A stretch of DNA of 64,000 nucleotides from an uncultured Gammaproteobacteria bacterium (GCA_964355275.1 CAYHCB010000001.1:1532-65531); one strand, 5' to 3'; shown: positions 1 through 64,000, counted from the first letter of the stretch. Translations and numbers: made by a program. Notes: generated by a model from the sequence alone, not told the origin.

Positions 1-291
1 CACTGTAAGCTAAGTTGCTTTGCTCCCTTAATCTTCGCAAAAAAATTTGTGTCTTTTGTTCTAACATAGTTAGATAATATGATTTTATAGGAAAATTGTC
101 AAAATTTTTGGGAAGGGAATGATTGTCTATCTGTGGCTTCTCATTTTAACGTCAGCTTATCACCTATCAAGGTAGTAGCAAGTCTCCACCTTGACTGTCG
201 CAAGCAATCAGACGTTGTCTCATTTCGTGCCGATAGATAATCTAAGGCGACGTTATCCGGCAATTTAAAAATCAGTCGCCAATTTAATTTT

Positions 292-588
292 ATGACAATA
301 TCAGTCAAATCAAATTGGACAGGTTCAGAAAACACTTCTGATCTAGTCAGAAAGCAAATCGCCGAACGTTGGGGCGAAGATGAAGCTAAACGTTATAATC
401 CGTTTGTTAATTGCTTCACTTTCAACGGTTGGCTCAAGAACGGCTATGTCGTCCGCAAGGATGAAAAAGCCATCAAGTCTTTCATTATCGTTGAAAAGAA
501 AGATAAGAAAACCGGAGCGGTTGTTGAAAGACGACCGAAGACGATTTATCTTTTCTTCGATCTGCAAGTTGAGCCTCAACAGGCTTAA
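292..588 (+). CDS. small protein resembling the C-terminal half of an ArdC-N (DUF1738-type) ssDNA-binding / antirestriction domain
   Basis: 98-aa ORF with an in-frame TAA directly upstream. The segments CFTFNGWLKNGYVVRKDEKAIKSFIIV and KTIYLFFDLQVEP fit the ArdC-N pattern as I remember it (TF.QW..lG..VrKGEKg..vv ... Y.VFN.eQ.e). It has its own terminator. Recognition is by eye only. Confidence 0.4.
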   Translation: MTISVKSNWTGSENTSDLVRKQIAERWGEDEAKRYNPFVNCFTFNGWLKNGYVVRKDEKAIKSFIIVEKKDKKTGAVVERRPKTIYLFFDLQVEPQQA

Positions 589-595
589 ACAATTT

Positions 596-629
596 AAGGA
601 ATCAATCCTTCGGGATTGGTTCCTTTTTT
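596..629 (+). terminator. rho-independent terminator after the ArdC-N-like ORF
   Basis: 13-bp stem aaggaatcaatcc (596-608) / ggattggttcctt (613-625) with one G-U pair and a ttcg tetraloop, followed by a T-run at 624-629. Confidence 0.75.
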
Positions 630-771
630 GTATCGACAAGACTAATTTTTTGGCTAATTTTAGTAATTGGTATTTTTGACTTTTAGCTAAAATTATGTAA
701 TTATAAAATATAGATAAATAAAATATAAAGAATGAATAAAGTCGTAAAATTGACGATTTATTTAAATTAAT

Positions 772-3309
772 ATGTCTAATCAAAAAGAAGCAAGCGCAAG
801 AATAAAAATTAACAAATTACTTGAAGAGTCCGGATGGCGCTTTGAAGACAATAAAAACGGGAAGGCCAATATTCAATTAGAGCCTGGGGTAAAATATTCT
901 GATCTTGGTGATGATTTTGAAAATGAAGCCCATGGGTTTATTGATTTTTTATTATTAGATAAAGACGGACGCGCACTTGTAGTTGTAGAGGCTAAAAAAG
1001 AATCCATTGATCCATTATCAGCTAAAGAGCAGGCTAGAAACTATGCTCGTAATGCAGGTGCTCGATTTGTTATTCTTTCAAACGGTAATATTCACTATTT
1101 TTGGGACACTAAACACGGTAATCCTGATACTATTTCTCGTTTTCCAACCCAAGAATCTATAACGCAATATGAAAAATATACCCCTAATCCTGCGGAACTA
1201 GCCCAAACAGTTGTTGATGAAAATTACATAGTGGCTACGCAAATTCCAAACTTTGCAGAAGACCCAGCTTTTCAAGACGAATCGACTCGTGAAGAATTTT
1301 TAAAAAATAATAAGCTCAAACAACTCCGCCCATACCAAGTACAAGCAATAAAAGCATTGCAACAAGCCGCCCAAGAAGAGAAGCAAAGATTTTTATTTGA
1401 AATGGCCACTGGAACTGGTAAGACTTTAATTTCAGCTGCTGTTATTAAATTATTTCTTAAATCTGGCAATGCTCGTCGTGTGCTTTTTTTAGTAGACAGA
1501 CTTGAACTTGAAGATCAAGCACAAAAGGCTTTTGTCCATTATTTAGGCAAAGATTTTAGAAGTGTGATATATAAAGAAAATAGAGATTCATGGTCAAACG
1601 CCAGTATTGTTGTTTCTACTATACAAACATTTTTAGCTGGTGACAGATATAAAAAAGAATTTTCTCCTACCGATTTTGAATTAGTAATTTCTGATGAGGC
1701 CCATCGTTCTATCGGGGGTAATAGTCGTGCAGTTTTTGAATATTTTGTTGGTTATAAACTTGGTCTAACAGCTACACCAAAAAATTATTTAAGAGGCTTT
1801 GATGCTGAAGGCGCGGATAGCCAAAGGGAATATGAACGCAGACTTTTAGTAGACACTTATAAAACTTTTGGCTGCGAATCCGGAAATCCCACTTTTTCTT
1901 ATGACTTAGAAAAAGGGGCAGAAGAAGGCTATCTTATTAAGCCTACTCTTGTTGATGCGCGCACTAATATCACCACCAAACTTCTTTCTGAGGAGGGTTA
2001 TGCTGTTCACACTTTAACTGAAAGTGGAGAAACTATCGATGAGATATTTAATGAGCGTCACTATGAACGTAAAATTTTCAACGAAGAAACAGATATTGCC
2101 ATGTGTAAGGCACTTATGGATAATGGTCTTTTTGACCCAGTTGCTAAACAGCTTGGCGTAGATCTTTTTGGAAAAACAATTGTCTTTGCTGTATCACAAA
2201 AACATGCAGCGAGACTTACAAATATCTTAAATAAAATTGCTTTTGAAAAATGGCCCGACCAATATAGTGAATCAAATTTTGCCATGCAAGTTTCTTCTCA
2301 AGTTGCCAATGCGCAACAAATGACTATTAATTTTGCGAACAATCGCCTTGGTGGACAAGCTAACCATCCTGAAGGATATGATACAAGTAAAACTCGTGTG
2401 GCAGTTACAGTAGGCATGATGACTACCGGATATGATTGCCAAGACTTACTTAATATCGCTTTAATGCGTCCAGTTTTTAGCCCGACAGATTTTGTTCAGA
2501 TAAAAGGACGAGGCACAAGAAAATGGCAATTTGAATATAACGATTATAACAATGACCCAATTATTGAACCAAAAGAAAAGTTTAAATTTTTTGATTTTTT
2601 TGCTACTTGTGAATATTTTGAAAATGAATTTCCATATGATGAAAAAATAAAAATAGCTAAAATTGCCGCTGGCGTTATAACTGATCCGCCAGTTCCTGGT
2701 AATGGCATTGAACCACCTATTTCGCCCGCTAATACACCAATTGACCTAGCCACTTCTGATGAATTAGCTACAATTTCAGAAACGCCAGAAGGAGTAATTA
2801 TGCGTATTGATCGCGAAGGCTTTAGACGCGCCGTAGAAGAAGATGTCTTAGGAAATGAGACTCTTAAAAATATGTGGGATAATGGTGACACAGAGGAGGC
2901 TGAAAATTTTGCTAAAAAGAATATTTTTGATAAGCCAAAGTATTTTCTTAATTTGGATAAAATTAAAAAGATTTTTGGTATTGACCGCAGAATTACCGTG
3001 AAAGAATTTTTACAGGTTGCTTTTGGTGATAAAGATTCTTTTGAAATGAAGGACGAACTTTTAGAATCAGAATGGGAAAAATTCACTGAAGTAAATCCAG
3101 TTGACCAGCAGCATTATAAAGTAGTAAAAATGTTTTTTAAGGCATATTGCACTGATGAAAAGGTTCGGGAAATTATTGCCAGTCGACAAACAGCTAGATT
3201 CTATACCGAGTCATCTTTTCGTTTTGATGAATACCAAGAATTAAATGGTTTTAAAATTATTATTCCTCAATATATTCGTGATTACGCTTATCACTTAACA
3301 AATTTGTAA
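772..3309 (+). CDS. hsdR: type I restriction enzyme R subunit (HsdR; N-terminal PD-(D/E)xK nuclease plus SF2 helicase)
   Basis: 845 aa. The N-terminus KINKLLEESGWRF ... IDFLLLD ... VVVEAKK is the HsdR_N nuclease motif. Helicase motifs are I MATGTGKT, II SDEAHRS, III LGLTATP and VI QIKGRGTR. It sits immediately upstream of the methylase/specificity gene. Confidence 0.9.
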   Translation: MSNQKEASARIKINKLLEESGWRFEDNKNGKANIQLEPGVKYSDLGDDFENEAHGFIDFLLLDKDGRALVVVEAKKESIDPLSAKEQARNYARNAGARFVILSNGNIHYFWDTKHGNPDTISRFPTQESITQYEKYTPNPAELAQTVVDENYIVATQIPNFAEDPAFQDESTREEFLKNNKLKQLRPYQVQAIKALQQAAQEEKQRFLFEMATGTGKTLISAAVIKLFLKSGNARRVLFLVDRLELEDQAQKAFVHYLGKDFRSVIYKENRDSWSNASIVVSTIQTFLAGDRYKKEFSPTDFELVISDEAHRSIGGNSRAVFEYFVGYKLGLTATPKNYLRGFDAEGADSQREYERRLLVDTYKTFGCESGNPTFSYDLEKGAEEGYLIKPTLVDARTNITTKLLSEEGYAVHTLTESGETIDEIFNERHYERKIFNEETDIAMCKALMDNGLFDPVAKQLGVDLFGKTIVFAVSQKHAARLTNILNKIAFEKWPDQYSESNFAMQVSSQVANAQQMTINFANNRLGGQANHPEGYDTSKTRVAVTVGMMTTGYDCQDLLNIALMRPVFSPTDFVQIKGRGTRKWQFEYNDYNNDPIIEPKEKFKFFDFFATCEYFENEFPYDEKIKIAKIAAGVITDPPVPGNGIEPPISPANTPIDLATSDELATISETPEGVIMRIDREGFRRAVEEDVLGNETLKNMWDNGDTEEAENFAKKNIFDKPKYFLNLDKIKKIFGIDRRITVKEFLQVAFGDKDSFEMKDELLESEWEKFTEVNPVDQQHYKVVKMFFKAYCTDEKVREIIASRQTARFYTESSFRFDEYQELNGFKIIIPQYIRDYAYHLTNL

Positions 3310-3313
3310 AAAT

Positions 3314-5719
3314 ATGAATACAGATACAAAAAGACATATAGATTCCGCACGACAAGTATTGGTTGGAGTAGTACCTAATCCAACATCTCAGATTGATCAA
3401 ATCACTAATGCCTTGATTTACAAGTTTATGGACGATATGGATCAAGCCGCTATCAAACAAGGTGATGAACCATCTTTTTTTGTTGGCGATTTAGAATTGT
3501 ATGCCTGGACACGACTAATGGATCCTCGCATGGGCAATCAAGAACGAATGAATCTGTATTCAGAAGCTTTAATAAAATTTTCTCAAGCCAAGCAACTTCC
3601 TGAGCTGTTCCGTGGTATTTTTAAATCAGCCTTTTTACCATATCGTTCCCCGGAAACTTTAGGGCTGTTTCTAAAAGAAATTAACTATTTTGATTATTCG
3701 CACCCCGAAGAGCTCGGCAATGCTTATGAATATCTATTATCAATAATGTCTTCGCAGGGTGATGCCGGACAATTCCGCACCCCGCGCCATATAATTGATT
3801 TTATTGTTGACATTGTTAATCCAACTAAAGATGATAAAGTTCTTGATCCTGCTTGCGGAACGGGTGGCTTTTTAGTTAGTTCATATACGCATATCTTAGA
3901 ACAACATGATGGCAAAGATGACCCAGAAAAGAAAGAAAAACCACTAACGCCAGATGAACGTAAAAAATTAATGGCTAATTTTGAGGGGTATGATATCGAC
4001 CCGACAATGGTGCGTATTGCGCAGGTTAATATGTATCTGCACCAATTTAAGAATCCAAAAATTTATCAATATGATTCTCTTTCTAGCGAAGAACGTTGGA
4101 ATGATAAATTTGACGTTATTCTTGCTAATCCGCCATTTATGTCGCCAAAAGGAGGTATTAAGCCACATAGCAAATTCAGTATTCCTTCAAGTAGAAGTGA
4201 GGTCCTTTTTGTAGATTACATAATGAATCATTTGCGACCAAAAGGTCGTGCTGGCATAATTGTCCCAGAAGGAATCATTTTCCAATCAGGTAACGCACAT
4301 AAAGAGCTTCGCAAAAATTTAGTTAATGATGGCCTGTATGCCGTGGTTAGTTTGCCGTCTGGTGTATTTGCGCCATATAGTGGAGTAAAGACTAGTATCT
4401 TACTTTTCAATAACGAACTAGCAAAAACAAGTCAAGAAATTTTGTTTGTAAAAATAGAAAATGACGGTTTGAGCCTTGGAGCACAAAGACGGGAAATTCA
4501 AAAAAACGATCTACCACAAGCACTTGTTGTTTTGAATAAGTGGAACACGGGAGAAAAAGTAGAAAGCAAACTTGCGGTGTATGTAGAAAAATCAAAAATC
4601 GCCGAGAACGGCGACTTTAATCTTTCTATTGACCGTTATCGCATAACGACTGATTACACAAATGCCAAATGGCCGATGGTAAAACTGGGTGATATTTGTG
4701 AATTTGTTGGGAAAGGTGGCCGACCTGCGTCTTTTGCTACCGAAAATGGGAAGATTCCATTTATCGTTTCTTCATCGTTTGAAAAAAAATGTGATTCTGC
4801 TGATTTCGATATAGAAGCATTGATAATTGGCGATGGAGGATCGGCAAATATTCACTACATAAATGGAAGATTTTCAGCCTCTGACCATACTTATGTTTTA
4901 AAAAACAAAAATGAAGAAACAGTGTCGTTGGAATATATTTATGGACTGATATTAAATAATTTGGAAATAATTGAAAAAGGATTTCAAGGGCAAGGTCTAA
5001 AAAATGTTTCAAAAAAGTACTTAGAGTCTATTGAAGTGCCCCTTCCTCCTCTCGAAATCCAAGAGCAAATCGTGGCGGAGCTAGACAACTACTCAGGAAT
5101 CATCGACGGTGCCAAACAAATTGTACAAAATTGGAAACCAAAAATTGAGATTGATCCGAAGTGGGAGAAGGTTAAGTTGGATAAACTAGTTTCTTTTTCG
5201 CAAGGCGTTCAAGTAGATTTAGAAGATCAATTAAAAACGCCGACCAAGGACTATGAGAAGTTTTTGCGCATTGAGAATTACACTCAAAATTCAGGCGATT
5301 TTAGATATATCCCTAAAAAGATGGGGCGAGAAAAATTTGTAACAAAAGACGATGTCGTTGTTGTTAGATATGGTGCATCGGCTGGATTTATTGGTCGTGG
5401 ATTGGATGGTATTTTGGCAAATAATTTATTTTTAGTAACACCAGAAATAAAAGAACTTGATAAAAGCTATCTTTTCCATTATCTAAATTCTGATTTAGCA
5501 CAAACTTATTTAAAGCAAGCTATGGCTGGTGGGGCTATGCCAGCACTTAGTTTTGGTATTGTCAAAGAGTTAGAAATTGTTATTCCCCCTCTTACCACTC
5601 AAACACAGATCGTAGAAAAAATTGAAGCCGAACGCACTCTAGTCGAATCCGCAAAGAAGCTTATTAGCATTTATGAAAAAGAAACTAAAAAAACAATAAC
5701 TAAACTTCTGGAAGAATAA
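3314..5719 (+). CDS. hsdM: type I R-M N6-adenine DNA methyltransferase fused to a complete two-TRD specificity (HsdS) module
   Basis: 801 aa. It has an HsdM_N-like N-terminus, SAM motif VLDPACGTGGFL and catalytic motif ILANPPFMSP. From about residue 455 there are two target-recognition domains, each opening W(P/E)xVKL (WPMVKLGDICEF, WEKVKLDKLVSF). These are separated and followed by coiled-coil conserved regions (LEIQEQIVAELD, LTTQTQIVEKIEAE). Confidence 0.88.
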   Translation: MNTDTKRHIDSARQVLVGVVPNPTSQIDQITNALIYKFMDDMDQAAIKQGDEPSFFVGDLELYAWTRLMDPRMGNQERMNLYSEALIKFSQAKQLPELFRGIFKSAFLPYRSPETLGLFLKEINYFDYSHPEELGNAYEYLLSIMSSQGDAGQFRTPRHIIDFIVDIVNPTKDDKVLDPACGTGGFLVSSYTHILEQHDGKDDPEKKEKPLTPDERKKLMANFEGYDIDPTMVRIAQVNMYLHQFKNPKIYQYDSLSSEERWNDKFDVILANPPFMSPKGGIKPHSKFSIPSSRSEVLFVDYIMNHLRPKGRAGIIVPEGIIFQSGNAHKELRKNLVNDGLYAVVSLPSGVFAPYSGVKTSILLFNNELAKTSQEILFVKIENDGLSLGAQRREIQKNDLPQALVVLNKWNTGEKVESKLAVYVEKSKIAENGDFNLSIDRYRITTDYTNAKWPMVKLGDICEFVGKGGRPASFATENGKIPFIVSSSFEKKCDSADFDIEALIIGDGGSANIHYINGRFSASDHTYVLKNKNEETVSLEYIYGLILNNLEIIEKGFQGQGLKNVSKKYLESIEVPLPPLEIQEQIVAELDNYSGIIDGAKQIVQNWKPKIEIDPKWEKVKLDKLVSFSQGVQVDLEDQLKTPTKDYEKFLRIENYTQNSGDFRYIPKKMGREKFVTKDDVVVVRYGASAGFIGRGLDGILANNLFLVTPEIKELDKSYLFHYLNSDLAQTYLKQAMAGGAMPALSFGIVKELEIVIPPLTTQTQIVEKIEAERTLVESAKKLISIYEKETKKTITKLLEE

Positions 5720-5733
5720 TTTTAATTTGTTTT

Positions 5734-6384
5734 ATGTACGAAGAGGCATTAGAAATTCATAAATATTTACCAATTCGTAAAAACTCTTTAGAGGATGAGT
5801 ACATTACGCATTTATGGCAGACGTTTTTTACCTTAGATTCTTCTAATGAATTGGTACAGCCATTTATGATGATGCCATTTCATTTGCTTTTTATGATGGC
5901 TCTCCAGTATAAAGCATTACGCATATCAAAAGAACTAAATAATGAATATTCCTTAGTATTTACAATAAAAAATTTTAGAGACGCACACACCCTGAGTCAA
6001 CCAAATTCAGTTTTTGACTTTTCGTTATTACTAGAAAGAACGCTGCCAGATTTGTTTAGACTAATAAATTTAGAGGAATCTTTAATATCTAGAATTAAAA
6101 AATTAGTTGACTATAGAAATGATAAATTAGCCCATGCTAACGGAGGAATAGCACAAGAATTTAGTTTAAAAATAGAAGAATATTTAGATTGTTTAAGAGA
6201 AATTCAAAAAAAGTTTTTAAGCCTTAATGACTTAATGGCAAAAGAATTTAAACTTGAAATGACAGTAGATGACGTACCCAGTGAATTTATAGAAATAAAA
6301 CTACTCAACAGCTATCTTTGCCAGGCGGATTTTAATGAAGGCGTATTAAAAGATGCGTTTGGCGCAGTTGGTAGTTATATATAA
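5734..6384 (+). CDS. hypothetical protein with a HEPN-like Rx4-6H motif (candidate RNase/toxin component)
   Basis: 216-aa ORF starting 14 nt after hsdM-S. The motif LVDYRNDKLAHANGG (R128...H134, nt 6115-6135) fits the HEPN Rx4-6H signature seen in Abi/DUF4145/PrrC-type proteins. No other recognisable motif. The fold assignment is unverified. Confidence 0.45.
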   Translation: MYEEALEIHKYLPIRKNSLEDEYITHLWQTFFTLDSSNELVQPFMMMPFHLLFMMALQYKALRISKELNNEYSLVFTIKNFRDAHTLSQPNSVFDFSLLLERTLPDLFRLINLEESLISRIKKLVDYRNDKLAHANGGIAQEFSLKIEEYLDCLREIQKKFLSLNDLMAKEFKLEMTVDDVPSEFIEIKLLNSYLCQADFNEGVLKDAFGAVGSYI

Positions 6385-6388
6385 AAAT

Positions 6389-7279
6389 ATGCCAAAAAAT
6401 AAAAAACGAAGTAAAAAATATCAAGGACCAAAATTGCCAAAAAAACCAGAAAATTTTCGCTCATTTTCAGAATGCGTAAAATGGTTAAAAAAATCTGTTT
6501 ATATTATTGTTCGTGGGAGAAAAATAAAAATTGGTGAGGAAGAAAGTATAAATTGGGTTACTCTTGGCTCAGGTTTTATTGCAGCTCCAAATAGATATGT
6601 TACAGCCGCACACGTTATAGATAGCCCAGAAAATGGTGAGCAATCGCAGCATCAAGATGGTGATAAATATTATCTTTTAAGACACGATGATGATGGTGTA
6701 TATCATTTTAGAATTTTTGAACCAAAATTAAATAAAGAAATTTTTACCTATCCTGATATTGACCTCGCTGTTATTTATTTGGAGGAAGAATTCTATCAAG
6801 TTGGCAATCAAATATTTGCTGATAGAAATGATTTTATAAGAATATCGAAAGACTTTTTACCCATCGGATCGGAAGTTGGTATACTTGGGTACCCGCTTTG
6901 TCAGTTAAAATTTCAAAATAGAGATGTAAACAAGCCTTTAATTAAAGATATTTTACTTAGAACGGATCAGGGGGTTGTTAATTGTAGATATCAGACATCA
7001 CCGACAAATTATTTATATGAATTTACGCTTGCATTTAATCCGGGAAATAGTGGTGGTCCAATTTTTGACATAAAAACTGGTAAAATTGTTTCTATCGTAA
7101 AAGGATTTAAATCAATAAGAATTATTGAACGAGAGAATATAATTTCTGAAGAAGGTGCAAAAAAGTTAGAAGTTTATAAAGAAAAAGCTTTTATAGAGAC
7201 ATTAAATGCCAATTATTCTTTTGGTTTTGCAACACCAACTTTTTTAGAAATTTTTAAAAAACATAATATCATTAGTTAA
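6389..7279 (+). CDS. cytoplasmic trypsin-like (S1 / Trypsin_2-type) serine protease
   Basis: The catalytic triad context is TAAHV (His), DIDLAVIYL (Asp) and NPGNSGGPIF (Ser). The N-terminus MPKNKKRSKKYQGPKLPKK is Lys-rich with no signal peptide or TM segment. I chose the ATG at 6389, 4 nt after the upstream stop, over the ORF-track ATG at 6353, which overlaps the upstream gene. Confidence 0.8.
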   Translation: MPKNKKRSKKYQGPKLPKKPENFRSFSECVKWLKKSVYIIVRGRKIKIGEEESINWVTLGSGFIAAPNRYVTAAHVIDSPENGEQSQHQDGDKYYLLRHDDDGVYHFRIFEPKLNKEIFTYPDIDLAVIYLEEEFYQVGNQIFADRNDFIRISKDFLPIGSEVGILGYPLCQLKFQNRDVNKPLIKDILLRTDQGVVNCRYQTSPTNYLYEFTLAFNPGNSGGPIFDIKTGKIVSIVKGFKSIRIIERENIISEEGAKKLEVYKEKAFIETLNANYSFGFATPTFLEIFKKHNIIS

Positions 7280-7345
7280 ATTCCTTATCTATTATTAGCC
7301 ACCCACGTCCGAAAACTGTCTCTCCAAGCGAGCATCGATGAACTA

Positions 7346-7370
7346 ACAGGCTGTAATAGGCCTGTTTTTT
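7346..7370 (+). terminator. rho-independent terminator closing the hsdR-to-protease operon
   Basis: Stem acaggc (7346-7351) / gcctgt (7360-7365) followed by tttttt. This is the first hairpin plus T-run after position 772 on this strand. Confidence 0.6.
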
Positions 7371-7463
7371 CATAGTATTCGTTAAAATTTGAAGGTTCGA
7401 AAGTGGAATTTACAGTAGGCATCCATTTTGCTAAAAATTCACCCTCTAAAGTAGATTTTACCC

Positions 7464-8672
7464 TTATTTTATTACTTTACTAAAAAGTTTTAAATAAGAA
7501 GCAAATACTTTCTCATTATTATGAGCACTCCGTAGATGTTTTCTAATAGCTATAGGCATTGGTTTATTAGCTATTTTTTTAATTTGACTTATGACTTTAT
7601 TCACATCATCACTTAAAATCCAATCTTTGGCTTTATATTTTTTAAAATCACTAACATAACCAACGTTTTCTGATATAGCAATTGGAGTTTTAGAGGCAGT
7701 AGCCTCAAGCACAACCGTTGGCGAAACATCAAAAAGAGATGGTTGAATTAATAAATCTACGGAATTACAAAAATCGGAGACACCACTTCTATCTAAGGGG
7801 GCGACAACATCTATAAATTTCTCGTATTCATTTTTTACTTTTTGGTATTTAGGCAAATTTGGGATATCGGTAATAACATGAATTTGCCAGGGAAGATTAA
7901 GTTTTTTACTTTCTTTAGCTAAAGATAAGATTAATTTATGATTTTTTATATTATCCCATCTGGCAATTACTCCAATATGAAATTTTTTTAAATCAAAATA
8001 AAATCTTGAGTCAGTTTTATTGCTGCTTAATTCTTTAAAATCATTAAAATTAAAGGGAAGAGGAATTATATAAGTATTTTTATCATCCCTTTTTGCAACA
8101 TTTTTATAGTAGTAATCTCGGCTCCATTCATTTAAAAAAACTTCACCGGCGGTAAGTCTAGTCGAATCCTGCTCCATTATTTCCATTATTTTTCGGCCAT
8201 ATTTACTATATATGGCTTTATGAATATTAAGTTCTTTAGTCCAAATACCAGCATGCTGAATCACGGTTGGGGTATTTGTTTTTTCGGCAGCTTTAAGTAA
8301 CATCCAATTAATTATTCCGAAACCATTTAAAAAAACTACATCCGGCTTTTTATCTTTTATTAGGTCAATTAGAAGATTAATTGGCTTTTTAAGTATTTTT
8401 GCCGGGTCTTTTAATTCTGAGGCTTGAGTAATTTTTTGTAACAGTTTATTTGGTAACAAAAGTTGATAATAATTTCTTTTGGTAAAATTAAAAATGTTAG
8501 TAATTTCTATTTTTGGAGTTCTTGTGGTTTGATACATCAGTCCTATCCAATGATCTTTAGTATTTGCCTGGAGATAAGTGTTAAAAAGTTTAGCAAAGTT
8601 AGCTGGCCCCCCTTGAGAAACATTTTCTGAATCAGGCATATTAGTCGGAAAACCATTGGATAATATAATCAT
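7464..8672 (-). CDS. glycosyltransferase, GT-B fold (GT1/GT4-like)
   Basis: 402 aa. The C-terminal half has the typical GT4 pattern (LLIQPSLFDVSPTVVLEATASKTPIAISENVGY, an E-x7-E-like region). The N-terminal Rossmann half is VVFLNGFGIINW. Confidence 0.7.
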   Translation of the reverse strand: MIILSNGFPTNMPDSENVSQGGPANFAKLFNTYLQANTKDHWIGLMYQTTRTPKIEITNIFNFTKRNYYQLLLPNKLLQKITQASELKDPAKILKKPINLLIDLIKDKKPDVVFLNGFGIINWMLLKAAEKTNTPTVIQHAGIWTKELNIHKAIYSKYGRKIMEIMEQDSTRLTAGEVFLNEWSRDYYYKNVAKRDDKNTYIIPLPFNFNDFKELSSNKTDSRFYFDLKKFHIGVIARWDNIKNHKLILSLAKESKKLNLPWQIHVITDIPNLPKYQKVKNEYEKFIDVVAPLDRSGVSDFCNSVDLLIQPSLFDVSPTVVLEATASKTPIAISENVGYVSDFKKYKAKDWILSDDVNKVISQIKKIANKPMPIAIRKHLRSAHNNEKVFASYLKLFSKVIK

Positions 8673-9179
8673 GAGCGTTTATCGTTAATTTTTAAAAATA
8701 ATTAAAATGGTAACTTGTTAGTCTAATATATTTTTGCTTTTTTGTAAAGGTATTATTAATAATGAGTAAAGAATTCTATTGACTAAAATTAATTATTTAT
8801 CGGATTGCCGATTGTGTAATTAGTAAAAAAGTATCGGGAGTGTCTGCTACTTTTTTATCTCAATCTTTGCCATAATATTTAGTGGCAACAAAGGAAAGAT
8901 AATATTTGGCGGCCCAGACGGTTCTATTGTCAGCGTATCGTACCAGTTGTCAGTAAAATATGACTCAGCATTAACTAATAATGGTATAAATATTATAGCT
9001 ATAATTAGTGTAAATAGAGAAAAATTATTTTTTCACACATTTTTATATACAGGACAGGAAGTATAACATTTACTCTAGCAAATAACCATTTACTATTTAC
9101 CATTTATTATAATAGTAAATTTACAAAATATCTTTTTTGTGCTATTTTTTGTTTTATAAATATATAAATAAAAAATTAC

Positions 9180-9620
9180 ATGTTTTATGAAGATTATCTG
9201 AAAAAAATGACCAAATGTCCTTTTTGCGACGCTGAAAATAGATTTTTTATTTCAAAATCTCATGCTTATTTAACTTATGCAAAATCACCTTATCACCCCA
9301 ACCATCTTTTAGTTGTGCCTAAAAGACACGTTATCTCATTTTTTGACTTAAACAAAGAAGAAATGAAAGATGTTGAACAACTAATAAAGGCTGGTTCAAA
9401 AATTTTAAAAAAATTAAAATATACTAACTTTACAATTTTAGTTCGTGAGGGAACCAATACTAATAAAAGCATTAAACATTTACACTACCATTTAATTCCT
9501 AATGATCGTATTGGCGATTTAGATCATCAGGGTAGAAAACGAGTAATTCTGTCACCGGCTGGAATAAAAACTTTATCAGCTAAAATTTTTTCTGTAATAA
9601 AAGAAATAAATAATAAGTAA
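9180..9620 (+). CDS. HIT (histidine triad) family nucleotide hydrolase/transferase
   Basis: 146 aa with the histidine triad HLHYHLIP near the C-terminus and an N-terminal CPFC Zn-like motif. Confidence 0.85.
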   Translation: MFYEDYLKKMTKCPFCDAENRFFISKSHAYLTYAKSPYHPNHLLVVPKRHVISFFDLNKEEMKDVEQLIKAGSKILKKLKYTNFTILVREGTNTNKSIKHLHYHLIPNDRIGDLDHQGRKRVILSPAGIKTLSAKIFSVIKEINNK

Positions 9621-9665
9621 ATTATTTTACTAGTAAGGCTTAAACGCTTTGATATAATAGAATAT

Positions 9666-10019
9666 ATGAGTATTCAATTTAAACCATTTCAAATTGAGAG
9701 ACCTTGGGGTTATTTTCGTCAATTTTCCAAAAATACACCCTCAACAGTAAAAATTATCAGGGTTAAACCAAACGAAATACTCAGTTTACAAAACCATGCT
9801 CAGCGTGAAGAGTTTTGGCATTTTATTTCTGGTACCGGTGTAGCCGAAATTAATGGAGAAAAAATAAATGTCAAAACTAGTGACGAACTAACGGTCCCTC
9901 TTGGTGCAAAACATCGTTTAGCGGCTGGTAATTTAGGATTAGAAGTTCTGGAAATTTCCTATGGTGAATTTAATGAGGATGACATTATTCGTTACGAAGA
10001 TAAATATAAAAGAATATAA
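9666..10019 (+). CDS. cupin-domain protein (type II phosphomannose isomerase C-terminal-like)
   Basis: 117 aa. RPWGYFRQF ... LSLQNHAQREEFWHFISG ... GAKHRL matches the cupin motifs of the mannose-6-phosphate isomerase type II family. Confidence 0.7.
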   Translation: MSIQFKPFQIERPWGYFRQFSKNTPSTVKIIRVKPNEILSLQNHAQREEFWHFISGTGVAEINGEKINVKTSDELTVPLGAKHRLAAGNLGLEVLEISYGEFNEDDIIRYEDKYKRI

Positions 10020-10022
10020 AAT

Positions 10023-11051
10023 ATGTTTAAATTAAAAAGACAGGGTGCTGGACCAGTTTTAAGGCCAGACAACACTTTACCCTGGGAAAGAGCTGGTGTT
10101 TTTAATCCTGGAGTTGCCATGTTTGATAAAGAAATATATTTACTTTATCGAGCTGTTGGCGAAACAAAAGCCTATATTTCTCATCTTGGTTTAGCCAGGA
10201 GCACAGATGGTATAAATTTTGAACGGGTTTCACATAATCCCGTTTTTGGACCCAAAGAAAAATTTGATAAATGGGGAGTAGAAGATCCGCGAATTACAAA
10301 AATTGGTGATGATTTTTATATAACTTATGTGGCTGTTTCTAAAAGAATTATGAAAGACGGAATATCTGTTAAGCGTTTTTTACCCTTAGAAACATCGGCC
10401 GCCCTACTTAAAACTAAAGATTTTATATCTTATACTAACCTAGGGATAATTTCATCGCCAAATTCTGATAATAAAAATACTACTATATTTCCTAGACTTA
10501 TAAATGGTCGATATTATATGTTACATCGACCAAATTATTGGTCTAAGGAATGGTTTAGGGGGCCATATGAAAAATATATTGAAGAAGGCTTGCCTTGTGA
10601 TGTTGAAAAATTGCCAGAAACTCCTGGCATTTGGATAGCATCCTCAAATAATCTAAAAAAATGGACAGATCATCGTTTACTCATAGCTCCAACTGATAAA
10701 TTTGATGCAAAAATTGGACCAGGTTTACCACCAATTGAAACTGAAGCCGGTTGGTTGCTTATTTATCATCATGTTAAAAAAGATGAAACAACTAATTACC
10801 TTACATACTCAACACGAGCGGCTCTTTTAGATATTAACGACCCAACAGTTTTAATCGCTAAATTAAATTACGACATTTTATCTCCAGAGATGCCTTATGA
10901 AATAGAACGAGAAACAAAAATTGTTTTTCCTACTGGTGGTTTTGTAAAAGATGATACTTTATATGTTTATTATGGCGCCTCTGACCGTTACGTTTGTTTG
11001 GCCACCGGCTCACTTAGTGCGCTTTTAAGTGAATTAAAAAAATTCTATTAG
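10023..11051 (+). CDS. GH130-family glycoside phosphorylase/hydrolase (beta-mannoside phosphorylase-like)
   Basis: 342 aa. GVFNPGVA ... LLYRAVG ... LARSTDGINF ... WGVEDPRITKIGDDFYITY ... YYGASD are hallmark GH130 (DUF377) blocks. Confidence 0.85.
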   Translation: MFKLKRQGAGPVLRPDNTLPWERAGVFNPGVAMFDKEIYLLYRAVGETKAYISHLGLARSTDGINFERVSHNPVFGPKEKFDKWGVEDPRITKIGDDFYITYVAVSKRIMKDGISVKRFLPLETSAALLKTKDFISYTNLGIISSPNSDNKNTTIFPRLINGRYYMLHRPNYWSKEWFRGPYEKYIEEGLPCDVEKLPETPGIWIASSNNLKKWTDHRLLIAPTDKFDAKIGPGLPPIETEAGWLLIYHHVKKDETTNYLTYSTRAALLDINDPTVLIAKLNYDILSPEMPYEIERETKIVFPTGGFVKDDTLYVYYGASDRYVCLATGSLSALLSELKKFY

Positions 11052-11076
11052 ATTATTAATTAAGTTCAAAAAATTT

Positions 11077-13302
11077 ATGAGTCAGTCTCATGAAAAAATA
11101 TGGATAGTTTTTTTATCTACCTATCCGCCAAGAGAATGTGGTATTGCTACGTTTACTTCTGATTTGTTAAAAAATTTTGATAAATTATTTGTGCCTCGTG
11201 AAGAGGCTAAAGTAGTAGCGATTGATAATACTAAATTGCAAACTTACAATTATCCAGCAAAAGTAATTTTTAGAATATCTGAAAATCAACCAAACGATTA
11301 TTTAGAGGTAGCCAAAAAACTTAATGCCATGCCTCATGTAAAATTAATTTCCATTCAACATGAATTTGGTATTTTTGGTGCTGATTATGGAAAAAATATT
11401 TTAATATTTTTAAAAGAAATAAAAAAACCAGTAGTTGTTACTTTTCACACAGTTTTACCTAATCCAGTTAAAGAACTTAAAAGTATGGTTGTAAATATTG
11501 CTAAATATGCCGATCGGATTAATGTTATGACTTGCAACTCTAAGGAGATATTGACGCAAGCTTATGGTTTAACTAAAAATAAAATAAAAATTATTCCTCA
11601 CGGAATCCATTCTTTATTATATAATGACGGCTCGGAAGCTAGATTACTACTAAAGCTTAAAGGTAAAAGAGTGATAACTACTTTTGGTTTACTAAATCGA
11701 GGAAAGGGAATTGAGTATGCGATTGCCGCTTTGCCTAAAATTGTCGCGGCTTATCCTAATATTGTATATTTAGTAATAGGGGCTACTCATCCAGTGGTGC
11801 TTAAAGAAAAAGGAGAGCAGTATCGTGATGAACTAACCGAACTAGCTTATAAACTAGGAGTACAAGATAATATTTTATTTTATAATGAATATTTACCAAC
11901 TGATAAGTTGCTAAAATTTTTACAAGCTACAGAAATTTATTTATCTTTATCGCAAAATCCAGACCAAGCTGTTTCTGGTACTTTAACTTATGCTCTGGGG
12001 GCTGGTCGGCCAGTTATTTCTACTCCTTTTGCTCAAGCTAAAGAGATTCTTACTAAAGAATTAGGAGTATTAATAAAATTTAATGATAGTAGTAGCATCA
12101 CCAAAGAAGTAATTGCCTTACTTAGTGACAAAGAGCGTTTAACTAATATGAGCCGAACAGCATATTTTAGGACCAGAGGCATGACTTGGCCAAATGTAGT
12201 TTTGTCCTATATGGAGGAATTTACTGAGTTATCACCCGAATTATCTAAAAAAGAAAAAAATTTACCAAAAATTATATTAAAACATTTACGTAAACTGACT
12301 GACGATTTTGGTATTTATCAATTTGCAATTTTAAATGAACCAGATCCAAGTTGGGGGTACACCTTAGACGATAATGCTAGAGCTTTAGTCGTGGCAGCTC
12401 TTTATTATTCTCCTAATAATAGTCAATTAAATAAGCATTTAGCCGAAGTTTATTTAAATTTTTTAGAATTAGCAACAAAAAATAAAAGTGGTTTTATAAA
12501 TTATTTTACCAGTGAAAGAAAACCTCACTTAGACCGTAATTTAAAAGAAAATTTAGAAGATGCGGAGGCTCGTGCTCTCTGGTCTCTAGCGACGGTAGTA
12601 AATAGTAAATTACCGATAAAGTTAAAAAAACGAGCAATCTTAATACTTAATAAATATTGTGAATCTTTTCAAAATGTAAAATCTCCGAGGGCGGTTGCTT
12701 TTCATATTAAAGCCCTTTACAATTGGCTACTTTTTAATAATAGCGAGCAAACAAAAACATTGTTGATTTCGCATGCCGATTTTTTACTTGATAGATTTAA
12801 TGATAACGCCACAGAAGATTGGCAGTGGTTTGAACAATCTTTAACTTACTCTAATGCTGTATTAGCTGAAGCCATGTTACTAGCTTATAAAGTTACTGGC
12901 AATTATCTCTACTTTAAAGCTGGAAAAACAACCCTTGATTTCTTAATTGATCAATCTTTTTGTGGTGATATTTGCGAGCCAGTAGGACAAAGTGGTTGGT
13001 TTAAGAGGGGGCAAAAAAAGAAAAATTATGATCAGCAACCAGAAGAAGTATCATCGCTAGTATCAGCTCTTAGGGTTATGTATGATTTAAGCGATAACCT
13101 TGGTTATTATAAAAAAATGTTAAAAGTTTTTAGTTGGTTTTTGGGTAATAACTTACTTAATCAAATGGTTTACTCTCAGCTAACCGGAGGTTGTTATGAC
13201 GGCGTAGGCAAAAAAGAAATAAATTTAAATCAAGGAGCTGAGTCAACGATTTCATATCTATTAGCTCGTCTGGCTATCGATAAAAAACGCAAATGGCAAT
13301 AA
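11077..13302 (+). CDS. GT4-family glycosyltransferase with a roughly 330-aa C-terminal extension of unknown function
   Basis: 741 aa. The N-terminal 390 aa are GT-B/GT4-like (ISIQHEFGIFG, TFGLLNRGKGIEY, GTLTYALGAGRPVISTPFAQAKE). I do not recognise the C-terminal half. Confidence 0.8.
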   Translation: MSQSHEKIWIVFLSTYPPRECGIATFTSDLLKNFDKLFVPREEAKVVAIDNTKLQTYNYPAKVIFRISENQPNDYLEVAKKLNAMPHVKLISIQHEFGIFGADYGKNILIFLKEIKKPVVVTFHTVLPNPVKELKSMVVNIAKYADRINVMTCNSKEILTQAYGLTKNKIKIIPHGIHSLLYNDGSEARLLLKLKGKRVITTFGLLNRGKGIEYAIAALPKIVAAYPNIVYLVIGATHPVVLKEKGEQYRDELTELAYKLGVQDNILFYNEYLPTDKLLKFLQATEIYLSLSQNPDQAVSGTLTYALGAGRPVISTPFAQAKEILTKELGVLIKFNDSSSITKEVIALLSDKERLTNMSRTAYFRTRGMTWPNVVLSYMEEFTELSPELSKKEKNLPKIILKHLRKLTDDFGIYQFAILNEPDPSWGYTLDDNARALVVAALYYSPNNSQLNKHLAEVYLNFLELATKNKSGFINYFTSERKPHLDRNLKENLEDAEARALWSLATVVNSKLPIKLKKRAILILNKYCESFQNVKSPRAVAFHIKALYNWLLFNNSEQTKTLLISHADFLLDRFNDNATEDWQWFEQSLTYSNAVLAEAMLLAYKVTGNYLYFKAGKTTLDFLIDQSFCGDICEPVGQSGWFKRGQKKKNYDQQPEEVSSLVSALRVMYDLSDNLGYYKKMLKVFSWFLGNNLLNQMVYSQLTGGCYDGVGKKEINLNQGAESTISYLLARLAIDKKRKWQ

Positions 13303-13426
13303 TTATTCTAGCACACAAGCTATAATCAAAAAGTATCATTTAACCTGATATTTTTTATTTTTAATTTTTAACTTAATTAATAAATAGCACTATTTATGTT
13401 ATGATTAAAAAAATAATATAAAATAT

Positions 13427-14389
13427 ATGCATATAAAAGATAAAGTATTTTTATTTATAGTTATTTTATTAATTATTGCCAGCGGGTGTTATTTATTTTT
13501 TATTAATTTAAATAAGAATTACTTACCAAATAATATCTTGAATACCGTATCACTGGTCACTGATAGCGAAGACGCGATTTTATCTTTAAATTATCTTATA
13601 TCACTAGAAGACAAAACGAAATATTGCAATGGCATAGATATGGATAGTATCGGTTATCAAAAAACAATTATTACTAAAAGAGTAACTAGCACGCCAAATA
13701 TTAATCAAACAATAGTTCAGTCAATTAAAACTATACTAACCGCTGCTACTGAGGGAATGTGTCAAAGAATTTTAAGCCAAGCTGATATAACCGAAAATAA
13801 TGGAACAGTTTATATACCAACAATTGACGCTTGGGCCGGATCATCTATTGTTATGTGTAGTTGTAAGCCTCAAGTAGAGCTTAATTTATTACAAATACCC
13901 GGAATTACCAAAGTTATTTGGTCTACAGTTGTAAGCAATTTTGAGGATTGTGTTACAAATGGTGGTCCTATAATGGAATCTTACCCTAGACAGTGTCGCT
14001 ACGAAAATACAAGCTATGCGGAAAATATTGGTAATGAACTTGAAAAAATTGATTTAATTACCATTAGCAGTCCAAGACCTAATCAAATTATTACTAGCCC
14101 GCTTATTATCAAGGGTCAGGCACGTGGTTCTTGGTTTTTTGAAGCTAGTTTTCCTGTTTTATTGGTTGACTGGGATGGTCTTATAATCGCTGAGGGAATT
14201 GCCCAGGCTAAAGACGACTGGATGACCACTGAATTTGCCCCCTTTGAGGCCACTTTAATATTTGCACCCGATAAAAATGTTTATAGTAATCGAGGCGCGC
14301 TTATATTTCGCAAAGATAATCCCTCAGGTATTTCTAAGTACGATGATGCTCTAGAAATTCCAATTACTATTTCCGGAAACGCTAACTAA
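13427..14389 (+). CDS. membrane-anchored Gmad2 immunoglobulin-like domain protein
   Basis: 320 aa with an N-terminal TM helix. The C-terminal block ITSPLIIKGQARGSWFFEASFPVLLVDWDG ... FAPFEATL is typical of the Gmad2 / GerM-associated Ig-like domain. Confidence 0.65.
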   Translation: MHIKDKVFLFIVILLIIASGCYLFFINLNKNYLPNNILNTVSLVTDSEDAILSLNYLISLEDKTKYCNGIDMDSIGYQKTIITKRVTSTPNINQTIVQSIKTILTAATEGMCQRILSQADITENNGTVYIPTIDAWAGSSIVMCSCKPQVELNLLQIPGITKVIWSTVVSNFEDCVTNGGPIMESYPRQCRYENTSYAENIGNELEKIDLITISSPRPNQIITSPLIIKGQARGSWFFEASFPVLLVDWDGLIIAEGIAQAKDDWMTTEFAPFEATLIFAPDKNVYSNRGALIFRKDNPSGISKYDDALEIPITISGNAN

Positions 14390-14455
14390 AATAGTTATTA
14401 TATTTTAATATTTGGTTATTTTTGAGTAAAAACGATATTATGATATACTGATTTT

Positions 14456-16186
14456 ATGATAAATACTTCAAAAAAATACAAAAATATTTTTTTCTTAACC
14501 ATGTTTATACTTGGCGCTAGCTCATTTAACTATGCTCAAGCAGAAACTATTTTAGAAATAAATAATACCGGCCAGGCAACAACAAGCTCTTCTTTTATGT
14601 CTTCTGGTAAAGCAAGTTGGTATGCTTATAAGGGCGGTATGTTTGCGGCTTCACCAGACTTTACCGCTGGCACAAAATTAAAAGTAACTAGCGTTAGTAA
14701 TCCAGAAAAAAAAATTGTAGTTATTGTTAATGATTACGGACCAAATAGAGCAATTCATCCTGACAGGGTAATTGATTTAGATAAAGTTGCTTTTGCTAAA
14801 TTAGCCCCACTGGGGGCTGGCGTAATTAATGTTACCGTTGAACCGTTTGATGTTAAAATTTCCACCAAGGAAGCTGTTAAGCTAGAACCAGCGGCTGCAG
14901 TAGCTACCACAAGTGAAGAGTTATCAGCAAACGATGAAGATTTAAGTAAAGCTTTCGTTTTAAATAATAGAGCTTCCGTAAATTATAATACTGGCGAGTT
15001 GTTACAAGATACTAAAACAGGAGGTGTTTATTGGGTAACATCTTCCGGTAAGCAACCCTTAACTGATCGAGTATTTTTAAAATCTATTTTTAAGGATAAA
15101 AAAATTAATCAAAAAACAACTAGTTTTTTAGCAACTCTTAAAACATTATCTCCGGTGGTCTTTTTAGATGGTTATTTAATAAAGTCGCCAAATAATTCGG
15201 TAGTTTATTTAATATATAAAAATGAAAGAAGGGCTTTTTTAAGCGGTGATGTTTTTGAAGGATTGGGTTACGCTTGGAATGATATTGTAATCGCGCCTGA
15301 TAAACTAATTAATCAATATAAACAAGGATTACCCTTAAATAGCTCTAATATAAAAAATTTAGAAGTATCTGCCGTAAATAAAGAGGCCACTGTAATAAAA
15401 AAAGAAGTAGCCGAAGAAATCTCGCTTACATCTAAATCGGCCGTTGTTATTAGCGCAACTGACGGTAAAATAATCTATTCAAAAAACGCTTCCGAACAAT
15501 TACCTCTAGCTAGTTTATCTAAATTAGTTGCCATGAAAGTTTTTTTAGATACTAAACCTAATTTAAATAAGGTTGTAACCTATAAAGTTCAAGATGAAAA
15601 TTATAACTATAAATACGCTGATAAAAGTGTTTTAGCCAGACTTACGGTAAGTGATGGTGAAACGATGACTATTAGAGATTTATTATATTCTTCAGTTTTA
15701 GGTTCAGCAAATAATGCCGTTGAAAGTTTAGTTCGAGTAAGCAGTTTATCGCGCCAAGCTTTTATAATTAGAATGAATCAATATGTAAAAAGTATCGGCG
15801 CAACTCAAACTAATTTTGTTGAGCCAACGGGCTTATCTCCAGAAAATGTTAGTTCTGCTTTAGACTATGCTTTAATTGCTCGTTCAGTATTAAAGGACGG
15901 TAATTTAGAAAAAGTTAGTATGACAAAAAATTATAGTTTTTCGACCGTTAATACAAAAAAAGCTCATTATATAAAAAATAGTAATAACTTATTTTTTACC
16001 TCTAATTTAAAAATTACCGGTAGTAAAACTGGTTATCTCGACGAAGCTTTATATTGTTTAATGACTCGAGCTAAAGATAATGCAGGGCACGAGGTGATTG
16101 CGATAACATTTGGCACCCCAGATAGAACTTCAAGCTTTAAGGAAACCGAAAATCTTCTCAATTATGGGTTGAAATATGGAATATAA
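14456..16186 (+). CDS. secreted fusion of an RlpA-like DPBB domain and a D-alanyl-D-alanine carboxypeptidase (peptidase S11)
   Basis: 576 aa with a signal peptide. RlpA block: GKASWYAYKGGMFAAS ... VIVNDYGPN ... RVIDLDKVAF. S11 motifs: SxxK (LASLSKLV), SxN (GSANN) and KTG (GSKTGYL). Confidence 0.8.
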   Translation: MINTSKKYKNIFFLTMFILGASSFNYAQAETILEINNTGQATTSSSFMSSGKASWYAYKGGMFAASPDFTAGTKLKVTSVSNPEKKIVVIVNDYGPNRAIHPDRVIDLDKVAFAKLAPLGAGVINVTVEPFDVKISTKEAVKLEPAAAVATTSEELSANDEDLSKAFVLNNRASVNYNTGELLQDTKTGGVYWVTSSGKQPLTDRVFLKSIFKDKKINQKTTSFLATLKTLSPVVFLDGYLIKSPNNSVVYLIYKNERRAFLSGDVFEGLGYAWNDIVIAPDKLINQYKQGLPLNSSNIKNLEVSAVNKEATVIKKEVAEEISLTSKSAVVISATDGKIIYSKNASEQLPLASLSKLVAMKVFLDTKPNLNKVVTYKVQDENYNYKYADKSVLARLTVSDGETMTIRDLLYSSVLGSANNAVESLVRVSSLSRQAFIIRMNQYVKSIGATQTNFVEPTGLSPENVSSALDYALIARSVLKDGNLEKVSMTKNYSFSTVNTKKAHYIKNSNNLFFTSNLKITGSKTGYLDEALYCLMTRAKDNAGHEVIAITFGTPDRTSSFKETENLLNYGLKYGI

Positions 16187-16283
16187 ATTAATTTTTTAAA
16201 TATTAGTTCCTTGATCAGTCAAGCTAGTTTTTAAATATTTTTATAATTCTGCCCAGGTCATAGCAAAGTTTGCTTATTTTTTT

Positions 16284-17672
16284 ATGGATAAAGTATTTCT
16301 AAAAAAAGGATTTACCTTACTTGAGCTACTTATAGTAATCGCAATAATTGCTATTTTAGCTGTTATTATTTTTTTAGTTATAAGTCCAAGCGAATTATTA
16401 AAAAAATCACGGGATTCTCAAAGAATGTCTGATTTAGCAACCTTAAAGACGGCTTTAAGTTTTTATAAAATTAATACTTTAACCCCTAATATGGCCGGTG
16501 GTAATAATTCTGGCTGTAGGGGGACTGCTAATGATAGTAACTGGCAGACTTCTGATTATATTTATTATAGTTACCCCAGCGATACCTCGGGCGCTTTAAT
16601 TACTGATAAAAATTTAGATGGGGTCACTTTTTTAACTGGTGGTGCTCATCAAGTTACTAATAATAACTTATCCTTCGTTAATGGGTTAGGCTGGTTACCA
16701 GTTAATTTTTTAAACTTAAGCAGTGGTTCACCAATTTCTAATTTACCGATTGATCCAGTAAATAGCATTGTTGATTTAAATAACATAACCAGCACTGATT
16801 TAGTCTATCGCTATACTTGTTTAGAACAAACTCTTAAATATGAAATTAATGCAACTTTAGAGAGTCAGGCTTATACGGTAATGGATAATAAAATGGCCAA
16901 AGACGGCGGTAACAATAACAATTATTATGAAGTCGGCACGGATTTAAATATTTTTGATAGCGAAGATTCGGGTTGCATAGCCGACTGTATTAATAAAAAT
17001 TGTGGTGATGATGGTTGCGGAGGCTTTTGTGGCAATTGTTCTGGTAATCAATTATGTAGTTTAGGAACTTGTCAGGAACCAGCTTTTGTTTGTGGTCAGA
17101 ATTTTACTGACAGCAGAGATTCACAAATATATTCAACAATTAGCATCAATGGTCAATGTTGGTTAGCTGAAAATATGGCTTATTTACCCAGTGTTTCACC
17201 TAGTAATATGGGCGCCACAAATACCCCTTATTACTATGTGTATGGTTATCAAGGGGTAGATACGGCCACCGCTAAATTAAATTCTAATTATGATACTTAT
17301 GGTGTTTTGTATAATTATTTAGCTTCGCTGCTCGCTTGTCCGGCTAGTTGGCACTTACCTAATGATACAGAATGGACCAGCTTAACTAATTATGTTGGCG
17401 GAACAGCGATAGCTGGTAGTAGTCTAAAAGCATCAATTACGAATATCGTTCCTTGGGATGGTTTAAATACTTTTAATTTTACAATTTTACCAAGTGGTCG
17501 TCGTCATACAACTGGATCATTTTTTACTCTAGGTACTAATTCTTATTTTTGGAGTTCCACGTCTGGTGGAGTCGGCACCTGGACTAGGGGGTTCGCCTCT
17601 TCAGTTTCTTCTGTGTCTAGAGCTATTAATCCCAATGATTATGGTTATCCTATCAGATGTATAAAAGATTAA
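16284..17672 (+). CDS. type IV pilin-like protein with a Cys-rich linker and a C-terminal FISUMP domain
   Basis: It has a prepilin leader and methylation motif MDKVFLKKG/FTLLELLIVIAIIAILA. A Cys-rich stretch (CIADCINKNCGDDGCGGFCGNCSG) follows. The C-terminus has FISUMP blocks (GQCWLAENMAY, YGVLYNY, CPASWHLPNDTEWTSL, FWSST). Confidence 0.8.
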   Translation: MDKVFLKKGFTLLELLIVIAIIAILAVIIFLVISPSELLKKSRDSQRMSDLATLKTALSFYKINTLTPNMAGGNNSGCRGTANDSNWQTSDYIYYSYPSDTSGALITDKNLDGVTFLTGGAHQVTNNNLSFVNGLGWLPVNFLNLSSGSPISNLPIDPVNSIVDLNNITSTDLVYRYTCLEQTLKYEINATLESQAYTVMDNKMAKDGGNNNNYYEVGTDLNIFDSEDSGCIADCINKNCGDDGCGGFCGNCSGNQLCSLGTCQEPAFVCGQNFTDSRDSQIYSTISINGQCWLAENMAYLPSVSPSNMGATNTPYYYVYGYQGVDTATAKLNSNYDTYGVLYNYLASLLACPASWHLPNDTEWTSLTNYVGGTAIAGSSLKASITNIVPWDGLNTFNFTILPSGRRHTTGSFFTLGTNSYFWSSTSGGVGTWTRGFASSVSSVSRAINPNDYGYPIRCIKD

Positions 17673-17685
17673 TAATATAAATAAT

Positions 17686-17814
17686 ATGACAATTTGGGAA
17701 AATATTTATCAAAATTATAAAAATGGTGGCGAAGAATATGCCACTCTAAAAAAAGGCTGAATTCCAGAATTTTTAGCTGAGAGAGGTAGATGGATAGTAA
17801 GTGGAGAAAAATAA
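17686..17814 (+). pseudogene. possible relic of the 5' end of a SAM-dependent methyltransferase-like gene (24 codons, in-frame TGA, 17 more codons)
   Basis: The translation is MTIWENIYQNYKNGGEEYATLKKG*IPEFLAERGRWIVSGEK*. The W..IY...GG..YATL...IPEF pattern resembles N-termini of small class I methyltransferases as I remember them. It is far too short to be functional. The call is weak. Confidence 0.2.
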
Positions 17815-17842
17815 TTTAAATAAATTTTATTTTATAAAAAAA

Positions 17843-17867
17843 ATCCTGAGTTTATCCCAGGATTTTT
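17843..17867. terminator. bidirectional terminator between convergent genes
   Basis: Stem atcctg (17843-17848) / caggat (17858-17863), flanked by an A8 run upstream and a T5 run downstream. Confidence 0.6.
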
Positions 17868-17885
17868 AGTTGGTCATTTTTTAAA

Positions 17886-18533
17886 TTACTTGTTGCTTGT
17901 TATTTCATGCCAACTTTCATTAAATTGTTTTTTAGCTTCAGCAGATCTTTTTTCTCGCCATACTTTAGGATTTATTGTTAACCATGCCTCTGGAATACTT
18001 TTTATAAACCAAAAACCAGAACACGGATTATCAATTTCTATAATTACAAAGAGAATTAAAGAAAGTAAATAAGTGGTGCTGCCTACTAAAATAGCGCCGT
18101 AAAGTTGAGTCGGGTAATGAAGAACCATAAAGGCTAGCAATAAAGCTAATAAGAAGACTAAAACCATAGCTAGTACTAATGGGGACATTTCTTCGTCTCT
18201 TAAATTCATAAAAGTGTCAGTGTCCCATTTTTTAACAGCTAGACGCATGGCTTTGTATTCATTCCAAACGGTAGTAAGTACAATCGCCATTAACAGGGAA
18301 TAAAGAATGCCGAACATAGGAATCCAGGCGTCTATTATGATAGTTTCCATTCCATTATCTAGGTGGATGTTTTGTCTGTAAAATACAAAAATCCAAATTA
18401 AAATACTGATAATGGAGAAGATAAGCGGAATTAAGAGGACGAATATCGTTTTAATCGTTAACTCGATAGCTTTTTGCAATTTAGGCCATCTCTTTAAATA
18501 AGAATGGCTTTTTCTAAAAATATTTATAGTCAT
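17886..18533 (-). CDS. hypothetical integral membrane protein (about 4-5 TM helices)
   Basis: 215-aa ORF with several long hydrophobic segments. It has a strong SD (AAGGAGGT, 5 nt spacer) and a canonical promoter upstream. No family recognised. Confidence 0.6.
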   Translation of the reverse strand: MTINIFRKSHSYLKRWPKLQKAIELTIKTIFVLLIPLIFSIISILIWIFVFYRQNIHLDNGMETIIIDAWIPMFGILYSLLMAIVLTTVWNEYKAMRLAVKKWDTDTFMNLRDEEMSPLVLAMVLVFLLALLLAFMVLHYPTQLYGAILVGSTTYLLSLILFVIIEIDNPCSGFWFIKSIPEAWLTINPKVWREKRSAEAKKQFNESWHEITSNK

Positions 18534-18577
18534 TTTTACCTCCTTTTTTTAACTTGTTAAGAATACAATAATAATTT

Positions 18578-18606
18578 AATCTAAATTAATATTCAATTTT
18601 TGTCAA
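18578..18606 (-). promoter_or_regulatory. sigma70-type promoter for 17886-18533
   Basis: On the minus strand: TTGACA (18606-18601), a 17-nt spacer, then TAGATT (18583-18578). The -35 context is ATTGACAAAAAT, as in several other promoters here. Confidence 0.55.
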
Positions 18607-18626
18607 TAGTAAAGTTGATATTATTA

Positions 18627-18656
18627 TTGACAAAAAATGAGTATAAGTGATATATT
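18627..18656 (+). promoter_or_regulatory. sigma70-type promoter (extended -10) upstream of purA
   Basis: TTGACA (18627-18632), then TGaTATATT (18648-18656). It lies back-to-back with the divergent promoter at 18578-18606. Confidence 0.5.
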
Positions 18657-18770
18657 TTTTAATTGTGAGGCACCTTAACATCAATTTTTTAATATTTATT
18701 AGGTTATCTAAGTTTCTTAGTTTAGGCGACTGAGCTAACCCAATAAGTATTAATTAAAAAAATAGGAATC

Positions 18771-20273
18771 ATGAGAAAGCTCTTTTTAGATTTAGAAAAT
18801 GTTAAAACTATTTTCATTACTTGTCGCCAATTTGGTGACACCGGTAAAGGTAAATTCGTAGATGCTTTGGCCGATTGGGCTGATGTTATCGTTCGTGGAA
18901 CTGGTGGTGACAACGCCGGTCATACTATTTGTCACCAAGGAGAAAAATTAATTACACATATCATCCCATCAGGGATTCTCCGGGACAACATTGGTAAAAT
19001 AAATATCATTGGCAGTGGTGTCGTTCTTTATCCTAAAACTGTAATTTACGAGTTATCCGAACTTAAGAAGCGCGGTTTAAGTTATAAAAATTTACTAATA
19101 GCTTACAACGCTAAATTAATCACACCAGCCGAAATAGCTTTAGACCGAATAAGAGAAAGCACTGCTGGTAAAGGTAAAATTGGCAGCACCGGCAAGGGCA
19201 TTGCCCCGGCTTACGCTGACTTTATAGATCGTCAAGGACTTTTGGTTAATGATTTAATTAATCCAGATTTATTATTAAAAAAACTAATAAAACATTTGGC
19301 TTATAAAGAAAAAATTATCAAAAATTATCCTAAATCCTTAATCAGGGAGGTGATGTTTCAGGAGCACTTAAATTTCGGCCAGTACTTTGATGCTAAGAGA
19401 GTGTTTGACACCGAAGCAATTTTTGAACAATATTTAAAATATGGGGAAGAATTGCGGCCTTTGATTGCTGATACTGACCATTTTATTAGGCAAAACATTG
19501 GTAAGCTTAATATTTTAGGCGAAGGCGCTCAAGGTGACTTGCTGAGCATTAAATATGGCACCTATCCTTATGTGACATCTTCAGACTCCAGTGTTGCTGG
19601 CTTAGCCGAGGGAATTGGCATAACTAAAAATGATGTTGATTTATCACTCGGAATAATAAAAGGTTTTTACATGACCAGGGTTGGCAGCGGACCGTTTCCA
19701 ACAGAAATAGGTGGTAAAGCATCAGCTGACTGGTGTAATGGTGGAAAAGTAAATAAAGCAATTGAGGAGGCTCTTTATAGCGTAGCATCGGTTAATGAAG
19801 AAAGTAATGAGTTTCTTCAGGGTGTAGCGCTAAGACGTGCTGGAGATGAGTATGGGGCCACTACCGGGCGCCCTCGTCGCGTTGGTTGGCTAGATTTACC
19901 ATTACTGCGGTATGTCATGGATTTCAATCAAAATAATATAATTTTAACAAAGTTAGATGTTTTAAACGATGTTAAAGTTATCAAAATTTGTGAGAAATAT
20001 ATCTATCAGGGGCCACCAGTTATTTATGCTGGGCAATCCATTGATACGGGTGACTTTTTAAGAAACGCTATCCCAGCAGCCGAGATTCTGGAATTTTGTA
20101 AGCCAGTTTACGTCTCTTTTCCAGGCTGGTTGCAAGACTTAAGCAAATGTTCAGATTTTGCTAGTTTGCCCAAGCAGCTAAAGGATATCCTGGAGTTTAT
20201 CGTTAGTGAAACTGGTATAACTCCGAAAGTAATTTCAATTGGCGCTGATCGAAACGAAACAATCTATTTATAA
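18771..20273 (+). CDS. purA: adenylosuccinate synthase
   Basis: 500 aa. P-loop QFGDTGKGKFVD, then GGDNAGHT, GSTGKGI(A)PAY, and YGATTGRPRRVGWLD. It is longer than typical (about 430 aa) because of an insertion before the GRPRR block. Confidence 0.9.
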   Translation: MRKLFLDLENVKTIFITCRQFGDTGKGKFVDALADWADVIVRGTGGDNAGHTICHQGEKLITHIIPSGILRDNIGKINIIGSGVVLYPKTVIYELSELKKRGLSYKNLLIAYNAKLITPAEIALDRIRESTAGKGKIGSTGKGIAPAYADFIDRQGLLVNDLINPDLLLKKLIKHLAYKEKIIKNYPKSLIREVMFQEHLNFGQYFDAKRVFDTEAIFEQYLKYGEELRPLIADTDHFIRQNIGKLNILGEGAQGDLLSIKYGTYPYVTSSDSSVAGLAEGIGITKNDVDLSLGIIKGFYMTRVGSGPFPTEIGGKASADWCNGGKVNKAIEEALYSVASVNEESNEFLQGVALRRAGDEYGATTGRPRRVGWLDLPLLRYVMDFNQNNIILTKLDVLNDVKVIKICEKYIYQGPPVIYAGQSIDTGDFLRNAIPAAEILEFCKPVYVSFPGWLQDLSKCSDFASLPKQLKDILEFIVSETGITPKVISIGADRNETIYL

Positions 20274-20286
20274 ACTTAGAGTTTGC

Positions 20287-20317
20287 ACCGCCGATAACCA
20301 ATATCGGCGGTTTTTTT
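20287..20317 (+). terminator. rho-independent terminator of purA
   Basis: 10-bp stem accgccgata (20287-20296) / tatcggcggt (20302-20311) followed by a T7 run. Confidence 0.8.
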
Positions 20318-20320
20318 ATA

Positions 20321-20348
20321 TAAAAAAGCTATCCTTGTTGGGATAGCT
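20321..20348 (-). terminator. rho-independent terminator of the beta-CASP hydrolase gene
   Basis: Stem agctatcc (20327-20334) / ggatagct (20341-20348). On the minus strand it is followed by T6 (the plus-strand A6 at 20322-20327). Confidence 0.65.
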
Positions 20349-20373
20349 CTTTAACACGAAAATTTATTTAAAC

Positions 20374-21915
20374 TTATTGGATAATCTCTTCATCATTATT
20401 CTTTGGGATTTTAATCACAAAATTTTTGATAGAAAGATTATTCTCTAAATCAGTTTTTAAATTTTTAGCACTTTCTCCTTCACCATGAACAATAAATATA
20501 TTTTTTGGCGAATCAGAGTTTAGAAGAACAGCTTTGGCATAGTCAACTAAGAATGGGCCATCGGCGTGAGCTGAGAAACTATCAAAACTAATAATTTTAG
20601 CCTGAACATCAATTTCTTGATTATTCATTTTGATAGGCAGATGGTTTTTTAATCGACCGCCTAAACTATTTTCCGACATGTAACCAACCAGGCAAACGGT
20701 AGTATTTGTTTTACCTAAATTAGCTCTTAAATGTCCTCTAACTCGTCCAGCGTCACACATACCTGATCCAGCAATAACAATGTAGCTACCAGTCTTAGCA
20801 ATCAGAGCGTCTGATTCCTTTGATTCTGTAACAATCTTGAAATAAGGATTTTCATCAGGATTAAAAGGATTAAACTTAAGATTACTTTGATCAGCGAACA
20901 TGCCAGCAGTCCAACCTTCGGAAAAAATTACGGTTATCTTGCCCCCTAAAGGAGAATCTAAATATATGGGAACTACAGGAATTTTTTTCTGTTCCATATA
21001 ATAAGATAACAAATAAATTATTTCTTGAGTTCTCTCTAAAGCAAAAGAGGGGATTATCATGCGCTGATTTTTCTGAAAGCTCGTATTAACCAAACTAAGT
21101 AATTCTTCAATTTCTTTATCTCTGGCAGGATGTGTTTTTCCACCATAAGTAGATTCTAAAACTAAATAATCAATTGGCTCGGTAACTAATTCTGGCGGTG
21201 GTAAAATTATACCATCCCTTCTTCCTAAATCACCGCTGTAGCACAGATAAACATCTTTAGGACTAGTATTTATCCTAATAACAACTATCGCGCCACCCAT
21301 AACGTGCCCCGAAGGATAAAATTTTAGGCTTATGTTGTGAGACAATCTAATCCATTCGTGATATTCATAACCGTTATTCTTAACAAGTTCTTTAGCGGCC
21401 AAAGCATCACTAGTATCATATAATGGAACACAGCAATTTTTAGTTTTTTGATCGTAATTTTTTTGTTTAGCCTTATCATATTTGCCTAAAGCTAAAGAGC
21501 TACGTGAATCATTGTTTTTGCAATCTGGAGCTTTTTTAGCTTTGGCGGCTTTAGCGTTAAAGTAACTAGCTTCGGCCATTTGGATTTTAGCACTGTCTTC
21601 CAACATAACGCCGAGCAAACTATCGGTTGCTTTAGTACAAATCACGCGCCCACTGAAACCATTTTTCACAAATAACGGTAAACGACCAATGTGATCAATG
21701 TGAGAGTGGGTTAAAATTATATAATCTAAATCCTTTGGCTTTAAAGAGTTCAGTATTTCCTTATTTTTTTCTAAAGAATCTTTAAAACCGCACTGAATTA
21801 AGCCAATATCGATTAAAATACTGGTACTTTTTTTTCCTTCTTTAACAGTCAGAAGAGAACACGAGCCAGTTATATCACCCGCTAGACCACCCAAAAATTG
21901 CATTTTTGCCTTCAT
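20374..21915 (-). CDS. MBL-fold metallo-hydrolase of the beta-CASP family (RNase J / CPSF-like RNA-metabolising nuclease)
   Basis: 513 aa. It has the metallo-beta-lactamase motif LTHSHIDHIGRLP and downstream beta-CASP-like blocks (ESTYGG, SGMCDAGR, SAHAD). A strong SD AAGGAGG precedes the start. Confidence 0.8.
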   Translation of the reverse strand: MKAKMQFLGGLAGDITGSCSLLTVKEGKKSTSILIDIGLIQCGFKDSLEKNKEILNSLKPKDLDYIILTHSHIDHIGRLPLFVKNGFSGRVICTKATDSLLGVMLEDSAKIQMAEASYFNAKAAKAKKAPDCKNNDSRSSLALGKYDKAKQKNYDQKTKNCCVPLYDTSDALAAKELVKNNGYEYHEWIRLSHNISLKFYPSGHVMGGAIVVIRINTSPKDVYLCYSGDLGRRDGIILPPPELVTEPIDYLVLESTYGGKTHPARDKEIEELLSLVNTSFQKNQRMIIPSFALERTQEIIYLLSYYMEQKKIPVVPIYLDSPLGGKITVIFSEGWTAGMFADQSNLKFNPFNPDENPYFKIVTESKESDALIAKTGSYIVIAGSGMCDAGRVRGHLRANLGKTNTTVCLVGYMSENSLGGRLKNHLPIKMNNQEIDVQAKIISFDSFSAHADGPFLVDYAKAVLLNSDSPKNIFIVHGEGESAKNLKTDLENNLSIKNFVIKIPKNNDEEIIQ

Positions 21916-22035
21916 TTTTCCTCCTTTTTTGTATAGGTTATTTTAATGTTCGAAGATACCTTAATTATTATCCAAATGAAGACTTAGCACAAGTTGATAA
22001 CTTAATAAATTAAATAAAATATTTAAGTTAATAGA

Positions 22036-22064
22036 TTGACAAAAATATAATCCATTGTTATAAT
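22036..22064 (+). promoter_or_regulatory. consensus sigma70 promoter for 22118-23035
   Basis: TTGACA (22036-22041), a 17-nt spacer, then TATAAT (22059-22064). Confidence 0.65.
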
Positions 22065-22117
22065 TTTTTAACAAAAATAGTAAATTAACAAATAATTTAA
22101 ACAAAAAAGGAGGAAAG

Positions 22118-22672
22118 ATGAGTAACAATTTAATTACCGTAAACGAAAATTTTACTGTGCCCGCTGGAGAATTAAAATTACAAAAGTATCTAGCCGGTAG
22201 TACTTTAGGTAATGCTGAAAAAGAAGAGGCCGCAGTTAGGCTGCTTATTTTTTCACAAGAAAAAAAAGAATACGTGGGGGTTCCTTGGGGTAAGGTGGCC
22301 AGTGAGTGGTTTAATGAAGCACGGGAGTATACTAAACAAGCCGAGTTATATTCCGCTAAGTATAATGAATTTCAGAATCAGCTGCTTATCTTTTATAAAA
22401 AAAATAAAGATTATGAAAATTTAGCCTGGAAAACATTAGGATTATCTTTACTATTTATTAAGAAACCAACAGTTCCCGTTTTCGACACCCCCCTGGTGCC
22501 TAAAAAAGATTCCCATAGCATAACGCTTGAACTTGGTTTAGGTGATCCGCAAAAACTTATTGATGCCTTTTTAGATTTAATAGAAGAGGGTTTAATAAAA
22601 ACTGAAATATTAAACGATACTGATTACTTTTTTCCAACGCCCATACTGGTTAGTAAAATAACTGGCCGGTAA
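22118..22672 (+). CDS. hypothetical protein
   Basis: 184-aa ORF with a consensus promoter and a GGAGG SD at 22109-22113. No recognisable motif. Confidence 0.6.
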   Translation: MSNNLITVNENFTVPAGELKLQKYLAGSTLGNAEKEEAAVRLLIFSQEKKEYVGVPWGKVASEWFNEAREYTKQAELYSAKYNEFQNQLLIFYKKNKDYENLAWKTLGLSLLFIKKPTVPVFDTPLVPKKDSHSITLELGLGDPQKLIDAFLDLIEEGLIKTEILNDTDYFFPTPILVSKITGR

Positions 22673-22690
22673 ATTAATCTGCCCTTAAAA

Positions 22691-23035
22691 ATGGAAAACA
22701 TAATCATTCTATCTAAAAATCCAAATTTTTACACAAAATATCTTTTGTGCCAAAATTTAAAAGGGGTTTACTACGTTATCGCTGATTTCGAGTGTGAAGA
22801 GCATAAAGACATCTATGATAAATATTTACTTCAAAAACGCCAAGTTAAGGGTGGTGGGATGATTGCTCTTAAATCACCGCCACTAGGCAGAAATATTGAG
22901 TTTTATGGTAGAAGTCTGAAATTTGGTGACGTTGATAACCGTTTAGCAGCTGAAATAGCTACTAATGATGTACTTTGTTTTATAAGGCAAAATTGGAAAG
23001 AATGTTATTCTAACTGTTTGGTGGTAGCTAGATAA
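22691..23035 (+). CDS. hypothetical protein
   Basis: 114-aa ORF starting 18 nt after the previous gene and followed by a terminator. No recognisable motif. Confidence 0.55.
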   Translation: MENIIILSKNPNFYTKYLLCQNLKGVYYVIADFECEEHKDIYDKYLLQKRQVKGGGMIALKSPPLGRNIEFYGRSLKFGDVDNRLAAEIATNDVLCFIRQNWKECYSNCLVVAR

Positions 23036-23051
23036 ATAGAGATTGAATTAA

Positions 23052-23080
23052 GGGTGCTGCAAAATGTAGCATCCTTTTTT
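23052..23080 (+). terminator. rho-independent terminator
   Basis: 10-bp stem at 23052-23061 / 23065-23074 (two G-U pairs, 3-nt loop) followed by a T6 run at 23075-23080. Confidence 0.65.
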
Positions 23081-23104
23081 ATTTATCATTTAATAATAAA
23101 TCTA

Positions 23105-23133
23105 TTGACTAATTAAGTCGCCAAAGCTAACAT
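23105..23133 (+). promoter_or_regulatory. candidate sigma70 promoter for 23216-24337
   Basis: TTGACT (23105-23110), a 17-nt spacer, then TAACAT (23128-23133). The -10 is weaker than in the other promoters. Confidence 0.35.
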
Positions 23134-23215
23134 TTAACTATAGTTTCCTTTTAAAAAATACTAAAGGAGCTATATAAAATACAGTTAATTAACAATAAAA
23201 AAAATAGGAGGAAAA

Positions 23216-24337
23216 ATGAAAACACCAAAAAATATTAATAATGCCAAATTATTAATTAGCAATAAAATCTTATCTTTTCCACTTTTTTTAGGACCAATGG
23301 GGGTCGGCGTTTCTTTAAGTAGATTGGTCGCCGCCGTTGCCAATGAAGGTTGTGCGGGAATTCTTTCCGTAGTCTGTTTAAAAGAGATTTGGTCACAAAG
23401 ATTAAATTATAAAGTTTCAACTTACCAAGCCGTCTGCTTTGAAATTGCTACCGCTAGATTACTTAGCCCAAAGGGAGTTATCGGCATAAATGTTATGGTC
23501 GCAGTACAGCAAGATTACTCTGATTCAATTACAGCGGCCGTTGATATGAAGATAGATTTTATTAGCATCGGCGCTGGATTAATTGGAAATTTACCAACTA
23601 TTGATCACCCTCATCAAACAGCAATTGCTGTTATCGTTTCTTCTGCTAAAGCAGCTAATATTGTACTCTACCGCTTTCTAAAAAATAACTGGAATGAGAT
23701 GGGTTATAATCTAGCCGCTTTTATTGTAGAAGGGCCTCTAGCTGGTGGACATTTGGGATTTACTATTGACCAAGTAGCCAAAGAAGAATTTAGTCTGGAG
23801 AATATTTTACCAGAAGTTAAAAAAATTGCTATGGAAAACGGTAATATACCAGTGATCGCTGCTGGCGGTATTTATACTCGGCACGACATTTTAAAGATTA
23901 CGGCTTTAGGCGCTGATGGCGTCCAAATGGCAACTCGTTTTTTAGTGACCGAGGAATCTGACGCTAGCTACGAATATAAAATGTCAGTTATTAAGACTAT
24001 TAAACCAGAAGACATTATTGTCTCACCAGGGTCACCCTGTGGCCTACCATTTAGGGTTCTACTAAATTCACCAATGTACCAAACTCATCTTAAAGCTGGT
24101 CGTAAGGCCCGCTGCGATAAAGGTTATCTCCTTCGAAAAGACGCTAGTGGCAATTTTTCAATTTGCGGCGCTAAAACAGATAATCAAAATTTCTTTTGTA
24201 TCTGTAATGGTTTGCTTTCATCAGCCGGTTATAACCCCAAAGAAGAACCGCTTTACACGGCCGGAGCTAACGCTTACAGGGTAACTGAAATAAGCACAGT
24301 TAAACAAATTATTAACGAGTTAAAAGGTTTTACTTAA
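23216..24337 (+). CDS. nitronate monooxygenase / NPD-family FMN-dependent oxidoreductase (FabK-like TIM barrel)
   Basis: 373 aa. FPLFLGPMGVGVS, EGPLAGGHLGF, VIAAGGIYTRHDI and GADGVQMATRFL are typical NMO/2-nitropropane dioxygenase blocks. A strong SD AGGAGG precedes the start. Confidence 0.75.
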   Translation: MKTPKNINNAKLLISNKILSFPLFLGPMGVGVSLSRLVAAVANEGCAGILSVVCLKEIWSQRLNYKVSTYQAVCFEIATARLLSPKGVIGINVMVAVQQDYSDSITAAVDMKIDFISIGAGLIGNLPTIDHPHQTAIAVIVSSAKAANIVLYRFLKNNWNEMGYNLAAFIVEGPLAGGHLGFTIDQVAKEEFSLENILPEVKKIAMENGNIPVIAAGGIYTRHDILKITALGADGVQMATRFLVTEESDASYEYKMSVIKTIKPEDIIVSPGSPCGLPFRVLLNSPMYQTHLKAGRKARCDKGYLLRKDASGNFSICGAKTDNQNFFCICNGLLSSAGYNPKEEPLYTAGANAYRVTEISTVKQIINELKGFT

Positions 24338-24350
24338 AGTAAAACTAAAA

Positions 24351-24389
24351 ACGGATTAGACTAACATAAGTTAATTTAATCCGTTTTTT
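24351..24389. terminator. bidirectional terminator between convergent genes
   Basis: Stem acggatta (24351-24358) / taatccgt (24377-24384), with A5 upstream and T6 downstream. Confidence 0.6.
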
Positions 24390-24403
24390 AATATTTTTTT
24401 ATT

Positions 24404-25447
24404 TTATCGCCAAACAACAATCACATCTTTTTCTATTTTTTCAATTAAAGCATGACTTCCTGTGGGGTAAGCACGAATAGCTGTAAATAATACATCGACA
24501 TTATATTTATAAAGTTCACCGCGTCTGGTGCCCGGATCATTGGTAATAAATACCTGTTTTACGGGATCGTAACCACGAATTACTAGCACATGATTAATCG
24601 GTCCTGGTTGAGTATAATACGGATTACCAAGAAGTTGACCATTCATGGGCGCAATTATTACATTACCTTTATTTAATTGGGTAATTATTTCACTAATGGA
24701 AACATTTTTTAAAACCGCTGCTTTTTGGTAATTAAAATAATCCTTAATTATCCAATTTAAAGTGTCAGGCACTGAAACATCTCGATATTCTTTATATTTT
24801 TTAAGAATATAATCTGAAGCACCAAGGATATCTTTTAAAGCTTCATCAGGAGTTAATGTTTCGTTATTTGCCCATTTTACAGCCATAAGAGCCGAGGCTT
24901 CTTCGCAGCCATCTTCCTGGCGCAAATCACTCCATTTCCCCAAAGGGGCCTGAGAAGTAAATGGGACATTTTGTAATACTTCTTCTGCTTTACTAACTAC
25001 TTGCGGTGTATTAGAAATTTGACTAACCGGAATATTAATTAAATCAGCGTTAGAAATCCCTTGCCCCAGTTGACTCATTATTCTAAAAGCATCAGCCGGT
25101 CGACCTAAATAGTATTTTTTTCCATTTTGAGGATATATATAATAAGCCTCACCATTTTTCTCCACATCTAAAAGTATTAGGCCTCTTAAGCGAGCCGGAA
25201 AAATATCGTTATTAATAATATAATCATGCTTAGCCCCTAATGCCAATTTTTTCATAACAGAAAAGGCGTCAGCTGGTCTTCCTAGATAATATCTACTACC
25301 TGAAGTGGGGAAGAAATACCAAGCCTCGCCATTTTTTTCTACTTGAAGAAGTATATAACCTAATTTTTCTTCACTAAATTCGGCTCCAAGAGTAATAAAT
25401 GGTATTAACAATAATAACAAAAATACTTTAAGAAATTTATTTTTCAT
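24404..25447 (-). CDS. secreted peptidase C39-like domain protein with two N-terminal about 55-aa repeats
   Basis: The signal peptide is MKNKFLKVFLLLLLIPFITLGA. I prefer the ATG at 25447; the ORF-track start is 25465. The block EKNGEAWYF.P..G.RYYLGRPADAF..M..L occurs twice. The C-terminus has a C39_2-like core (SQAPLGKW ... DGCEEASALMAVKW ... HVLVIRGYD). Confidence 0.65.
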   Translation of the reverse strand: MKNKFLKVFLLLLLIPFITLGAEFSEEKLGYILLQVEKNGEAWYFFPTSGSRYYLGRPADAFSVMKKLALGAKHDYIINNDIFPARLRGLILLDVEKNGEAYYIYPQNGKKYYLGRPADAFRIMSQLGQGISNADLINIPVSQISNTPQVVSKAEEVLQNVPFTSQAPLGKWSDLRQEDGCEEASALMAVKWANNETLTPDEALKDILGASDYILKKYKEYRDVSVPDTLNWIIKDYFNYQKAAVLKNVSISEIITQLNKGNVIIAPMNGQLLGNPYYTQPGPINHVLVIRGYDPVKQVFITNDPGTRRGELYKYNVDVLFTAIRAYPTGSHALIEKIEKDVIVVWR

Positions 25448-25539
25448 ATTAATATTATACACCAATTTTTATTTAAGAAATACTTTATTTTTTATAATAA
25501 TTGCTTTATAATTATATGGTAATTAAATAATAAAAAAAT

Positions 25540-25956
25540 ATGCCAATAATTCCTTGGGAAGAGGGGTTCGCTCTAGGTATTAACGAAATTGACGAGCAAC
25601 ATAAAAAAATGCTTGCCATTATTAATAAATTATACGACGTCTTTGAAAGTAAGAAATATACAGATCAGTTTGAGATAGAAAGCATTATTCGTGAAATGAC
25701 TGAATATGCTATTTATCACTTTAAAACTGAAGAAAAATATTTAAATGAGTTTGGTTACGAAAAAACAGAGGAACATATTGGAATTCATAACCTTTATAGA
25801 GCTAAAATAGAAGAATGGCATAAACGTTATAACGAAAATAAAGATACCGCGGTATTTTTTGAAATCACCAATTTTTTGCATGATTGGTGGATTTGGCACA
25901 TAAATAATACAGACCGCGCTTACGTACCATTTTTAAAAGCCAATGGTTTGGATTAA
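25540..25956 (+). CDS. hemerythrin-like (bacteriohemerythrin) metal-binding protein
   Basis: 138 aa. It has WEEGFALGINEIDEQHKKM plus downstream His/Glu ligand helices (YHFKTEE, EHIGIH, HDWWIWHI). Confidence 0.85.
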   Translation: MPIIPWEEGFALGINEIDEQHKKMLAIINKLYDVFESKKYTDQFEIESIIREMTEYAIYHFKTEEKYLNEFGYEKTEEHIGIHNLYRAKIEEWHKRYNENKDTAVFFEITNFLHDWWIWHINNTDRAYVPFLKANGLD

Positions 25957-25980
25957 ATTATAATAAAAAACCTAATTTAT

Positions 25981-26010
25981 TTGACAAAAATATAGTTATT
26001 ATGCTATATT
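25981..26010 (+). promoter_or_regulatory. sigma70 promoter (extended -10) for Cys-repeat gene 1
   Basis: TTGACA (25981-25986), then TGcTATATT (26002-26010). Confidence 0.6.
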
Positions 26011-26054
26011 TTTTTATTACTTTAACAATTTAATAAACTAAAAGGAGAAAGAAA

Positions 26055-27227
26055 ATGAGAAAAGAACTAGCGATGATGATTATCGCGCAACTAAAATCAG
26101 TAGAAAAAATAATACCCTTTTTTGAAAAAACTAAATACGATATTGATGTTTGCGAACTTGGAATGTCATTTACATCATCCGAGGAACAGGTAAGAGATAT
26201 TATGGAGAAAACTGGTTACAATAAAAATGTTTGCCAGGCCGGTATTTCATTTCTTAGCTCAGAAATTGAAATAATGAAAATAATGAAAATAACTGGTTAT
26301 AACTGGAGCGTTTGTCAGGCTGGCATTAATCATATTAGCTCCGAAGAAGGTTTATTACTCGTTATGAAAAAAACTGGCTACAGTTGGCAAATGTGCCAAG
26401 TGGCTATTCCACTCCTTAAACTAGCAGAAAAAACGGAGGAGCAATTAATGAATTTAATGCGAAAAACTAATTATAACGTCTATGTTTGCCGAGAAGGCAT
26501 AACATTACTTAAATTAGAAAATCACGTTATTTCAATAATGGAAAAAACCAACTACAATAACGATGTTTGTCAGGCTGGTATTTCGCTTCTTAAATCGGAA
26601 GAGCACATAATGCTTATTATGAAAAAAACGAAGTATAGTTGGCACACTTGTCAGTCAGGAATTAACCTTCTTAAATTAGAGGAAAAAACTGAGGAACAAA
26701 TATTGAATATTGTTGAAAAAACTCATTATGATTGGCGAATCTGTAAACAGGGTATTTCTTTTTTACAATCAGAAGAGCATGTGTTATTTGTGATTAAAAA
26801 AACTAATTACAACAGTGATGTTTGCCAGGCCGGTATTCCATTACTTAAATTTAGCGAAAAGTCTGAAAGTCAGATTATTGCTATCTTAGAGCAAACTGAT
26901 TACAACAGAGATTTTTGTAATGCCGGGGTTCCCAGTTTGCAATTAAATGTTAAAAGTGAGAAGAATCTTTTAACTTTAATGGAATTAACTAGCTATAATA
27001 GTAATGTTTGTCGGTTCGCTATTTTATTTTTAAAATCCGAAAATAACATTTTAGAAATAATGAAAAAAACTGGCTATAATACTGATGTTTGCCAGGCCGG
27101 TATTCCATTACTTAAATTTAGTGAAAAGGGGCGTGATGAAATTTTAGCTATTATGTTAAAAACTGAATATAACGGCGACATTGCTCAAGCTGGAGTGTCA
27201 GTATTAAACGAGTTAGGTGAAAGCTAA
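26055..27227 (+). CDS. Cys-repeat protein 1: 13 tandem helical repeats of exactly 27 or 31 aa, family not recognised
   Basis: 390 aa. The repeat consensus is KT.Y..(D)VCQAGI..LK(S)EE.I..IM, with Cys at repeat position 9 in 12 of 13 units. There is no signal peptide. It has an SD AAGGAG, a promoter and a terminator. Confidence 0.8.
   Translation: MRKELAMMIIAQLKSVEKIIPFFEKTKYDIDVCELGMSFTSSEEQVRDIMEKTGYNKNVCQAGISFLSSEIEIMKIMKITGYNWSVCQAGINHISSEEGLLLVMKKTGYSWQMCQVAIPLLKLAEKTEEQLMNLMRKTNYNVYVCREGITLLKLENHVISIMEKTNYNNDVCQAGISLLKSEEHIMLIMKKTKYSWHTCQSGINLLKLEEKTEEQILNIVEKTHYDWRICKQGISFLQSEEHVLFVIKKTNYNSDVCQAGIPLLKFSEKSESQIIAILEQTDYNRDFCNAGVPSLQLNVKSEKNLLTLMELTSYNSNVCRFAILFLKSENNILEIMKKTGYNTDVCQAGIPLLKFSEKGRDEILAIMLKTEYNGDIAQAGVSVLNELGES
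26127..27224 (+). repeat. in-frame tandem coding repeats (81- or 93-nt period) in Cys-repeat gene 1
   Basis: The units are 27 aa (x7), 31 aa (x5) and a 22-aa terminal unit. Near-identical DNA of about 45 nt occurs at about 26817-26862 and 27084-27129 (gatgtttgccaggccggtattccattacttaaatttag). Confidence 0.85.
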
Positions 27228-27245
27228 ATAATTTTGTAAAGCAGG

Positions 27246-27280
27246 AAGAGTTAGGACCTAAAGTTCTAACTCTTTTTTTT
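27246..27280 (+). terminator. rho-independent terminator of Cys-repeat gene 1
   Basis: Stem aagagttag (27246-27254) / ctaactctt (27266-27274) followed by a T-run to 27280. Confidence 0.75.
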
Positions 27281-27371
27281 ATTAAAAAATGAATTGGTCA
27301 CCTAAATATTTATTTGTTATAATAAAAATAATACCCAATTTAAATTAAAAGGGGGATAATTTTTAATTTTT

Positions 27372-35713: not shown

Positions 35714-37744
35714 ATGTTGATTAGTGAAAAATTAGAAAAAATTATAAAAATAATAATTTTTACCGGGCTTCTTATTTTGGTAGGAATTATTTTCTCTCAA
35801 AAAATAAATTTTACCAACATTGACCTAGGTAGACATTTAGAAAACGGAAAAATAGTTTGGGAAAATCCTCAAATTTTATTTCAGAATTTTTATTCTTACA
35901 CTGAGCCAGATTTTAAATTTATTAATCATCACTGGCTTAGTGGTTTAATATTTTATAAAATTTACGTAATCGGTGGCTTTAAGCTACTTGGCATATTTAA
36001 TTTACTAATAGCTCTAATAACCTTTTTATTATTTTTCAAATTATCTAATAAAAAATCTAATTTTTATTTAAGCGCTGCAATATCCTTACCGGTTATTTTT
36101 TTACTTAGTGAACGAGTAGAAATTCGTCCAGAAATTTTTAGTTATCTATTTATTATATTAACTTGGCTGCTTATTGAAAAAATAGCTAATAATAAAATAT
36201 GGCGTCACTTACTTTTATTTATTCCAATTTTTATTATTTGGGCGAACTTACATATTTATTTTTTTATTGGTTTAGCTTTAATTGGCTTTAAAATGTTAGC
36301 CGAATTTTTACCGCTACTTTTTATAAAAACAGAAAATATAAAGGACCAAATTAAATTAGCTTGGCTTAAAGCTAAGCCTTGGGCAAAGACTTTATTTTTT
36401 TCTTTTTTAGCTTGCTTAATTACTCCTAATACTTGGCGAGGATTGCTTTACCCCTTTAATATATTTCAAAATTATGGATATGAAATAGCGGAGAACAAAA
36501 CAATTTTCTACCTAAGCCACTTAACTATTAATCCTAATTTTTATTTATTTAAGATTATTTTAATTCTACTAATACTTAGCTGGCTGATTTATTTTTTATT
36601 TTCCAAAAAACTGAGATTATTCGATTTACTTATCAGTTTATTTTTTTCTTTTTTAGCTTTGTTTGCTTCTCGTAATTTAGCTATTTTCGGTCTTACAGCT
36701 TTAGTTTTAATTCCAGCCAATTTACATAAACCCTGGAAATATTTAAGTAATACACCTCTTATTTCGCGCTTTAGCATTAAAGACAAAGTAAAACCTTACC
36801 TGTTTGGCTTTTTTGGTTTAATAATTGTGATTATTATTTTTTATTTAGTAATAGATGGTCGCTCTTATAATAATACTATTAAAAACCCTTTAGGCTTTAA
36901 CTTGCTAACCAAAAATTCTGATTCAGCCACTTTTTTTAAAGAAAATAAACTAAGTGGCCCAATATTTAATAATTATGATATTGGTAGTGCTTTAATTTTT
37001 TGGTTATTTCCACAAGAAAAAATTTTTGTTGATAATAGACCAGAAGCTTACAGTAATAAATTTTTTACAGAAACCTACGTCCCCCTACAAAATGATGATA
37101 AAAAATGGGAAGAACTTAATAATTATTATAAGTTTAAAACTATATATTTTTCACACACAGATGGCACTCCTTGGGCGCAACAGTTTTTAAAAAGAATTTT
37201 AAGTGATAATAACTGGTCTTTAATTTACTTTGATAGTTATACGGTTATTTTAGTTAATAAAAAATTAAATGACACTGATTTAATAAATAAGTTAACAATA
37301 GATACAAAAACTGAAGCTTTCCGCAACAATTTACGCTCGCTAGTAGCTAGTTCTAATTTAAAAAATCAAATGGCCTTAGCTTCTTTTGCAGAAAAAACTA
37401 ACCAATCTATTTTAGCAGAAGAAATTTATCGGGGGATCTTAATCAAATATCCTAATTACAATGAAGCTCTAGTTTCTTTAGGCTCTATTTATGCTAACAG
37501 TCAAGATAGAAGTCAACTGATAAAATCTTTAAAATATTTTGAAGACGCTTTAGCCAGCGGATATTTACTTCCAGAAATATATAATCAAATAGGTTTAGTA
37601 AATTGGCAGCTTAATGAATATCAAAAAGCGGAAATAGCCTGGGTCTCCGCTTTAAAATTAGAACGAAAAAATATTTCAGCCCTATACTACTTAAATCAAA
37701 TAAATGATTTAAAAAAGTCAGGTAAGCTACCTCTTTCCTGGTAA
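35714..37744 (+). CDS. polytopic membrane protein with C-terminal TPR repeats (GT-C-like glycosyltransferase candidate)
   Basis: 676 aa. It has about 10 or more TM helices in the first 380 aa and a C-terminal soluble domain ending in TPR-like repeats (AEEIYRGILIKYPNYNEALVSLGSIY, YNQIGLVNWQLNEYQKAEIAW). It lies next to a GT2 gene. The GT-C assignment is an inference. Confidence 0.45.
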   Translation: MLISEKLEKIIKIIIFTGLLILVGIIFSQKINFTNIDLGRHLENGKIVWENPQILFQNFYSYTEPDFKFINHHWLSGLIFYKIYVIGGFKLLGIFNLLIALITFLLFFKLSNKKSNFYLSAAISLPVIFLLSERVEIRPEIFSYLFIILTWLLIEKIANNKIWRHLLLFIPIFIIWANLHIYFFIGLALIGFKMLAEFLPLLFIKTENIKDQIKLAWLKAKPWAKTLFFSFLACLITPNTWRGLLYPFNIFQNYGYEIAENKTIFYLSHLTINPNFYLFKIILILLILSWLIYFLFSKKLRLFDLLISLFFSFLALFASRNLAIFGLTALVLIPANLHKPWKYLSNTPLISRFSIKDKVKPYLFGFFGLIIVIIIFYLVIDGRSYNNTIKNPLGFNLLTKNSDSATFFKENKLSGPIFNNYDIGSALIFWLFPQEKIFVDNRPEAYSNKFFTETYVPLQNDDKKWEELNNYYKFKTIYFSHTDGTPWAQQFLKRILSDNNWSLIYFDSYTVILVNKKLNDTDLINKLTIDTKTEAFRNNLRSLVASSNLKNQMALASFAEKTNQSILAEEIYRGILIKYPNYNEALVSLGSIYANSQDRSQLIKSLKYFEDALASGYLLPEIYNQIGLVNWQLNEYQKAEIAWVSALKLERKNISALYYLNQINDLKKSGKLPLSW

Positions 37745-37745
37745 T

Positions 37746-38441
37746 TTAAGTAAATCTTTCAATAATTAGCGTTTTAATAGCCAGAAATCCATCTTTAGCT
37801 TTTATTTTTTTACCATCTAAATAACCACGACGATCATAATCTATAGGATGTTCAGTAATTTGATAGCCATTCTTTAATAATTTGGCAGTAATTTCTGGTT
37901 CAATTTCAAAGCGTCCACCATTTAATTTTATTTTTTCTAAAGCAACTAAAGGAATTAATTTAAAGCAAGTTTCCATGTCAGTTAACTGGGCATTAAAAAG
38001 TAAGTTAGTAAGTGTAGTTAATACTTTATTAATAAAATAATGAAAAGTCCAAGATTTGTTTAACAAAAAACGGGAACCATAAATAGCAATCTTTTTAAAT
38101 TGGTCACCTAAGTTTATTTTTTCTATTTCCTGAAATAAAAATATTATATCTTGGGGATTATATTCTAAGTCTGCATCACAAATTATAAAATAATCACCCT
38201 TAGCTTCTTCTAGCCCACGTTTTACGGCCGCCCCTTTTCCTTGATTTTTTAACTGATTCACTAAATTAAAAGAATATTTTTTTGTTAATTCTTTTAAAAC
38301 AGAAAAAGTATCATCGGTTGACCCATCATTTACAACTATCACTTCTTTATTAATAGGTAAAGATAAGATAGCTGGCAAAGAAGAAATAATAATTTCTTCT
38401 TCATTATAAATTGGAATAATAATTGATAATAATTTTGACAT
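37746..38441 (-). CDS. GT2-family glycosyltransferase (polyprenol-phosphate sugar synthase-like)
   Basis: 231 aa. LSIIIPIYNEEE, VVNDGSTDDT, QGKGAAVKRG and ICDADLEY are classic GT2 / Dpm1-like blocks. Confidence 0.85.
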   Translation of the reverse strand: MSKLLSIIIPIYNEEEIIISSLPAILSLPINKEVIVVNDGSTDDTFSVLKELTKKYSFNLVNQLKNQGKGAAVKRGLEEAKGDYFIICDADLEYNPQDIIFLFQEIEKINLGDQFKKIAIYGSRFLLNKSWTFHYFINKVLTTLTNLLFNAQLTDMETCFKLIPLVALEKIKLNGGRFEIEPEITAKLLKNGYQITEHPIDYDRRGYLDGKKIKAKDGFLAIKTLIIERFT

Positions 38442-38491
38442 ACTACTATTATACCATCCGTTTAATTAATTACCCACCCCTTAAATAAAAT

Positions 38492-38520
38492 AAAACAACC
38501 AGCATTTAGCTGGTTGTTTT
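38492..38520 (-). terminator. terminator hairpin after the FN3 gene
   Basis: Perfect 12-bp palindrome aaaacaaccagc (38492-38503) / gctggttgtttt (38509-38520) with T-rich flanks on both strands. Confidence 0.65.
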
Positions 38521-38558
38521 ATTTATATTATGTAAAGATAAGGATTCCTCTTATCTAG

Positions 38559-39674
38559 TTAGTCATTATCATCATCTAAATCTTTTTGATCTAAATGATT
38601 TTGATTATCTTGGTTTAACTTTTTGATTCCATCATTTTGATGTTTATCGGATTTATTCTGGTCTTTTCTAAATTCTTTTTCATTTTTAATATCTTTTTTA
38701 TCATCTTTATCGTGGCTCAATTTAATGGCTGGAGTAGTAATAGTAACAAGTGTTGAAGTGGCAGAATTATTGCCGTCAGCATCAATTGCTGCCACAGAGT
38801 AGGTATAAACAGTAGCTTGTAAGGCGGTCTTATCAATGTATTTAGTTTTAGTTGAATTAGCTAAAACTAAACCGTTTCTCATAATTACATATTCAGTGAC
38901 TCCAACATTATCAGTTGAAGCGCTCCAAGTTAACATATTTTTATTATGATTAAATGAAACCACTAAATCAGCTGGAACACTGGGGGAAGTTGTATCGGGA
39001 ATTAAAGTGGTTACTGTAACTAAAGCAGATTGAGCAGAAACATTACCGGCGGCATCGAATGAACTAATGGAATAACTATAAAGAGTTACTGGTAAAAGCT
39101 CGATGCTCTTAAAAGAGGTTTTGCTTGAAGTTCCAATTAAAAAGCTATTACGATAAATATTATAACCAATAACTTTTACATTATCCTTGGACTTATCCCA
39201 ATGTAAATTAATTTGCTTTGATGAATAAGCAAAAGCTTTTAAATCTGTTGGTACGCTAGGAGCTAAGGTGTCAGGGATTTCTAGAGTAGTCGCTGAAACA
39301 ACAATTGATTTAGCTGATAGGTTACCAGCAGCATCAACCGCTCTAATTGTATATTTATATAAAGTAGCTGGTTTTAAACCAGTAACATTAAAATTTGTAG
39401 AGGTTGCCATGCCAACTAAACTATTCTTAGTAAAAAATCGGACAAAATTACCATTACGGTAAACATTATAACCGATTACTCCAACATTATCAGTAGAAGC
39501 CGCCCAGTTTAAATTTATTTGGCTAGGTGACGTTACAGAAGCTATTATGCTAATCGGGGTGCTAGGGGCTACTGTATCGCCTACAGGAGTTACTGTATTT
39601 GAAGCTAAGGCTGGTGCGACTGACAAAGGTAAACCAATCATTATACTAAATAATATTAGGTTTAATTTTTTCAT
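38559..39674 (-). CDS. secreted protein with three fibronectin type III domains and a charged C-terminal tail
   Basis: 371 aa with a signal peptide. The block PS.P..L.........I.L.W..S.DNV.V.GY.(I/V)YRNG ... YSY.V.A.DA.GN.SA occurs three times. The tail is rich in D/K/N/Q. Confidence 0.8.
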   Translation of the reverse strand: MKKLNLILFSIMIGLPLSVAPALASNTVTPVGDTVAPSTPISIIASVTSPSQINLNWAASTDNVGVIGYNVYRNGNFVRFFTKNSLVGMATSTNFNVTGLKPATLYKYTIRAVDAAGNLSAKSIVVSATTLEIPDTLAPSVPTDLKAFAYSSKQINLHWDKSKDNVKVIGYNIYRNSFLIGTSSKTSFKSIELLPVTLYSYSISSFDAAGNVSAQSALVTVTTLIPDTTSPSVPADLVVSFNHNKNMLTWSASTDNVGVTEYVIMRNGLVLANSTKTKYIDKTALQATVYTYSVAAIDADGNNSATSTLVTITTPAIKLSHDKDDKKDIKNEKEFRKDQNKSDKHQNDGIKKLNQDNQNHLDQKDLDDDND

Positions 39675-39868
39675 AAAAATTTGGGGACAAACAAAATAAT
39701 CTAGAATATTTAATTTGCCAATTAATTATAAGTTTTTAAACTACACTATATAGTACAAACTTAATTGTATTTTGTTACAACCCATCCTATAATAAGATTT
39801 CACTCTAAATAGTGATTTATTTAGTCTTTGTAACATTTAAGCTTAATTTTTGTATAATATATTAGAAT

Positions 39869-40366
39869 ATGAAACAAAATAAGGATCATTTTCTTCCTTA
39901 CTATAATCAGTTTAAAGACAAGATATATAATTATTTTTTATATCGAGTTGGTTTTGATAGTTTATTAGCTGAGGATTTAACTTCGGAGGTTTTTATAAAG
40001 GCTCTTAAAAATTTTAAGGACTTTGATAAAAACAAAAAATTCCAATCGTGGATATATATGATTGCTCATAATCATTTAATTAATCATTACAAAACAGCTA
40101 AACAATTAATCCCCTTAGATATTATGGAAGAATTTTTACAGTATAATGATAATAGTGCCGCAGAGAAATATGATTTAGAGCAAACATTAAAAATTATTAA
40201 TTTGATGGAAGAAGGGGACCGAGAAATACTCCGATTAAAATTAGTTGATGAGCTTAGTAATTCAGAAATTGCCGATTTACTAATTAAAGAAGAGGGGGCC
40301 GTAAGAACTCAAATAAGCCGTAGTCTAAATAAACTAAGAGAAAAATTAAATAACTTTTCTAAATAA
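39869..40366 (+). CDS. sigma-70 family RNA polymerase sigma factor (ECF-type)
   Basis: 165 aa. Region 2 is DLTSEVFIKALKNFKDFD ... FQSWIYMIAHNHLINHY. Region 4 is an HTH (LSNSEIADLLIKEEGAVRTQISRSLNKLRE). Confidence 0.85.
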   Translation: MKQNKDHFLPYYNQFKDKIYNYFLYRVGFDSLLAEDLTSEVFIKALKNFKDFDKNKKFQSWIYMIAHNHLINHYKTAKQLIPLDIMEEFLQYNDNSAAEKYDLEQTLKIINLMEEGDREILRLKLVDELSNSEIADLLIKEEGAVRTQISRSLNKLREKLNNFSK

Positions 40367-40367
40367 T

Positions 40368-41282
40368 ATGGATATTTTAAACAAAATACCAACATCACTA
40401 CCAAAGAATAAACTCAGAAGACAAGCTGATATAAAAATAAGATTAAAATTATATAAAATAATTTTTCTAAGTTATATAAAAAATTTATTAACTTTTTCGG
40501 CCTGGAAAATCACTCCTTTAAATAAAGTTTTGGCTATTAGTTTTACCGCCATCGCTCTATTTTGTACAACCTCTTTTTATGCTTATGCAAGTGGTAATAT
40601 CATTCCTGGCAACCAACTTTATCCACTTAAAATAGCAATTGAAAAAATAGAAGAAAAAATTAATTTTAGTGATTCAGCTAAAATAGCTACATATGAAAAG
40701 TTTTCCGCTCGTCGTTTACAAGAAGCGGTTAATTTAAGTTCGAAGAATGAAAAAAATAAAAATAAAGTTACCAGTGAAAATATTAAAAAAAATATTTTAG
40801 CTGAGATTAATAACCACGAAGCCGTAGCTAAATCCATTAATAAATTAAATAATTCCACTGAAACGGATAAGGTGATTAATCGTGCTAAAGAAAATGATCA
40901 AGCAGAAGTTGATTATCTAGATAAAATTGCTGAATATGCTCAGTCTAATAACGATGAAGATATTTTACGAGCAGTAAATGAGGCTAAGGAAATTATTCGT
41001 CAACAAGAATATAAATACTTAGAAAAAAATGAAAAAGAAAATGAAAAAGAAAATGAAAAAGAAGAGAAATATGGTGAAAATATAAATAAATCAAACTCTA
41101 AAACAGAAAAAGCTGAAAAAACTCCAATTTCTGAAGTAAATAAATTAAAAACAGTTACTCCAAATATTCAATCAGAAGACAAGCAAAATGATAATTTAAT
41201 AATTATAAACAACGATTTAAAAGACTCAAATGAAAGTGATAACGAATCCGATAATTCTAATAAAGATCATAATCGAGATTAA
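40368..41282 (+). CDS. DUF5667-like membrane-anchored protein (putative anti-sigma / sigma-associated partner)
   Basis: 304 aa starting 1 nt after the sigma gene stop. It has one TM helix followed by PGNQLYPLKIAIEKIEEKI (the DUF5667 signature as I remember it) and a low-complexity acidic C-terminus. Confidence 0.6.
   Translation: MDILNKIPTSLPKNKLRRQADIKIRLKLYKIIFLSYIKNLLTFSAWKITPLNKVLAISFTAIALFCTTSFYAYASGNIIPGNQLYPLKIAIEKIEEKINFSDSAKIATYEKFSARRLQEAVNLSSKNEKNKNKVTSENIKKNILAEINNHEAVAKSINKLNNSTETDKVINRAKENDQAEVDYLDKIAEYAQSNNDEDILRAVNEAKEIIRQQEYKYLEKNEKENEKENEKEEKYGENINKSNSKTEKAEKTPISEVNKLKTVTPNIQSEDKQNDNLIIINNDLKDSNESDNESDNSNKDHNRD
41028..41063 (+). repeat. 12-bp tandem repeat x3 inside the DUF5667-like gene
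   Basis: aatgaaaaagaa is repeated three times in tandem, encoding NEKENEKENEKE. Confidence 0.9.
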
Positions 41283-41294
41283 ATTTAAAATTAG

Positions 41295-41417
41295 ATCTGG
41301 GCAATTATAGCAATTTATCCTTATTTACAAGGGGTTGCTTATATACAGATTCCTTACTTACTCTGGGTAAATTTTGCTATTTTTTTACAATTTACTATTA
41401 CTTATCTAAATAAATAA
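41295..41417 (+). pseudogene. relic of the 3' end of a TspO/MBR-family (tryptophan-rich sensory protein) gene
   Basis: An open frame with no start codon encodes IWAIIAIYPYLQGVAYIQIPYLLWVNFAIFLQFTITYLNK*. The PYLLWV.FA..L...I..LN pattern matches the last TM helix of TspO proteins. Only about 40 codons remain. Confidence 0.45.
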
Positions 41418-41421
41418 TTAA

Positions 41422-41763
41422 ATGCGAATCTGGGACCTTGACCCTAAATATTTATGCCAAAAACATTTAGTTGCCGAACACCGGGAACTTCATGGTCTTT
41501 GGAATATACTAACTAAACATGGCGCAAAAGGTGGATATTCACATCACCCAGAAACTATACGCTGGATAGGGAAGACTCGCGCACTTTATAATCGACACGA
41601 GGAATTAATAAAAGAATTTACTAAACGTGGATACAATCACTATACACCCCTTAATGAAAAACTTGCTAAAGGCCAAAAAAAGCAAGTTACATTTATTAAT
41701 ACTATTACAGAACAAAAAATACTCCTTAAAAATAAAAATTGCGCTTGTCTTCTAGATACCTAA
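41422..41763 (+). CDS. pyrimidine dimer DNA glycosylase / endonuclease V (DenV-like)
   Basis: 113 aa. MRIWDLDPKYLCQKHLVAEHRELHGLWNIL ... HPETIRW is the conserved N-terminal block of the Pyr_excise family. Confidence 0.8.
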   Translation: MRIWDLDPKYLCQKHLVAEHRELHGLWNILTKHGAKGGYSHHPETIRWIGKTRALYNRHEELIKEFTKRGYNHYTPLNEKLAKGQKKQVTFINTITEQKILLKNKNCACLLDT

Positions 41764-41802
41764 AATTTTTATAACTATTATTAATTATCAAAAAATAAAT
41801 AC

Positions 41803-41832
41803 TTGCCAGTCACTAAGTATTTTAGCTATAAT
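41803..41832 (+). promoter_or_regulatory. candidate sigma70 promoter whose -10 overlaps the first ATG of the ORF-track entry 41831
   Basis: TTGCCA (41803-41808), an 18-nt spacer, then TATAAT (41827-41832). Confidence 0.4.
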
Positions 41833-41866
41833 GAGCAAGGTTGTTATTAATTATAAATATAAATTT

Positions 41867-42913
41867 ATGGCTAGAATTATTGGTAAGGGTTATTCTTTCG
41901 ATGACTTATTAATTGTTCCTAAATATAATAAAGTTGCCTCTCGAAAAGATGTTAATTTCAGAACCAAAGTAACTCGTAATCATTATTTGGATATTCCAAT
42001 TATCGCGGCCAACATGGACACTATTTGCGAAAGCCAAATGGCCATCGCTTTAGGCAGACTAGGGGGATTAGGTGTTATCCATAGATTTTTAACTATAGAA
42101 GAACAGGCCAGTGAAATAGAAAAAGTTAAAAAGAGTAACTTATTAACGGCTGCCGCTATTGGCGTAAAAGACTATATTGAAAGAGCTGAAGCCTTAAATA
42201 AAGTGGGTGTAGATATTATAGTTTTAGACGTGGCCCATGGTCACGCTAAAAGAACTGATACTGTTTTAGATTTTTTAAAAAATAATTACCCTCATATTGA
42301 TGTTATGGTGGGAAATATTGCCACTAAAGATGCCGCCGAACATTTTATTAATAAAGGGGCTGATGGTCTAAAAGTTGGTATTGGACCAGGCTCAATGTGT
42401 ATTACTAGAATAATGTCTGGTGCTGGCGTACCTCAAATAACTGCTATTATGGACGCTTACGAGGCTAGCCAGGGAAGAGTGCCTGTTTGTGCTGATGGTG
42501 GCCTTAAATATCCAGGAGATTTAACCAAGGCCATTGGCGCTGGCGCTGACACAATTATGAGCGGTTCTTTATTTGCTGGCACACTAGAAACACCAGGAAA
42601 AATAATAGAAAAAAATAGTCATAAATTCAAAGAATATCGTGGTATGGCTAGTTACGCTGCGACTATTAAAAAAATGGCAATAGATGGCAAAAAAATTGAT
42701 GAGGTGATTCATGTTGAAGGGGCAATGACTTTATCGCCATACAACGGTAAAGTAGAGATAATAATAAAAAAATTATTAGGCGGTCTAGCTTCCGGGATGA
42801 CTTATGTTGGTGCCCAAAATATTGAGGCCTTAAAAGGCAAGGCTGATTTTATTGAAATTACAGCAGCCGGTCTTAAAGAGAGTATTGCTCACGGTTTAAC
42901 CGAAAATCTTTAA
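41867..42913 (+). CDS. IMP dehydrogenase / GMP reductase family protein lacking the CBS (Bateman) pair
   Basis: It has [36 protein letters not shown], a catalytic loop [17 protein letters not shown] and [14 protein letters not shown]. The block after EKVKK runs straight into the barrel with no CBS insert. I prefer the start at 41867 (MARIIGKG) because a TATAAT box overlaps the ATG at 41831; the alternative start is 41831. Confidence 0.8.
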
Positions 42914-42936
42914 ATTTTAATACTTTTAATCAAAAG

Positions 42937-42960
42937 AGCTTGTCACTGACAAGCTTTTTT
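42937..42960 (+). terminator. rho-independent terminator
   Basis: Stem agcttgtc (42937-42944) / gacaagct (42948-42955) followed by a T6 run. Confidence 0.75.
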
Positions 42961-42996
42961 GTTATAATAAATAGTTATTAAAATAAAAAATTAAAT

Positions 42997-43560
42997 ATGA
43001 ATAATGAAAATAAAATAAAAATACTAGGAATTGCCGGCAGTCTGCGTAAAGACTCTTACAGTAAAGCACTACTTAACGCTACTAAAGATTTGGCACCAGA
43101 ACAAATGGAAATAGAGATTTTTGATATTAAAGATATTCCTCTTTTTAACGAAGACTTAGAAGGAGAATTACCAGAAAGCGTCACGCTATTAAAAAATAAA
43201 ATTGCGGAAGCGGGTGCCATTCTTTTTATTACACCAGAATATAATTACTCAATACCTGGTGTTTTAAAAAATGCTATTGATTGGGCCTCTCGTCCTTACG
43301 GACAAAACAGTTGGAACAATAAACCGGCCGCTATTATAAGCTCTTCGGTTGGAATATTTGGCGGTTCTAGGGCTCAATATCATTTACGACAAACCTTAGT
43401 ATCTATTAATATGTATCCTCTTAATCATCCAGAGGTAATAGTACCGCTAGTTAGTGAGAAATTTAACGAGAATCTAATTTTAATAGATGAAAAAATAAAA
43501 AATACTATCAGTAAACAACTAGAAGCATTAGATACTTGGACTAGAAAATTAATGTCTTAA
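42997..43560 (+). CDS. NAD(P)H-dependent FMN reductase family protein
   Basis: 187 aa with KILGIAGSLRKDSYS and ITPEYNYSIPGVLKNAIDWASR, the typical flavodoxin-like FMN_red blocks. Confidence 0.85.
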   Translation: MNNENKIKILGIAGSLRKDSYSKALLNATKDLAPEQMEIEIFDIKDIPLFNEDLEGELPESVTLLKNKIAEAGAILFITPEYNYSIPGVLKNAIDWASRPYGQNSWNNKPAAIISSSVGIFGGSRAQYHLRQTLVSINMYPLNHPEVIVPLVSEKFNENLILIDEKIKNTISKQLEALDTWTRKLMS

Positions 43561-43570
43561 AAATAAAACA

Positions 43571-43603
43571 AAAAAAACTCCCAGCGTAAGCTGGGAGTTT
43601 TTT
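43571..43603. terminator. bidirectional terminator between convergent genes
   Basis: 9-bp stem actcccagc (43577-43585) / gctgggagt (43590-43598) with a GTAA loop. A7 lies upstream and T6 downstream. Confidence 0.8.
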
Positions 43604-43618
43604 ATAAGAAAGAGAATA

Positions 43619-43816
43619 TTATGCACGTTGCACATTAACCGCGTTCATACCTTTTGGAGATTGTTCAGCTTCAAAAGTAACGTGATCACCTTCTTGGATT
43701 TCGTCAAAGCTGACGTCAACCAAAGAGTTGCTGTGAAAAAATAAATCCTTATCTTGACCTTCAGGAGTAATGAAACCAAAACCCTTGTCAGTCTTTTTTT
43801 TGATAATACCTTGCAT
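43619..43816 (-). CDS. csp: cold-shock protein (CspA family, CSD)
   Basis: 65 aa. It has [10 protein letters not shown] (RNP1) and DLFFHSNSL (RNP2-like). Confidence 0.9.
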
Positions 43817-43898
43817 AGATGTTTTACTAATTTTATTTTTGCAAATTTAAAAATCTTTGTGAAACTCGACGACTTTTCTAAATAATTTTTACTTGATA

Positions 43899-43927
43899 AG
43901 TATAACAAAAAATTTTGAAACTGTCAA
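43899..43927 (-). promoter_or_regulatory. sigma70 promoter of the cold-shock gene, giving an about 75-nt 5' UTR
   Basis: On the minus strand: TTGACA (43927-43922), a 17-nt spacer, then TATACT (43904-43899). Confidence 0.55.
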
Positions 43928-44012
43928 CAGTTTTCGAGCTCAAATAAACAATTGATATTATAAATGATAATTAGTCCTAAAATTAGCCTAAAAATTTATA
44001 ATTAATTCTTAA

Positions 44013-44957
44013 TTAATAACTAATATTAATAAGTATGGCCGTCCAAGCGATTATAAGCCACTGAATAATATAAATTACAGTAACATTTTTACTTAAAAAA
44101 ACTAGCGGTCTTATAATTTTAATAGACAAATTTTGGTAATTTAAATAAATAAAAGCCAACCAATAAATAACCAAAGAAATAAATAACAAGCTGGCACCAA
44201 AGTTATGATGATAGAATGATGCTGGCGAAAAATCATTACTCATAGCTGAAAAAAATATCCCTAAAATAATAAGTGGTAATAATTTCACAAAAATATTTTT
44301 ATAAAAATATTTTTTATCTTTAACCTTAAGTAATAGATTACCAAAATAAACACCAACTAGTGAATAAAAAAACCAAGGGAAAAAAGGAAAAAGAACATAT
44401 GGCGCTCTGCCTAATAGGGGGTCAAATAAATAAGTAAGACTAGCAGTAGAAAAAGTAATTTGATCAAGCAAAGGGGAGATCAAAATAACAAAAAAAGCCA
44501 ATATTAAATAATAGTCGTATTTAACCTTTTTCCATTTAAGAAAAGCTATTACCAATAAACTGAGTCCAGCTACTTGTAAAATATCAACTTCAAGCAAGTA
44601 CTCAATTGGTTTTAACCCATAAATAATATGCTCCAAATCAAGATTAATGCCGAGATATTGGCATAAGATAATTGGCAAAAAAAATCTCAAAGCGGATAAA
44701 CAATAACCTAGTAATATTAATTTTAAACCCCTTATAAATATTTTATAAGGTTCAAAATTTCTAGAATTAGCAATATTTGCCCCCATTAAAAATAAAAATA
44801 CCGGTGCCACTAAAACCGTTCCTAGGCTAAAAATAAAGTACTTTAAATAATAATTACTTATAAAATTACTAAACAAGATATAAAAAAAATGTTGCAAAAT
44901 CATCAAAATAACGGCAACTCCACGAGCAATATCAAATTCTATATATCTTTCTTTCAT
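44013..44957 (-). CDS. polytopic membrane protein, DUF1624 / acyltransferase-3-like
   Basis: 314 aa with about 9-10 TM helices. The N-terminal RYIEFDIARGVAVILMILQH resembles the heparan-alpha-glucosaminide N-acetyltransferase-like (DUF1624) start. Confidence 0.5.
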   Translation of the reverse strand: MKERYIEFDIARGVAVILMILQHFFYILFSNFISNYYLKYFIFSLGTVLVAPVFLFLMGANIANSRNFEPYKIFIRGLKLILLGYCLSALRFFLPIILCQYLGINLDLEHIIYGLKPIEYLLEVDILQVAGLSLLVIAFLKWKKVKYDYYLILAFFVILISPLLDQITFSTASLTYLFDPLLGRAPYVLFPFFPWFFYSLVGVYFGNLLLKVKDKKYFYKNIFVKLLPLIILGIFFSAMSNDFSPASFYHHNFGASLLFISLVIYWLAFIYLNYQNLSIKIIRPLVFLSKNVTVIYIIQWLIIAWTAILINISY

Positions 44958-45152
44958 TTTTTACTTAATTTAAAAAATTATAGGTGTAATTTTACAGATA
45001 TCCCAAAAATTCATTTTATATTTTAAAATTATACTATTCTAAGTAAAATATAACAATATTTTGCCAGCTAAAAAAAGCGTTAAAGTATTGCCAAGTATCA
45101 ATGATTCTGCTATTGTTATCACGCAACTTAAAAAAAATTAACTATATTTACC

Positions 45153-46607
45153 ATGTCGGAACAAGTAATTTTAAGATTTGATAATGTCACCTTTGAATAT
45201 ATTCATAAAAAACCTATTTTAGCTGAGGCTTCTTTTAGTGTAAGAACGGGTGCAAAGCTTACTTTAATGGGACAAAATGGTGCCGGTAAAAGCACTCTTT
45301 TTGGCTTAATACAGGGTGATATTAAACCTAAGGAGGGAGCTGTTTCCATTACCGGTGGAGCTACTATTGGCGCCGCCAGACAAACCATTGCCAGAGATGA
45401 TTTAATTTTAAACATCGAAGAATATCTAGGTAAAGCTTTCTCACCGGTACCACCAAATTTACGAAGTCATATTGCCAAAGCTTTAGAGGCGGTTAATATG
45501 GAAATCCCTTTAGACCGCAAGGTTGGTGAATTATCCGGCGGACAACAAGCTAGACTTTTACTAGCCTTTGCTTTAATTTCTAAGCCAGATATTTTACTTT
45601 TAGATGAACCAACTAATAATTTAGATAAAGAAGGAATTGATCATTTATTAGAATTTCTGATCATGTATGATAAAACAGTAATCGTTATTTCTCATGACGC
45701 TGATTTTTTAAACTGTTTCACTGAAGGTGTTATATATTTAGATATTCACTCTCGACAAATAGAAACTTACGTTGGCGATTATTATTCAGTAGTTGAAGAA
45801 ATTTCCAAAAGAATCGAACGAGAGCAAATGAAAAACGCCCAATTAGCTAAGCAAATTATCGACCGCAAAGAAAAAGTTAATTTTTTCGCTCATAAAGGTG
45901 GTAAAATGCGTAAATTAGCTAAAAAATTACGTACCGAAACCGAAGACCTAGAAGAAAATATGGTTGATGTCCGTCGCGAAGATAAAACTATTCGTGATTT
46001 TGATATTCCTGTGCAAGAAGATTTATCTGGCGATATTGTAACTATTAAATCAGTAAAAATAATAAAAAATCATGAACCGATAACTAAGCCTTTAGAAAAA
46101 ATAATTGGTAAAAAAACTCATTTACTTGTCTCTGGGCCCAATGGAATCGGTAAAAGTACTTTTCTGAGAAGTTTGGTCGCTGGAGAAAGCGAAGGAGCTA
46201 AAATAGCTAAAGATGTAAGAGTTGGTTATTATAGTCAAGATTTTTCTACTTTAAATTTCAGTGATACGGTGTTTGACTCATTAGTTAGCGCCATGCCTGA
46301 CCGTGACGACATCCCTGAAATGCGTTCTATCGCTGCGGGCTTTTTAATATCTGGAGAACTAATGGGGCATTTAGTCGGAGAGTTATCTGAGGGGCAAAAA
46401 GGTTTATTATCTTTAGCTCGCTTAGTTTTACTTAAACCCGGTTTACTTATTTTAGATGAACCAACAAATCACATTAACTTTCGTCATTTACCAGTTATGG
46501 CCGAAGCTTTTAATAATTATAATGGACCAATTATAATTGTCAGCCATATGCCAGAATTTGTGGAATCATTAAGAATAGATGATTATCTAGAGCTTGGTAA
46601 AATATAG
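45153..46607 (+). CDS. ABC-F family ATPase (two ABC cassettes, no TM domain)
   Basis: 484 aa. Cassette 1 has GQNGAGKST, LSGGQQARL and LLLDEPTNNLD. Cassette 2 has GPNGIGKST, LSEGQKGLL and LILDEPTNHIN. Confidence 0.9.
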   Translation: MSEQVILRFDNVTFEYIHKKPILAEASFSVRTGAKLTLMGQNGAGKSTLFGLIQGDIKPKEGAVSITGGATIGAARQTIARDDLILNIEEYLGKAFSPVPPNLRSHIAKALEAVNMEIPLDRKVGELSGGQQARLLLAFALISKPDILLLDEPTNNLDKEGIDHLLEFLIMYDKTVIVISHDADFLNCFTEGVIYLDIHSRQIETYVGDYYSVVEEISKRIEREQMKNAQLAKQIIDRKEKVNFFAHKGGKMRKLAKKLRTETEDLEENMVDVRREDKTIRDFDIPVQEDLSGDIVTIKSVKIIKNHEPITKPLEKIIGKKTHLLVSGPNGIGKSTFLRSLVAGESEGAKIAKDVRVGYYSQDFSTLNFSDTVFDSLVSAMPDRDDIPEMRSIAAGFLISGELMGHLVGELSEGQKGLLSLARLVLLKPGLLILDEPTNHINFRHLPVMAEAFNNYNGPIIIVSHMPEFVESLRIDDYLELGKI

Positions 46608-46701
46608 TAAAAAGCAGGGAAAGTGACTTATTTTTAGTGATTTTATTTTTGACATTTTATCCTAAAGATAGTAAAATATTAGAATAAAATTAGGTAAAAT
46701 T

Positions 46702-47088
46702 ATGGATATCAATTCATTTGATAGATTTTATAATACTAATCCCAAGCAATTCGAACACAATCCGATAAACTCCAATGATAGAGCTTTGCTACGTGATGCT
46801 GAAAATAAAATTAAAATTTTAGATAATTTTTTGTTTAGTGGTGACATAATTAGCGATTATAACTATTTTTTAGAAATAACCAGTCGTAATATTAACTACA
46901 AAAAAGCAACTAACGAGCAGAAAGAAGAGTTAGTAAAAAACCTGGAAAGTATTTTAAGTTCTTTACTGAAAAATCAAGATGAAAAAATAAATACTACTAA
47001 TACTAGTGAAGCTAATAAAATGTTTTACGAAGAATTACCAAAAGCTGAAATAAATGTAATAGAGAAATTAGTAAAATTTTATCAATAA
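46702..47088 (+). CDS. hypothetical protein
   Basis: 128-aa ORF with no recognisable motif, followed by a weak hairpin plus T-run. Confidence 0.5.
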   Translation: MDINSFDRFYNTNPKQFEHNPINSNDRALLRDAENKIKILDNFLFSGDIISDYNYFLEITSRNINYKKATNEQKEELVKNLESILSSLLKNQDEKINTTNTSEANKMFYEELPKAEINVIEKLVKFYQ

Positions 47089-47174
47089 ATTAAAAATATA
47101 ATTTTACTATAAGGGATTAATAACCCCTTTATTTTTATTAAATCTCATTGGACTAAAAAATCAGTCGATTTTAT

Positions 47175-49055
47175 ATGGAGAAACTATTTAAATTAAAATC
47201 TGACTTTGTGCCCGCCGGTGATCAGCCAAGTGCAATCACTAAGCTTAAGAGTGGCTTAACTAAAAATTTTGATTTTCAAACATTATTAGGAGTAACTGGA
47301 TCAGGAAAAACTTTTACTATTGCCAATATAATTAAAGATATAGATAAACCAGTGCTAGTTATGGCACCAAATAAAGCCCTGGCCGCTCAATTATATAGAG
47401 AATACAAAAATTTCTTTCCAGGTAACGCTGTTCATTACTTTGTTTCTTATTATGATTATTATCAGCCAGAAGCTTATTTACCAATTACCGACACTTATAT
47501 TGATAAAGAATCAATGATAAACGACGAGATTGATCGTTTACGTCACGGAGCAACATCAGCCTTAATGAGTCGTCGTGATGTAATTATTGTGGCCTCAGTA
47601 TCCTGTATTTATAATCTTGGTGTGCCTGATAACTATTTAGAATCGAGATTACATCTTAGTAAAGAACAAGAAATCGTTCGAACAGATTTAATAAGACAAC
47701 TTATTAAAATTCAGTTTAAAAGAACCACTGGCGATACTAAACGCGGCGAATTTCGGGTTCGTGGTGATGTTTTTGAAATAAGACCAATGTCTGAAAATGT
47801 AATTTATAGAATTGAACTTAAGAATCAAAAAATTGAATCTCTTTCTATTATTGATCATACCACCAGACAGGTACTGGAAGACTTGCCGGAAATTGTGGTT
47901 TTTCCACCAAAACATTTTGTATCCAGCCAACCGCAAATTGAATCTGCTATTAAAAACATTAAAGAAGAATTACACGATCGTTTAACATATTTTAGAAGTG
48001 AGGGCTTACTATTAGAGGCTGAACGTTTAGAACGTCGCACTCGATATGATTTAGAAATGATAAAAAGTTTAGGTTTTTGTCATGGGATTGAAAATTACTC
48101 CCGTCATTTATCTGGTAAATTAGCCGGAGAAGCGCCCGATTCATTACTTGCTTATTTTCCTAAAAAAAATGGTAAACCAGATTTTCTAACCATCATTGAT
48201 GAGTCTCATATTAGTGTGCCTCAAGTTAGAGGAATGTATAATGGCGACCAAGCACGAAAAAAAAATTTAACGCAGTATGGTTGGCGACTACCATCTGCTT
48301 TAGATAACAGACCGCTTAAGTTCAAAGAATTTGAACAGCGCTTAGGTAATGTAATCTTTACAACTGCTACTCCAGGGGATTATGAGATTACTCATTCCAA
48401 GCAAGTAGTTGAACAAGTTATTCGTCCAACCGGTTTAGTTGACCCTGAAATTGAAATTCGCCCAGTTTTTAGAAAAGAAGATAATTACAGTCAAATCAAA
48501 GATATCACTGAAGAATCTAAACGACTGGCAGCTAAGGGCGAAAGAGTGATTATAAATACTTTAACTAAAAAACAAGCCGAAGATTTAAATATTTACCTTG
48601 GTAAACAAGGATTAAAAAGTAATTACTTACACTCCGATATCAAAACTTTTGAACGTACCGAAATTATAAAAAATTTTCGTGAAGGCTTATTTGATGTTTT
48701 AATCGGCGTAAATTTACTGCGTGAAGGCTTGGATCTGCCAGAGGTCACTCTAGTAGCCATTTTAGATGCCGACAGAGAAGGTTTTTTACGCAGTCAAACA
48801 TCTCTAATGCAAACTATGGGTCGGGCCGCTCGTAATGTTAGTGGTAAAATTATTTTATACGCTGATAAAATTACTAATTCCATTAAACTAGCGACCGAGG
48901 AGGTAAATAGAAGACGAATAAAACAATTAGCTTATAATAAAAAATATAATATCACTCCAAAAACAATCATTAAAAAAATTGAGGATTTTTTAGAAATCAG
49001 CCCCGAAGGAAGAGTGGAAATGCAAAAAAATAAAAAAGTTATGAAAAAAAGATAA
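47175..49055 (+). CDS. uvrB: excinuclease ABC subunit B (lacking the C-terminal UVR domain)
   Basis: 626 aa. It has QTLLGVTGSGKTFT, DESHISVPQ, ATPGDYE, GVNLLREGLDLPEV and MGRAARN. The protein ends about 20 aa after the YNKKYNITPKTI block, with no FE.AA..RD UVR motif. Confidence 0.9.
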   Translation: MEKLFKLKSDFVPAGDQPSAITKLKSGLTKNFDFQTLLGVTGSGKTFTIANIIKDIDKPVLVMAPNKALAAQLYREYKNFFPGNAVHYFVSYYDYYQPEAYLPITDTYIDKESMINDEIDRLRHGATSALMSRRDVIIVASVSCIYNLGVPDNYLESRLHLSKEQEIVRTDLIRQLIKIQFKRTTGDTKRGEFRVRGDVFEIRPMSENVIYRIELKNQKIESLSIIDHTTRQVLEDLPEIVVFPPKHFVSSQPQIESAIKNIKEELHDRLTYFRSEGLLLEAERLERRTRYDLEMIKSLGFCHGIENYSRHLSGKLAGEAPDSLLAYFPKKNGKPDFLTIIDESHISVPQVRGMYNGDQARKKNLTQYGWRLPSALDNRPLKFKEFEQRLGNVIFTTATPGDYEITHSKQVVEQVIRPTGLVDPEIEIRPVFRKEDNYSQIKDITEESKRLAAKGERVIINTLTKKQAEDLNIYLGKQGLKSNYLHSDIKTFERTEIIKNFREGLFDVLIGVNLLREGLDLPEVTLVAILDADREGFLRSQTSLMQTMGRAARNVSGKIILYADKITNSIKLATEEVNRRRIKQLAYNKKYNITPKTIIKKIEDFLEISPEGRVEMQKNKKVMKKR

Positions 49056-49067
49056 AAATTAGCTAAT

Positions 49068-51566
49068 ATGGAAGATAAAATAATAATTAAGGGTGCTAAA
49101 ATGCACAACTTAAAAAATATTAATTTAGAAATACCTCATAATACTTTAACAGTAATTACCGGTGTTTCTGGGTCTGGTAAATCATCACTGGCTTTTGATA
49201 CTATTTTTGCTGAAGGACAGCGCCAATACGTTGAATCTTTGTCGCCTTATATGCGTCAATTTTTAGGACAGAAAAAACCAGCTGATGTTGATGAAATAAT
49301 TGGCCTGGCTCCAGCTATTTCAATTGATCAAAAAGCTTTGTCGCATAATCCACGTTCAACAGTGGGAACACTAACTGAAATTCATGATTACTTAAGAATT
49401 TTATATGCTCGGGTTGGTGAGATATTTTGTCCAGAATGTGGCACGAAAATAGAAAAGTTAACTCTTGAGGAAATGGTAGATATTATTATTACTCGAGCCA
49501 AAGAAAATAAAGATGAATTTGTGGAAATTTTAAGCCCAGTAGTACGCGATCGTAAAGGAGAATATTATCAACTCTTATACAATTATTTAAATCAGGGATA
49601 TAACGAGTCACGAGTTGATGGTATTTATCATTTTTTACGTGATGAAATAAAACTTACCGCGACCAAAAAACATAGCATTGATATCGTAATTGATAAAGTA
49701 ATGATTACTGACGAAACAAGACTGTTTGAGGCAGTTGAAAATTCGCTGGCTTATTCTGGTGGATTAGTAATTACTAAATTTTCTAAACAAGAATTTTTAT
49801 TATCTTCTAACTGGACTTGTCCTAATGATAGTTTTGCTTTTCCCGAAGTAGAACCTCGGCTTTTTTCTTTTAACTCACCACATGGCGCTTGCCCAGAATG
49901 TACTGGACTAGGTAAAATTGGTTACTTCGCAGAAAAAGATTGTCCAGCTTGCAAAGGTAAGCGTTTACGCCCCGAAGCTTTATCTGTTAAAGTTTATAAT
50001 AAAAATTTAGCCGAAGTGAGTAATTTAGCTCTTGATAATTTGCGTGATTTTTTCTGGCAATACTATCAAAAAATGACAAAACGAGAGCTAACGATTGCGG
50101 AAAATGTAATTGGCCAAATTTTAAATCGTTTAGAATTTTTAAATAAAGTCGGCTTAAACTATTTATCACTTGATAGGGAAGCGGAAACATTATCCGGCGG
50201 AGAGGCCCAGAGAATTCGTTTATCATCTCAAATAGGATCACAATTATCTCGAACTCTTTATGTTCTTGACGAACCAACTATTGGACTTCACGAACGTGAT
50301 ACTGATCGTTTGATTGAAACATTGCAAACTCTAAGGGATAAAAATAATACAGTTATAATAGTTGAACACGACGAACGAACAATTTTAGCTTCTGATTATT
50401 TAGTTGACATAGGACCACTAGCCGGAGTCCATGGTGGCGAAATAATGGCTATTGGAAATACTAAAAAATTATTAACTGACAAAAAAGCGCTAGAAAAATC
50501 TTTAACGCTTCAATATCTATCAGGTTTGAAAAAAATTGAAATTCCTCAAAAAAGAAGAACTAAAAATAGTGGATTTCTAAAAATTATTGGTGCCAGGGCA
50601 AATAATTTAAAAAATATCAAAGTAGATATACCCCTAGGACGCTTAGTAGGAATTAGTGGTGTGTCCGGATCAGGTAAATCGTCGCTTCTTTACGATGTGC
50701 TGTACAAAAATATTAATCACATAAAGGCTAGACCAGGAAAAGCTAAATTAGAAGATGTAAACGAAATAAAAGGCACGGAATATATAAATAAGGTAGTAGT
50801 TATTGATCAATCTCCGATTGGTCGTTCACCAAGATCTAATCCGGCAACTTATACTGGTTTTTTTACTCCAATTAGAGAATTTTTTGCCGCCCTACCGGAA
50901 TCGAAAGAACGTGGTTACACTATTTCACGTTTCTCTTTTAATCGTCCCGGCGGACGCTGTGAGGCCTGCCAAGGGGCTGGTTTTAATCTAATTGAAATGC
51001 ATTTTTTACCAGCCATTTCGGTTGAATGTGAGGTTTGCCATGGTCAAAGATTTAACCGTGAAACATTACAAGTAAAATATAAAGGGAAAAGTATTGCTGA
51101 AGTTTTAAATATGACGATTGAAGAAGCAATAGTTTTATTTGATGGTAATTACTTTATCACTGATAAACTAAGAGTTCTAGAGTCTGTTGGTTTAGGTTAT
51201 ATAAAACTTGGACAATCATCCACCACTTTATCAGGTGGTGAAGCGCAGCGTATTAAAATTGCCAAAGAGTTAACTATGACTTTAGGAAAAAGAACCCTTT
51301 ATTTACTAGACGAGCCGACCACGGGTTTGCATTATAAAGATATTGAAATGTTACTGGTGGTTTTAAACAAATTAGTAGACAGAGGTAATTCCGTCTTAAT
51401 TATTGAGCATAATCTACATATGTTAAAATCGATGGATTATATCATTGATATGGGACCAGAAGGCGGTGATAAAGGTGGAAAAATTTTAGCCTTTGGAGAG
51501 CCAGAAGATATTATAAGAGTAGAGAAGAGTATAACTGGTAAATACCTAAAAGAATACTTAAAATAG
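49068..51566 (+). CDS. uvrA: excinuclease ABC subunit A (lacking the insertion domain)
   Basis: 832 aa with two ABC modules (GVSGSGKSSLAFDT, LSGGEAQRIRL, YVLDEPTIGLH; GVSGSGKSSLLYD, LSGGEAQRIKI, YLLDEPTTGLH). The Zn motifs CPECTGLG and CPACKGKRL are only 10 aa apart. Canonical UvrA, as I remember it, has about 110 aa there. Confidence 0.9.
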   Translation: MEDKIIIKGAKMHNLKNINLEIPHNTLTVITGVSGSGKSSLAFDTIFAEGQRQYVESLSPYMRQFLGQKKPADVDEIIGLAPAISIDQKALSHNPRSTVGTLTEIHDYLRILYARVGEIFCPECGTKIEKLTLEEMVDIIITRAKENKDEFVEILSPVVRDRKGEYYQLLYNYLNQGYNESRVDGIYHFLRDEIKLTATKKHSIDIVIDKVMITDETRLFEAVENSLAYSGGLVITKFSKQEFLLSSNWTCPNDSFAFPEVEPRLFSFNSPHGACPECTGLGKIGYFAEKDCPACKGKRLRPEALSVKVYNKNLAEVSNLALDNLRDFFWQYYQKMTKRELTIAENVIGQILNRLEFLNKVGLNYLSLDREAETLSGGEAQRIRLSSQIGSQLSRTLYVLDEPTIGLHERDTDRLIETLQTLRDKNNTVIIVEHDERTILASDYLVDIGPLAGVHGGEIMAIGNTKKLLTDKKALEKSLTLQYLSGLKKIEIPQKRRTKNSGFLKIIGARANNLKNIKVDIPLGRLVGISGVSGSGKSSLLYDVLYKNINHIKARPGKAKLEDVNEIKGTEYINKVVVIDQSPIGRSPRSNPATYTGFFTPIREFFAALPESKERGYTISRFSFNRPGGRCEACQGAGFNLIEMHFLPAISVECEVCHGQRFNRETLQVKYKGKSIAEVLNMTIEEAIVLFDGNYFITDKLRVLESVGLGYIKLGQSSTTLSGGEAQRIKIAKELTMTLGKRTLYLLDEPTTGLHYKDIEMLLVVLNKLVDRGNSVLIIEHNLHMLKSMDYIIDMGPEGGDKGGKILAFGEPEDIIRVEKSITGKYLKEYLK

Positions 51567-51727
51567 AAAAAAGGCCAGTTTACATTGTGTAAACTGACCT
51601 TAAAGCAAGGGGCAAAAGAAAGAGAAATGGAAACAAAAGGTAATGTAATATATGGAGTTAATTACTTAACTAAGATTAATTGTTCAACCCAGGTTAAGTA
51701 CTTAAAGTATAGCTAAACTATATTTAT

Positions 51728-52906
51728 ATGTCAATAGCAGTACATCCAATCAAAAATAAACTAAAAGAAATGCCAAATGTTCCAGGTGTTTATTTTTGGT
51801 TAGATAAAAATAATCAAGTTCTTTATGTTGGTCGTGCTACTAATCTTAAAAATCGTCTAAGCCAATATTTTCAAAAAAATATTGAATCACGTATCGCTGA
51901 AATGGTTAGTCAGGCTAAAGATTTACGTTATTTAATTTGCGAAAACTTACTAGAAGCAATTATTCTAGAAGCTAAATACATAAAAGAATACTGGCCAAAA
52001 TATAATGTGGTAGACCGTGATAATCGTTCTTTTATTTATATTGTTATCACGCAAGGCAGTTACCCTAAGCCAATTATTATCAGAGGCCAAGATTTAAAAA
52101 AATTTCCCGAAACTAAAGCTAAGATATTTGGGCCATACCAATCAAGGACTTTAATAAATAATGCTCTTCGTTTGATTAGGCCAATTTTTCCCTGGAGTAA
52201 TTGCGTACCAGAATCCGGTAAAGCCTGTTTTGACTACCAAATAGGACTATGTCCTGGTGCCTGCATTAAAAGTATCTCCGTAAAAGATTATAAAAAAAAT
52301 ATCGAAAACTTGTCCATGTTTCTTAGTGGCGATAAAAAAAGATTAATAAAAAAACTAGAGAAAGAAAATCCTAATCAAATTAAAGCTTTAAAGCACATAC
52401 AAGATGTTTCGCTGTTTGCCAGGGAAGATAATTTAAAAGAAAAAAAATTAAATCGAATTGAAGGTTATGACATTTCTCATCTAAACGGCAAAGAATCATA
52501 TGGGTCTATGGTAGTTTTTTCTAATGGGGAAGCAGATAAAAATGAATATCGACTGTTTAAGATTAAAGAAGCGCCAGAGGGAGATGATGAGCGAGCTTTA
52601 AGTGAAATTTTATTACGTCGTTTTAATCATAAAGAGTGGCCTTATCCTGATTTAATTATGATCGATGGTGGGTCACCTCAAATATCTTTTATTTCTAAAT
52701 TTTTAGCAAAAAATAATATCGCTGTTCCTATTGTTGGTATTTCTAAATTTGCTGGTGATAAATTAATTTTTAGTAAAGAAACCAAGCAAAACTTTAAAGA
52801 TTTAGCTAAAAATATCAAACCAACTCTTCTAAAAATACGTGAAGAGGCTCATCGTTTTGCCAATTTCGGTAGAAAAAGAGGAGCTAATAATAAATTTAAA
52901 TTTTAA
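51728..52906 (+). CDS. uvrC: excinuclease ABC subunit C, truncated form (GIY-YIG plus RNase H-like endonuclease domain; no UVR or (HhH)2 domain)
   Basis: 392 aa. GIY-YIG is GVYFWLDKNNQVLYVGRATNLKNRLSQY. It also has FGPYQS ... CFDYQIGLCPGAC, RIEGYDISH, IMIDGG and IREEAHRFAN. It ends about 15 aa after EAHRFA. As I remember it, the canonical protein is about 600 aa. Confidence 0.85.
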   Translation: MSIAVHPIKNKLKEMPNVPGVYFWLDKNNQVLYVGRATNLKNRLSQYFQKNIESRIAEMVSQAKDLRYLICENLLEAIILEAKYIKEYWPKYNVVDRDNRSFIYIVITQGSYPKPIIIRGQDLKKFPETKAKIFGPYQSRTLINNALRLIRPIFPWSNCVPESGKACFDYQIGLCPGACIKSISVKDYKKNIENLSMFLSGDKKRLIKKLEKENPNQIKALKHIQDVSLFAREDNLKEKKLNRIEGYDISHLNGKESYGSMVVFSNGEADKNEYRLFKIKEAPEGDDERALSEILLRRFNHKEWPYPDLIMIDGGSPQISFISKFLAKNNIAVPIVGISKFAGDKLIFSKETKQNFKDLAKNIKPTLLKIREEAHRFANFGRKRGANNKFKF

Positions 52907-52989
52907 CTTTATCGTGTACTAATATTTTATATAACCGGAAAGAAAGATGGATTTTTATTAATAAAAATGATATAATGAAAATATAAAAA

Positions 52990-53748
52990 ATGCTTAACTT
53001 AATTAAAAAAGATATGAAAAAAATTGAATTATTTTTTACAATTTTGATAATATTGGCAGTTACGGCCATTGTTATCGTGGCTCTAGTTATGGCCCGAAAA
53101 AGTAATGAACAAGATCGTTTCTCGGTAGTAGGCTCAGGCACCGTTTATGCTAAAGCTGATATTGCTAACATTGAAGTAGGACTAAAAACTACTGTCAAAA
53201 AAACGGCCGCTGAAGCAACTAATGAAAGTACTGATAAAATGAATAAAATAGTAGCTGAATTAAAGAAATTAAATATTGAAGACAAAGATATAAAAACTTC
53301 CAACTACACTTTAAGCCCAGTTTACAATTGGACAAATGTTAAAGGACAAGAACTTATCGGTTATGAAGTTACTCAAACTTTAACTTTAAAAATTCGTGAT
53401 TTAAATAAAATTGGTGATGTAATTGCTAAAACAACCGAACAAGGTGCTAACCAAGTTGGCAATATTAACTTTACAATTGATGATGAATTCGCTTTAAAAA
53501 ATCAAGCTAGAGAATTAGCGATTACTAAAGCTAAAGAAAAAGCGATCTTGATTGCCAGTCAATCTGGAATGAAATTAGGTGATGTTAAAAGTGTTTACGA
53601 AAATACTGAGGTTATGCCACCAGTAATGTATTCTAATGCTAAGTTAGACCTCTCAGTCGGCAATGAATCAGTATCTGTTACTCCGAACATACAATCAGGA
53701 CAAAATGAAATTAAAGTTGATGTTACTTTAGTTTATGAAGTTAAATAA
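52990..53748 (+). CDS. SIMPL (DUF541) domain protein, membrane-anchored
   Basis: 252 aa with an N-terminal TM helix. The pattern GSGTVYAKADIANIEVGL ... T.NY.LSPVYNW ... GYEV.Q.L.L.I.DL is typical of SIMPL/26-kDa periplasmic immunogenic protein family members. Confidence 0.7.
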   Translation: MLNLIKKDMKKIELFFTILIILAVTAIVIVALVMARKSNEQDRFSVVGSGTVYAKADIANIEVGLKTTVKKTAAEATNESTDKMNKIVAELKKLNIEDKDIKTSNYTLSPVYNWTNVKGQELIGYEVTQTLTLKIRDLNKIGDVIAKTTEQGANQVGNINFTIDDEFALKNQARELAITKAKEKAILIASQSGMKLGDVKSVYENTEVMPPVMYSNAKLDLSVGNESVSVTPNIQSGQNEIKVDVTLVYEVK

Positions 53749-53822
53749 AATTTAATAAGAACTCCTTATAAAAACTATAATAAAAATCCGCCTCAAAAGC
53801 TGGTTTTTATTTTATCTTTAAA

Positions 53823-54600
53823 CTACTTATTCAAACTCATAATTATTCTAGAAACAAACTGGCGTGGTAAAAATATATTAATAAAAACTAATATTTTATT
53901 CAAACTACCAGGAATAATTATTCTTTTTCCTCGAAACAAACCATTATAACCGGCCCTAGCGACAAAATCAGCACTTACCATGGCTTCCTTGGTTTTTTTT
54001 AGGAACATCAACTCTTGCCGGTTGCGAAACCCTCCAAAAATTAGTGGCCACTGGACCAGGACAAAGGGCTGACACCGTAATTTTTTTATTTTCTAATTCA
54101 GCGGCTAAGGCAGCCGAAAAAGATAAAACATAAGCTTTGGTGGCATAATAAACATTCATAAATGGACCAGGAAAAAAGGCAGCTAAGGAAGCTACGTTTA
54201 AAATTTTAGCATCCCGTGGAGCTTGCTCTAAAAAAAGATAAGTCATACAAGTTAAAGCACCTATATTTAAATCAATCATGTTGCCTTGTTTTTTAATGTC
54301 TAAATCAATAAAAGAACCAAGTAGACCAAAGCCAGCATTATTTACTAAAATATCCACCACCAAACTATGTTCTTTAATTTTAATAAAAATACTTGGTATA
54401 TTATCTAAATTACTTAAATCGGCCGCAATTACCAAAACTTTAACCGAGTATCGATTTTCTAATTCTATTTGAGTTTTTTTTAAATTACTTTCATTACGAC
54501 TAACTAAAATTAAGTTATGTCCATCAGCAGCAAAAAGCTTAGCTAGCTCGTAACCAATTCCACTGGCGCCGCCAGTTATTAAAACTGTATAATTTTTCAT
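53823..54600 (-). pseudogene. short-chain dehydrogenase/reductase (SDR) interrupted by a 1-nt frameshift in an A8 run
   Basis: ORF 53968-54600 carries TGGASGIGYE, NNAG and YYATK...CPGP, then ends VDVPKKNQGSHGKC* (TGA). ORF 53823-54011, in another frame, continues with the expected SDR C-terminus (KKTKEAMVSADFVARAGYNGLFRGKRIIIPG). The junction is the homopolymer at 53993-54000. Removing one A restores ...VDVPKKTKEAMV... Confidence 0.75.
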
Positions 54601-54693
54601 ATATTTTTATTATTCTTAGATTATAGCTTAAAATTAATTATTTTACCTAATACAAACTAACCCTTTATACTATTTAAGGGTTACTAAAGACTA

Positions 54694-54722
54694 TTGACAG
54701 TAGTAGTGACATTCGCTATTAT
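54694..54722 (+). promoter_or_regulatory. sigma70 promoter of the rplJ-rplL unit
   Basis: TTGACA (54694-54699), a 17-nt spacer, then TATTAT (54717-54722). Confidence 0.6.
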
Positions 54723-54738
54723 ATAAACAACTTAATAT

Positions 54739-54835
54739 GCCACAGACCGCAAGCACTCAAATAAGTCTCGCGATAGGCAATAGTAATAGTTTTTAACTAT
54801 TATAAATGTCTGTGGTTATAAGCCACAGTTTTTTT
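54739..54835 (+). promoter_or_regulatory. candidate ribosomal protein L10 leader with mutually exclusive long-range stem and terminator
   Basis: ccacagac (54740-54747) can pair with gtctgtgg (54808-54815). Alternatively, ctgtgg (54810-54815) pairs with ccacag (54823-54828), followed by T7 (54829-54835), 22 nt before rplJ. The position and logic match L10-leader autoregulation, but I did not verify the consensus. Confidence 0.5.
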
Positions 54836-54857
54836 ATTTATAGCTAATTAATAAAAT

Positions 54858-55382
54858 ATGCCTAAAAGTAAAATCCAAAAAGGAGAAATTATGCGTAACC
54901 TAACGGAACGGATTAAAAAATCCAAATCCATTGTGTTTACTGGTTTCAATGCTTTAGGAGTAAAGGACAATGAGGCTTTGCGTGCTAAATTGCGCGAAGA
55001 ACATGGTGAATACTATGTTGCTAAAAAGACTTTATTAGAACGTGCTCTTAAGGAACAGGGAATCGAGAACTTAGACACTAAATCACTTGTCGGTAAGTTG
55101 GCGGTAATCTTTTCTTATGAAGATGAGGTTTCACCAGCTAAAGCGATAGACGCTTTCCGTAAAGACAAAGAAGAAAAAATCTTTTTCTTAGGTGGTATTT
55201 TAGAAGGTAAATTACTTTCTAAAGAAGAAGTTCAAGCTTTAGCCAAGTTACCAAGCAAACATGAATTATATGCTAGGTTAGTTGGCACCCTAAACGCGCC
55301 AGTTTCCGGCTTTGTAAATGTTTTAGCTGGTAATTTACGTGGTCTAGTGACAGTGTTAAAAGCGATACAAGAAAAAAAATAA
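54858..55382 (+). CDS. rplJ: 50S ribosomal protein L10
   Basis: 174 aa. The N-terminus MPKSKIQKGEIMRNLTERIKKSKSIVFTGFNAL aligns with typical L10 N-termini. rplL follows. Confidence 0.9.
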   Translation: MPKSKIQKGEIMRNLTERIKKSKSIVFTGFNALGVKDNEALRAKLREEHGEYYVAKKTLLERALKEQGIENLDTKSLVGKLAVIFSYEDEVSPAKAIDAFRKDKEEKIFFLGGILEGKLLSKEEVQALAKLPSKHELYARLVGTLNAPVSGFVNVLAGNLRGLVTVLKAIQEKK

Positions 55383-55406
55383 TTAATAAAATTTAATTTT
55401 AAAACT

Positions 55407-55802
55407 ATGGAAGATCAAAAAGACGTTGTAGTTCCTGAAAAATTTCAGGATTTAGTTGGTAAAATAGAAAAAATGAGTGTTTTAGACTTAGCAGAACTTG
55501 TTAAGATTTTAGAAGAAAAATTTGGTGTTTCTGCTGCTGCTCCAGCTATGATGATGGCTGCTGCTCCAGCTGCTGCTGAAGCTGAAGTAAAAGACAGCTT
55601 TGATGTAGAATTAACTGATGGCGGCGCCTCTAAAATTGCTGTTATTAAGGTCGTTCGCTCAATTACTGAGTTAGGTCTTAAAGAAGCTAAAGATTTAGTA
55701 GATGGTGCTCCAAAAGTTGTAAGAGAAGGTTTAAAGAAGGAAGAAGCAGAAACTATTAAGAAGGCTTTAGAAGAAGCTGGTGCTAAAGTAACTTTGAAAT
55801 AA
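55407..55802 (+). CDS. rplL: 50S ribosomal protein L7/L12
   Basis: 131 aa. It has an Ala-rich hinge ([18 protein letters not shown]) and the C-terminal domain [30 protein letters not shown] ... [10 protein letters not shown]. Confidence 0.95.
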
Positions 55803-55830
55803 GCGAAATAGAAAGCTGATTCACATATAA

Positions 55831-55856
55831 AAACACGGCTACTAGCCGTGTTTTTT
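55831..55856 (+). terminator. rho-independent terminator of rplJL
   Basis: Stem cacggct (55834-55840) / agccgtg (55844-55850) followed by a T6 run. Confidence 0.8.
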
Positions 55857-55880
55857 GTTGTCCTTATTATTAATAATATC

Positions 55881-58196
55881 TTATAAACCAAATTTATAAA
55901 CGATATTGCCAGCTAAAATATAAGCTGATTTACCGGCCTCATCAATAGCAAAATCCTTTATACCATCTTTTACTAAACGAAATTGTTTTACTAGCACACC
56001 ATCTTTAACTGGCTTACTAGAAACTTTTTCATTCTTTAAAATAATTAAGCGACTATTTTTTAAATCTAATAAATAAATATTAGCAGTAGTTAAAATAACT
56101 TTATCAGCAGAAATAGCCGGGATAACAGCGCTTGTTTTATATTCAATTTTTTCTTTATTATAAAATTTTAATAAATCATCACCGTTTTGACTAATTGCTA
56201 AAGCACCATCAATTTTAAAATCGGTAGCTTTTGATAAATCAACCGGTGCCTTGAACCAATTACTGCGACTAGTCAAATTTTTATTATATTTATAAATCTG
56301 ATTATCCGCTTTACTAAGTAAATAAATCGTGCCAGCGTAGAACTGAATAAAATTATCGCCCTGAAGTTTATCGCCACCAATATTTAAAGTGCTTAAATTT
56401 TGTCCACTAACCTTAATAATTTTTTGACCCGCTAAATAATAAATATCTGAGTCACTTATTGCTGGGGAGGTAAGGGTAGTTGATTCAGTTAAAGATATCT
56501 GCTTACTGCTTGAATCTTTTAAATTAAAATTATAAATAGACTTATTTAAACCATCACTAATATAAAGACTGTTACCTAAAAAAACTAAATTATCGGCTCC
56601 AGCTTGGGGATTAAAGATATTAGTATTTATAATTTCTTGAAAATTACTAACATTAACAACTTTTTGGATTTTATCATTTTGCTCAGATAATTTAATCAGT
56701 AAATTTGCTTTTTGGATTTCTTGATCTTCATTTTGCGGCAAGGTACTTTGAAGAGAATTTATTAATTCATTTAAAGTGCCCGAAGCATCAGTTTCATTAC
56801 CCACGGCTAAATACAAATCCACGTCAGCTTGTTTATTGTTAATATTACTAGCAACTTGATTAAATTGCTCTGTAGCTAAGCGTGAATTTTTTCCTGAGGC
56901 TGTAAAAATAAGAGAAGTCACTAAAATTAAAAAACAAAGAGACAAGGAACCAACTAAAATTTTATCTTTTTTACCTAGGCTTTTTATCCACTTAATAGTT
57001 CCTTGATATGAACCAACCCAAAAACTAGGGGTTAAAATTATGCCCAATGTTTTTAAAATATTCCAAATTTTTGGTAAAAATGAATAACTCTTCTTACCAA
57101 AAATCATTTTATCTTTAATAATAAAAGATTCTCGATTAAGGGGATTAAGCTGGCGATCTTCTTTCGCCGGCGCCCGAGTAATTATAGTCTCATCATTATC
57201 ATCATGGAATTTAACAATTTTTTTATTTTCTGGAATTTCAACTTTAAATTTATTTAAAAAACTACTAACACTTTTTGTAATTTTTTTGATATTTATAATA
57301 CCAGCTGGAGCCAACATGCTTTCAGTCTTTTGCTCTGTATAATTAAGATGAGAAATTGAACTATGGGCATTACGAGTTGAAACACCTCTTGCTGGACCAG
57401 CACCTGCCACTTGGCCAGCCGTTTCACTTTCTTCTCGAAGATCATTTAATCCAGAACCCAAAGTACTTTTTACTATTATTCCCAAAAATGGTGCAAAAGA
57501 ATTTATTTTTTGAAGAAAATTCTTTATTTGTTCCGCCGCTACCATTGGTGGTAACTTAGTAATAATATTTATTAACTCGCGATTAGAGACATATTCTGGT
57601 AAAGCCTCATTGGTAAATAAAAAATAGGAATGAGCTGGTATTTCACCATTTATAACAGCAGAAAATATTTTACTACCAGCAATATTATAAACAGTAGAAA
57701 CTTCGCTACCTGTGGCCTCTGAGTCCTCTATAACATTTGATTCTATATTTAAAATCTCATAATCACCTTTGCGTCTAAATATTAAAAAAGCTTTATTTTT
57801 TCCATAGTTAGAAAAATAAATCTTATTTTCATAAATCACTCCTAAAGTTAAATTGGTATTACTAGGACTAATTTTTAAATGCTCTTCTTGTAAAAACTCA
57901 GCAAACCCTTGATTTACTTTAGCTAAAACAGTTTCAAAAATATTTTCGATTTTCAACCCTTCAATTTTGTCACGAAGTAATATTTTTTCGTCACCATAAT
58001 AGTTATAATCAAAAATATTAACCAAAAAATTAATAATTTTCTGGGTTTCATTTTTTTTACCATCCATTTCAGCTAGTACAAAAATTTTACCAGCCAAGCG
58101 CTCTTTGTTAGAGTCAGGTTGTGACACGAAAACTTCACCGGCATAGTTATGATTTTTACCGGAATTTAAGATTATAGAGGCTATTTTATTATACAT
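55881..58196 (-). CDS. large hypothetical single-pass membrane protein
   Basis: 771 aa. There is one TM helix (ILVGSLSLCFLILVTSLIFTA, about residues 405-425). The N-terminal 240 aa loosely resemble a degenerate PP2C/SpoIIE-like fold (GKIFVLAEMDG ..., weak). The C-terminal 300 aa show repeated beta-strand-rich I/YxL motifs suggesting a propeller. Confidence 0.6.
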   Translation of the reverse strand: MYNKIASIILNSGKNHNYAGEVFVSQPDSNKERLAGKIFVLAEMDGKKNETQKIINFLVNIFDYNYYGDEKILLRDKIEGLKIENIFETVLAKVNQGFAEFLQEEHLKISPSNTNLTLGVIYENKIYFSNYGKNKAFLIFRRKGDYEILNIESNVIEDSEATGSEVSTVYNIAGSKIFSAVINGEIPAHSYFLFTNEALPEYVSNRELINIITKLPPMVAAEQIKNFLQKINSFAPFLGIIVKSTLGSGLNDLREESETAGQVAGAGPARGVSTRNAHSSISHLNYTEQKTESMLAPAGIINIKKITKSVSSFLNKFKVEIPENKKIVKFHDDNDETIITRAPAKEDRQLNPLNRESFIIKDKMIFGKKSYSFLPKIWNILKTLGIILTPSFWVGSYQGTIKWIKSLGKKDKILVGSLSLCFLILVTSLIFTASGKNSRLATEQFNQVASNINNKQADVDLYLAVGNETDASGTLNELINSLQSTLPQNEDQEIQKANLLIKLSEQNDKIQKVVNVSNFQEIINTNIFNPQAGADNLVFLGNSLYISDGLNKSIYNFNLKDSSSKQISLTESTTLTSPAISDSDIYYLAGQKIIKVSGQNLSTLNIGGDKLQGDNFIQFYAGTIYLLSKADNQIYKYNKNLTSRSNWFKAPVDLSKATDFKIDGALAISQNGDDLLKFYNKEKIEYKTSAVIPAISADKVILTTANIYLLDLKNSRLIILKNEKVSSKPVKDGVLVKQFRLVKDGIKDFAIDEAGKSAYILAGNIVYKFGL

Positions 58197-58296
58197 ACAT
58201 TAAAAAAAATTAAGCTTAAATTCCTAATTTTTTGATCTTTTTTGTTTGACTAATTGCTTTTTATATTATACTATAAAGTAATAAATAGATAAAGCT

Positions 58297-58875
58297 ATGC
58301 TAAATCAACTCTTTGGTTCGGAAGCTCGAGTCAAAATTTTGAATATATTTTTAACTAAACCAGAAAGCGGTTATTACTTAAGAGGATTAGCCAGAAGTTT
58401 AGATTTACAAGTTAATTCAGTTAGACGTGAATTACTAAATTTAGAAAATTTAGGACTAATTTCTCCCATTCCTGGTGAAATTAAAAGTAAAGAAAAAAAA
58501 TATTATATAGTTAATCGTGACTTTCTTCTTTTTGATGAGATAAAGTCGCTTTTTGTAAAAGCTCAAATATTAAGCACTAAAGAATTTGCCGAAAATGTTC
58601 AAAAAACTTGTACACCTAAACTTTTAATTCTATCGGGTTTTTTTACTGGTGATAGTGAAGCTAAAACCGACCTTCTGATTGTCGGCCGAATTAATAAAGA
58701 TAAATTTGTTAAATTAATAAAAGAATTAGAAGAATCAATCGGCCGAGAAATTAACTACACTATAATGGATGAGAGAGAATTTTTTTACCGAAGAGATATT
58801 TTTGATGTTTTTTTACATCGAATAATGGAAGGAAGAAAATTAATAATAACAGATAATTTATCTCCCCAAAAATAA
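58297..58875 (+). CDS. winged-helix (ArsR-like) transcriptional regulator with a C-terminal extra domain
   Basis: 192 aa. LFGSEARVKILNIFLTKPESGYYLRGLARSLDLQVNSVRRELLNLENLGLI is a typical wHTH. Its stop lies 2 nt before the next gene. Confidence 0.65.
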   Translation: MLNQLFGSEARVKILNIFLTKPESGYYLRGLARSLDLQVNSVRRELLNLENLGLISPIPGEIKSKEKKYYIVNRDFLLFDEIKSLFVKAQILSTKEFAENVQKTCTPKLLILSGFFTGDSEAKTDLLIVGRINKDKFVKLIKELEESIGREINYTIMDEREFFYRRDIFDVFLHRIMEGRKLIITDNLSPQK

Positions 58876-58877
58876 TT

Positions 58878-60728
58878 ATGTTAAAACCACCCATAAAAAT
58901 AGCCTTAAAAACACTAAAATATTTAGTTATCACCGTAATTGGTGTTATTATTTTAACCTTATTACTGCTTAGCAATAAAGTAACGGCTTCAAAAAACTAT
59001 TATGACCAAATGACGGCCGGGAAATATAATTTAGAGCAATCTATCTCATCCATTAAAACGCAAAAATATTTAGCAGCAGGGCAACAAGCCACTTTAGCAG
59101 CTGATCAGTTTAATTCAGCTTTAAAAACTCTTTCCGATATAAGACAGAATAAAATTACCTCCTATTTTACACCTATATCATCATCTATTACCGATTTAGA
59201 ATATTTAACACAAACCGCCGAGGTTTTAAGTAAATCAATTGCTCGTTCCAGCGAAGTTCTTACTAAATTAGACAAAGTAAGCGGTGGTCGCTTTACTGGT
59301 TCATTTTCCGATTTATCGGAAACAGACAGACAACAAATACTCCTAACCGTTTATCAGTCGGCTCCCGAATTAAACGGACTAAAAGCTAATTTAGAATTGT
59401 CGATTGATAATTTAAATAAAATTCATCAAATTGGAATTTTAATGCCAATTAATTCTCAATTAGCTGATATTAAAAATCAGTTATCTGTAGCAACTAATCT
59501 CTTAAATCAACTTGTCCCTCTTACTCAACTTTTACCATCTTTATCTGGTTATCCACAAGAAAGCCAATTTTTAGTTATTCTACAAAATAATGACGAACTT
59601 CGTCCTACTGGAGGATTTATTGGTACTTATGGTTTAATGAGCGTTAAAGACGGAAAAGCGGGCAGCATTATTACAGAAGATGTTTATCATCTAGACATGC
59701 CTTGTATTGGTAAATTAAAAGTAACTCCACCGGAACCAATAAAAAAATACATGAAGGTTGAATATTGGTGGTTACGTGACGCTAACTTTTCACCAGATTT
59801 TCCTACCTCAGCGAAACAAATAGAAACCATGTTTATGACTGAGAGTGAATGCGCCGGAAAACCAGTTACAAAACCAACCGCTATTATCGCTATTAATCCA
59901 GATTTAATTGCCGATTTACTAGGACTTGTGGGCCCTATTATAGTTGATGGAGTGACTTATGATAGCAGTAATTTTCAACCACTACTACAATATAATGTAG
60001 AAATTGCCTATGTAGATAAAAATATTAGCTCCTGGAATAGAAAAGAAATTATTAATTCCGTAGTTTCGGAACTTGAGAAACGCTTAATGTCACTACCTAC
60101 TAAACGCTTACCAGAAATTCTAAATATCCTACAAGAGAACATCGCTAAACGTAATTTACAAATTTATTTTGATAACAGTGAACAAGAGAGTATCGCCTCA
60201 GGGCTCAATTTAACTGGAGAATTAAAAAATACTACTGGCGACTATTTAATGGTTGTTGATACTAATTTAGCCGCCTTTAAAAGTGATGCTGTGATGAAAA
60301 AAAATATTGTTTATAAGTTAAGCAAGGATAGCAAGCAAAACTTAATTACTGCCGATATCTCGCTAAACTATAAGCACGAAGGAGGATTTGATTGGCGAAC
60401 TACCAGGTATCGCAGTTATACTAGAATTTATGCGCCCTTAGGTAGTAAATTAATAAATAATGGTGGATTAGAAGATTTTTCAAGCACCGACGACTTATTG
60501 TTAAATAAAACCGTTTTTGGTTTTTTCTGGACAATAGAGCCGGGACAAGAAAAAACGACTACGTTTTCCTATTTTTTGCCAGAAAATATTAGCACAAATA
60601 ATTATAATTTATATTTTCAAAAACAATCCGGTAGTCGTCTTAATGAATTTAAATTAATAAATTCTTTTATACCCGACGGAGCAGGTAATTGGAGCGGAAC
60701 ATTAGATAGAGATAAAATCTTTAGATAA
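58878..60728 (+). CDS. DUF4012 domain-containing membrane-anchored protein
   Basis: 616 aa with an N-terminal TM helix. It has the hallmark block FLVILQNNDELRPTGGFIGTYG. Confidence 0.8.
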   Translation: MLKPPIKIALKTLKYLVITVIGVIILTLLLLSNKVTASKNYYDQMTAGKYNLEQSISSIKTQKYLAAGQQATLAADQFNSALKTLSDIRQNKITSYFTPISSSITDLEYLTQTAEVLSKSIARSSEVLTKLDKVSGGRFTGSFSDLSETDRQQILLTVYQSAPELNGLKANLELSIDNLNKIHQIGILMPINSQLADIKNQLSVATNLLNQLVPLTQLLPSLSGYPQESQFLVILQNNDELRPTGGFIGTYGLMSVKDGKAGSIITEDVYHLDMPCIGKLKVTPPEPIKKYMKVEYWWLRDANFSPDFPTSAKQIETMFMTESECAGKPVTKPTAIIAINPDLIADLLGLVGPIIVDGVTYDSSNFQPLLQYNVEIAYVDKNISSWNRKEIINSVVSELEKRLMSLPTKRLPEILNILQENIAKRNLQIYFDNSEQESIASGLNLTGELKNTTGDYLMVVDTNLAAFKSDAVMKKNIVYKLSKDSKQNLITADISLNYKHEGGFDWRTTRYRSYTRIYAPLGSKLINNGGLEDFSSTDDLLLNKTVFGFFWTIEPGQEKTTTFSYFLPENISTNNYNLYFQKQSGSRLNEFKLINSFIPDGAGNWSGTLDRDKIFR

Positions 60729-60730
60729 AC

Positions 60731-60760
60731 AAAAACCCCGCTAAGTAAGCGGGGGTTTTT
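60731..60760. terminator. bidirectional terminator between convergent genes
   Basis: Stem ccccgc (60736-60741) / gcgggg (60749-60754), with A5 upstream and T5 downstream. Confidence 0.75.
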
Positions 60761-60777
60761 ATATCTTTTTAAACTAT

Positions 60778-62094
60778 TTATTTTATTTTAACAACAGTAA
60801 AACTAATACTATAAGTTAAACGAGACGTTAAACCATCAACTTTAGCGTCGATAGTTGAACCGTTAGCATCGGGAACAACAATGGCCTGACTAAACCGTCC
60901 ATTACGATCAGCTTTTAACTTAGTAATTGAACCACCAAAGTTAATTAATAAATCTTCGTTTGGAAAATAACCAGCTCCTGATAAAACAACAGCAGCACCG
61001 GGATTAGCTAAATAATGATCAAAGGCTAAAACTAAGGCTTCTTTTGATTCCATTAAATCAGAAATTTCAGAAGCTTGAACTGAAGCAATTTTTTTAAGCG
61101 AAGAATTTAAAACAGCAATTCCGCCACCATTAAAAACGACTAAATGATCACTATTATTTATATTCACATACTTAATATCGATAGCATAACCATTGGTATT
61201 TAATTTACTAGCTGAAATTTTTAAACCTTCCTTTAAATCTTCTCGTGAAAGTTTCATAATACTATCCCCATTGCTAGCGTAAATATAATTATAGTTTCCT
61301 GATGGTTCAACGCTATAGCCGTTGTTTGAACTATTTGGATAACTAACAATTAATCTACCGGATAAATCAAAACGTTTTAGAAAATAATCATCAAAAACAT
61401 AAATATCTTTACTTACTGGATCGATATAAGATTTTCTTAAACTTTGTCCCTCGCGATAATTAACCGGGAAGGTTGATAATACTGCTCTATTTTTTACATC
61501 AAATACTCTAACCTGATTATCTTTATTAATGGAAGTAATATAACGACCAGAGGCATCAAATCTAACTGAACCAGATAAATCATTTTCAATTTTAAAAGAA
61601 TCAATTACATCTAAAGTATTTCGATCTATTTTCCAAAGTTTTACACTTTTATCAGAAATGGTTGCCATATAAGGACCAAATTTATCCACTCGTTTGTACC
61701 ATTCATAATAACTATTTTTTTGTTTAGAAAAAATAACAGGACGATCTAAATTAGTTAAATCATATTTATATAGAGTGTAAGCTGAAGTGGCATAAGCAAA
61801 CAAACGACCATCTTCGATATTTAACTTAACTGAAGAAAAGTCATCAGTTTTATCTAATGGTGAATTTGGTGCTTTAAATTTAGACACCCTGTCTAAAGAT
61901 GAACCATTTAATTTAAAAATTTCCAAGCTACCACTATCGGTGCTAGCAACAATTAAATTACCTTTATAATCAACCGCATCACCAGAGTAATAGGTTTTGT
62001 AATTAGTTCGACCAACGGATGTTATCGCTAAAACAGCTAACAAACAAACAAAGGCTACTCCAATAATTTTTTTCATATTTAAATATTTAATCAT
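60778..62094 (-). CDS. secreted/anchored hypothetical protein, beta-propeller-like
   Basis: 438 aa with an N-terminal signal/anchor (KKIIGVAFVCLLAVLAITSVG). It has repeated strand-rich segments of about 40-45 aa. No catalytic motif recognised. Confidence 0.6.
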   Translation of the reverse strand: MIKYLNMKKIIGVAFVCLLAVLAITSVGRTNYKTYYSGDAVDYKGNLIVASTDSGSLEIFKLNGSSLDRVSKFKAPNSPLDKTDDFSSVKLNIEDGRLFAYATSAYTLYKYDLTNLDRPVIFSKQKNSYYEWYKRVDKFGPYMATISDKSVKLWKIDRNTLDVIDSFKIENDLSGSVRFDASGRYITSINKDNQVRVFDVKNRAVLSTFPVNYREGQSLRKSYIDPVSKDIYVFDDYFLKRFDLSGRLIVSYPNSSNNGYSVEPSGNYNYIYASNGDSIMKLSREDLKEGLKISASKLNTNGYAIDIKYVNINNSDHLVVFNGGGIAVLNSSLKKIASVQASEISDLMESKEALVLAFDHYLANPGAAVVLSGAGYFPNEDLLINFGGSITKLKADRNGRFSQAIVVPDANGSTIDAKVDGLTSRLTYSISFTVVKIK

Positions 62095-62224
62095 ATGTTT
62101 TTATAATTAAGAAAAAATAATTAGTAAGTTTTAAATTTTAGATTACCTTACATTCTACACTTTTTATTTAATAATGTCAATATCTAAAGAATAATTCTTT
62201 TAACATCAGCCATTTTTATATTAT

Positions 62225-62253
62225 TGACAAAAATACAATTATTAGTTATAATT
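62225..62253 (+). promoter_or_regulatory. consensus sigma70 promoter for 62303-63412
   Basis: TTGACA (62225-62230), a 17-nt spacer, then TATAAT (62248-62253). Confidence 0.65.
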
Positions 62254-62302
62254 TAAAGTCACAATAAAAAGATCATTAACAATCAAAAAAACCATAAAAA
62301 TC

Positions 62303-63412
62303 ATGAAAGAGAAAGTAAAGTTACTTTTTGTTGCTTTTTTGGCAATATTTAGCCTGTCACTGAAATCACAGACAACGGCCGTTCATCATTATCTACCCAT
62401 TCTAAGCGAGGGGCAGGCCAGAAGTTATTTTGGCTATGACCAAATCATCGTAGATCATGAGGTAATAAACACCTCTGCCGATAATTTACGTTTAATGCGT
62501 CAAAATAACCCAAAGCTAGTCATTTTAGTCTACGTTAATAAGATTGAGTGGCACAGTCCAATGTTCAACGATAAGCCCTGGAGTCTTACGATGGTAGCGG
62601 AACTAGAAAAGTACCCTAAATGGTTTCTGCGAGACACTAAAGGACAAAAATTAGAATTTTGGCCTAACACAGTTCTGATGAATTGCGGCCTAGATTGCCC
62701 AAGATACACTATTAAAGGCAAAAGCTACAATTACATTGAGTACTTTAGTGAGCGCTACATAAAGGACATCATTGGTGCCTACAAGAAAGCTGGTATTAAG
62801 CTGAACGGTATACTCGACGATGAGCTGCTAAAATCAATTAGTTTCATAACCGCTTATGGTAAAAACAAAAATGGTATAGATGCTAATGGCGACAAAATAA
62901 ACGACAACCCCGAGAAATTAGATAAACAATGGCGCTTAGGGAATGCTTATTTTCTTAAGGAGGTCCAAAAATCTATGGGTAGCAGTTTTATTATCATCGG
63001 CAACGGTGACCATGGTTATTACATGGATTACTGCAAAGGGAAGATGTTTGAATACTTCCCGGAAATTTATTTAAATGAAAATGATGCCCGCAGTGAAGCC
63101 TGGCCCGAAAACATGCGTAATGCTTCCGGGATGGAAACAGCCATTTTTAATGCCCGCGCTAATGCTTATGGAAAAAAGGACAATTGGTTCTTTACTCTCT
63201 GCTCAGTTATGTTACTTGATAAAGTTATCTTTTCTCACGGGCAAAATTTACCCTACAATGAAAAATATAACCTTCAATTAGGAGCTCCGAAGGGAAAATT
63301 CTCCCAAGAAAAAGGTATTTTTTCAAGAAACTTTCAAAATGGAACCGTATATGTTAACCCGGAAACTAAAAAATCCTGGGTCAAATATAATAATGGTAAA
63401 GAGCTAAAATAA
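62303..63412 (+). CDS. secreted hypothetical protein, possibly a TIM-barrel glycoside-hydrolase-like protein (GHL/GH114-like)
   Basis: 369 aa with a signal peptide (KVKLLFVAFLAIFSLSLKSQT). Segments such as LVILVYVNKIEW, WFLRDTKGQKLEFWP and NGILDDE are reminiscent of hypothetical glycosyl-hydrolase-like TIM barrels. The call is weak. The gene looks more GC-rich than its neighbours. Confidence 0.35.
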   Translation: MKEKVKLLFVAFLAIFSLSLKSQTTAVHHYLPILSEGQARSYFGYDQIIVDHEVINTSADNLRLMRQNNPKLVILVYVNKIEWHSPMFNDKPWSLTMVAELEKYPKWFLRDTKGQKLEFWPNTVLMNCGLDCPRYTIKGKSYNYIEYFSERYIKDIIGAYKKAGIKLNGILDDELLKSISFITAYGKNKNGIDANGDKINDNPEKLDKQWRLGNAYFLKEVQKSMGSSFIIIGNGDHGYYMDYCKGKMFEYFPEIYLNENDARSEAWPENMRNASGMETAIFNARANAYGKKDNWFFTLCSVMLLDKVIFSHGQNLPYNEKYNLQLGAPKGKFSQEKGIFSRNFQNGTVYVNPETKKSWVKYNNGKELK

Positions 63413-63430
63413 AAAAACAAAAACAAAAAA

Positions 63431-63461
63431 AAGGGGATCGCTATAACAGTGACCCCCTTTT
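63431..63461. terminator. hairpin between convergent genes (possible terminator)
   Basis: Stem aagggg (63431-63436) / cccctt (63454-63459), extended with a bulge by tcgc/gtga, followed by a short T-run. It overlaps the stop of the minus-strand gene. Confidence 0.4.
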
Positions 63462-64000
63462 AATTTATAAATTTTCTAAATAGGGTTTTTTTATGAGTTA
63501 AAGCGACCGCTAACATAGCCCCCGATAATGACCAAAAAATCCATTGCATAACCGCATCTTTTAAAATATTATCAGTGGCACTAGCCGCCCCTAAACTAAT
63601 CATAAAAAATAATAAAAATAAGATTAACATCTTTAATCTTGGTCTGGTTTCCTGTCTAAATCCTTGCCACATTTTTTTTAAATAACTAATTAATAACCAG
63701 ACATAAGCTAGCAAGGCAAATATTCCTGATTCTAACCAAATTTTTAAATAATCATTATGAGGTTCAGTGGCAATTAAAAAACGGGGAATATTTTTTTGAA
63801 TAAAAATAGAAGCCGTTCCTGGTCCATAACCAAACCAAGGGTTAGTTTTTATATAAGAAAACATATCACGCCATAAATCTAGACGCCAAGCTGACGAATC
63901 AGTCGCCCCTAAAGTAGTTAAAGTAGAAATACGGTCTTGAAAGAAAGGAGCAAACAAATACAGCATAAAAACCGATAGCATAGAAATAAGTAACAATTTT
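63460..64000 (-). CDS. O-antigen ligase (Wzy_C)-like membrane protein, partial (runs off the window)
   Basis: The C-terminal 180 aa are visible. EPHNDYLKIWLESGIFALLAYVWLL matches the O-antigen-ligase loop/helix motif (H-N-x-Y-L). The frame stays open to the window edge. Confidence 0.6.
   Translation of the reverse strand, partial: KLLLISMLSVFMLYLFAPFFQDRISTLTTLGATDSSAWRLDLWRDMFSYIKTNPWFGYGPGTASIFIQKNIPRFLIATEPHNDYLKIWLESGIFALLAYVWLLISYLKKMWQGFRQETRPRLKMLILFLLFFMISLGAASATDNILKDAVMQWIFWSLSGAMLAVALTHKKTLFRKFIN

Follow-up and report, generated by a model that had tools for sequence, protein, structure and literature searches.

Four modules of the bacterial UvrABC excinuclease have been credited by mutagenesis and structures as important or essential, namely the insertion domain of UvrA, the UVR contact between UvrB and UvrC, the (HhH)2 domain of UvrC and, lately, the inactive RNase H platform of UvrC. 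The C-terminal UVR domain of UvrB (domain 4) serves in UvrC binding, dimerisation and auto-inhibition, and E. coli UvrB without this C-terminal domain fails to support 3' incision by UvrC. Deletion of the insertion domain reportedly lowers DNA binding and damage discrimination by UvrA, and Cho, a GIY-YIG nuclease that lacks a UVR domain, is said to remain dependent on UvrB-DNA. In cited work, the UvrA insertion domain was described as essential to DNA coordination (PMC11985968), and domain 4 of UvrB was found to auto-inhibit the ATPase (PMC7835731). When (HhH)2 was removed from D. radiodurans UvrC, the binding of UvrB and DNA was approximately wild type and the 3' cut was made, while the 5' cut was impaired; in addition, UvrC-C cleaves 3'-nicked DNA without the UVR region, and the RNase H1 domain was proposed to keep UvrC closed (PMC10085695). 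As a GIY-YIG nuclease without UVR, Cho therefore provides a precedent for action on UvrB-DNA complexes that does not depend on UVR (PMC10085695). In the Candidate Phyla Radiation (CPR), proteins and RNAs are shorter, and peripheral and mutually adjoining surface elements are missing in the ribosomes (PMC9297842).

The locus described here lies in a 64-kb window, by which the whole stretch of DNA analysed is meant. ORF calling identified uvrB (47175..49055), uvrA (49068..51566) and uvrC (51728..52906) head to tail on the plus strand, to which all protein features given below also belong, with gaps of 12 nt between uvrB and uvrA and 161 nt between uvrA and uvrC. These gaps and the protein lengths (626 aa for UvrB, 832 aa for UvrA and 392 aa for UvrC) match exactly those of an earlier note on this DNA, in which the three ORFs were described as shortened. 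The locus is quite probably a working nucleotide excision repair operon from a member of the Patescibacteria (CPR) that resembles Candidatus Falkowbacteria; it is streamlined in the way typical of these bacteria, and its UvrC would reach UvrB-DNA without a UVR handshake. No catalytic or core element is missing: both ATPase sites and the UvrB-binding domain of UvrA, the helicase motifs, beta-hairpin sequence and domain 2 of UvrB, and both nuclease active sites of UvrC are retained. No second uvr gene, full-length paralogues included, was found anywhere within the 64-kb window. Alignment to solved structures and to the E. coli proteins indicates that the modules named as missing in the earlier note are truly absent, the exception being a shortened hairpin in the UVR region of UvrC; when E. 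coli UvrA, UvrB and UvrC were scanned identically as Pfam controls, every domain missing here was detected.

For UvrA, the earlier proposal that the insertion domain is gone and the UvrB-binding domain kept is borne out by Pfam and by alignment to G. stearothermophilus 2r6f. The protein is of class I type according to NF001503, PDB alignment and an AF2 model: it scored 1194.6 bits against NF001503 (cut-off 1147), with the match split in two and profile positions ~286-402 left out, and 1132.9 against TIGR00630 (cut-off 729.8), and its identity to class I structures is 44-51%, compared with 32-34% for the class II structures 2vf7 and 7sh1. The model (pLDDT 79.6) gave TM values of 0.80-0.83 to 2r6f, 3uwx and 3zqj. 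Two ABC ATPase modules are present, with the Walker A motif GVSGSGKS at residues 32 and 531 and LSGGE at residues 375 and 721, and the UvrB-binding domain (UvrA_inter) occupies residues 132-238 (49461..49781; PF17760, E = 9.1e-22). There was no Pfam match to UvrA_DNA-bind (PF17755) in UvrA, and the alignment goes from query residue 283 to 286, passing over residues 303-417 of 2r6f, which constitute the insertion domain. At this site zinc module II is shut into a compact knuckle, CPEC-TGLGKIGYFAEKD-CPAC (49890..49952), with an insertion domain of ~112 residues absent. The region comprises 27 residues here and 139 in E. coli, and the same 27-residue form was found in 43 related loci; the insertion domain was excised cleanly, and zinc module II was closed by its loss.

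For UvrB, the C-terminal UVR domain is missing, in agreement with the earlier note and as indicated by Pfam, structure alignment and a UVR profile. The protein passes the NF003673 equivalog cut-off (912.8 bits against 743), covering profile positions 2-606 of 653, and its residues 5-600 align to 9gy7_E; in the best full-length chains, 9gy7_E and B. subtilis 2d7d, it is aligned only to ~600 of 661. Its Pfam content consists of UvrB_inter, Helicase_C and PF12344, with no Pfam match to UVR (PF02151). Domain 2 (UvrB_inter), which interacts with UvrA, is kept at residues 159-248 (47649..47918; PF17757, E = 1.1e-23), and so are the helicase motifs and beta-hairpin sequence, with GVTGSGKT and YYDYYQPEAY identical to solved UvrBs. 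Comparison of the tails after PF12344 across loci delimited the C-terminal tail as residues 603-626, EDFLEISPEGRVEMQKNKKVMKKR (48981..49052), and these 24 residues are basic and unconserved, with the UVR motif absent and nothing found by the UVR profile. The gene ends in TAA, 12 nt ahead of the uvrA ATG.

UvrC is a minimal protein composed of GIY-YIG, a beta motif, a Cys-rich region with a short helical bundle and an active RNase H domain, and it scored 325.3 bits against TIGR00194 (cut-off 285.45) in two stretches. Its Pfam content is restricted to GIY-YIG and UvrC_RNaseH_dom, and its AF2 model (pLDDT 90.1) retrieved in Foldseek only UvrC GIY-YIG domain, UvrC C-terminal half and EndoV folds. 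The GIY-YIG domain for 3' incision (residues 8-102; 51749..52033; PF01541) matches 1yd6 and 1ycz, and the RNase H-type domain for 5' incision (residues 238-385; 52439..52882; PF08459, E = 9.8e-37) matches 2nrt and 8b0q. In all 80 relatives the GIY-YIG residues Y22, Y33, R43, E81 and N93 and the D-D-H triad of the RNase H domain (D248, D313, H375) are invariant. Between the two nucleases, a putative 4Fe-4S motif formed by C159, C167, C175 and C179 (52202..52264) aligns with C154, C166, C174 and C178 of E. coli. In alignment, the RNase H domain corresponds to residues 23-161 of T. maritima 2nrt with nothing beyond, and UvrC ends 7 residues past it, the corresponding tails being 0-32 residues in all 80 relatives. 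The NCBI pipeline labels several such UvrCs merely "GIY-YIG nuclease family protein".

The losses from UvrC were described only in part by the earlier note. Its statement that (HhH)2 is gone holds, as no HHH family match was found by Pfam in UvrC, and the UVR core is likewise deleted. The UVR region is not wholly gone, since alignments place a remnant of the hairpin region at residues 200-233, SGDKKRLIKKLEKENPNQIKALKHIQDVSLFARE (52325..52426), which has lost a 15-residue core (M..A...L.FE.AA..R) and scores -3.6 bits with the UVR profile; a shortened helical hairpin is left at residues 203-222, modelled by AF2 as short helices at 203-213 and 215-222. Furthermore, UVR and (HhH)2 cover only ~75 of the ~218 residues missing from UvrC, and the largest loss, overlooked earlier, is that of the central inactive RNase H domain PF22920 (RNase H1) with its linker (E. 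coli ~240-380). This domain is absent in the Pfam scan, the alignment and the AF2 model, and the E. coli control has PF22920.

The uvrA-uvrC spacer contains a hairpin with a 14-bp stem right after the uvrA stop (51571..51601, no strand assigned). The relatives L084 and L085 also carry a hairpin in this place, built from different stem letters, and a LexA-type operator was set aside for this palindrome in view of its hairpin behaviour with compensatory changes in relatives.

The reduced forms recur in related genomes, as the survey suggested by the earlier note reveals. Among the 120 closest cluster representatives listed for each protein, all have the reduced form and none has PF02151, PF17755 or PF22920; the sizes are mostly 384-410 aa for UvrC, mostly 821-854 aa for UvrA and 608-641 aa for UvrB, and the nearest representatives are 68-92% identical. 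A further comparison set comprised 80 related Patescibacteria loci (GTDB species representatives), for which the large alignments were made by MAFFT with faster settings and are consequently approximate outside conserved blocks. PF22920 and HhH are missing from UvrC in all 80 loci, and when the 150 nearest UvrC representatives clustered at 50% identity were scored with local UVR, RNase H1 and HhH profiles built from canonical sequences, RNase H1 and HhH were both lacking in 135. Of the 53 loci with full-length UvrA, 44 have no insertion domain in this protein, irrespective of UVR status, and many of these still have UVR in UvrB and UvrC. The order uvrB-uvrA-uvrC, regarded as atypical in the earlier note, is unusual compared with E. 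coli, yet this group shows it regularly, in 35 of the 36 related loci with a uvrB gene. No published description of these reduced forms was found in a full-text literature search, leaving aside Sanchez-Osuna et al. 2017 on the Patescibacteria SOS network (cited in PMC8565304).

The "coordinated loss" of all modules envisaged in the earlier note is contradicted by these distributions (80/80 for the UvrC loss, 44/53 for the UvrA loss, and a restricted UVR loss), because the reductions are nested steps and not a single event. The order begins with loss of the RNase H1 "platform" and (HhH)2 of UvrC in all sampled Patescibacteria, followed by that of the UvrA insertion domain in most lineages, with the UVR loss being the most recent. 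This last step is limited to a Falkowbacteria/Komeilibacteria/Buchananbacteria-type clade and a separate lineage, L076. With a UVR profile built solely from non-Patescibacteria sequences, the 36 loci with both genes scored either <=0 bits in both proteins (11 loci) or positive in both (25 loci; 14-40 bits for UvrB and 8-38 bits for UvrC), with no mixed cases. The claim that both partners of the UvrB-UvrC handshake were lost together is thus upheld in all 11 UVR-less and all 25 UVR-bearing loci. Excluding L076, the UVR-less set is monophyletic in 48/50 (UvrC) and 50/50 (UvrB) NJ bootstraps, and the UVR hairpins, which are mutual binding partners, were lost together in two independent lineages, the clade of this genome and L076. 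The stop codons of the short UvrBs are genuine; recoding of UGA, as in Gracilibacteria, was ruled out for L076 because its UvrB stop is TAA.

The three proteins fall below canonical length and lack modules reported as functionally important, and the earlier note had accordingly raised the possibility of a degenerating pathway, in which the genes would be decaying after relaxation of selection. This reading is contradicted and very improbable, as the dN/dS values against the relative L084 are 0.044 for uvrB, 0.051 for uvrA and 0.106 for uvrC (0.06-0.08 for neighbouring genes), values which are approximate because dS is near saturation (1.2-1.8). The reduced genes are under strong purifying selection, the active-site residues of UvrC are invariant, the architecture is the same in all 120 representatives listed per protein, and the deletion boundaries are clean and conserved, as exemplified by the zinc module II junction, which has precisely 27 residues in 43 loci. 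The sequence comes from a metagenome-assembled contig, a circumstance that could point to an assembly or gene-calling artefact; however, the same lengths and junctions are found in many independent NCBI, ENA, JGI and Logan assemblies and in the 80 GTDB species representatives, and the UvrB stop 12 nt before the uvrA start leaves no space for a lost exon-like piece, so that an artefact is hardly credible.

If the operon functions as proposed, a UvrA dimer without insertion domains would find distortions through the signature II/Zn3 hairpin surface and then load UvrB. UvrC would reach UvrB-DNA without the UVR handshake, in a manner akin to E. coli Cho or to the UVR-independent 5' incision by canonical UvrC, and the DNA bubble and the RNase H domain may both aid its arrival. 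Lacking the RNase H1 platform, it would probably be a permanently "open" enzyme, cutting 3' by GIY-YIG and 5' by RNase H, and co-expression from one operon may offset weaker protein-protein affinity. Alternatively, UvrC may have become a stand-alone structure-specific nuclease that no longer acts via UvrB, with UvrAB in another role. The sole well-documented UvrB-UvrC contact is missing from both proteins, D. radiodurans UvrC by itself binds DNA tightly, and sequence comparison identified no compensating UvrB-UvrC interface, only clade-specific substitutions. Such uncoupling is nevertheless unlikely, as uvrC of the UVR-less clade still follows uvrB and uvrA on the same strand, often directly adjoining, the three genes are constrained equally strongly, and Cho reportedly can still depend on UvrB-DNA despite being a UVR-less GIY-YIG nuclease.

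The missing modules might also be supplied in trans from elsewhere in the genome, for example by an independent DNA-binding protein with HhH or an adaptor resembling UVR, given that the examined sequence represents 64 kb of the genome and that domains are commonly split off in reduced genomes. Yet no free-standing module of the UVR, RNase H1 or HhH kind was found in any ORF of >=30 aa in the 64-kb window, and comparison of the window neighbours with all ORFs of >=60 aa in the 80 loci revealed no conserved adaptor or other extra gene beside the operon; an ORF of 126-128 aa upstream of uvrB is confined to the closest relatives (55% identity). Supply in trans therefore seems distinctly unlikely. 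Returning to a working operon with direct recruitment of UvrC, we tentatively propose, with slightly less than even confidence, that the excinuclease of Patescibacteria is naturally minimised and shows excision repair to be possible without the insertion domain of UvrA, without the UVR handshake of UvrB with UvrC, and without the RNase H1 platform and (HhH)2 of UvrC. In the UVR-less clade, UvrC would then be brought to UvrB-DNA through another contact surface that has yet to be described. Canonical systems may also possess such a surface, or recognise the DNA bubble directly, in a hidden form.

An extremely large radiation of bacteria appears to carry out excision repair without some or all of the four modules and under strong selection, which would make its enzymes a natural minimal UvrABC and a natural experiment on the contacts that are truly required. 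Such small and simple proteins may be suited to structural study of the still unsolved UvrB-UvrC-DNA incision complex. The UVR domains of UvrB and UvrC also offer a clean case of two interacting domains lost jointly, twice independently, and the under-naming of short UvrCs in the NCBI pipeline is a warning to annotators.

The reduced UvrABC of Patescibacteria is a variant of a known system. Its proteins are orthologous to canonical UvrABC (E. coli, Geobacillus/Bacillus, Thermotoga, Deinococcus, Mycobacterium), pass the NCBIfam equivalog cut-offs and share its ATPase, helicase and nuclease cores, its catalytic residues and the domains through which UvrA and UvrB interact, but lack the insertion domain of UvrA, domain 4 of UvrB, and the UVR core and RNase H1 with (HhH)2 of UvrC, and the three genes form a single cluster. 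UvrB ends soon after the PF12344 region, as do UvrB* (the proteolytic form of E. coli UvrB) and domain-4 deletion mutants, although unlike in UvrB* the truncation is natural, conserved and paired with a deletion in UvrC. The same modules have been removed by engineering, the insertion domain from UvrA of E. coli and G. stearothermophilus and (HhH)2 from UvrC of D. radiodurans; these engineered proteins are impaired, whereas the natural versions are strongly constrained. Class II UvrA proteins (UvrA2, Ecm16, DrrC) are similarly shortened (~830-840 aa), with the reverse pattern, as they lack the UvrB-binding domain and have the insertion-domain region, while here the former is kept and the latter gone. 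UvrC resembles Cho (GIY-YIG and Cys-rich, no UVR) in having a GIY-YIG nuclease but no UVR domain; however, its identity as Cho was ruled out by the NF007833 score (61.2 against a cut-off of 367) and by the RNase H nuclease, since it keeps this active C-terminal nuclease and is the only UvrC-like gene of the operon. Finally, the streamlined CPR ribosomes follow the same general pattern in a different machine, whereas the co-loss described here hits a defined protein-protein interaction pair.

Three ORFs on the plus strand, uvrB (47175-49055, 626 aa), uvrA (49068-51566, 832 aa) and uvrC (51728-52906, 392 aa), are arranged head-to-tail with spacers of 12 nt and 161 nt, respectively, as had already been described in an earlier note made from the sequence alone. 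Each product scores above its own curated NCBIfam equivalog cut-off, and by these profiles the window proteins are assigned to the UvrABC family, although four of the accessory features seen in canonical members are missing. The clustered order was previously regarded as atypical; among 36 related loci with uvrB, however, 35 share it, on the same strand and often with intervening genes, and it is therefore a trait of the lineage and no peculiarity of the window genome. A 128-aa plus-strand ORF with no assigned function (46702-47088) lies 86 nt upstream of uvrB. Its 126-aa counterpart (55% identical) directly adjoins uvrB in L084 and L085, the closest relatives, and no counterpart was found among the 80 more distant loci. 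The sole Rfam match in the window is a SAM (S-box) riboswitch at 29332-29446 on the plus strand (60.3 bits, E = 1.8e-11).

The spacer between uvrA and uvrC (51567-51727) contains a perfect hairpin with a 14-bp stem (51571-51601), located directly 3' of the uvrA stop codon. As its T-run is on the minus-strand side, the hairpin looks like an intrinsic terminator of a minus-strand transcript, and the minus-strand RNA from 51700 to 51560 has a predicted folding energy of -30.4 kcal/mol (z = -4.4). This position is also occupied by a hairpin, built of other stem letters, in L084 and L085. Two possible roles are the termination of an antisense RNA across the start of uvrC, and a terminator lacking a U-tract or a stabiliser of the uvrBA mRNA.

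For UvrB and UvrA, the absences proposed in the earlier note were confirmed by both profile and alignment evidence. A Pfam scan of the window UvrB detected the UvrA-interaction domain, helicase C and PF12344 but no match to the UVR family, and it can be aligned to the UvrB chains that match it best (9gy7_E and B. subtilis 2d7d) only as far as about residue 600 of 661. In UvrA the same scan detected the UvrB-binding domain and gave no match to the UvrA_DNA-bind (insertion) domain; in the structure alignment, residues 303-417 of Geobacillus stearothermophilus UvrA (2r6f), which constitute the insertion domain, are bridged by window residues 283-286. The UvrA model (pLDDT 79.6; TM 0.80-0.83 to class I UvrAs) has zinc module II closed as a compact knuckle. 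Every missing family was detected when E. coli UvrA, UvrB and UvrC were scanned identically.

For UvrC, the losses are more extensive than was first noticed. The protein is about 218 residues short of full length, of which the UVR and (HhH)2 domains explain well under half, and the only Pfam domains found are GIY-YIG and the active RNase H nuclease. Residues 8-102 align to GIY-YIG crystal structures and residues 242-385 to the Thermotoga maritima RNase H domain, where the protein ends. When the protein is aligned with full-length UvrCs, that of E. coli among them, three losses emerge. The (HhH)2 tail is missing, as the earlier reading had it; the UVR hairpin is without a 15-residue core (M..A...L.FE.AA..R); and nothing is left of the central domain PF22920 (inactive RNase H1) or of its linker (E. 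coli ~240-380), an absence which that reading had overlooked. In the AlphaFold2 model of UvrC, which is confident (mean pLDDT 90.1), helices 185-199, 203-213, 215-222 and 227-233 make up a shortened bundle; the other parts are the GIY-YIG domain, a small beta motif and the RNase H domain, ahead of which lies a short flexible linker. The only Foldseek matches are to EndoV folds and to the GIY-YIG and C-terminal-half folds of UvrC. The 64-kb window holds no second uvr gene, and no UVR, RNase H1 or HhH module standing on its own was found in it.

The window operon is neither an artefact nor in decay. Its contig (196 kb) was found in NCBI, ENA and Logan, and close relatives are labelled Candidatus Falkowbacteria. 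The reduced architecture is present in all of the 120 closest listed cluster representatives of each protein (68-92% identity, the entry identical to the window UvrC aside). Among them UvrC is mostly 384-410 aa long, UvrA mostly 821-854 aa and UvrB 608-641 aa, and no UVR, PF17755 or PF22920 was detected. Relative to L084, which carries the same operon, dN/dS was estimated at 0.044 for uvrB, 0.051 for uvrA and 0.106 for uvrC, similar to the flanking housekeeping genes, although these figures are rough, with dS near saturation. Y22, Y33, R43, E81 and N93 of GIY-YIG are invariant in 80/80 related short UvrCs, as are D248, D313 and H375, which form the RNase H triad, and the window UvrB matches solved UvrBs in its Walker A and beta-hairpin sequences. 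By sequence, the uvr genes are intact, constrained and catalytically complete; the degenerating pathway that had been considered is rejected, given the low dN/dS, the invariant active sites and the architecture common to all listed relatives.

The metal-binding motifs exhibit some variation. The window UvrC keeps all four cysteines of the 4Fe-4S motif (C159, C167, C175 and C179). Among the 80 Patescibacteria UvrCs the first of these is kept in 30 and the others in 57-66, by a fast alignment that is approximate in this region, and the iron-sulfur cluster may have been lost in some Patescibacteria lineages. Zinc module I of the window UvrA comprises C121/C124 and C251/D254; in most Patescibacteria UvrAs its second half is C-P-x-D and not C-x-x-C, giving three Cys and one Asp, whereas E. 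coli UvrA has C-P-D-H and C-P-I-C.

The proposal that the UVR domain was lost together from UvrB and UvrC is borne out across related loci. The UVR tail is missing from UvrB in the window and in L005, L006, L009-L014, L022 and L076, whereas a clear LDFE.AA.LRDEI motif is present in every other full-length UvrB surveyed. With a UVR profile whose sole sources were E. coli and four further canonical proteins, a UVR-less UvrB (<=0 bits) was always accompanied by a UVR-less UvrC (<=0 bits; 11 loci), and a UVR-positive UvrB (14-40 bits) by a UVR-positive UvrC (8-38 bits; 25 loci), with no one-sided case among these 36 loci. By these scores, the joint loss is judged real and replicated. In neighbor-joining trees based on fast alignments, the UVR-less set minus L076 was monophyletic in 48/50 and 50/50 bootstraps of the two proteins. 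L076 clusters with the UVR-containing L058 and L062, the latter being its nearest relative for both proteins, and the UVR pair therefore appears to have been lost jointly at least twice, the second time in what looks like an independent loss in L076, the single outlying locus on which the two-event reading rests. The L076 UvrB (1754-3602, minus strand) ends 5 residues past PF12344, and in its UvrC (9970-11260) the UVR segment is of unchanged length with the motif lost. A recoding artefact behind the short L076 UvrB was excluded, as its stop codon is TAA and the short UvrBs end at genuine stops. No TGA stop occurs among 10 long ORFs of L076, and an alternative genetic code is therefore possible in this locus.

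One genome per GTDB species was scanned with an alignment of short UvrCs, and the 80 loci returned (~20 kb each) are those most similar to the window UvrC, which is not proof of the short form in every Patescibacterium. All 80 belong to Patescibacteria, spanning Falkow-, Komeili-, Buchanan-, Uhr-, Magasanik-, Moran-, Adler-, Kaiser-, Campbell-, Yonath-, Shapiro- and Zambryskii-bacteria, Saccharibacteria and Nanosyncoccus. Cultivable Saccharibacteria retain UVR, with RNase H1 and HhH absent, and no uvrA is present in the loci of named Saccharibacteria isolates. Many GTDB representative records (L004, L011, L013, L017 and others) that clearly hold Patescibacteria-type operons go by the titles "uncultured Gammaproteobacteria bacterium" or "uncultured Candidatus Saccharibacteria bacterium", and several record titles are evidently placeholder mislabels; several short UvrCs carry only the NCBI name "GIY-YIG nuclease family protein".

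In all 80 loci UvrC is 355-495 aa long, with post-RNase H tails of 0-32 residues and no RNase H1 domain. Among the 150 nearest 50%-identity UvrC cluster representatives, 135 have neither RNase H1 nor HhH, seven are canonical, and five are intermediate forms of 474-503 aa (P0399, P0440, P0447, P0461 and P0482) with UVR and (HhH)2 but no central RNase H1, which suggests that loss of RNase H1 can precede that of HhH. In 43 loci the zinc module II region of UvrA has the form C..C.GLG-x9-C..C.G and a length of exactly 27 residues, and in one locus it is 37 residues long; many of these loci have a UvrB and a UvrC that retain UVR. The full insertion domain is kept in nine loci (Moranbacteria-type and a few others), some with two UvrA paralogues. 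Four Moranbacteria-type loci (L038, L040, L042 and L048) keep a full insertion domain and have uvrC flanked on each side by a full-length UvrA paralogue, yet UvrC is still the short form. The reductions form a nested series of stepwise losses, and not the single coordinated loss of all modules that had been suggested.

The UvrA-UvrB contact pair (the UvrB-binding domain and domain 2) is kept, and the UvrB-UvrC UVR pair is gone on both sides. A UvrA dimer without insertion domains would still sense distortion, using the damage-specific contacts made by signature domain II and the Zn3 hairpin (PMC7835731), and would then load UvrB. Free of domain 4, which is auto-inhibitory (PMC7835731), UvrB may have a constitutively raised activity. 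As UvrC lacks the inactive RNase H1 domain, proposed by Seck et al. (2023) as a platform holding UvrC closed and inactive (PMC10085695), it is probably an open enzyme. It would reach the UvrB-DNA complex by contacts other than UVR, and co-expression from the operon may make up for a weaker affinity. Such UVR-independent recruitment is plausible, since E. coli Cho has no UVR domain and sets a precedent for UVR-independent action, and since UvrB is bound more stably by full-length UvrC than by its N-terminal half alone, implying a second contact (PMC10085695). A replacement UvrB-UvrC interface was not found, only clade-specific substitutions being seen (UvrB W370, N461, R534 and M548; UvrC R36, W89 and L276).

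Among known systems, Cho differs from the window UvrC, which scores 61 bits against the Cho cut-off of 367 and has the RNase H nuclease, and this identity was rejected. The 3' cut falls at the 9th bond with Cho and at the 4th-5th bond with UvrC. Class II UvrAs lack the UvrB-binding domain, whereas the window UvrA has this domain and lacks the insertion domain instead, and assignment to class II was likewise rejected. Engineered equivalents, namely UvrB*, UvrA without the insertion domain and UvrC without (HhH)2, are impaired in model systems, in contrast to the natural and conserved versions, which are informative for that reason. The reduced Uvr proteins fit a general CPR trend toward smaller proteins and ribosomes without neighbouring surface elements (PMC9297842), which makes them less surprising. 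No published account of them was found in the full-text literature, the coverage of which is incomplete, so that an earlier mention is possible. The window operon probably represents a natural minimal excinuclease and is a clean example of domain co-loss, and its reduced UvrABC is a variant of a known system and not a new kind of system.
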